The notes under the pieces are model-generated. The model made no database searches and was not told the DNA's origin. It saw only the letters and a program-made list of their open reading frames with translations. Source: Trichoplax sp. H2 (lineage: Eukaryota). Taken from it: a stretch of DNA of 64,000 bases. Each line of letters starts with the position of its first letter. Within the stretch, counting starts at the first letter, position 1. The translations under genes were made by a program, and so were the position numbers. The stretch covers positions 682,001 through 746,000 of the forward strand of contig NOWV01000015.1 in the NCBI GenBank assembly GCA_003344405.1, given 5' to 3'. Shown one piece after another: positions 1 through 64,000 of this stretch.

Positions 1-821
1 TTATAAACTGATATACTGTATACTAAATATACTGAAAAAGTGATGACTTTATCGCTATATGTATTGTATTTATAGTAGGTACGAGATCAATCGCAGTAAG
101 CAGTTTCTAAAGTTAAGCATTTTACGCTCTCATTTACAAATATCAAATTCTATTGATTACAATACTATGCGACGTCCTGTATGTATGGTGATAGTGAGAG
201 TAGTAATCCCATCACTTCATACATGTGTAAAGACAACTGTAATAGCTGATTTCTGAAGTTAGAGATTTATTTTTTAAATTTATAGACTGCAATACAAAAT
301 GTAAATACAAGTATACGAGTCTAAATAACAACAACTAATTTTGAAATTGAGAACTTTTTACCCTCTGGTTTGTCCAATTTCAATACCATTTCGACTGTAC
401 TGTATATAATGAATAAACCATCGTCTGTAAGATAATTTGATAGAAATACATAATGATGTTAGACCGTACGTATGTAAAAAAGTATGTATTTTTGAAGCAT
501 TATAGTCAAATAAGCTATACGCCTACGTTTTTACTGATGATAATCATGAGCCTTTAGAAAAATAACATATTTTTCTAAAAAGCCCCAGCCTAATAACCTT
601 CTGTTTCTAATATGGTATCAACCTTCTCATATCTTGTTTGCTATAAATTATTAATTGGATATATCTAATGAATTAACTTTCGATATTTAAGATTCAACTT
701 TTTTATAATAACAATGAATGTGAAACGGAGGTTAAGATTACTAAATACGATACCGTACTTGTGGCTATGTATGGAATTTTAAATTATTAACTGTTAAATA
801 TATTGCCAACCCTAATGCTAG

Positions 822-3800
822 GTTTCTACGGCAAGCCGTGGAGTTTCGAGCAGCGCAAGACTTTATTTTCAAAGTAAGCGATATTTCATATTTTAGATAA
901 ACGCATGCATTTGACATTACTAGTCTAAGATATTGTAGTGCAAATCAACTAAATAAATATAATAATAAGACATTACTCTCATATGTATAAATATAATCTA
1001 ACATAGTTTTATACGTAGGTAGTAATTACTGATCTTGCAGCCCGAAATTAATTCCAATTCATTTAAACCCTAAAAAAATACGTTACATTTAAAGTATTTT
1101 ACGTTAGCATACATTACACTCTTATTACGTGATATGCAGATCTTTGTAGTCCTTTTGAACGTCATAGAAATAAGTAATAGCTGGTTTATTAATCAGTTGT
1201 TATTTATTTTTCAATAACTATTACAGCATGGCCAAGTGGGGGTTAAATACGTATATGTACGGGCCTAAAGATGATGAGAAGCACCGTGCTGCATGGAAGC
1301 AAGCTTATTCCAAGCGTGAAGGGGGTAAACTCCTATTTGCGAAATTATTTAAATCTAAATCGTTAAAATTAATGGTACATATCACTCTATAAGGGTCTTT
1401 GCTTTTTATTTAAATCTCACAGATAGCCTACGAGCTCTAATACGGGCAGCTGAAGAGAGTGGCATTTTATTCATTTATGCTATCTCACCAGGTGTTGATA
1501 TTACATATTCCAGTAATCGTGATATGAAATTTCTAAAAGACAAGCTTGATCAGGTGGGTAGTTTTTTAATGCTTTCAAACTTTATTTTAATATCTAATGA
1601 AATTGGCATTGGGTGTGCCTATAATATTAATCTTTGGAAAGCACTTGGGTAATACTCTGATAAGTAGCCTTGAATTGTTCCATAACTAAATAATACGACT
1701 TCTTTTAGAAGAAATAGGTTCATCAGTATTTATGCATATTTTTCTACTTAACTGTTTACCATTAGCTGTATAATCGCCGTATTTGTTAACGATCAACATT
1801 TATAATGGACATATGGGTATTGTAGTCATCATGCGAGTATGTCACAAATAATGTCTTATCTTATTTTACTCTTTTGACGTACACGTGATATACTAAAATA
1901 TTATAACTTTACGTGTATTCAGATACAAAATTACAATTACAATTTAAAATCTGTGATGTTCGCATATTAAATATCCTTAGAATGTATTAAAAGCAATTAT
2001 TTGAAACTGACGAGGTATAACGATCACTTCTCATAATGATTCGTAGATTCGAAATTTTGGCTGTAATTCCTTTGCTATATTCTTCGATGATATCGATACT
2101 GTTATGTGCTTACAAGATCAAGAAGAGTTTGAGTCCTTTGCTGCTGCACAAGTAGAAGTTACGAATGAGATATATAAATATCTAGGGATGCCAGCTAACT
2201 TTCTATTTTGCCCTACTGGTATAAGTACCGTTTCGATAGATTCGATATGAATATTTGATTGTCGTATTTTCTTTATTTGCCGCATGGGTAAATTACTTTT
2301 ATTTCTTTACTTAGAATACTGTGCTGCTCGAGCAGATCCGAATGTTAAAGAATCTAAATATTTAGTTACTGTAGGTACTGGCTTACATTCTGATATCCAT
2401 ATAATGTGGACAGGTATGTATCATATAACTACTGTACCTAACTGATGAAATATTAACGGGTCCTGATGATGCAATTATTATTTTCGGTACATTGAAGGTC
2501 CTAAAGTAGTCTCTAACAAAATTAGCGTAGAGTCTATACTGGAACTACAGACAGTTCTTCGGCGAAAACCTGTAATATGGGATAATATTCATGCCAATGA
2601 CTATGAACAAGGTAGACTTAACCTTGGTCCCTACGATTGTAGACCTGCAGAACTAATGGAATCATTGAATGGAATATTCACAAACCCTAATTGCGAATTT
2701 GAACTTAATTACGTACCGATAAGAACATTTTCTTTATGGTGTCAAAGTAAATGTACCAGATTTAACTACGATGTTGAAAAAGCGCTAGAACAATCAATTA
2801 GAGAGTGGACTGAAGAATTTTGTATTCCTCGACTGCCCGATGGATATCTCTTAGAAGCTGATACTTCTGATACTAACGTAAATGAATACATGGATGATGA
2901 AATGCAATCCGACTCAAGACCAATTTCTCCAGCAAATTCAATGGAAACTGATAAAGATGAACTAACAGTAAAAGATATCAGATTGCTAGTTGAGCTATTT
3001 TATCTCCCCCAAAAGCATGGCAAGACTGCCAATGACCTCCTAGCTCAAGCAAAGTGGTTAAAGTCGAACTTTAGAATAGCAGCACTATCTAGAAAGCCGA
3101 ATGATACTTCAGAGGGTAGCAACCTGGACGAGCATAATACTGACTATATTGCTGCAAAGGTAATGATAACTCAATAAATTAGCTTAGTCATGCAAAGATT
3201 GCACAGTTAGACATTAAATCGTTAATAAAAATACAACTTCATTGCTAAATAATGCGATAGAATGAAAACTTTATCATTTTGAAAAGCATTATTAAAGTTG
3301 GCGTAACATTATTGCCCACATGTTATACAATCCATCGATACTTTTAAATCATTTACTAACTCCGGATCTACCCTTTGTTTTCCCAAATATTTCATCTATT
3401 TCATTTCATTACGAATTACATTATGATATTAAGGGAATCGCGTATACTGCATAACTATTCTGAACTATAAAGTACAACTAGATTATAAGTTTCACTTCAA
3501 CTGATAGAACACTCATCATTATTGTCTTGGAATACAGGAATGGGATAAAAGATTTTCTAAATTTCGATCAATATGCCAAATTATTCATCAATTCGGGGAT
3601 CGCTTGATGACATGTCGAAATCGTGTACTGCTTTATGAAGTATACAACTACGTTGCAGATCTATGCGGAATCTTATATCATCTAATATCACGAATTCATT
3701 CTTTAGGTGAGATATTAAAGGTAGCTCCAGTTAAAACTATTACCTTTTACGTAGCATTAATTACGTTATTTACTTACCAATGATAGCAAATCCAGAAAAG

Positions 3801-5141
3801 CTGGAGAAAAGGAGTGACTCAGAACAAAGTTCTTTTCGCTATGGTGGCTTTGTAGGCGATATTCATGTAATACAGGAATACATGGTGTGCCATGCCAGAT
3901 ATGATATCTATCGATTTTATTTAATTGCTTTTATCTATATTTAGCGCCTCATAGTAAGCACTGATGAATACGAAGAATCAACGTTAAAGAATTCTGATGC
4001 GTATGTGATACGCCCATTTATGCCATCAGATGAAGTAATCACATTTGGCTTGACCGAAACTTATAGATCTTGTATCACTTATACTGTTAAATTCATTGTA
4101 TTGTTTAGGAGACTCTGTATGATTTATGTCTGAAATCATGCATTGAAAATTCCAATGGCGATGAAATTTACAAAAGAGAACCAAGGATTATTGGCGATAG
4201 GTAATAAATCGAATCTAGAATGAGGCGCTTATTATGAGTAGAATACAGTGGTATTCAATAATATTGGTATCTGTTTGAACATTGTAAAATTATAGGGATC
4301 TAGGAGCATATATTTACTTACATCCAGAGTATATTTACGTACTGGAAGATGACCGAGATAAAATCTGTGGCTATCTATGCGGTGCATTAGATTCTAAACA
4401 GTTCTATGAGCGATATGAATCGGAGTGGTTAACGCAAGTATGAGCAAGAAGATGATAAAAAATTAAAGCAGGTATAATCTAATATTAATCTGTCTTGAAA
4501 CTAGATCCGTGATCGTCACCCCCAACCTGAAAATGATATTGCGTCCTGGACTCCAGAAGAGGTCTGCTCATTACTCATTAGTATGCCTGTAATATCTTTG
4601 TTATCGAACTTCCTGATTGGTATTCCAAATATCCTGATCTACTATAGATTGTAGCGAATTCTTTTTATAATTTTACGCCACCAACGGATGTGTCTGTATT
4701 GTATCTGTCACATTTGGAAGCTAGATTTGATTCATCTGTTCCGGTCAGTTTAGGGCTTATAAAAATGTGTTTAATGTTAATTCAACTTAAGTTACTAATT
4801 CTACAAAATTTATATTAATTCCTATTTATAACATCCCCATTCTATAAAACCTGACAGTTTTGCTTTATCATAACACTATAGGAAAAGGTCATAAAAAGAA
4901 TAATTCGATTTATACTTGAACAATTGAAAGCTAAAGGTTAGTTTATGTACATTTGCATCCTCTTAATGTAAACTAACCATTGCTTGATTTCTTAATGGAA
5001 GGGTCATATGGAGCATCAATGCTAATCGATTCATGGAGGACTAATCTCCGCAGAATATTTACGTCAATGGGTTTTGTAGACCTGCAAGAGTACAGTTGGA
5101 TGTCTGAACAAAAGTGCATGATTGCTATTAAATTAATGTAG
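822..5141 (+). CDS. OGA: O-GlcNAcase (GH84 catalytic domain, stalk, C-terminal pseudo-HAT domain); about 15 exons seen, 5'-most coding exon not found in the window
   Basis: Spliced translation gives [13 protein letters not shown] (822-873), [14 protein letters not shown] (catalytic Asp-Asp), [63 protein letters not shown] and a GNAT-like tail ([24 protein letters not shown]) ending at TAG 5139-5141. All introns are GT-AG. Confidence 0.95.
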
Positions 5142-6116
5142 CCGATACTGTGTTTATGGTCAGATTGTTTAGTGCAAAATATAATTATATGGTATTATTG
5201 TTGAATACTTTGCTTTTCATGCTGCATGATTTTAGTACACATTTCGGGCATATATACATATATATATCTATATCTATATATACTCGTATAATATATTTAT
5301 ATATTGATATGATTGTTCCGGCAAAACATCAGTGATCACAATGTATTATAAGAGTCAACCATTTTATTTTATATTAATGTTATTTCTCATATATAGTCGA
5401 ATTCTTATCTCCACAGCAATTTATCTCTGAAAGTTAATAAATATCTACCTTTATTCTGAAGTTACAAAGGGCTACATAAAATTTTTTTCCCAAACAATCT
5501 CCGAATTAACCAGCATGAAGATACTTTATTGTCATATAATTGTTGCCAAAAATGTCCTCTAAGTTAGATTAGATGCCTATCAAATACTTCGTTAATGTAT
5601 CCATTTTCTAATTGTAGCACAGGATTTGTTTCAAGCATGTGGAGTTTAATAGTTTAAATCAAAAAATTAAATACTGTATGAGATATATTGCCAGATGTAG
5701 TTTATTATAATTTATGTTAAAAATTCTTAACAACAGTCAAATGTACAAGTTTAATTGTAGCTTACAACAATTCACAGGAGAACAAGTTTTTTTCTTACAA
5801 ATTAAATTCTGTATTGGACTGTTGTCGAGTGCAATAATGAAGCCTGCTTCACATGTAATTGAAAATGCTTTAACGAATATCATCAGATATTCTAGTACTC
5901 TAACATAACCTACCTTATAACCATCTATTCGAGACAATTAAATATCTCTGATTAGCACTGAGCTAATTTGGATGTATATATCGTCTGCGCTTCGACAGTA
6001 GAATGTAGGTAATTTTATTTTAAATCATAGATATTTACATTATGAGCATTTACTGCAATATACGTTAGGTCGTAATGTATAGCAATTATCAGTAATTATA
6101 CTTGATAATTATATTA

Positions 6117-7178
6117 TCACACAGTATAAAACTTTTTAATGCGATAATACTCTTTTAATATTTGTGATGATGTTGGCCGTAGCTTCGGATTTATTAACCG
6201 GCATAACTTATGCAATGGCCTTAACTCATGTAAAATGGTTAAACATACAGGACAATCATTACTTGTTAAGATATACTCTGTCACTTTAGGTAATTTCCAG
6301 ATATCAGTTTTTTCATCGTAGCCAAGCATTTGGCTGTCGTTAAAAGGAAGAGATGGATAAGGCCAAAGTTGTTCTGGAGCAACAAAATCTCCAAATAACT
6401 GTCTACGACCGCATTTAATCAATTGATTATTTAAACGGTCGACGTAAGGCAATGCATCAACATCATTGAGTATCATTCGAAGATCTTGAGAAATGACATA
6501 TTGTGATAGAGTTTTGATGAGATTATTGGAATCGCACATAACCAATGTCCCTCTAGGGCTGTTATGTAAGAAATGAATAATATTAACATAATCTAGAGCG
6601 AGTTGATATCGAATGTTGGCATTATGGCTAATATTTAATTGCTGTAAAATAGTTTGTATGTTATCAGCTGAGCCATATGGATGATATTCTGTGATTACAT
6701 GATGATTACACATACCCAAAAATTTAATAACAAATGGAGATGATTGCAATGATATTATCATTGAGATACCATGCATGAAATCTGGTCGATAATGATGATT
6801 AGCTAATATCGATAAGGCTACAGAATAGGAATTCCATTTCGCTAAGTATACATCACGAATTGCACCAGAACCAATTTGTTGCTTTACTAATAAATGATCA
6901 CGAAGAATATTGCAATCAAGCCAGCGTCGACAAGTGATCCAATGATTGAATGTAAATGATCCATTAGGGCAAGGTCGACATTTATTGTAGATTACTTTGA
7001 GTGCATTGCCTTGACAGTAGCAATTTGAATTGTTAGTTAAGGGCTTCCATCTAGGCTTATAACAACTTGTATTCGTACTTGATAGGACAAGTTGACGAAT
7101 TAGCAAGCCAATGTTAGGTAGTATACAGATGATAATAATGGTCAATGCAAGCTTAATCATTGACAATGAATGGTCCAT
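6117..7178 (-). CDS. POMK: Protein O-mannose kinase (SgK196-like), single coding exon, type II membrane protein
   Basis: 353-aa ORF with an N-terminal TM segment and POMK-specific motifs IGSGAIRDVYL, LVMCDSNNLIKTLSQY, NDVDALP, KCGRRQLFGDFVAPEQLWPY and YDEKTDIWK. Confidence 0.95.
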   Translation of the reverse strand: MDHSLSMIKLALTIIIICILPNIGLLIRQLVLSSTNTSCYKPRWKPLTNNSNCYCQGNALKVIYNKCRPCPNGSFTFNHWITCRRWLDCNILRDHLLVKQQIGSGAIRDVYLAKWNSYSVALSILANHHYRPDFMHGISMIISLQSSPFVIKFLGMCNHHVITEYHPYGSADNIQTILQQLNISHNANIRYQLALDYVNIIHFLHNSPRGTLVMCDSNNLIKTLSQYVISQDLRMILNDVDALPYVDRLNNQLIKCGRRQLFGDFVAPEQLWPYPSLPFNDSQMLGYDEKTDIWKLPKVTEYILTSNDCPVCLTILHELRPLHKLCRLINPKLRPTSSQILKEYYRIKKFYTV

Positions 7179-7267
7179 GGATCCAGCGTTGTTTATATAA
7201 ACTGATTCATGAAGTTATGATATACCTTAGCTACGAATAACTAGGCAGTAAAGAGTAATAGATATTA

Positions 7268-8310
7268 CTTATTGACAGAGATGTTAACAGTTTTGTCTAC
7301 AAATGAACATGTCGTTGAAAGAATCGCTGATTCGTCCAACTAGCGTAGAGATTCTTAGATAACTTCTATAAATAAAGATGTCAACAGTATTAACTGTCGG
7401 TAAATTAAGACTGAACACGTTAATTTGATCAATCAGTGTGCAGGTGATGGAGTATTTTTACTGACAGAGAAAGGAACTAACAGGGATGCTAAGTGTTTGC
7501 ATGTCCGTCAATAACATGAAAATTCGTTAATTTGATCAGTTAACGTGCAAATACTCCTTATAAGCAAAGATATTCATTATCTTGACTGACGATAAAATAA
7601 GACAGTTGATCGGCTAGTTTATAGAAGATTGGATTTTGACCTAAGCAGAGGCACCGACAGCATTATCGACATATAAATTAAGAGAGAACTCTTTGATTTG
7701 ATCTATCAGCCTTCCAATGTAAGTATGCATATAGACAATGATGTTCATATTTTAGATTGTCGATAAATTACCAGAGAATCAGTCGACCAGCAGCGCAAAA
7801 GACTTGATCTTCTCATGAACAGAGATAGCAATAGTTTTGGTTATCGAACAGTGAAAGAGAACTGGTTAATTTGATAGTTGGAGGTGATCAGGTATTTTTA
7901 TTGATACGAAACAGAAACAAGGGGCTGACAGAGATGTCAACAGTCGATAAATCAAGAGAGCTCACTGATTAGATTAGCCACCATACAGTTTGGATTGTCG
8001 ATAAAATAAGAGAGAATTGATTCATCACCTTGCAGATGATTCGGATCTCGTGACAAAGGGAGCTGCCAGTGGTCTTGGTTGTGGATAAATTAATGAACTT
8101 TGGAGAAAACTGGCTGATCTGATCAGTCTGCGTAGCAATACTTGTCAAAACAAAAATGTTTACAGTCTTAATTGTCGATAAAATAGAGAGAGAATCTGTC
8201 AATCAAAGCGCAGATGATTTGGATTTTTAGCTAGAGAGAGTTGATAGCAGTCTTGATTGTGGATAAGTTGAGAGAAAACTCGTTAATTTGATCAACTAAG
8301 GTGCAGATTG
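7268..8310. repeat. Degenerate tandem array, about 12 units of about 85 bp
   Basis: The core GATTGTCGATAAA(T/A)TAAGAGAGAA and variants recur near 7396, 7503, 7587, 7666, 7757, 7840, 7943, 7995, 8079, 8171 and 8256, often preceded by ACAGAGATGTCAACAGT-like sequence. Confidence 0.8.
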
Positions 8311-9210
8311 TCTGAACATAGACAGTTTGCTGTGCATTATTGGTTATAGCAAAGTTCTTTGCTAACGTTGTACGGAATGTTATCTGGTATCCACTAGTTA
8401 CACACGGTTACCATAGTGTTGCATGATACGCGCTTTTAATTGGTGCTACAATATCAACTGTATTGTACGATTTGCGCACTAGTATAGCAAGTGTTGATGT
8501 TCACCTGCCAGCACCTACCTACCTCAATGGCGGTAGTTGGAGTAAATAAATACAGTAGCATGCATTTACCCTAGCCAATGGATTTTTTCTAGTGGTCTAC
8601 TGCCTACCCTATCATAGTATGCAACACGATTACGTGATTTCTAATAATAAACAAGTCTAATCAATGTGTATGGTTAAAAATAGTAGACTGCATGCAGGTA
8701 TCCAGGCTAATCCAGCTGTGCTAGTTCGACTACCATGGTCAGGGGGCCCCCCATTCATTAACAGTAAGTCGCGGGCATGCCTTTGGTTTATTGTAATTAC
8801 TTGAAGATGGGCTAGAATTACAAGTCATACATGATAGCTCCAACTTGCATTAGCAACGACAAAAATCAACCCATTGAATTGTTAATTAGCCTGAGTTGGA
8901 GAGCAACAGACTAAAGAGTTTAGCGTCCATTCTCGGTTAACCATATTGCTGCTAGTGAAAGGCAACAGCGAGTCTCGACCGTGGTAGGGCATGGTAGAAG
9001 TCATACTGGCCACGATATCACGGCGGTCTCTATATATTCACTAGAGCATTGTAGTCATACATCAGTACCATCACTTCAATATTGACACACAACTAGCAGT
9101 CAGTGAGTCACGCCTCGATTGCCTAGGCATGGCATAACAACCGTGGGTAAAAGAGGCTATTTCTAGTACGCACGCGCACCACCCATCCAAGTTCAAGCAG
9201 TAGAATGACC

Positions 9211-12200
9211 ATGGACGATCGCCAGCAGGTAAAAATGGAGGAAAATGATTTGAGTTCAAGATTGGAATAACATGCAAAAAATTGTCAATTTTATGACTAT
9301 ATTATATATTAAAGATGATTAAAATCAATGGAAGCATCCTTATAGTGTAAAATCAAAGTAAAATTTAATTTTATTTGACCTTATTAGATTCTTCGAATTG
9401 AGGCCTTGTGCAAAGATTTATACGAATCGACTGATGCCACGCAAAGAAGTCAAGCACAAGAAGCCTTGGTAGCCATTTCCAATTCTGATAATTGCTTAAC
9501 AGAATGCCAATTTCTGTTAGAACATAGTACAGTAAGTCATTCTATAAGGCATAAATTTATCATAATGGATTCATGATATGGATTGAATCGCCATCGATTG
9601 CCTATCAGTTTGGTTTTACTATTTTTATTAAAAAAAAAAACTATCAAGTTATTCTGCACAGTCTACTGTACGTTGACTAAGACCACTCGCACAGTCATCA
9701 AAACGTTCAGTTATAACTAGGACTGTAAATCCTATACACAGATAGCATTCCCTTTTTACGAGCGAGAAATAACACCTAGTTCAACATTGCAAAGACATGG
9801 TAAAGAAAATGATGGCGTCGAAATGATGCTATAGTGGAAAAGAAAACGCCATGAAGATAATAATGAACAGGCGTCAAGTAGGGTCGATTCTTGCAGTAAT
9901 ACTGGTATCATGCTATATGATGACGACGTAATCGCGTTTGAATAGCCCTAGAATCGCTCTTTTCCTCCCTCCATCGACGAGCAGATGTTTTCGATCTTAC
10001 CATTAAAATCATCATTTTACTCCATTTGACCATGGAAAATAACAAAATGGATCATCCTTATCTATCGTAGGATGATATTAATGATAATATCAACGCATTC
10101 CATGACCAAATCGAGCGTCCATTTTTACTTCATTTTATGATGGTTGTTATTTGCATGCTGCGACGAGAATCAATATTGATGACGCTGATGTAATCAACTG
10201 TTGTTTAGCGTCGACTGATTGGCATCAAATAATTAATCGATGGTGATGACTATTTTCAATTAATGGAGTTTATTTTTTTCTCTCTCTCTTCATTAGTCTC
10301 CCTATGCACAAATGTTTGCCTCGCAATCATTAATCAAGCTAATCTCACGAACGACATCATCGTTACCCTTAAATCATCGATTAGAAATGCGTAAGGATAA
10401 ACAACATAGATTCAATGGATATATCAACACTACAATTCCTTTCTTATCCTATCTGCAGATGCTTTAAATACGTGTTGTTATTATTTTTGACTATTCTAGG
10501 TAATTACTTACTGAACTATCTAGCTACACGACTCAAATTGACCAATTTTGTAGCCCAAGCTTTAATGAAGGTATGATATTAGAATAACCTCTCTTACAAT
10601 GAACAATGTTTATCATCAACGATAAAAATGAAATAACCCTGATAATACTATTTTGAAGCAGTATGTAATTTGTTTTTTTATCATCAACATCATCTAGTTA
10701 TTAGCAAGAATTACCAAGTATAGTTGGTTTGAAATGCAAAAAGAACAATATGTCTTTCAAACTGTTGTAAATGATGTGATGAATAAATTCTTGCAAGGAA
10801 ATTCTATCGATACGTGCGTTATTGGCATTCAGATTTTAACTAATTTAATTATAGAAATGAATCAGGTAAGAGTGGACTAGTTGCAACTTCACACGTTTAT
10901 AATTATGTAGACCATAACGTCTACCATTGCCTTGAATTGGTTTTTTATAGGTTGCTGATCCATCCAGATCGTTTGCCAAACAACGAAAGGTAACATACAT
11001 AAACAAAAACGATTTAAGTATTTTTTATGTCAAACAAGCCCCATTTTAAATCAGTACAAAAATGCATATTATCTTATCGAAAACATTTAGGTTGCAGCGT
11101 CCTTTCGTGATTCAGTACTATTAGATATGTTTAATGTCGCATGCTCATTCCTCAAACAGGTAACTTAATAATATTATATGAATTGAAAATATTATTATCA
11201 ATAATATAAAATACTCTTTATGGGTAAACAACCTTGCACTAAACTAATATTTTTTGCGTTCATAACTTTATCATATCCAATTTTAGTTAACAAAGAAACC
11301 AGTAGATCAAAATAACCAAGAACAAGTAAGTCTTATCATTTTTCGAGATAATAGTAATCAATTATGCTTGAATATGGACTTGATGTAAATTTACTGTGGT
11401 CATCACTTTTTAAAATCTCTAGGTGACCTTAGTTAGCAGTCTATTACAGCTTACTGTGCAAGTATTATCCTTCGATTTTATCGGTTCATGTATAGATGAA
11501 GCATCCGATGACGTTAGCACCGTGCAAATACCAACATCATGGAGACAAGGTAAATTCTAAGATGAATTATTAACGTCCGTCAATAATTTCTTAATGTTAA
11601 CAATAAGCATGCATCTAAAGTGATTGTTGTTCTCCTTTCTTAAACATTCTAAATTGCATTACTGTGTGCTCGTAAGAAGTATCACCATATTTCTTATAGT
11701 TTACTAACATAAAATAATAAATCTTGCTTTTTTTATAGCTTTCCTAGATGGTAGTCTACTGGATCTATTCTTCAACTTGTATGGAGTATTCAATTCATCA
11801 CTAACTGCGTTGGTAAGTCTTCTCAAATAAGTTATGTATGTGATTAAAATCTGGATAAAAATCTCCAATAGTAGATGCTCTTGTAAATATTATTGTAGCA
11901 AAATTCTTGATTGAGCTAAAATTAGTAAGCTACATTGCTTAAAATTCAATATCACTAAGAGCGGTTGTTTACTAATAGTCACTATCATGCTTGGTCCATC
12001 TGGCTTCAGTGAGACGATCTTTATTTAATAACAATGAGCGACCTATTTACCTTAATTCGCTTGTACAAGGAATTAGAAGCGTATTAGAAAAACCTCAGGT
12101 GAATATGAAGTCTATTTTGACAACATGGTACTACCAATTATAGCAAAATTGCCTAATGCCTAAGTTTTCATTACTCTAAATCTCTTACTGATAGTATCTT

Positions 12201-15200
12201 TCGGATCCAAGTTGTTATCACGAATTTTGCCGCCTATTGGCTCGATTAAAATCGAATTATCAACTCGGCGAATTAGTTAAAGTTGACAATTATAGCCTAG
12301 TTATTGATCTAATAGCCAAGTTTACGGTCACAAGTGTACAGGTCAGATATTGCACTATTAAAGAGCAATTATAAGATTGAAGTTTTTCCTTAGTAGCTTA
12401 TCAGAATTTTTCATTCTGAGCCACTGATGTAACTACCCGTTTCTTATACTTACATGGACTTGACAACATTATTAGGAGGTTTGGCAATGCGCACCAAATA
12501 GTGTCCACTATTTGTTAGGATTATGGCAACGTTTTGTTGCTTCCTTACCCTACGTCAAATCGTCATCCCCACATCATCTTAATGAATATAGTCCTCAGGT
12601 AAAAGATCCTGTTGTACTGTAATTCTCAATAGTAATTCGAATTTTACAACCTAATCTAGAGGGTATTTTATTCCATGTAGATTACCAAAGCTTACGTTAC
12701 ATCACGGCTAGAGTCTGTACAACTCGTCATTAGGTAAATTACTGTTATTGCTCATTGGATACTATCTTTACCAGTAAATGTAAAACTGTAATTGTATATT
12801 TTAACAGAGATGGCTTAGAGGATCCTATGGAAGATTATCACGTATTAGAGCAGCAACTTGAACAGGTAAATTAATTTAAAGTTATTACAATAGTTATCTA
12901 CGAGTATGCAAATTATACTCTTATAATTGTCATTTGATATTATATAGCTTTCGACTATCGCTCGTTGTGATTACGACCAAACCTGCTCGTTAGTCATGTC
13001 TCTATTCGACCAGGCGGCATCATCCTATCAGGAATGTTTACAACAGCAATCTCAAAGAAGTGATGCAAGTTTCGTAGTTTACGAAGGTAATTAAGTCCAG
13101 GAATCTATTATTTTTTAAATTTTCAGTGACTGTAGAATGGCTTTTTTAGGACAACTTGCTTGGTTGGTATGTATCATTGGGTCTGTAGTAGCTGGCAGAA
13201 CACTTTTCTATATCGCGGAGGAAAGCGATATTCTTGATGGAGAATTGATTTGCCGGTAGTTTATTAGTTTCATTCATGACCTATTGTAGTATTACGTGAA
13301 TTATATAACGTTATACCTTTTGTTTTGTTTAACAGTGTGTTACAGCTAATGAAGTTGCTAGAGGAAAGAAATCCTCAAGTAAGATAAATTGTTTTTATGT
13401 AGGGCTATATCAATATCTTGTTCTTGATTTATTACATTACCTTACTAGGTTTTAAGTGAAAAATTAGATCTCGCCATCTTGAGCTTCTTTGAACAATTTA
13501 GAAAGATTTACATTGGCGACCAAATGCAAAAAACCGCAAAGGTCTCTAAGACTCTTCGTATTGTACTAAAATTATTACTTAATTTTTTAGCATGATAGTC
13601 CGCTTAACTCACTTTGTATATCCAATATATGCTAAAAAAAGAATTACTTATGTCAAATTTATGCAGGTTTATAGCTGTATTGGCGAACGTCTGGGTCTTA
13701 AAGATGAATCAATGGTGTTAAGCATATTTATAAATAAAATGTAAGTATCCTTGCTTTTTTATAATCGTTATCTGATTTAGTATTGCTATTGAAGAAACGA
13801 GCAAGATCTATATATGATAAAAATCTTTTTCTTTTTAGCTTATCGAACCTAAAATATAAAAGTGAAAATGAATTGATTATGTTGCATACGCTGCAGCTGT
13901 TAAGTGATCTCTCGATGGGATATCCTGCAATACATACTTGATTTTTCTCAGATATGTCAATAATCCAACACTTGCTACTATTTTGCTTAACTGTTCTTAA
14001 CTACAGCAGTGTTAGAAAAATTGTCAAATTAGAGTCAATTCAATTTGTTCTAAAGAATCATACAGTAAGTTATTAATACAATTTTGGAGATGGCAAGATA
14101 AATCATATCTAGCTCATATTCGAGCACATCACGAAACGAATTGTTGTATTTATAATCCCATCAGGAACAACATTTTCCGTTTCTTGGAATTCAGCCAAAT
14201 ATTACACTTAAAAATATGAGACATAGAACCTTATTTTACACTGCTATTGGTCGTTTCTTGATGGTAGATCTAGGAGAGGACGATGAATCGTTTGTACAAT
14301 TCTTCATGCCTCTTACATGTAAGTACTGTTAATTGCTAAGGTAATTGTGATGAATTTCTTCAATTTTCTTCGACAGCATAACATCTACAAATTGAATGTC
14401 CTCTTCTTAGTAAAATTTGAACAATTCAAGAATCAAATAGCATCAACATCAGTTAATGAAGAGCAAGTCAAGGTTTTATAACTCTTATTAAATGCCATGT
14501 TGAATGCATATCACGTACTAAATGAATATATGCTCTTAATAGAGAACCATAATCGGTCTATGCCGTGACATAAGAGGCCTTGGTACAGCTTTTGTCAACA
14601 GATCATGTTACATGATGCTGTTCGATTGGTTGTATCTTTTCCATGTCCCTCAGACTACCAAATCAATAATAACCCAATTGTCATGCAATCTAATTACAGC
14701 GCATATTCGATATGTTCCTTAACTTGTTTAACAGATATCCCGCATATATGCCTGCTTTAATTCGAGCAGTGGAGTTATGGTATCATGATCCTAGTCTTAC
14801 AACCCCGGTATTAAAGTTAGTGACTGAAATAGTCCAAAATCGATCTCAAAGATTACAATTTGAAGTATCTTCTCCAAATGGTGTCCTATTATTCCGGGAA
14901 GTTAGCAAAATAATTTGTACTTATGGTAAGTTTGCTACTTTGCTAATACTCTTAATTCTTTCAACCATTTTAATTCTATTGTTTGACGTTAGGTTCCAGA
15001 GTATTGTTACTTAATGATATACCGGAAAGACAAATATACGCAATGAAATATCCTTCCTTTCACAATAATAAAATCATCATTTTACACTAAAACATTTTCA
15101 TTAGATGAAGTTATGTATTATAATCATTGCATTGAAATGTTGTATAACAAGTCACAAATAAATTATATGTTCCTTGACTATGTATAAGCTTAAAGGCATT

Positions 15201-16648
15201 TCTATTTGCTTCAGCATGTTAAAAGCAGCTTTGAGCGGGAACTATGTTAATTTTGGTATATTTAGACTTTATGGCGATGATGCATTTGACAATGTATTAG
15301 GAATGTTCCTTAGGATGTTATTATCTATACCTTCTCAGGACTTACTGGTATGATATGAAATAGCCAATGATTTATGCATTACTGTATATTGAGAATTATG
15401 ATTCTGATGCTGTTGCAAACTCACATTAAGGACTATCCTAAATTGGGGAAAGCCTATTATTCACTTATTGAAGCACTAGCACAAGATCATGCGTCTTATA
15501 TCAATAATCTGGAGCCCAATGTAAGTCATAGTCTCAAATTTGAAAATTGATAATTGTATAAATAATTATTTATTGTCAAAAATCCCATCCAAAAAATGCG
15601 CTATTACTATTGTATTGTCATAGTGTTAAGTGATTGTCCTAATTGTCCATACTTAAAATTTTAATTCTCCATAGGTCTTACTCGTAATTTTATCTACCCT
15701 TTCGCAAGGATTTGTTGCACTTGGTACGCAATTACTATAACCAGTTTTTACGTAACATATCAGTCTTTGAATCATTTTTGCTAAGCTAACAGATCTTTTC
15801 GTTTATATAGATGTCAACATTTGTACCTTCTGCTGCTCTGCATTAGACCACTTATTAACTAATTTGTTTAAAGAAATCTCTAAAACTAAAAAATCAAATA
15901 ATACATCTCAGGAGCAAAGTTCTTTACTTCGTGTATTAGAGCATAAATCAGAAGTACTTCAGCAGGTATACTATTTAGCAAAGTACTCAATTCGATTATG
16001 ACTTACCCCAACTGATACAGAAAATTTATGTTAATATCCCTTTAGGTATTAGACACTATCTTAAATATAATTATGTTTGAAGATTGTAAAAATCAGGTAG
16101 GATTGCAATCAATATTCGTATAATTAATTAAAAAAGATCTTATTTTTTGTCTCGACTACCGGTAATAAACTACGCATGATGTTAATGGCTAACACTTTTC
16201 TTTTAATAGTGGACTATGTCGAGACCTCTGTTAGGATTAATTTTGTTGAATGAAAAGGTAACGATGAGAAAAATAATTAGCTGATTCAATTGTCAAGATA
16301 TTTTAATTCGTCATCACTTTATCTTGTAGTACTTTTCCGAACTTACTGCCAACATCATTTCAAGTCAACATGTTAATAAGCAGGAAAAAATGTCTTCATG
16401 TTTTTCGAGTCTTATGGATGGAGTGGAATTTTCTTTATTTACAAAAAATAGAGAAAGGTAACTGTGCCATTGATTTATCTTGTATTAATAACAATCAAAC
16501 TAGAATAGTCTGGATTTAATTTCTAACTTCATGTGATAGATTTGCACAGAATTTATCCGCATTTCGTCGAGATGTCCATACATTACTTGGTGCGTCTATT
16601 TCGCTTCAGCCTGATAATTCTACCACTGCTAATATGATGACTTCTTAA
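9211..16648 (+). CDS. XPO7: Exportin-7 / RanBP16-17 family karyopherin, about 35 coding exons
   Basis: Exon 1 MDDRQQ (9211-9228; an in-frame ATG also at 9205), then [164 protein letters not shown] and [16 protein letters not shown]; stop TAA 16646-16648. Confidence 0.96.
13920..14000 (+). other. U12-type (minor spliceosome) intron of XPO7 with AT-AA termini
   Basis: 5' end ATATCCTG; branch-site-like TTGCTTAAC ends 9 nt before the 3' end. Only the ...TTCTTAA|C junction restores the conserved DLSMG-YSSVRK frame. Retention hits TGA. Confidence 0.8.
14632..14734 (+). other. U12-type GT-AG intron of XPO7
   Basis: 5' GTATCTTT, canonical U12 branch site TTCCTTAAC (14715-14723) ending 11 nt before the 3' end; joins FDWL-YPAYM. 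Confidence 0.85.
15048..15187 (+). other. U12-type intron of XPO7 with AT-AA termini
   Basis: Perfect 5' ATATCCTT and branch site TTCCTTGAC (15170-15178). The ...TATAA|G junction restores [12 protein letters not shown], whereas the AG one nt further on would frameshift. Confidence 0.85.
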
Positions 16649-17613
16649 TGTGGAAGATATTAGTGTCGACATTCTCAACGAATAACTTTAAGAGATTACT
16701 ACTATCGGCAGTTTAGTAGTATTGCTTGATGTTTATGATTATTGAAACTATAAAAAGTTTTATTGATGACTATGTATTAAATTTTTTGTATAAGATGAGG
16801 AACTCTCATTGATGCTCTAATTCTAAATTCATGAATTACTTTTGTTGAAAATGCACCTCAAAGCTGGAATAGGTAACACTTTACATGCAAGTTGTTCGTT
16901 CTAAGTTTTCTGTTAGATAGGAATAGGTATTGCCGTATTTCACATCAAAACATGGTAAATATTGAGTTGAACAGTTGCATAATGCGTACCTTATATTAAT
17001 ATTTGTTGAAGCATTTTTGATGCTATTTTCATATCTGTTTGCATATGTATGTTTCCTACCGATTAACCCGATGATGATATTACGAGTAAACAACCAGTTT
17101 GATAATTTATAGTTGATAAAATTTTGTACGACATTAGTCCGATTAAAAAATTTTGATAAATTCCTATTCCAGCTTCGATACTCTTTATCATTACCTGCTT
17201 TATGTACAAATAGTACTACATTCTATTCTGCCGTATTATCTCATTGTATATAACCTTTGATGTTTATCGAAATGTTACTTAGAGAATTTAATCCTGGTAT
17301 TAAAGTATTTGGTGAGCTAACGTAGTCTACTCCTTTGATGCATGATGACTTTTTCAGTTGTTGAAATTACATTTTATGAGCCTAAAATTAAAGTTACTCG
17401 TACGTATTTTAAAACATTCAGACTGTACTATTTACGTTCATGTTTTGGTGTAATACGAACTATTTTGCCTACCATCGTAATTGATTATCTGAAACATTAA
17501 TAATAATTATAATAACAATAACAATACCAGACAAGTTAAATGCAATATTGATGGATGTAAGATAGAATGTGTGCGGCTTGTTGTGAGTACATTGCATGTA
17601 ATTTACAAAATTT

Positions 17614-18484
17614 TTTATTGTTAATATCAAAATAAAGTATTAGATGATCGGTATTTTCAAGGATTGTTATTAGTAGGAAAGGCGACAGATTCGGGCTGGT
17701 TAGTAATGGCCAGCAGGAATTTAATAATTATTTTGCAGTGCTGTGTAATACTCTACTCTACTGAGAGTTTATCAATGCTCTAAAGTTATTTTCATTGGAT
17801 ACTTTTAGTGAGAGATGAGTATTTTTTCGAGTATTCTTATTGTACAACTAGTTTTAGTTTTCGTCTCTCGAGTCAATTGCAGTCACTTCACGACTACATC
17901 ATTGGTTTTGGGATTTGACTAACCCTATAAGTATCATATATATTTTACAGTCCATTCTATATGGCGTTAACTTATAGCAAGTAGAAAAGGTCGCAAAGAC
18001 TGTATTTACCTTATTTTACTAGTTCAATATTATATCACTGTCCATTATTAGTATGCACGTCATAGTGTAATGTACAGTGAGTGCTACTCATTTCGAGTGG
18101 GATTATACAGCGAAAAATATTGGTCTCTTACGGTAATCAAGCAATAAGAAGTAACAAAATAGAGCTTTGGTAGAAGAGGAATGTATCCAAAGAATACAAT
18201 AAGATAGCAAGCGAGAGAAGAATCTGCTGAGCCATGGACAAAAATCCGGGGTTGGACTTGTAGTAGTCCATGTTCAATAATTCGTCATTTGTTATAGAGA
18301 CGGGTGGACGGACAACCCGTGATATATCATGAAGTGGCCGTTGCTATATTGCTAAAGCGTCTAAGGGGTCCTACTAGATATTAGCAGGTGTTTAAGTGCC
18401 GTAATAGGCTAATATTGGTAGAACCTAAGAACATCTATAGTATACTATAGTTTAGTAAATTACCTGCGCAGAGCAGAATATCAT
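17614..18484 (-). ncRNA. Putative spliced lncRNA or microprotein transcript divergent from MED28
   Basis: Three GT-AG intron candidates of locally typical size (18463-18371, 18131-18038, 18009-17925), GC-richer exons and AATAAA at 17619-17614. Only short ORFs. Confidence 0.4.
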
Positions 18485-18634
18485 TATCGCGGCCAAATCA
18501 AGGGAATCGCTTAGCGACTGCTAGCTGTTCATCATTTATCACGACAATTAGCACTTTCAGCAGTAGCTTTCAATCTAAGAAGTGTTTACAAGGTGAAGGA
18601 AATCTAATTAGGAACAATCTCAAGAAAAAGAATC

Positions 18635-19972
18635 ATGTCCGAAAATTTAATAGACCAATTGGAGGACAATCTTAAAGTAGAATTGCTATTCTTTTGTCTT
18701 CCTGCTACTTTTCATCTACTGATTTTTAATTAAAATTTTTGTTCTCTTTTTCTCAAGGATTGTGTAAACTGCATAGGTAAAAAATTAGGCGAAGAAGGTA
18801 AGCTACAGGATCTTATTGATAATCTTGCATGTGAACAGCAAGCATATTGCGGTTGTATGTACATTATATTGTACGATTATAATAGCTGGAGAGATAAATA
18901 TGCAGCCTAAGCCACGGAAACCTACTGTACACTGTTGTAGTTGATTTTATAATTTCATGTGACGATTCCTTTGCTGTAATAGAATTCCATTCAAGAAGTA
19001 ATAATCTTATATTCAACTTGCTAACTGCCCTAAAGAATGAATACTTATCCAGAATAGTAAAATCATTCATACTAATTAACGATAGATGTAGACGGAGAGG
19101 CTAAAAGCATACATATGACTATTTTAATCTTAAATGGATTACGGACATCTTTAGCTTAGAATGCAGTCTTACTATTGACTTTGATCGACATCCATTTCCT
19201 ACTTGTAGTCATGCAGCGCTACTATTTAAAACTTAAATGTTCAACATTTGTCAAATATTATTCTGTACTTACTGTAGTCAATACAGTATTAGCAAAAAAA
19301 CGGATATGTATCTAGTATCTACAGTACTGTACTTATCATGTAGGATGCGATTTATTTCGTCGATACAATACGGTATACTCTTATGCTTTTTTTAAAATAG
19401 CTTAGGCACAAACCACCTTCTTAATCTTTAGTCTTAGTATACAGCTGAAGAGGTATCCGTATTGATCTGTAACTATGGATTGCATAGAACTAGTATGTAA
19501 ATCCTATTTCATTGCACTAATCGCACATCTAGCCACAAACTGCTACTGCACATCCTTCAGTTTTTGTGTAAACAACCAACGCCGTTGATACAGAACGACC
19601 GTCATGCTAATATTGAATCTTTCTTAAACTTTAGATCTTAAAGTAGTGACCGATAAGTTCATAGAATGCTCACAACGAGTAGAAGACTACTTTCTTAAAT
19701 ATGGCATAACGCAGAATAAAGTCAAAAACATTACTTATGGCGTAAGTATCCTCAATGGCTTATCCCTATCAACTAACTATAGCACCTAGTTCGATCCTGC
19801 ATTGATGGAACTAATTGATTATCTGTCTTTGTATTTTTAGGATGTAGCACAACTTAAAGATGAACTTGAGAGAAAGGAGTTACTACTGAAACGTAATTTA
19901 GATAAATTAACTGAATATCAGTCTACATTAGATCAGTTGCATCAACAAGATCTAACTAAATGGAAAGAATAG
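18635..19972 (+). CDS. MED28: Mediator complex subunit 28
   Basis: Spliced MSENLIDQLEDNLK-DCVNCIGKKLGEE-DLKVVTDKFIECSQRVEDYFLKY..-DVAQLKDELERKELLLKRNLDKLTEYQSTL parallels the MED28 pattern LVDELE..F..C / KFLD.AR..E.FFL / EDVSELRNELQRKD.L; stop TAG 19970-19972. Confidence 0.85.
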
Positions 19973-20644
19973 CCATAAAATACTGTTTCTTTATTTGAAA
20001 TATCTTTTACAAATACATCTGTACGTAAATATATATATATAGTACAAATGTTCTTTAATATTTCTTGACTTGAAACTACGATGTTTCAATCGATTTTGTA
20101 TTGATAACGCGTTGCATTTTTCTATTAATAATTATAATTAATATCATGGTATGATATTCTACATAAGGATTAATACATTAGAATCTAACATAAATCAGGT
20201 ATTGATGATAGATTTATAGTACAAACGTAATTTTTTTCGGTACATGAGTTAAATAGCATGATTGCGAGCGTAAAAGTGTAACAAGAAAGGATTGTATATG
20301 ACCGTACCAGAGTAAACATGTTCCTATAACTAATGTACAAAAAAGTTGTCAAGTCTAAAATTATACCATTACAATGATATCGTAACATTTAATATAATTA
20401 ATTTTTAAAAAGTTATCTGCACATAAATTTAGCATTATGCAAGCAATTCCCAAATTTTCGTCCAAAACAAGGTTTACTTATCTTACTACGATTTTTCCTA
20501 TTGTACAGCTGTACATTGTATTTGCTGTGACACAGCCCATGTTTTCAATGATTAATCAATCAATAAATCAGCATTAGTTTGCTACGGTAAATGTTTGTTT
20601 GTATAGTACAACTTAGCACTGTTTACTAGAAAACTGTGAATATT

Positions 20645-22990
20645 TCAATATTTCAGGTAATCTTGTAACTTAGAGCTAAATTCTTCGTCAAATTGTGGCA
20701 TATATTCAGAGATAGTATTAATGTCCTGCCGCTTTAATCTTCCTTCATCAGCTGTTGCAGTAACAAGTTGTCTCTGTCTAGATTGGCTTCGGGTGACAAT
20801 ACCATACTACAAAAAATAGAAACTATTACGGTACATATCTGCTACTATAGCTAAAATACAGCACTGTAAGTCATACTCTATACAGTACCTTAATCATTTA
20901 ACATTTAACTATGGTGAATCAATATCTACCTGGCTTCCTACGCTCGTATTCGAAGAAACATCAGATTGTAGATTGTAGCTTAAGTCTAACTGACTTCGAC
21001 TAGTTGAAATATCTTGCGAGGATATTTCTAGACTGGCATCGGAATCATCGTATCCTCTATTATCAACATTTCTAAATGCATCTTGTAACAGTGCTCTCTG
21101 CTCTCCATCTAATTGCGATAATTGGCCATTATCTGATTCTAATCGTTTACTAGCATCATACCCCTGAGTTTGGTAAACTTCACGGACAACATGATCAACA
21201 TTATCCTGAGTTTGGTAAACTTCACGGACAACATGATCAACATTATCTCGAGTAACTATTTCTTGTTTGATCTCTGGCTGACCTAGTGTATTGTATAAAA
21301 TTATTTCGCTGAATATATTATGCTATCATACATGAATGCATAAACCATTGCTCATATTTTATACTATTAATGATAGGAATAACAACTTTAATATATGTTT
21401 GTTAATACCTTGTTTATCTTGATTTGAGGACGTTACATTGGCCGATGCATTATTATCAACATTTGTACTTGGTGGTGGCAACTGCTGAACGTTGCGCGCT
21501 GCAACAATATTTTGTCCATTCTAAGCGTTACAAAGCGTTGCATACGAAAAAAGGAAAAAGATATCCTTAATACATTACAGTACAAGCATCGCAGTCCATA
21601 CGTATTCATTGAAAAAGTTGTTTTGATAAAAATGTGCCAGTAGCTTACATTGAGAATACTTTGAACAAGTGTTCTAGCAGCCATAGTCACACCGTTTCTA
21701 CTAACATCAAGTATTGAACTATATATCTTGTCTTTGTATTGTTTGATGAGTTCATCTATCTCCTGAAAATTGAAATTCAATAAGGTTATCAACGTAAGCG
21801 GGCCATCTACTCATAAACTGTTTGTTGCCACACAAAATCTATCAAAATAAATGTAGTGCAATTCACTTGCATGTAGTCTGCTTATATAAGCTACGATTGA
21901 ATTTAAGTTCTATCTTAACAGGTAACGTGTTTATGAAGTGGCAATTACTCTATTTCGTAGTACTGGCTGCTATTACCATTATACTGTTGGACGTAGAACA
22001 TCATGAAATGTTCATTATTGTCTTACAGCTAAGTACAGTATTTATGATCTCATAAAGAGTCCTATTTAAGGATTATGAGGCGAACAAACCTCTTCATGGG
22101 CCATCAAATTAGGGTGAATGAACTTCCTATATAATATGCTCGTACCCTATACAATAGAAGAAATAAATTATATTGAATGGAAGATGTACGCCCAACTGTA
22201 TTCTTGATTACGATTCCAAGTTGAGCCTATCGTAAGAATACCAGTCGTCATGGAACGCTTACATTTGTTGCCGGTAATAGCAGCCATAAGAAAAAGAGAA
22301 TTTTGGCTTCTTGGTATAACGGAAACCACCTGAATTCAAGAATGGACAAGAATATAAAAATTTCTTTAATAGACTATCAACAGTAAATAGTAACAGCTAT
22401 AAGCCTACAACCAAATTACCAGCCAATTAAAAGATCAGCTATCGTTTCAGCCACAGTGTAAAATGCGAAACTAATCCAGTACATCATCCATTTTACCTAT
22501 GTATAACATGACAAGACTAACGTTAATACAGTACGCTGATCATTGTACTATCAATTAGCTTGACTTACATATTCACGTGGATTACGTGTCTTGACAGCTT
22601 TAAACGAGCGGTAAGCTGGATAGAGAACACCAGCTATAAGACTGATGAAAGTTGTCGAGAAAAAGAAATTGAGAAAATTGCCTTTCCAACTAACTTCATT
22701 TTTGTTTACGTCTTCAAGGCCAAATCAAGAGTTGAGACAATAGGTCGACAGTACTGTTTTCGACACTAAAGAAGCATTTCCTAGTCACTGACTATAGAGC
22801 GTTGGAAAGTACTGTGACAGCTTATAGTATATCTGTCTACTAGCGCATGACATCATATTTGACGACGACAACCGTTCAAGAAAAAAATGACTCTCAAAGG
22901 ACATTTATAAAATATAATATCAACAACGAACTAGTTGACTAATCCTAGTCCAACTTACATGATAAGCTTGGATAAAAATTGTGTAATCAT
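20645..22990 (-). CDS. REEP: Receptor expression-enhancing protein, REEP1-4 subfamily (ER-shaping, TB2/DP1/HVA22 domain), 9 exons
   Basis: Spliced MITQFLSKLIILIAGVLYPAYRSFKAVKTRNPREYVKWMMYWISFAFYTVAETIADLLIGWWFPLYQEAKILFFLWLLLPATNGTSILYRKFIHP..EEEIDELI, then a polar low-complexity C-terminal tail; stop TGA 20647-20645. Confidence 0.93.
21163..21247 (-). repeat. Perfect 42-bp in-frame tandem duplication inside a REEP exon
   Basis: CCTGAGTTTGGTAAACTTCACGGACAACATGATCAACATTAT occurs at 21163 and 21205, encoding DNVDHVVREVYQTQ twice. Confidence 0.95.
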
Positions 22991-23144
22991 AATCACATGA
23001 AACTTGCTAATTTCTTGGTTACTCTATGGAATAATATTGGGTTGGCGTAGCAAACTGATTGAAAAATTGAGTGGTAGAATAAGCCGTTAAGAAGGAAAAC
23101 TTCCTTTTCTGAAAGGTGAAGGCGCCGGCGCAGTTGATGTCGTC

Positions 23145-23270
23145 AGTACAGTACAGTACTGTACTGTACAACTATCATACAGTGCAGTACCAGTACAGTA
23201 CCATACAATGTGAAGTACTGTAGTTTACAGTGTAAGGTAGTGTACTGTACTGTACTGTACGATAGTACAA
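23145..23270. repeat. (CAGTA/TACTG)n pentamer tract with a perfect 24-bp palindrome in the REEP/THG1L divergent intergenic region
   Basis: GTACAGTACAGTACTGTACTGTAC at 23146-23169, plus further CAGTA and TACTG runs up to about 23270. Confidence 0.85.
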
Positions 23271-24143
23271 TGTCAATCCCTGTGGTCAACCCCCCCCCCA
23301 ATGGTGTTGAATGTACTGTACTCCTAGTCTCCTACTCACTTTAAAAAGGAGCTTATAGGAATGTGAGGACATTTATTGTCAATAATGAACCTTACAAACA
23401 CATTTACTAAACTGAACAGTGCCTGTAAGTATAAAACATGATAGAACAGATAGTAATAATGCTGATCTTTATTTTGACTCAAAAATCGGAAAAGAAAATA
23501 AAACGGTGACTGCAGTCGTCTGTAGTCCATGTGTTGAAATACACCCGGTGCTTCTTCATTCATAATGTAGAGTACACTACTGTACTGTATACCGCACCTA
23601 GGTGGCGCGTATTCTAGTCCGTCAAAAACGGCCGAATTTAGAATATCTGTTGGACGTTGCGTAAATTCGTCTTGCACCAGTACTAAAAGTGCGTAAATTG
23701 ACAAAATTTTTAAATATTTAATGATAGAAATTATCGGTGTGTAATAGTCAACATCTCAGTTGAGAGGGGGCAAGCAATGATCAAACAACCTTTGCTATAC
23801 AATACTCGTATGGTCTACTGTACTGTACTTGCACAAAGGTAAAGCGGCCCCATACATTTACCCCTACTGTACTGTATACTCAGAGTATAGTATACTATAT
23901 TATTTTTAGGTTCTCTTGTAGACGGTATAGCCGTTTCTGCAGTGGCCATGAATTAATAAACTAAATTCTAAATTGAAAGTTAATGGTAGCAGTAAAATCT
24001 CGAAAGCATAATAGCTGACTTTACCCGAAAAATGATACTTGTAGCCAAGTTGTAGCTACAGTATAGTAACAATATCTATTACTGAATGATAGCCTTGTAC
24101 TGTACAGTACTTCTAAATCGCCCTACTGTATTATTAGGATATC

Positions 24144-25932
24144 ATGGCCAAGAGCAGATATGAATACGTCAAGCTATTCGAACAAGCTGATCAATGCTTG
24201 CGAAATTGCTGGATAGTTGTACGTCTTGATGGAAGATGCTTTCACAAGTAGGTCTGAAATCGATGCTACTCGACTGACAAGTACTAGCTTAGGCTTGCTA
24301 CTGCATATACAGGACACACTAAAAGGCTCTGTTATCTTGATTCTGACCCAGGTTCTCCTCCCAACACCGATTTAAGAAACCCAATGATGATCGAGCTCTC
24401 AATTTAATGAATCACTGTGGAAAAGCGGTCATGAAAGAATTCCCCGATATTATCTTGGGTTATGGCCAAAGTGATGAGTTTAGGTTAAAGGCATGATTCA
24501 ATCCGTTATGTACAAATATGACTCTACGTATTAACGAATGATATACTCGTAAACCTTGATTCATTTAATAGCTTCATTTTCAAGAAAAGTTGTAACTTAT
24601 TTGGTCGCCGAGCAAGGTAACTCCAAAATAAACTGCAAAGTCTACATTGCGCCTGTAACTGTTATGCATCATTTAATTTGTCGCATCAGTGAATCAACAA
24701 TATGCCATATCTAAATGGGAATTAGCTTAATCGATATCCCCCAAAATAATACGATGTACAGTATTGCAATAGCCATAATACAATAATTATTTATTGTTAT
24801 TATTATTATTATTATTATGCATCACCAGTCTATTGAAATTGTTACTTGCACTCAGTAATTAGAATCGCGCCCTGCTATTACTAGATATCGTAAAGTGAAA
24901 CGTAAATTATGTTCCTGCCACTTTACCACTCACATATCCTTCAACATTAGTGCCCAATTCTTGCTTACTTTCTATTGCTTTCCATCATTTTAGCAAATTA
25001 ATGACAAATGTTACGTCTCTATTCTCATCATCCTACGTCTTTTATTGGAAGAATTATTTTAACGACATTTTGCAATATCCTCCAACTTTTGATGGACGAG
25101 TGGTATTGTATCCTTCCGATAAAAATCTTCGAGATTACTTAAGTTGGAGACAGGCAGATTGTTAGTTTTTCTTAATCGTCCATATCAATCCTTAAACATT
25201 AATACCATCTTAATCAATTTCAACCTCTCATCCTTTAGGCCATATTAACAATTTGTATAATACTTCCTTTTGGGCTCTTGTACAACAAGGACAATATTCA
25301 TTACCTGATGCTGAGAAAAAACTATGTGTACGCAATACAGTATTTACTCTACAGTCAACAACGAACGAAACGAATTTATAAATTTATCCTGCTTAAAAAT
25401 ATTTAGGGAACGGATTCCGGCGATAAAAATGAACTATTATTTAGCCAATTTCAGATCAACTACGATAAAGAACCTGCAATATTTAGGAAGGGGTCAATTT
25501 TATTATGGAAGGAGGTCAGTTAATATGATTCAGGACTATACATTACAACTATCTATGGCATTCTTTATCTGTAAATCATAAAACACTGAATATACTATCA
25601 ATACAATTTTCTTACGAGCTACATTCATTGTCCTGTATTTTATACTATTACGTATCGTCAGATCCGTATTACAGAGTTTAACATGATGTATCAAATTATA
25701 TTACAAGATTTACAGTTAACCGAATGCAACAAATTTGCAACCTTAATATCGTTACTAACAATTTGCATTAACATGTTAGATTGAAGAAAATATATTAAAG
25801 GAATGCAAAAGTAGCAATTCTGAAGATACAGAGTATAAGAACGTTGTCCGCAAGAGAAAAGATGTAGTTGTAGAGCATGTAGACATAATTGGCGATAATT
25901 TTTGGACTGGAAATTCTCAATTATTATCATAA
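24144..25932 (+). CDS. THG1L: tRNA(His) guanylyltransferase, 7 exons
   Basis: [108 protein letters not shown]; catalytic carboxylates present; stop TAA 25930-25932. Confidence 0.96.
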
Positions 25933-26021
25933 TAGGTGCATTTGAACGTTTTGCATTAAAATAAAATAAAATATATGAATAGCAATCTTTTTATGGGTAT
26001 GTCATTTATCATTCCTCGCAC

Positions 26022-27920
26022 TTAAGATATTGACAACTTATTTTGCAATCTTACTGATAAATCGATCAATTCTGAATAAAAGGAATTATCATCGTCTTCC
26101 GCTATCAATTTTTTCCACTTCTCTACAGAGTTTTTCAACTTTGTAGATACATTGTCTTTGTCAAATTCTTCTTTACAATACGCTACTACTGTATTCATAG
26201 CAACTAATACTCTCTCCGTTGCGTCATAATCTGTAGTTTGCAGCAATATTGGCATAAATTTACACCACTTGCGCTCAATTAATTCGTCGAGTATTCTGCA
26301 ATTAGAACAGTAAGACAATAAAAATTATGCTAAGTAAATGCCAATGACATAATCATTAGATCCTATACTAAATTTAGCTTCACCTTCCAGTTATTGAGAT
26401 GTTATCTTCAGCTTGATAGTTAGTATGCTATAGTAATACGTAAAAAATAATTAAAACAAACAAAGATATAAATAGACGCAGTACAAATCATGAAATCTCA
26501 TCCTGTAGACAACTTACATTCTCTTTTAAGAGATCAGATATGAGAGTAAGTGCTTTTATTCGGAGAACCTCAGTGCCACCCTCCAAAAATATTTTGGTTA
26601 ACACTGTCATCCCACCCCGACGTAGAAATTCCATCTGTGCAGGAGGAAAATTTCTCAAAAGGGATGATAAAGCATAAAGCGATCTGCGGCGTATAATGAA
26701 TTCCTCCTTTGCATCTATGCCGTTAAAAATAATTGGTAAAATTCCAAGATCCAGCATAATTCTTTGCACATCAAGGTTACTGTATGAAATGAGAAATATA
26801 TGAGAAATTTAATTTTATTTAAAATTTTCAATTTGCATCAACAGTCCTATAACTACTATCTAGCGTCAATTTTCTTTTTAGCTTTTGAATGACTAGAGCA
26901 AGGGTTTGACAATTTTTAGACACAATAGATGAAATATTATGTTAAATGTTAAGGTATAGTTTGTGCTCGTATATACAAATTTGAATACTAATGAATTATT
27001 AGTTCATATGAAATACCTTTGAACAGCAGCTCCAATAATTTGAAAAGCAATGCTCTTTATATTTACATCAGTACCATTCAAATCATGGAGAATTAACTGA
27101 TATCCCTTCATGGTATGAAAATCTTTAGCATTGTCAATCTGATGAACCAGATATTCAATACTTTCTAAAGCGGTCATTCGGTCATCCTTATTTGTACTTT
27201 TATCTTTGAGGGTGTCAATATTAGACTGTAAAACCTGAGCATCGGTTTTAATGCTTGCATGTAATTTGCCTAGATCATCTTTAATCTCTTCGATAGATTT
27301 GTAACTTGTTTTTACTCTTTCTCTATCTTCATCACTGATTACAAATGTCTATAGTAGAAATTAATGTTCATATATTTGTATCAATACATGTAATAAAATA
27401 ATGAAAAGCCATATCTTCAATTTGATTCAAAATGAATTATCTACGCCTAAGCTACATTGTACATGTCATCCAATTGTAGGGAATTATCTTTTTTATCAAA
27501 AGCCTTTACCTCCCCCGCCTTATTGTCCTTTGGCATATTTTGTAAGAGTTGTTTTAGCTCTTTCTTCGTGTATGGAATGCCATTTTGAAAATTTGGCCCA
27601 GTTGTTTTCTCCTTTTCTTTGTTGGTACCATCTTCCATCAGTTTTGCCTCTTTCTTGCCTGTCGCTAAATTCATTCTAACATGTAGGCCAGCAGGGATAG
27701 CTTGACCTTCATACACAGTTTGCCATTCAGAAGTTGGTTGAAAAACATTCAGGTCGTCATAATCGATTTGGTTCAGTTTATCATGACTAGTTGCAGTAGA
27801 ATCCTTATTTTCAACTTCAGAGTCCACTATAGCTATGGCTTGATTACCATGTTGGTCGTTCCCATGGCAAGATAAGGAGCCTATTAAAAGTGCGTAAAAA
27901 GATAGCAGTAACCAACGCAT
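26022..27920 (-). CDS. SIL1: Nucleotide exchange factor SIL1 (BiP co-chaperone)
   Basis: Signal peptide [18 protein letters not shown] (ATG 27920; alternative in-frame ATG 27953), SIL1 motif [87 protein letters not shown] and KALTLISDL. Confidence 0.93.
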
Positions 27921-29743
27921 AACAGTGTTGGGATTTTGAAGTATTTTGACCATTTTCCCACGGATAAGACGAAGCCAACTACCTCTATGCAAATATAATG
28001 GATCAATCGATACCAGCCACAGGTTAGAGAATGCACAATATACAGTTAACGGTATACTACTTTAGTTTAGATATGAATTTGCCGGCTATACTTTGCTCTT
28101 AATTAATAACAGCGAATTTTCAATCAATGCAGTACAATGTCGAACAGTTACGACACTTCTGGGCGAACAGTACCAGGCTTTAACCAATCCAACTGTAAGA
28201 TCACTATGTAATATTAACAGGTGGGAAATAAATTGCAGGATGCAGTCGGTAGCTACTTACTCGGTGCTTAAAGTTTGGAGGAGTCCACTTTCGCCACTTG
28301 ATAATAACAAGATGAATTTGGTAACGTTTCCAATGCTTTCACTATTTATAGTCTCGCGTGAATGGTGTCAATTGCCTGTTTCCAGTGTTGCATCATAGTG
28401 TACTGTACAGTATTTCACTTACCCACTATACACAGTACAGTACCGTAAGCTTGACTTTGGTTACGTGGCGTATTTTCATTCATTAAAACTTGAAACACTG
28501 ACTACAGTACTTTCCACTGGAAAGTACTGTACACAATACTGTAGAAGAAGACCTGGACCAGACCGGGCCAGACCGGATCAGTTGGCTTTTTCATTCATTC
28601 AATACTGTACTGTAGTAGAGACCCTCAGTATCTTCTTGTTTTCAATTTGGTTTTTGCAAGAAATTTTGTGCTGTTAACACTTTAATTGTGCTCTTTAACT
28701 AATTATTCTATACTAAGTTTGGTTCATACGGTAGTGTTAGAACTAGACCGGATATAGTAGGAGTTACATATTAACGCTTTAAAATAAAAGCATGGAACGC
28801 TACTGATGCCAATGGTATAATTTGAAACTCCTTGACATACTGTAAATCTGTAATTCATCGAGGCTGTTGAAATTTTGGTAATATTAGTAGCAGCAGTTTA
28901 TCAAGTTCTCGTCAATTCAACTTCTTAGAATTAAATTTATTTGAAACAGATTCCTTGCTTTTATACTATACCGAATACAGTATGTATTTAGAAGCCTTAA
29001 CATCGAAGACGTTTCCGGTCAAAACAATGCAACATAAGTCGGCTATATCCTGTACAGTGTACACTATACACTGTAAAGGCTGCTCAATTGCAAATGATGC
29101 AATACACAGTACCGGTGCAGACACATCTCAGACCGTACAGACCAGACTGCAGACTACGTAGAGCTAGCTCAGTACAATTTCAGCGACATTTTTGCATGTA
29201 GAACAAGGAAATGTTTGGGCCTAGTAACTATGATCGACACTCATAATATGGAGGCCATTAAGGAGCAGAATCCTTGGTCGGGCATATCAAAAAATGCCAA
29301 ATTAAGGACCCTGTTAAGGAGTGTTCAAACTTCAAACTTTTTATTATCTCCTTGAAGTTATTGTCGATTCGTAGTCACCTACTGTTTTTCGACGGCAGAC
29401 AACGAATAGACGAGCCAGCATCGAAAAGCGCTCTAGTTTTAGCCTCAACAGAATCAGTCAGATTCTGCCGAGATAAACCTAGTCCAATCCTTGGATTATA
29501 TTGAATATTTAATAGTACTCACACTTTGACAATACAGTATTAAATTATTCATTTTTCGTCTTTAAAAATTGACAAATTAAACCATACGGTAATTATCCAA
29601 TATGAAGTCCGTGAATTGAGATTTGATCTTATTGACTAGATTCAGCATAAAGATAACTTACGATTGAGCGCACTTATAAATTGCAATCCGTACCAAATAT
29701 AAATGACTCACAGAACCATTATCGGCAAACTCCATTTAATACA

Positions 29744-30020
29744 ATAATCCATAACAACAATCTGACGATAATGTATTAATCGCTATTCTTAGATAGATAG
29801 ACACGAGGATATCGTTGTAAACATCAACTTCATAATATGCTAAACCTCGAATAGAACTGTTCGCATACGAGTACGTACATTATGATAATCCATAACAACA
29901 ATCTGACGATACTGGATTAATGGCTATTCTTAGATAGACAGGAGGATATCGTTATAAACATTAACTTCATAACATGCTAAACCTCGAAAAGAACTGTTCG
30001 CATACCAGTATGCACATTAT
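29744..30020. repeat. Two-copy tandem duplication of about 141 bp
   Basis: ATAATCCATAACAACAATCTGACGATA...GCTAAACCTCGAA.AGAACTGTTCGCATAC..ACATTAT starts at 29744 and 29885, with scattered substitutions and a small indel. Confidence 0.92.
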
Positions 30021-30368
30021 ACACAGTAATATACAGTACTGTATACGAGCTAGGCGTACAATTAATTTAATTTTAATAACATAAATACAGTAATGTTTTA
30101 CATTTTTAACACCTTCAACATATCATGTAGTACACATTGTACCATATAGCACACTGTAAACGAAGCAAATACAGTATATTGGGTCGTACACAATATCTCG
30201 ATTAATTTAAATTTGATGGCAATATTTAAGAAACTGTCAACCATGCATAGTATAAAGCACTTGTGATAGTACGCAAGTTACACTTCCATCAATAAGTTTA
30301 TACACGAAATTGATATGTGTTTTAAATTAATTAGCCAGCAGGTCAGTTTCCATGCCGCAATAGTACAC

Positions 30369-31442
30369 TTAAATATATCTCTCACGAACGCTACATCGCC
30401 TAATACGATCATCACTAGCATCATTAATACGTTTTGGCAAACGCGTAGCACGTTTCGATAATTCCTGTAGTTTCTTTTTACTATCAGCAGTGAAATAGGC
30501 GTAAAGTAGCGGTATGATAGCAGGATAGAAAAACGCTATATAACGTGTTATTAATAACATATAATGCATAAAAGTGCTAATACGGTCATGTCCAAGTTGT
30601 TTAATGACAAGATAGACTGTGATATAAGGCAAGAAGAAGATTACAAATGTAATAAGCAAAATACTGAATTGCCTGTAAGCTTTTTTCCGACGCCATGATT
30701 GCTTTTGTTTCATAATATCACCATTTCGATTAATAAATACTCCCTTAGTATGAAATTGAATAATCAGCGTAAGGTGGCAATAAGTAAGCAATGAGACTAT
30801 TAATGGCAGAGAAAACAAGGCCAAAAATAGGATAAAAACGTACACTTTCTCTTCCTGAGGACCATCATATTCTTGACACTTAGCATACAAAGCCACTGTA
30901 GAAATTCTCTTAAATATCAGTACCACAGGCACAATACATACGGCTGACGATGCAATCCAAATTATAGAAATAAGAATGATAACCCTTTTTTTCGTAACAT
31001 ATTTCTTATATGAAAAAGGATTTAATATCGAGAAGTAACGATCTAAACTGATCAAGCATAAATGAATACAAATAATGACTGCAAAAGCTTGACCAAGAGG
31101 TGATAATATCCTGCATAAAATTGGAACTTGATACCAAAAGGGGTTAGCTCGACGAGGCAATATATACATCATGCTATATAATATTGATACAAAGCATGTA
31201 CTATTTACAATTACTGTAGAATTTTTTTTATACCGTTCTTTCAATCCTACAACAATTAAATACGCAGAATTGGTTATAATTATTGTCACACCTACGGTGC
31301 ACCACAGCAACATCTCGGTAACATTAACCTTTGGAGACACAATATTTGAGGAATTATTACAATTTGGAGATAATCCTGAGTAGATGCAAGGATGAGCTGA
31401 AATATTCCTCATTTCCATTCCAGTTGTGTTGATTAATTTCAT
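30369..31442 (-). CDS. Intronless rhodopsin-like (class A) GPCR, orphan
   Basis: 357 aa with N-terminal N-glycosylation sequons, seven hydrophobic segments, a TM3 Cys, ISLDRY, TM4 Trp, TM5 LP..Y, TM6 FFLPY and TM7 IIPLLY. Confidence 0.9.
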   Translation of the reverse strand: MKLINTTGMEMRNISAHPCIYSGLSPNCNNSSNIVSPKVNVTEMLLWCTVGVTIIITNSAYLIVVGLKERYKKNSTVIVNSTCFVSILYSMMYILPRRANPFWYQVPILCRILSPLGQAFAVIICIHLCLISLDRYFSILNPFSYKKYVTKKRVIILISIIWIASSAVCIVPVVLIFKRISTVALYAKCQEYDGPQEEKVYVFILFLALFSLPLIVSLLTYCHLTLIIQFHTKGVFINRNGDIMKQKQSWRRKKAYRQFSILLITFVIFFLPYITVYLVIKQLGHDRISTFMHYMLLITRYIAFFYPAIIPLLYAYFTADSKKKLQELSKRATRLPKRINDASDDRIRRCSVRERYI

Positions 31443-34400
31443 TTAACCAAGAAAGGTTTGCCAAGAAACAAATAAATACTATCGCTCCTTATACTTAAAA
31501 CACCGCATGAAATAACAACCGCTATCTTCACGCTTTTTTTTTATTTACAGTATTACTTCTCAAATTATAGAAGTAGGAATTTTTCATAAACAAAGAATAA
31601 ATACAGTAACAAAAAGCTAAAATGCCTCTTTGATCAACTTACGAATACTTTGAAATGACACTCATCTGTAACTTCAATTTCTTAAGCAGGAATAGTATAA
31701 CGAAGTAGAAGAGAATATAGAATTATCACCACTATCTGGTCTATCAGCGAAAAAGCATTCAACTTTTCAGAGACTAACGGCACTGGCTTTCGATATGTTC
31801 AATTATCGAGTATTCTGTTTCATAAATAATGATAGCAATTAGAAGGATAACTTATAAACTATAAAGAAGTATTTCGAAATCAACTTTATCATCAACACTA
31901 TGGTAACGGATTAATTAAAATTTAATATTAAAATAGACAGAATATAACCATGATGAAGCAGGAAAAACTTATCTACGATATAAAATCAAATGAATATGGT
32001 CCATCGTTATCCAATAGCATTGTATTTAAACTGGAGTATACTTATAATCGATCTCTTAAAACCAATCAATTGCGAGAATTAAAAGATTAGATTTTAAATT
32101 ATTCATTATCAGATATAATATTACATTATCGTGTATAGTATTAAAGTTAGTAGCTATACAAGCATAGTTTATTAAGGCCATGATAAACTTTTTAGCATTA
32201 GCAGTACTCATTCTTGAATTATAATAAATTAAAGCTGTTACCTTTAGGTGCGAAATATCGGCGTTTAAGTTTTGTTGGAGGGATTTTAAAACATGCATAT
32301 TATCATAACCATGATAATAACACTAAAAAATTTAATTCCTTAAGATAATAACATGCTCTTTGAAATTAATTATGTAATAGAAATGAAAGCTGTGAAAAGA
32401 AACTAGCTGAAGTCCTTAAATTTAATAGATACTATTCAAATTATTATATAATTGAATAGCCAGTTGTAGCTGTAACAAATTTTATAAAAATGTTTCATTA
32501 ACTACATCATCTAAGACAATAAATATGCCGTATTACCACTCCATTGAGAAAAATATCCTCGAACTTTATCATGCCGTAATGGTATTATCTGTCAATTTTC
32601 CATAAGCTGATTGGCTTTATTTTATTACTCTTGGCATATTAATTAAAAATTGCAATAATCCCAGCTGTGAAGGGCATATTTACTAATATTTTAATTACAT
32701 TTGTTCTTCCGCACAGACAATTTTGGCTCTAATTTTGCGTTATTTACTTCTTAATTTAAAATATTAATATTCAAAAACTCATTACAATAATGTAATTATG
32801 GGAAAGATATATTATGTTTTATTTTATAAATTATCACCTGAATATGATAAATAATATATGTTAAATAGATTTAATAAAGAACCTGAATGGTTTTTACTAA
32901 ATTTTAGCACAAACATTGCAGCAACTGTTAATTATTTAATCTCATTGAATAATATTGCACTTCATCTTTAATAGATCTAAATCCAGGATATCCTGTAATA
33001 GGTTAAAGCTTTTTTGCCCTACCAATATTAATACAGATATTAATAGAGGTTGATTGACACTAAAGCTAAATGCAAGACTAATGCATACTTTGAAATAAAA
33101 TAAGGAAGTAAAGAGTAGTTTATTGTGTCTGGTTCTACATACTGGTTTCGATGCAATTTAAAGAATTTTAAAACCATAAATTATTACATGCAGTCTATAA
33201 TGCTATCAGTCTGACGGTAAGAAGAATCTTAAAAAATTACATTCTAGTAAATTCTTATTACAAACGGCATCAGAACGAGTTTCATCTATATATTCCTACT
33301 TAGATACAATTTACTTTTCAATCCTGTTCTGGGTCAGACATTCTAATCTCAATTATCAATTCTATACTTGAAATATTTTGTAATAATCTTTAAAGGTTTA
33401 CATATAACTCAAGATGTATTTTGAGATATTCTTATCAACTTATATTCTCTTTTATTTCTGAACTATCGAGTATTTATCAATTTCTCGACTTTAATTTATT
33501 TTTCATTTTGCATTTAATATAGCCGGTAAGTGAAATATTTTTATTTACATTTATCTTTATAGAAACTCCTACGTTGCAATAATGCTGTGTTAGTGTCACT
33601 GCTATTTATTATATTTTATTTACCGATATGAATTGATTTCGAACCGAACCTTTGACACATCTATACGCGGTGGGTTGCGATTAAATAAACTATCACTGTT
33701 AGTTTACGAAATAAAGGTTATATAGGTCAGTAAACAATATATAATACAATATCAAGACGAAAGGAAGTTTGCACTATAGCAAATAGTTTACACCTAGAAA
33801 AGTTATTTATAGCAAAAAAGAATGTAACCCATCCAACCTTTTTTCTTCTGTGTATCTATACGTTTTATTTATGCTGACATACCGTACATAACAATAAATT
33901 TCAATTTGTCTAATACTAATAAATTTTAGGAAAAACGCTCTAGTTAATTGAAGTAGATTACGATATAATACTATAATTGACTAATTTTAAGTAGCACAAT
34001 GACCGATATTAATTACAGCCCTTGCAACATAAACAGTAATATCAGCTACTGAAATGAGCTAATCTTCAAAGTATACCCTACGTTTACTAAAAGTGTAAAT
34101 TATCTAGGTACGCTTCTTATAATTTTGACAGTAATATAGTATAGAGTTACAATAACAATGCTTAGGGAATCGGTCAAAATAAATTACTAACTTAAAGATA
34201 AAACTTCTATGATATTCTTACATTTTAAAGCAAATTTTTATTAACTCTTGAAGAATCTCCAGAGTTGATGATGACATAGAAATTTATTCATATACTTGAA
34301 TCGATGGCATCGGGTGCATTAAAGTAACTAATAAAAGTAAATAAAAGTATAATATGTGGTGTGACTCATGCTATTCTGATATTGATCTATGCTATTAGAT

Positions 34401-37400
34401 CGCTTTATACCTATATTCGCATATGTACACATATTGAAAGCTAACTAAGATTATATAGAATTCTCCTTGAGTTAAGCTTAGCAAATTTATTAAATCAGAT
34501 AAAATCAAGACATTAATAACGATGAATAAATTATTTACTGCCTTCAAAATTAAAAACAATTAAATTTTATTTATATGCCTACAGTTAGCAACAGTATAAT
34601 AATAATCAGTCGATGTATCTGACACCTAGAAGACAGTATTCGAACAGATCAATTCAACGCGTTCAAAGCTAGGTTCAAGGTAAACTTAATGAATAGCTAT
34701 GACATGTAAGTAATAGCTCTATTTAATATAATTCCTGCAGTGTTGTATTCAGAAATAATATACTGATCCCTTGTTATACTTCCTGAATACTATGTAGATT
34801 CCGTAAAATCTAAAATAAAATTTTTGACATATTAATTTTCAGAAAGACTGTACTTGGCGGCGAATAAATAAAAATAATACGAAACCTGAAAATTTTTGTC
34901 ATGATCTTGGACGATGTAAATGTCAATTAAAAATATATCTACCGTAAATTATCATTTGTTAGATTAGTAACCTTCGATGATTGATAACCAAGAAAATTAT
35001 CAGTGATCCAAATACAATAGCAATTCAGATATTCGCTAGTCCTAAATCCAAATAACTTGATAACTACCAAAATTAAATTTGCTTTTTTCTAAGTAAATAA
35101 AATTTATCATCAACCTTGGCACCGCTTGTAGTCAGTTACTTGCAGATACTGACTTATGACTAACAATTTGTTATGACTTTTTAGCCGATGGAATCGTCAG
35201 TTATCGTCCCGTAACTTATACGCGTATTTCAAGGGCAATATGCTTCCGTAATTACAGGTTATTATTAGTGGCTGCGATTAATTAGCAATAAATTTCGATA
35301 GATTATCACCAGTATTTATAGCTAGGTATCCATTTGCACTGAATTCTGACAATTGCTAATAATGATTAATGATAATTTGCTTGTAATAGTCTTGGTTTGT
35401 TTTGCTACAACTGTCAATTCGGTAATCACCAAAAGGAAGATACGCAATAGTTAAAAGCTAGAATTATTAACGCTAGTATTCTTACCGATAGCGGAATTAA
35501 TGCACTACTATTTACAAAGCGGTAATTTGATTATGGTGATTGCTAACGGTTGAAAGTCTATGGTTAGCGAAAGCAGCTAGTGCTAGGAAAATTATAGACT
35601 ATCATCACTCAATGCAGTCGCTTTTTAATTCTAAAATACTATAATAAATAAGTACCTTATGATTGCTGGCTATAGTTGTGAAATCCTGATTCTACTCGTA
35701 ATTCGGTTACGGTACTCATCATTATAGTACTGATCTATCAAAGCTGATAATGATGATTGGTAATAACAGTTAATAAAGTACAGTATCATATTTATCTCCA
35801 GGAATTTATAACACGTAGTAATTCTATCACAGCTACTGCAACACGAGTAATTGCTAGTAAAACTACTATTTGTTTTTGTTAGTTCCGTCAGCCATCAGCA
35901 TACCAGTAATAATTTGTTAATTGATTGATATTCACATATGCATAATTATACGAATAACTAATAAAGTCATCGGTTGAGGATTAGTTATTCATTACTACGA
36001 AAGTATTGAACGACTATCGGCTATAATAATTAATTATTATGTCACCATTTGTTTGTAAATATCAACCACTATCTAGAACAATATCCAAACAATATCCAAA
36101 ATCATCCCACTATTTGTCTATAAAAATATAACCACTACATTGAGTTTAGTCATTCAATAGTGTAATAATATCAAAAATTGCGTCATTATTTGCAAAATTC
36201 AACCACGACGTAGAAATTAGTCACTGAATAGCCGTAGTAATATCTAAAATGATCTCTTTTTTACTTCCTAATAGCTTGTCATTGTGACAAAATCTCCTAG
36301 TTAATGGATGCTTTACCCATCAAGTCACTTCTCAGAATTAGATTATCTATTGTTCGTGATTTGTTAATTAACTAATTATGACGGATGGAGATAATAGTTT
36401 TTAATGCTCTCACATTACTATAGGATTCAAAATGCAGTGACTAATAGGTAAAACTCAATAACAATAGTTATACTGCAGTAATTAGTGGTGAAGAGGTGTA
36501 TTGTAAGTAACGATGAAAGCCTGCAAAAATCATTCAGATAGAGAAGGTTTGTCGCGTGAATAAATTATAGCAAACTACAGTAATAATAAAATAACTTTAG
36601 ATTCTGTATATTACATTTGTATCCATGCACCTACAAAGTTCAGTACAGTTACTTTAATTACAACAACCAATACCTTAACAAGATTTTTCTGTTGCTATTA
36701 TTTATATAATGGGACAATAAATACTTTTGCGTTAATTTTATTTCCGTTAAAAGCTAGACGACAAATAGATACAAACAACAGCCTAAAGTCTATATCGCAT
36801 AACAAATGAAATCTTTGTGCAATAGATCATGTTATGATATCAAAAAACTTTACCGGATTTTGGTACTTAAATGTAAGAAAATTTTATTACTAGGCAAAAT
36901 GTTAAAGAATTAATAGAACATTTCATACATTAACAAAAAAAACACTGTCCACTGTCTGTAAATCGCTTTTACCCCTTATAATAATAACAATGGCCACAGT
37001 AGCATAACAATATCAATATCCTAAAGATAAAAATTACATCTAATATTCAATAATATCATATCACTGATCTATAACATCCAGATTCCAAAATGAGTAAATT
37101 ACATCGCCTTAATTTTTATTCTACCTAAGCGTAAGTCAAGTCTATTTTTAAGAAAGTTATACTATGCAGTAAAACTTAACCCAACCCTATAGAACTCGTC
37201 ATTATCTAGATGCTAAGATTTATGGTACATTAATCATTACAAAGATGCTTTTTACTTCAGATAACATTGGCAGCCTTCTATTTCATACCTGCAGCATTGA
37301 AATTTAGAAGAGAGTAGTTTTAAGTTGTTTATTGCATCAAAATAATCATTCTGTAGATAGCACAGTAACCTCATTTTGTTGACAATCTCAATCTCGATCA

Positions 37401-37458
37401 GGACATTTTTCAATCGTAATTCTATTAAAATCTGCAAGATCCCATAAATGGCATAGAA

Positions 37459-37718
37459 GTAGTTTAAAATCATCTTCATCGATCAATCAATTTGGTGAGA
37501 AGAAACAGTCTTGTTCACAAGTGATATTGCCTTACCGAAATCTTGCTGTGTAGTTTAAAATCATCTTCATCGATCAATCAATTGGCGAGAAGAAACAGTC
37601 TTGTTCACAAGTGATATTGCCATACTAAAATCTTACTGTGTAGTTTAAAATCATCTTCATCGATCAATTAATTGGTGAGAAGAAACAATTATATTGCCAT
37701 ACTGAAATCTTGCTGTGT
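37459..37718. repeat. Three-copy tandem repeat of about 90 bp
   Basis: GTAGTTTAAAATCATCTTCATCGATCAAT..GAGAAGAAACA..ATATTGCC..AAATCTT.CTGT begins at 37459, 37550 and 37640; the third copy has an internal deletion. Confidence 0.93.
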
Positions 37719-38706
37719 ATGGCAACCCGCTATCTTGTCTACCATCTACGGCTCCCTTATAGGAGTAAGGCAGAGAATTAAACAATAGATTTATATTGAT
37801 TTGCATACAGCACCAACAATTAATTACATGACGTGTGTTGATAGAGCCAATGGTCTAAGGATAAAACATTGATGTATCGCTCTCCATTCACGGGTTATAC
37901 CGGTGGTTAGACACATCTATCGTGCAGCGATAGTATTTATTGTCATCACGCACAATCACTTTGAGTAATTGCTCCGGTGAGTGGGCATGATTAATCGTTG
38001 GTATGACTAATCATTTATTTTAGTCAATCATTCTTTCTAGCTATTAATTAATAGCGCAAGGGAAGAAATTTGATTTTCACTCAATAATCCAACATCTTAC
38101 TTAAGGTAAATTTAGCCAAGGTAATCAGGTTTGATTGGATTGGATAGTATCATTATTGTCCTTGACGAATTGGAAGGAATATTCCTATTACGATGCTTTT
38201 CAGATCATTTGCTCGTTTCATTGCAGTTATTAGCCTTGATACTTTCGCTTGATAAAGATTATAAATTAGCTTTCACTTTATAGTCAAGATACTTCATTTT
38301 TCAATAGGATATGACGAAAGGTTCAGTTGAGCATACGTAGAAAGTTGATATATTACAGACAGGAATCATTAATCGCTATTAGGAAAATTGTTGTAAGCTT
38401 GATGCTACAATTGATATTTTAAACATAGTCTTCTTAATCTTAAACGATTTTTATATTTAAACTATCATTGGAAAGTACACGAATATTGAAATTGAAGAGT
38501 TAACGTCTACTATTGCCTACCAATAACATAACTAATTCGATTACTCTATCAAGAACAATTTTTTACATCTTGTCACCAGTGAATAGCAACCTTGGTAAAT
38601 TGTAACGAATACAAGAGCTACCTACCTAACAGAAAGTACAAATTTTAAATTTCTTTCATTCAAGATCCCAAAATTAATTTTGTCTCCGTAATTAATACAT
38701 ATTATT

Positions 38707-41522
38707 ATGGCCAAAAGAAGATTGGCAAGTGCATTAGAGGCTGGTAAAATTTTAGGGTAAGTCCAAGGATATTGATTTGTTTATCCAATTAACGATTCAA
38801 GTTAATAAGCGTACCTTTCATTGCAGTATCAATAAATATGGTACCGACAAATTATAGGCCTTTTATCTTCTTACTATAATATTGCAAATAGAAAATAGAT
38901 AAGCTAAAGGATAGACGTTTCAAATAGTTATGAGCAATAAATAATTATAAGTTTCACCATGGTACTAAACTAGACGTACGACATAAGCATGCCGTATACA
39001 TAGTCTTAGTCATTATTCTGGCTAATCTTCTTTCGTCTATTTCCTATTTGAACTTTTCTAGCACAGCTTTTATTTTTTTGTTTCATTAAATTAATATTTT
39101 TAGTATGGTCATTCTTTAGCGAGTAATTTACTAAAGTCTACACTGATTGTAATCTTAGTTTGTATATAATACTGCCAAATAGAATTATAATCTATGTCAT
39201 TTCCGGATTTCTCCCTTTAGATCAGTTCAAATTAAAGATATTCAACGTACAGTCGTACCTAACTGCCATGGTATCTTTAGTACCATGTTTTCATCCGATG
39301 GGTCGATACTTATGTCGGCTACTGGAAAGGGAACTATTGAGGTTATCTACAGATTAAATTTTAAATGTAATAAATGGCCATTAGGAGAATGTAACTACTG
39401 ACTACTTTCTATTTATTATAGGCTATTTTAAATCGATGTATTGAAATATTACTGCCATTACTTTATTTAGATTCATGCAACCAATAACCTGAAGTCTTTA
39501 GCAACATTAAAGCGTGATCTAAGATCGAACCTGCCAATTACTAGTTTACAAGCAAATCCCAAGAATACCAATCTTGTCTTGGCTGTTGGTAATTCTATAA
39601 AATATACAAATTATAAAGATAACAGAATTTATTATCGAGCCATCATTCATTCTTATACTTGTTTCCAAATTCCAACTTAGAAATCATTTAAATCTTCAAT
39701 ATAGGAAAATATAAATGCATGTTTACTTGATTAATTTTTTTATTCCCATTAATTTCTGTAGTACAGCTCCAAATTAGTTTAAGATTAAATTTATAGGATT
39801 GTACGAAAATAAATCAATTGAACGTATAATTCTTACAATTTTCTAGGATCAGACGGATACATTTGCCTTTGGAACGTAGATACATGTGAATGTGTATATA
39901 GTTTTTGTGAAGAAAAGAATGTTATTAATGCTGTAGATATTAACACCAGCGGTGGTATTTATGCTACAGCAGGAAAGGTACTCACAGTTTGACAGTTTTT
40001 ATATAACTCGATAACATCTCTTTTAATGGTAAAAATATCGGATTAACGGTATGCATAAGTGGGGTACGGTATAACCTATAGGCCATGTTATCTTTTATAG
40101 CCTACGACTTCACTATTCTTGTTTGTAAATATGGTATTCATGACGTTTATCTTGCACCTGTACAACCAATGTTACGCAAAAAATGGATTACCATGTCTTA
40201 AATTGCTAAATTTTAAATATAAGCAGACAAGAAGAAAATAGAACCAGTTTGAATCTTATTATATGTACTTGAGAGAGTTTTATGCATCAATCTTCAACTA
40301 TGTGATGAATAACTATTATGGCTTTTACTCTAGGATACCGATATACGAGTTTACGATTTTAGTACACACGAATGTTTTGTTACCTGCCATGGCAAGGATT
40401 TATCAGAGGGTTTATCTACGTATGTCGATAATTAATCATTCAAGCGATTTAAAAGGCTTGCCAAATTTATTTTAAATTATATACTTATTGAATGAATAAT
40501 ATTATTTCAATGTAATCTGGATTATTTTTCCTAGGCCGTCAGATGAAGTTGGCCACGGTAGACGAATATTCGCGCTTAAATTTCACCCAGAAAATAATAA
40601 CGTCTTGGTTTCAGGAGGGTGGGATAAATTTCTAAAAGTATGGGATATCCGAGTTGGCAATCGGGCTGTACGAACTATTAATGGTCCTTACATTTGTGGG
40701 CAAGGCATTGATTTAATTGATAACTATGTTTTAACTGCATCTTGGGTAGCAACCAATTCTCTACAGGTGTAAAATTTAGCTTATTTATAATGGAAGGCTT
40801 AGTAAATTACAAGATCTTCACTCTATGCAACATATTTTAGCCTTCTTGACTTGAATTAGAGTGGATAATAATAGTGTGATTCAACAGTTTGGATATATCT
40901 GAGCTGACAATGATTTCCTATTGACTTTTCTAGATCTATGACTTAATAAGCGGAGAGATGATCGATACCGTCCCGTTCGGTACTAAAGGAGAGTTGAAAA
41001 CCGATTATTTATACTGTGCAAAATATTTAACCAAACAATGCGTTGTGGCTGGTGGAAGTGGAACTTGCGATGTCAGACTTGTAGATATTAATAAAGGCGA
41101 GGTATGAAATTTGCATCGATATTTCCTTAGTTCAGTTTTACAATATGTGAGACTTACAGTACTAGTATAATCGCTTACTCTGCGTCAGCCAACGTTCGAA
41201 CTGTACGCATGATTATGCATATCTGTATAACTGACTAGGCGGTATATACTGTATAGCCTGGCTTCTAGTAGCAACTACGTTATGCTCGTAGAATTTTATA
41301 CCTTATAACCTTTAACTTTGCCAAGGTTAATAATAATGCAAGTAATGATTGCACAGCCTGTTCTAACCTGCTATTCTTCGTATATGAATGTAACAGTTGC
41401 TAGGAAATATAGATAACGACAGAAGGCCAATACAAACAATCGATATTATGGGAGATTATATGGCTATTGGTGGAGTAGGCCCATCTATCACAGTTGCTAA
41501 AATTGAAATGGTATCAACTTAG
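38707..41522 (+). CDS. Uncharacterised WD40-repeat (beta-propeller) protein, 8 exons
   Basis: Phase-compatible exons give MAKRRLASALEAGKILG-SVQIKD..FSSDGSILMSATGKGTIE-IH..PITSLQANP..GSDGYICLWNV..ATAGKDTDIRVYD..GHGRRIFALKFHP..VSGGWDKFLKVWDIR..GPYICGQGID..LTASW..LYCAKY..AGGSG; stop TAG 41520-41522. The start exon is less certain. Confidence 0.85.
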
Positions 41523-42413
41523 CTGAATTTATTATTTTATTAATGCAAGTTATTTACAGTAGTATGTCTTCAATCTAATTTATTTTAAGTCAGATTTTCA
41601 ATTACGTATTTGGATGACAAAATGTCTTTATTTACAGCTAGTACATATGTACTGTATATGTATGTGTAAATGCAAAAAATAACAACTGTTATTTAGTAAA
41701 ATTTATCTCTACTTAGCGAGCCCAAGGAGAACGCTGTAAGAGTAGATTTTCTTTGATCTCTATGATACAGAGTAGAATAGTTGTTTAATGAATGAGATAG
41801 CAATGATTATTTTGTGTTGTATATCTGAAATAAAGTTTGGCATTTCTGGCTATGCGCAATAGGCCTTGAAATGTGAATGATTTCATTGAATTCATGAATT
41901 CTTCATTTAATTTAATTTGTAGCTAATATTACGCGTTAACAATCGACTATTCGGTTTTTACGGTAAAGCATATGACATTTTAGTGTATCTATTCGTAATG
42001 GATGACTATTGATGCAAGGGTCGTTAGCAAAGAGTAATTGATCTGTAGCATTCTTGGTGCCGGGGATATCGGTTTAGTCCTCATTATTCGTATATATACT
42101 CCAGTCAATAGAGTACTGAACATCGTTTTCTTTGCATTAGTACTCAATGATGACAGAGTCTAACATTCAATTCAAGCCAAAATCAAGTGGGAAGCGAACA
42201 CTAGTTACAGCCTATATTACAGTTCATGCAAGAATACCAAACACGGAAGCGATTGCTAAATTATCATTTTGGATAGTACTTTTAAAAGTGTTTAAACGTT
42301 AGCACAGCGACGGGGGTAAATTAAGCTATCTAGGAAAACTTTGAACAGGAAACTAACCGTTAACAATAACGTGTCATGACGTAATACTGTACTGTAGCGG
42401 TGGTTGTACTGTA

Positions 42414-43387
42414 TTACACAGTATAACATTGATATTTCTTACTGAACGATATGATACTGTCAATAGCGAAGCCTTAGATTGGCCGCGTTAGTCGAGTAGA
42501 CTGAGTTAGCTTGGCTGATGTACAGTGTACAGTACATAGTACGGTACTGTAGACTGTACTGTACTGTAAAAGTTCTGAACTGTTACAGTACTGTATAATG
42601 CAAGATCCAATACTACATTCAGTATAGTAAAATATGACTTTCGGCAACAAATTACAGCATTGGAAAGGGAAATTGAGTAGAGGTTACACAGTATAACATT
42701 GATATTGCTTACTGGACGATATGATACTGTCAGTAGCTAAGCCCTAGATTGGCCGCGTTAGTCGAGTAGACTGAGTCAGCTTGGCTTATGAACACTGTAC
42801 ACTGTACACTGTACAGTACAGTACTGTACTGTACTGTAGACGATATGATACTATCAGTAGCTAAGCCCTAAGTTGGCCGCGTTAGTCGAGTACTGTACTG
42901 TACTGTAGACTGAGTTAGCTTGGCTGATGTACAGTGTACAGTACATAGTACGGTACTGTAGACTGTACTGTACTGTACTGTAAAGTTCTGAACTGTTACA
43001 GTATAATGTAAGATCCAATACTACATTCAGTATAGTAAAATATGACTTTCGGCAACAAATTGCAGCATTGGAAAGGGAAATTGAGTAGAAGTTACACAGT
43101 ATAACATTGATATTGCTTACTGGACGATATGATACTGTCAGTAGCTAAGCCTTACAGTTGGCCGCGTTAGTGGAGTAGACTGATTTAGCTTGGCTGATGT
43201 ACAGTACACTGTACATTGTACAGTACAGTCTACAGTACATAGTACAGTACTGTAGACTGTACTGTACTGTAAAAGTTCTGAACTGTCAAGGGTATGATGC
43301 GAGATCCAATACTACAGTACATCCAGTATGGTAAAATATGACTTTCGGCAACAAATTACAGCATTGGAAAGGGAAATGGAGTAGAGG
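42414..43387. repeat. Three-copy tandem array of about 270 bp with a partial internal duplication, rich in TACTG/CAGTA
   Basis: TTACACAGTATAACATTGATATT..TTGGCCGCGTTAGT.GAGTAGACTGA..AAATATGACTTTCGGCAACAAATT.CAGCATTGGAAAGGGAAAT.GAGTAGA starts at 42414, 42684 and 43092; an extra partial copy starts near 42840. Confidence 0.95.
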
Positions 43388-44141
43388 TGTGGAAAAGTCG
43401 GCTAGTATGATCAAGATCGAAGCGATAGAAGTGAAAAGAACTTCTACTGTCCAGCCTTGTACTGTATATTGTTGAGATAAGTCAGCCTTGTCATGCATGA
43501 TATTTGCACTCCTACAGTACGGCGAGGGTCACGAGGACAAGCGGGCGGTGGCGTTGGCAAACAGTACTGTACAGGAGCTGGTATTGGAGCCTCTCAGCCA
43601 AAACCACTAGGTACAGTATAAACTAGTCATGTACTGGTTAGGCCAGCTACTGGTAGGTCATATCAGAGGTGAAGACAACATATTGTAACTGTACCGAACC
43701 GTACCGAACCGTCCCGCCCGACCGTCCCGCCCACCGTCCCTCCTTAACAAGAGTAGAATGGTGCCGATAGTTTGGTCCCGTATTGGTCCAGTACGGGACC
43801 AATTGTATGCAATCAGCAGCTATCAGTCATGTTGGTTGGCAGCGCCAGCCCCCTAACCAATCTACCCTACGGCCGTACTGTACTTGTATTGTCGCCGCTG
43901 TCGTGAACTGCACCGCACGGTTGAATAGATTCACTGGCCGTTGTGTGTGGTGTTGAAATATTAGCAGCAACAGCAGCAGCAGCAAACAGGAAGAACGTTT
44001 GGGGGCATGCTGGCTAAGCCTCGTTAAACGGTAGCAAAGGCATCAAAACTGCATCATCAATTTCTACAACCTTCATCAAATTGAAAATTAAGCTTTGAAC
44101 GTTATCGATGCTGTATTGGCTACCGCTTTGACACATGGTAA

Positions 44142-46981
44142 ATGGTAAGTTTCCATTGACGTTGTGTAATATTGTACTATCGGAGGTAGGAGTACATGGC
44201 ATTGAAAATTTTTTCTCTTCCATTCCCCTAAAATGTCTCCACAATTGACAGTCATTTACTTACCGAAACATCCTTGATGGTCAATATTGCAACACTTAAA
44301 ATCATCGCTTAGTTTATGACGGTCAAGATGAGACGTATGCATCCACTATGCTCACTGTATTTCCGTCCATGTTGTATAGTATATAGTGTTGGCTGCAGAC
44401 AGGGCTTCTTGACGCTACTCTATCCTTTGCTCTACAAGCTTACTGTACTGCAATGCAGTACAGTAAGCCATCAGCCGTAGTCATTTTTTGATCATCGCTA
44501 CTTCAGTAGTATATTCAGTGAATGGTTGAAGACAAGTACCTACTGGCTTCATTTAAACTTGCCAATTCAAAGTGTACAATTTCACCAGCTAATGTCTATA
44601 GCAATTGAAAACAGGATAACGAATATCGTAACAGTTGATGCTAGCTTTGCCTATTGCAGTAATGGCTTCACTGCATAGGGCACAGCCGCGCTATTTTAAA
44701 CGCATTTTAGCTAACTCAAAACAAGTGCACTAGTATAGCATTACTGTCACTGTACTGAGCACAATACAGTCAGTCAGTGCAGATGGACGATAGAATACCG
44801 CACCATGCAGCAGACTGTTCGGTATATACAAAAACTTGTCGATAGTATCATAACTTATTTATTGCTGGACTTTATAGCCTTGAAAACACTGGTTCAGTTC
44901 AATTAGTCGACTGCAAGGATAACCTATTCAGCCAAATCCGATCACTGTTCATCATATTGATGCCCCATTTTGAATCATCGTGGAAAGAAGGGGGGGGCAC
45001 CTAGCGTGTCATGCTAGCCTAGCCATAAAACATGCCATGCTTTGATCACATACAATTCCATTGCAATCCAATTGAAACTATGTTACAACGTATGTGATAC
45101 TGTCTTTGCAGGCTTTTGAAAATACAGCTGGTCAAATTGAAGTCAAGAACATGGAATTTGACGATTATGAAAATTTGCCAACACACGATGTAGGAGTTCA
45201 TATGATGGCTGGCGCTGCTGCAGGTGTACTCGAACATTGCGTCATGTACCCAGTGGACTGTGTTAAGGTACCAAATAGCAACTTTAGCAATTTCTCGCTT
45301 TGATAATACTTTCAAGTTAAGGCATTTAATGGAAAGTTGGTTTAGTTTAATTAATTTTATAATCATACTACGGCGGGCGCTACAGATGGAAAATTGATTC
45401 TCGTGTGTCACAGAATACGGTACCAGTATACAACTGTTAATCGTTTATACGTGTATATTGACTGTACTCGGGGGGGTGCCTACAATCGCATGCTATTGCT
45501 AGTACGGCCTTTATCCTGTTATAGGTAGCAACAAATTTGGGGGATGGATCCATTTTTTTTTGTATACGTTAAAGGTACAAGGTTTCTCTTTCTCTTAGTA
45601 GTCCGTGATAATACTTTAGCAAAGTAATGAAGCTAGAATACTCATTTCAAAGCATTAGATGTGGTGATACCTACTTCTTTTCATCCATAGCACAAACATA
45701 ATAGTTACTATTGATACTGTTTTATTGGATTATGAATTGACTATACGGTACTACAAGCATGAATAATATTCACTCTCTTCCGGACGTTAGCCTACTAAAC
45801 CCAATACTGTAGCATTAATAATCAAATTTTGAACCTTATCAAATTGATGGTGTATTAATTTTTCAAGATCTTTTGCCTGCACACTACTGTACTAGTAACA
45901 CTGACGACTATCGTATCTTATCTTTGAATTTTATGTATTATTCAAATTAAATACATAGACAAGAATGCAAAGCCTCAAGCCTAATCCAAATGCGGTATAT
46001 AAGGGGATTTACGATGGTTTCCGAAGTATAGCAATTAACGAAGGCAGATTTACTGTCTTTCGAGGCATGAATGTTGTTATATGTGGTGCTGCACCTGCAC
46101 ATGCTTTATACTTTTCCTGTTATGAGTCCGTTCGTCAGTCTTTAGGCGGTAAAGAACCTGGCCATCATCCTGTAGCTAACGGTACCATTTTTTATGACTT
46201 TTTACACAATATTGGTAGAACACATACGCAAATGTATCGTATGATGATATGAACTACCGTACTGTAGTTTACTAATTGTATATTTGTTGTTGTAATATTT
46301 GTAGCTACTGCGGCAGTTACTGCCACAGCTATCCATGATGCAGCCATGACCCCAGTTGACGGTATGTTCTACAACTAGCATTTCAAATTTTCCATTGTAT
46401 TGGATTAACTGTAACTGGAACTGACCAAGCTAAAGCTTTCCCTTTCTCAATTTACAGCTGTTAAACAACGTTTACAAATATATAAAAGCCCATATAGAGG
46501 CGCCATCCACTGTATAAAAGAGGTTTATAAATCTGAAGGTGTTAAGGCCTTTTATAGAAGCTATACTACCCAACTATTAATGAATATCCCATTCCAATGT
46601 TCGCATTTCTTGGTTTATGAGTACTTGCGTGAAACGTTAAACCCTGCTCGTACTTATGATCCTAAAACTCATGTCATCGCTGGAGCTGCTGCTGGCGCTT
46701 TTGCTGCTTCTTTAACTACACCTTTAGACGTTGCTAAAACACTACTAAATACACAAGAAAAAAGTGCACTTAAATTGACTTCAAATAGGCGATATGTTAC
46801 TGGTATCTATGGTGCATTAAAAACTATCTACTCTATGCGCGGTATCGCTGGTTATTTTCAGGGAATTAAAGCTCGAATTGTATTTCAGATGCCATCAACT
46901 GCAATATGTTGGTCGGTATATGAATTCTTTAAGCATTTCTTGCTTGTGTCTCAAGCATCAAAAAAGGAATCATTGTTTTAA
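44142..46981 (+). CDS. SLC25A37: Mitoferrin (SLC25A37/SLC25A28-like mitochondrial iron carrier)
   Basis: [123 protein letters not shown]. The start is either ATG 45151 or an in-frame ATG at 44142-44144 spliced (GTAAGT..TTGCAG) to 45112. It is probably co-orthologous to both vertebrate mitoferrins. Confidence 0.94.
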
Positions 46982-47942
46982 ATAGTTGGTAGAAATCAAG
47001 TTGATAGCAATTATCAAGAATTAGTATTTACATCTATTAAATTAAGTTTTACTTTATGTCTTATACATCGCATAAATTGGAACGAACCTAGAATGCCTTA
47101 ATGATCCAAGTGAACTATCTTAACCGAATACTTACATTCTGTCATACTAGCTATGAATTATACTGAAATTACCAGATACTAATTGTATCAAGCAAGATTA
47201 ATAACCGTCTCTCTCATTCATAAGAATTACAGTTTAGATTTTACCTTTCTCTTATTTTGGGTAATATTAAACAACTATAACAGTTGAATTGCATTATTAC
47301 CCACCAAGTAAAGTTCTTATCACATGGTGGTAATGACTCTTTGGGGGGTATTACCAATAAGATTAGCTATTTAATTACTTGAAAATCTCTTCTTTTCTAT
47401 ACATGAACGATATTATCGACGAAGAGTATATGATGAAAACGAAATAATCTATTACATTAATTTTATCTTGTTATGGCATTGATAACTATGATACGGAGCA
47501 ATAACCAGTTATCGATGCATATTACAATTTTTCAGATTTCACCGCCTTTAAGTGCGACACACTATTAATATGATATCAGCCTCAATTAAGTTATATCATT
47601 CTAATTATACTGAAGATGCTTTATGATTACAGTGTAAACTGGTAATAATATTGTATATATAAATTTAGCAATAGTAGAATTGTATTGTTTTAACTCACCC
47701 AATTGAACGGTTGATTGATCATAGCTGAATTTTAATAGTCTACTATGACAGTGAGTCTCTAACGTTTTTAGTCTTTCAGCATCGGAAAGATTGTTATGAC
47801 AATCGTACAAACATTTCTATAATCAATGCGACGTACGCATACATATGTACATTGTAGGGGAGGCTTTAAAAAATTGAGCATTGCTGTAGATCAATCTTTA
47901 GAGGGTAAAACTATCACTTCCATTTATGTTATAAATATTTCT

Positions 47943-48106
47943 GGCAAAAGATTAGCGAATAAAGTCTCGAATATTTTTAAGCAATATTGTATCAAATTTT
48001 TCTTGATCGAGTATCTCATGTAATTTTAGGCGAAAGATTAGCAAATAAAGTTTCGAATATTTTTAAGTAATATTGCATAAAGTTGTTCTTGATCGGATAT
48101 CTTATA
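47943..48106. repeat. Two-copy 86-bp diverged tandem duplication
   Basis: GGC.AAAGATTAGC.AATAAAGT.TCGAATATTTTTAAG.AATATTG..TTCTTGATCG at 47943 and 48029. Confidence 0.88.
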
Positions 48107-48729
48107 CAATGGTAGCAATAAATATTTATATGCATTATCTAATGTAATTGTAACAATAAATGTCCAGATATTTCTAATCAAGATAACATTTAATTAATCT
48201 TATTGGAGCACTTTAGCTTTTTGACTTAAATTCCTACCAAGAAAAATTTTTAGCGATTTCGAATTAGATTAAAGTACATCAATTTTCCATTCCTGAGTCA
48301 ATGGGTCAAGTTCGTATTTCTGCTAGTTGAAGATGAAATTTATTACCTCTGAAAGATTATAATTGCATGATATAGTATAACTGTTGTTAAATTATTAATT
48401 TAGAAGTAATGTCTGATGAAAGTAATTATATCAAGTAAGATAAGATATATAACTAAGGAACCCTCTTGAATTGAAAACTTTACTCAAGAGTTTATACTTC
48501 AAAATAAGTTAATCAACATTACGAAGGTACAATCATCAAAAATGAAAGATATGCTTGAGGATACAACGGTAGCCAATTGCTAGAGTATAAATCTCTAAGA
48601 TTAAATTCATACTGCATATAAAAATGCTCTTTATTACATTGGCATAACATGAAAGAGAGTCACTATTGGTATAAAAATTGAGTATACTTTTTTGGCAAAA
48701 CATAGCTAGCATTGAATACTGCATACTAT

Positions 48730-61100
<12,371 letters not shown>

Positions 61101-64000
61101 TTCTTTCTTTAACGGATGATTCAGCTAATAAATATCAAAATTTGGGAATGAACAATCCGCTACCTTGTGATCACAGTAACTCGAAATATGCTAGAAAAAA
61201 GACGAGATGATAGTGATACTGATATCGTCCTGGTATTATAAATGTTGTTTAATTAAACTCTTATAGTATAAATTAATGTTCATGAATGACTGTTAGTCAA
61301 TGTAGTGAACATCTACCTACGTCAATTTGATCAGTATAATTTATTTTCCTATTTATTAGTATTGATTTTCAAGTTACTACCGGTTCGTACTCGTATCTAA
61401 TTCAAATTACCACTAATCCCACTTACGAAACAACTATTAAAACTAAATTACTAAATAGCTATATAAAATAATTTCTCTATCGCCAAAGGAACCTACTAGT
61501 TCTATCGAAAGTGTAACTAGTACTCTCACAACATCAACGAAAAATAAGCGACAAAGTCTGAGTTATTCTTGCACAACTTAACTAATAGTTCTGCTATCAT
61601 TAGGATAGGAGACTTAAAATAGCCATCAAATGAAACTGAGGTATAAGATTTGTTCGATGATTCCAAAGCGATAGTAGCAATAATAAGACGTTAGCATCTT
61701 TAGAGGACTGATACTTGTAATATAATCTACGGAGAGAATTTTATTTATTTACAGTTTATCTACTTTATCGTTTAACATGGTGATATAAACAGTATAATAA
61801 AAAGCTATTATAAAATTTTCTAATAGCATGATATTGGGTGAAACAGTTGCAAGATGTAGAAACTAGAATAAAGTGGTAAGAAAAAGAGCAAGGTACCCAT
61901 CATCATATATGCATACGGCATTATTTATATATATTTCTAACGTCCATCAATAGTAATATAAGTAATATAACTTATTGAGAAATTAGAAGGACATCACTAT
62001 CACTCGACAGAGCGTTTACTTCCTTTGTAAATAACTTTTTCGCGTCAGAACAGAACTTACAAAATTCTCAATAGCATAATAATAAAAATAGCATGATTTT
62101 ATCGTCGCTTGAAGGTATATTCTGAATTATAAATATAATGGTGATGATGATTCAATTTAACAACCGTAAGAGTGTGACAATAATGAATACGGGAAAGGAA
62201 ATTTTTAAAAGATACTCATGTAATGCGTTCCGATATCTGATAAAGAAGAATAGTCCATTTGAGCTGTTCAAGGATGAATTCACAATCATTTCTACTTCAC
62301 TGTAATCTATTTTGTGGCGGCTATCTTTACAAATTAGCATTATTTGCTTTGAATTCATTTGTTGATTAGGGTAATTTTACCTTGGGCGGTTTATAAGTTG
62401 AAGAATAAATTCCAACGCTTTACGATAGATCAACATAGAAAGATTGAATGCTATCCATTTCCTAGCTTTAGCTTGATTAATGATGAACACCTTGAACATT
62501 AAAAGGTTTGTTTTGTAGTTGATTCGATCAAGGAATTTATTTAAAATAGCTTGAAAAAGATATTATATATGAGTATAACAGATCACTTTCAATTGATGAC
62601 CGTTAAGTAAATAAATAACAGCCGTCTATTCTCATCATTCGGTATTTGTTATCTTGATCAATCAATTATACATGGAATTAATTATTAAGATTATCATTGA
62701 TCACTATGAAGGCATTAAAACTGAATGATGATTCGCTTTGAAATTTACAATTTTATTATTCAAATTCAATTGATTTCATTTATTCCATTATATCTAAGTA
62801 TACATTGGAAGGAAATTCTGCACTCCTTTTTATTATGTTATTTATTGTCGTCGTAACGGAGGTAAAATAATTTCATTGTGGATTTAAAATTTCTTTCCTT
62901 ATTCATTTCAACGTATTGCTCTCAGATTGAATTCAGAAAATGTAATAAATAGATCAAGGTATACCAAAATGGGATAATAATTAATTCATTAGTTCAATGT
63001 CTATTCCAATATAAAATCGCTTTTATTAATAATGAAAGCAAGAGTATTCAATCATCACTGCAATTGTTGAATTAACTCTATCGACTAATTTCATACTTGA
63101 CGATATCTATAATAGCCATAGTTAATGATAAACAATTAAGATTTATGTACTACCAACCTGATTAACAGCGTTGCCAGCAAGTATAAAATGATTATTATCA
63201 GTAAATTGGAGATATAAAGGAAGTTGCCAACATCGTAGATACAACAAACCCATGGGTGTTATTTAATTAATAATATTGTAAAGGTAATATACGTACTTTG
63301 TTGATTTAACATCGATTAGCGGTATTCGTCAGATAGAAACAATTCAGATTTTTTTATTATCATATCGATTAAGGATGTTCATGAATAATATCATCAACGG
63401 ATTGGAGTCAAATAAATGCTTTTAATGTCTTAGAATAGAGCGAATCTACTGATACTATCCAACTAACAATGCAAAATTTCTCGATCTAAAATGTTATTCA
63501 ATTGCTCTTGTTCAATAAAAGTAATATCATCAAATTTCGACAGAATTTGTGTTAAGATTGAATTTTACGATGACAGTAATGACTGCAAGAAATTTCATCA
63601 CAGCATGATATTTAAATGTATTCAACTTCAATATAATAGCAAAACATTCTAACACGCTCTTTACATTATCTGAACTGATCATTATAGTTTTAACTCAGGA
63701 TATGCTTAGTAACAACGATGAATCATTAATAAATAAAATAGAGATAATCGCGGATGGATACATATAATTCCTATCTAAGCATATTCTCTTCAACGATGTG
63801 CTTACATAATCTTGGGCTATGGCAAATATTAATTTACAGTGGATTTTGATAAGAACTGCTCATTGTAGCAAACGTAGCGATTAAGTCGACTGAAGTTTGA
63901 GTTAGTATAAAATGAAAAGTTCTGCTCTACTGATGTTGATACTACTCGTTTGCTATCACCAGCTAAAACATTATATAAATGAACAAAAGTAGAAATTATC

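Follow-up and report, generated by a model that had tools for sequence, protein, structure and literature searches.

Two U12-type introns with AT-AA ends in the exportin-7 gene of the placozoan Trichoplax

Two introns of the exportin-7 (XPO7/RanBP16) gene of Trichoplax begin with AT and end with AA, and both AT-AA junctions are in use in RNA. They are most probably ordinary, constitutively removed U12-type introns of the A-type, in which the last base was changed from C to A, hence the AT-AA ends. We infer that introns 1 and 2 depend on the U12 spliceosome, that the change ran from C to A, and that both introns are used constitutively.

The exportin-7 gene and its two AT-AA introns

The window, that is, the whole 64-kb stretch of DNA that was analysed, comes from a placozoan (Trichoplax) and has a G+C content of about 32%. 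The exon at 14736-14924 encodes 63 aa, which are 100% identical to the Trichoplax proteins P0001 and P0002 and share 70-81% identity with exportin-7/RanBP16 from numerous animals. These exon matches agree with the original prediction, in which the gene was already named exportin-7. P0001 is the deposited exportin-7 of Trichoplax sp. H2 (818 aa), and P0002 is a deposited hypothetical protein of Trichoplax adhaerens (1101 aa). A PDB search with one XPO7 exon found no exportin-7 chain.

Based on the P0001/P0002 match and the exon model, the XPO7 coding region was placed at 9205..16648 on the + strand, with about 34 introns. For the start ATG (9205) and the first two exons, the placement is putative and follows the N-terminus of P0001 and the ORF list. 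From 10297 onwards the exon model is an open frame of 1040 aa, which ends at the stop codon 16646-16648. Fifteen GT-AG joints of the model are among those listed from the RNA contigs; the other junctions were set by frame and sequence. The 32 introns between 10391 and 16539 comprise 29 GT-AG introns without U12 signals and three introns with U12 signals, and the latter are all in phase 2 (3/3). The alignment of the model with the proteins of Lingula, Holothuria and Liolophura is free of gaps at all three U12-type junctions.

Intron 1 (13920..14000, + strand) is 81 nt long and in phase 2. It contains the 5' splice site ATATCCTG (13920-13927), the branch motif TTGCTTAAC (13983-13991) with the branch A at 13990, and the terminal AA at 13999-14000. 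Intron 2 (15048..15187, + strand), also in phase 2, is 140 nt long and contains the 5' splice site ATATCCTT (15048-15055), the branch motif TTCCTTGAC (15170-15178) with the branch A at 15177, and the terminal AA at 15186-15187. Both introns were placed by their sequence, by the lengths and depths of RNA contigs (X17 and X19) and by genomic contigs (X2), which are described below. Counted back from the 3' end of each intron, the final A of the branch motif is base 11, so that 10 bases lie downstream of the branch A. The base that follows the AA is C (14001) at intron 1 and G (15188) at intron 2.

The signals of U12 membership, namely a /RTATCCTY 5' site at the exon end and a TTCCTTRAC-type branch motif about 10-20 nt from the 3' end with no polypyrimidine tract, are present in both introns, and the combination of such 5' and branch signals with AT-AA ends is as it had first been described from the sequence. 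The motif ATATCCTK has 15 matches in the window, compared with 7.7 +/- 2.8 in shuffled sequences (about twofold, which alone is not rare). The exact 9-mers TTCCTTGAC and TTCCTTAAC, the latter being the branch motif of the third intron with U12 signals, are each found once when the two strands of the 64 kb are taken together, in either case 10-12 nt upstream of an XPO7 exon start.

The exons that flank intron 1 are 81 nt (13839..13919, +; seen in the X17/X19 depth) and 64 nt long (14001..14064, +; a loose end of X19 at 14065 continues into the next exon). Those that flank intron 2 are 55 nt (14993..15047, +; positions 496-551 of contig 14 in X19) and 160 nt long (15188..15347, +; placed by sequence and orthologue alignment). 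Joining the exons across intron 1 gives ...DLSMG/YSSVRK... (the slash marks the junction). With an AC end (14001) for intron 1, or an AG end (15188) for intron 2, the frame would shift and stops would be met. The claim that the reading frame is restored only by AA ends is slightly too strong for intron 1, where other cuts are also in frame. Two further AG sites (14005-06 and 14008-09) keep the frame, and a TA..AC cut shifted by +1 leaves the protein unchanged. Use of the two AG sites would remove the conserved Y-S or Y-S-S, respectively.

Public gene models were expected to be mis-annotated here, and 2/2 public Trichoplax models are indeed wrong at both junctions. P0001 skips the exon at 13839-13919 and takes the AG acceptor 14006 ('...INKISVRK...'); it then runs through intron 2 into a stop and is truncated at 818 aa. 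P0002 retains intron-derived residues at junction 1, and its exon 14993-15047 is skipped and replaced by read-through of the preceding intron. P0002 thus carries two stretches of intron-derived residues. The practical gain is a corrected structure of Trichoplax XPO7, for which both public protein models are wrong. As the models fail exactly at the AT-AA introns, both introns would escape any survey of minor introns that relies on annotation.

RNA and DNA contigs across the junctions

All RNA and DNA runs were analysed as assembled contigs, in which rare isoforms and splicing efficiency are not visible. X19 is a declared RNA-seq run, and X17 is a run with a 4051-nt spliced contig (record 11). 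The junctions that had been proposed, 13919/14001 and 15047/15188, were both recovered in RNA. Given its 5' site, the intron 2 junction is seen directly in contig pieces of X19; the intron 1 junction follows from length and depth arithmetic on one contig per run (X17 and X19).

In contig 14 of X19, the window positions 14735-14924 correspond to 306-495 of the record, and 15186-15348 correspond to 550-712. The 54-56 intervening bases equal the 55-nt exon 14993-15047. The alignment at intron 2 has a 2-nt AA ambiguity, and G15188 is not among the mismatches listed. The aligner moved the repeated AA rightward and G15188 was kept, which implies an mRNA that reads ...ATGAA/GCTTAAAGG with a skip of 140 nt.

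The distances in the X17 contig equal those of the exon model exactly: 351 nt from 10863 to 11979, 1019 nt from 12596 to 14735, and 738 nt from 14924 to 16540. The depth is flat along a contig, and therefore the means of depth bins can be converted to covered bases. The bin 13746-13992 has 81 nt covered in both X17 and X19, which equals the exon 13839-13919. In X17, 139 nt are covered in the bin 13993-14239 (64 + 75) and 96 nt in the bin 14981-15227; a +1 cut of intron 2 would give 95 nt in the latter and does not fit.

These values also bear on whether intron 1 might mainly be cut elsewhere, either as an AT-AG intron ending at 14006/14009, which would make the protein 2-3 residues shorter, or as a shifted TA..AC intron, which would leave the protein the same. 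All three of these cuts are in frame, the 14006 acceptor is the one used in P0001, and the intron 1 junction is known by arithmetic and not as a direct contig joint. However, the 1019 nt measured in X17 are compatible only with an 81-nt skip, whereas an 87-nt AT-AG version would predict 1013 nt. The bins of 81 and 139 nt are likewise at odds with the 133 nt predicted for AT-AG and with the 82/138 nt predicted for TA..AC, and Y-S-S is conserved in the orthologues. U12 5' sites are not known to be cut one base inside ATATCC. A main cut of intron 1 at any of these other positions is considered very improbable, and the AT-AA boundaries were retained for both introns.

The genomic sequence was compared with a DNA-like run (X2), which comes from a different study and carries another organism label. 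One X2 contig covers 9300-15121, with a sole gap of 1 base at 9679 and no difference within intron 1. Over 15092-15209 there are two haplotype contigs in X2, and both keep the AA/G at the end of intron 2. One of them matches the window at every base, and its counterpart differs by four substitutions (15122, 15139, 15153 and 15179) without any indel. X16, which is labelled 'RNA?', contains unspliced pieces only and is genomic-like; its contigs span both introns with no listed differences.

A 1-nt assembly or sequencing error, with true ends of AT-AC or AT-AG, had been raised as a possible source of the AA termini. The absence of an indel at either intron in an independent DNA run (X2, over 9680-15121 and 15092-15209) argues against such an error, as do the unspliced X16 contigs, and the RNA contigs require exactly these exon lengths. 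An assembly error is excluded as far as the X2 and X16 contigs show, and an artefact of this kind is regarded as extremely unlikely.

Orthologous introns and the choice of the 3' site

Footprints of the orthologous introns were read at the protein level from prokaryote-style ORF calls on eukaryote contigs, which read the 3' end of an intron into the exon. Both introns are in phase 2, so the residue before the exon is encoded by the last two intron bases and the first exon base: T stands for AC, N/K for AA, R/S for AG, and M/I for AT. At junction 1, 72 proteins were classified. The sequence was contiguous in 42 of them (intronless or RNA-derived), and 20 were of another exon or partial; T was found in seven, R or S (AG-like) in three, and N/K in none, i.e. 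AA in 0/10 informative footprints. At junction 2, among 120 of the 139 matches, 78 were contiguous (intronless or RNA-derived), 14 started within the exon and 14 were too short. The remaining ones were T in eight, R (AG-like) in five, two of which are short and ambiguous, and M (AT) in one. A recognisable AA was found in 0/14 of these junction 2 footprints, where a K from AA+G could hide in the 14 short ORFs. The AA termini, whose conservation across animals the original prediction had proposed to check, are thus not conserved at either junction (0/10 and 0/14 recognisable footprints). In many lineages, e.g. in insect-like sequences, the intron is absent at these junctions or the contig is RNA-derived.

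The orthologous introns resemble those of Trichoplax in codon position, in phase 2 and in the branch footprint, and several also have the same spacing; they differ in their ends, which are AC, AG-like or AT, whereas those of Trichoplax are AA. Several footprints contain 'SLT' or 'PLT', which is the branch motif in translation (TCC/CCN TTR ACN), and exactly three codons come after it, as in Trichoplax. For example, 'SLTEVT/LKG', 'SLTLVT/LKG' and 'SLTAGT/LKG' at junction 2 compare with 'SLTMYK/LKG' in Trichoplax, and 'PLTKFT/YSS' at junction 1 compares with 'CLTVLN/YSS'. The AC footprints are mollusc- or echinoderm-like at junction 2, the taxa being guessed by similarity to named proteins; those at junction 1 are of the vertebrate type 'KLSAVQFMLNNHT', with the affinity also given by similarity only. 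Moreover, of the 120 matches listed, 61 are models that bear the motif, and 17 of these, mostly from fish, frog and reptile, have 'GYP...' at junction 1. 'GYP' is the translation of GG/ATATCC, so these vertebrate-type models read through ATATCC. In vertebrate-like sequences the junction 2 intron is of the AG type.

Judged from these footprints, both introns appear to be old, U12-like at the same codon position and phase, and usually AT-AC in other animals. Since the orthologous introns mostly end in AC at the same position, the last base was probably switched from C to A in Trichoplax with the splice position unchanged. The removal of the two introns might be explained by established U12 biology. 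U11 and U6atac would recognise /ATATCCT, and TTGCTTAAC or TTCCTTGAC would pair with U12. The cut of the second step would then fall 10 nt past the branch A, where A could replace C as the partner of the 5' A. The splice position would be kept, while the change of the terminal base would have changed the subtype.

The U12 3' site is known to be under a branch-distance constraint (Turunen 2013, PMC3584512). The branch-point ruler, which had been suggested to fix the 3' site in XPO7, is consistent with a cut that lies 10 nt beyond the branch A, and with the same spacing in the AC orthologues; however, this is the published constraint and not a new one. The 10 nt of introns 1 and 2 are 1 below the human optimum of 11-13 nt given in that review, where the counting convention may differ (PMC3584512).

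A canonical dinucleotide one base downstream had also been pointed out. It exists at both junctions and its use would shift the frame, but it consists of the last A of the intron and the first base of the exon. At junction 1 this first exon base is C and completes a Gly codon as its third base; at junction 2 it is G and does the same for a Lys codon. A canonical dinucleotide at +1 is expected by composition in roughly 1 in 9 such pairs. On these sequence grounds, neither the AC nor the AG at +1 appears to be a competing designed site.

The AA ends might nevertheless serve a regulatory role, in which AA competes with the +1 AC/AG, the frameshifted +1 product is directed to NMD, and the fidelity of the minor spliceosome sets the output of exportin-7. 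The +1 dinucleotides are present and would shift the frame. The choice of the U12 3' site is described as error-prone, and U12 introns can be rate-limiting (Turunen 2013, PMC3584512); moreover, A-type introns are less efficiently spliced in human cells, and nucleocytoplasmic transport is enriched among the host genes of AT-AN introns (de Wolf 2021, PMC8280824). However, no +1 isoform was found among the contigs, which could not show a rare one. The exon starts with the +1 base, which is fixed by the Gly or Lys codon, and other taxa do not share the AA ends. The same geometry occurs with AC ends in other animals, and therefore no special design is needed. Such a regulatory role is considered unlikely, and constitutive removal as ordinary U12-type introns is preferred.

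Known AT-AA introns and the third U12-type intron of XPO7

AT-AA introns of the U12 type have been catalogued before, with three in human, four in mouse and one in Arabidopsis (Sheth 2006, PMC1557818). In animals and plants alike, AT-AA was also reported as the commonest non-canonical end of minor introns (Larue & Roy 2023, PMC10639083), and the A-type AT-AN introns were described as a functional class (de Wolf 2021, PMC8280824). The Trichoplax XPO7 pair is a new instance, twice in one gene, of this already known rare subtype. The AT-AA introns of human/mouse RASGRP4 and FLJ21106 and of human MSH3 share with it the same /ATATCCT, a branch motif near the 3' end and a last base A (PMC1557818). 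The MSH3 intron has AT-AA ends in human but AT-AC ends in mouse (Sheth 2006, PMC1557818), i.e. the subtype was switched at a conserved intron, as in Trichoplax XPO7. Trichoplax XPO7 differs from the known cases in that it has two AT-AA introns in one gene, and in a placozoan.

Some likeness was also found among transport genes. The human XPO4 gene, which encodes another karyopherin, has a U12 intron with AT-AG ends (PMC1557818); it is likewise a non-canonical A-type intron, but in another gene and with another terminal base. The AT-AN introns are enriched in genes of nucleocytoplasmic transport (PMC8280824). In the literature searched, XPO7 was not linked to U12 introns or to AT-AA, and the supplements of the large surveys may list it. 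The same literature gave no list of U12 subtypes for Trichoplax; the survey supplements may hold one, which would inherit the wrong models if it was annotation-based.

The U11, U12, U4atac and U6atac snRNAs are present in Trichoplax (Hertel 2009, PMC2655684), and a variant U6atac motif was reported for this animal (Lopez 2008, PMC2396436). An Rfam scan of the 64-kb window gave no match and no snRNA gene.

Both A-type introns of Trichoplax XPO7 (2/2) end in A where other phyla have C, which raises the question of whether placozoans use AT-AA often. By a rough estimate, AT-AA makes up a few percent of the A-type introns in human/animals, and only one gene in several hundred or so would be expected to have two of them. 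At the human frequencies such a pair of AA ends is unlikely, so a frequent use of AT-AA in placozoans stays a modest possibility; however, the window was chosen out of a very large scan for being odd, and therefore this idea is held only tentatively and as rather doubtful. The AT-rich genome of Trichoplax (about 32% G+C) and its variant U6atac could both favour a frequent AT-AA. If AT-AA were indeed common genome-wide in Trichoplax, it would offer a natural test of the 3' site choice of the minor spliceosome.

Three U12-type introns of XPO7 are now placed in a placozoan. The two AT-AA introns match U12-like introns of mollusc-, echinoderm- and vertebrate-like sequences, which suggests very old, position-stable minor introns with a drifting terminal base. 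The third U12-type intron (14632..14734, + strand; 103 nt, phase 2) is new here and was absent from the original prediction. It is of the GT-AG subtype and was placed by its sequence and by the RNA contigs, which resume at 14735. It has the 5' splice site GTATCTTT and the branch motif TTCCTTAAC (14715-14723), with 12 nt from the branch A to the intron end, and its junction is correct in both public models (P0001 and P0002).

The junction region was also searched by tblastn in metagenome contigs (278 relatives, of which 80 loci were kept), where junctions 1 and 2 were free of an intron in every locus. These loci are mostly intron-free or transcript contigs. Only two of them, L074 and L076, have an intron at the third junction, which is of the U2 type (GTAAGC..AG).

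A third U12-type intron in exportin-7

In addition to the two AT-AA introns (13920-14000 and 15048-15187, + strand), the exportin-7 gene has a third U12-type intron, a phase 2 intron of the GT-AG subtype at 14632-14734 (+). It starts with GTATCTTT, and its branch motif TTCCTTAAC is followed by 12 nt and the terminal AG. In two metagenome loci, L074 (about 4339-4415) and L076 (about 4359-4422), a U2-type intron (GTAAGC..AG) matches it in codon position and phase.

Splice ends of the AT-AA introns

The 3' end of the first AT-AA intron contains a tandem pair of branch-like motifs (13983-14002, +), which reads TTGCTTAAC, TG, TTCTTAAC. The splice junction is located within the second copy, TTCTTAAC, at the AA/C boundary, and AG sites in frame occur beyond it at 14005-06 and 14008-09. 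At this exon joint (DLSMG|YSSVRK in Trichoplax), 'GYS' is replaced by 'GYP' and 1-5 odd residues in 17 of 61 motif-bearing public exportin-7 models, for example P0068 and P0300; these are for the most part fish, frog, reptile and bird entries. 'GYP' at this joint is the mark of read-through of an ATATCC 5' site.

Over the second AT-AA intron, the DNA run X2, from another study, has two haplotype contigs that differ from each other at 15122, 15139, 15153 and 15179 (+), the last being the base directly 3' of the branch motif. Both contigs have the same AA end.

Unspliced contigs and other sites in the window

Most of the 768-nt second intron of the gene (9529-10296) is crossed unspliced by contigs of three runs (9502-10326, +; X19 record 12, X17 records 9-10 and X16 records 1-3), with a depth about one-fifth that of the spliced contig. 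Possible sources of this cover are intron retention, a nested transcript and DNA carry-over.

In another gene, a candidate U12-type GT-AG intron (51750-51899, - strand) is suggested by GTATCCTTC at 51899 and TTGCTTAAC about 133 nt on; its AG lies 9 nt past the branch A, and open frames flank it on either side. At 20909-21322 (-), an open frame of 137 aa contains DNVDHVVREVYQTQ twice, as an internal direct repeat, and repeated 'VQYSTVLY'-like words are read in frames of both strands at 23087-23350; both stretches are probably low-complexity or repeat DNA.
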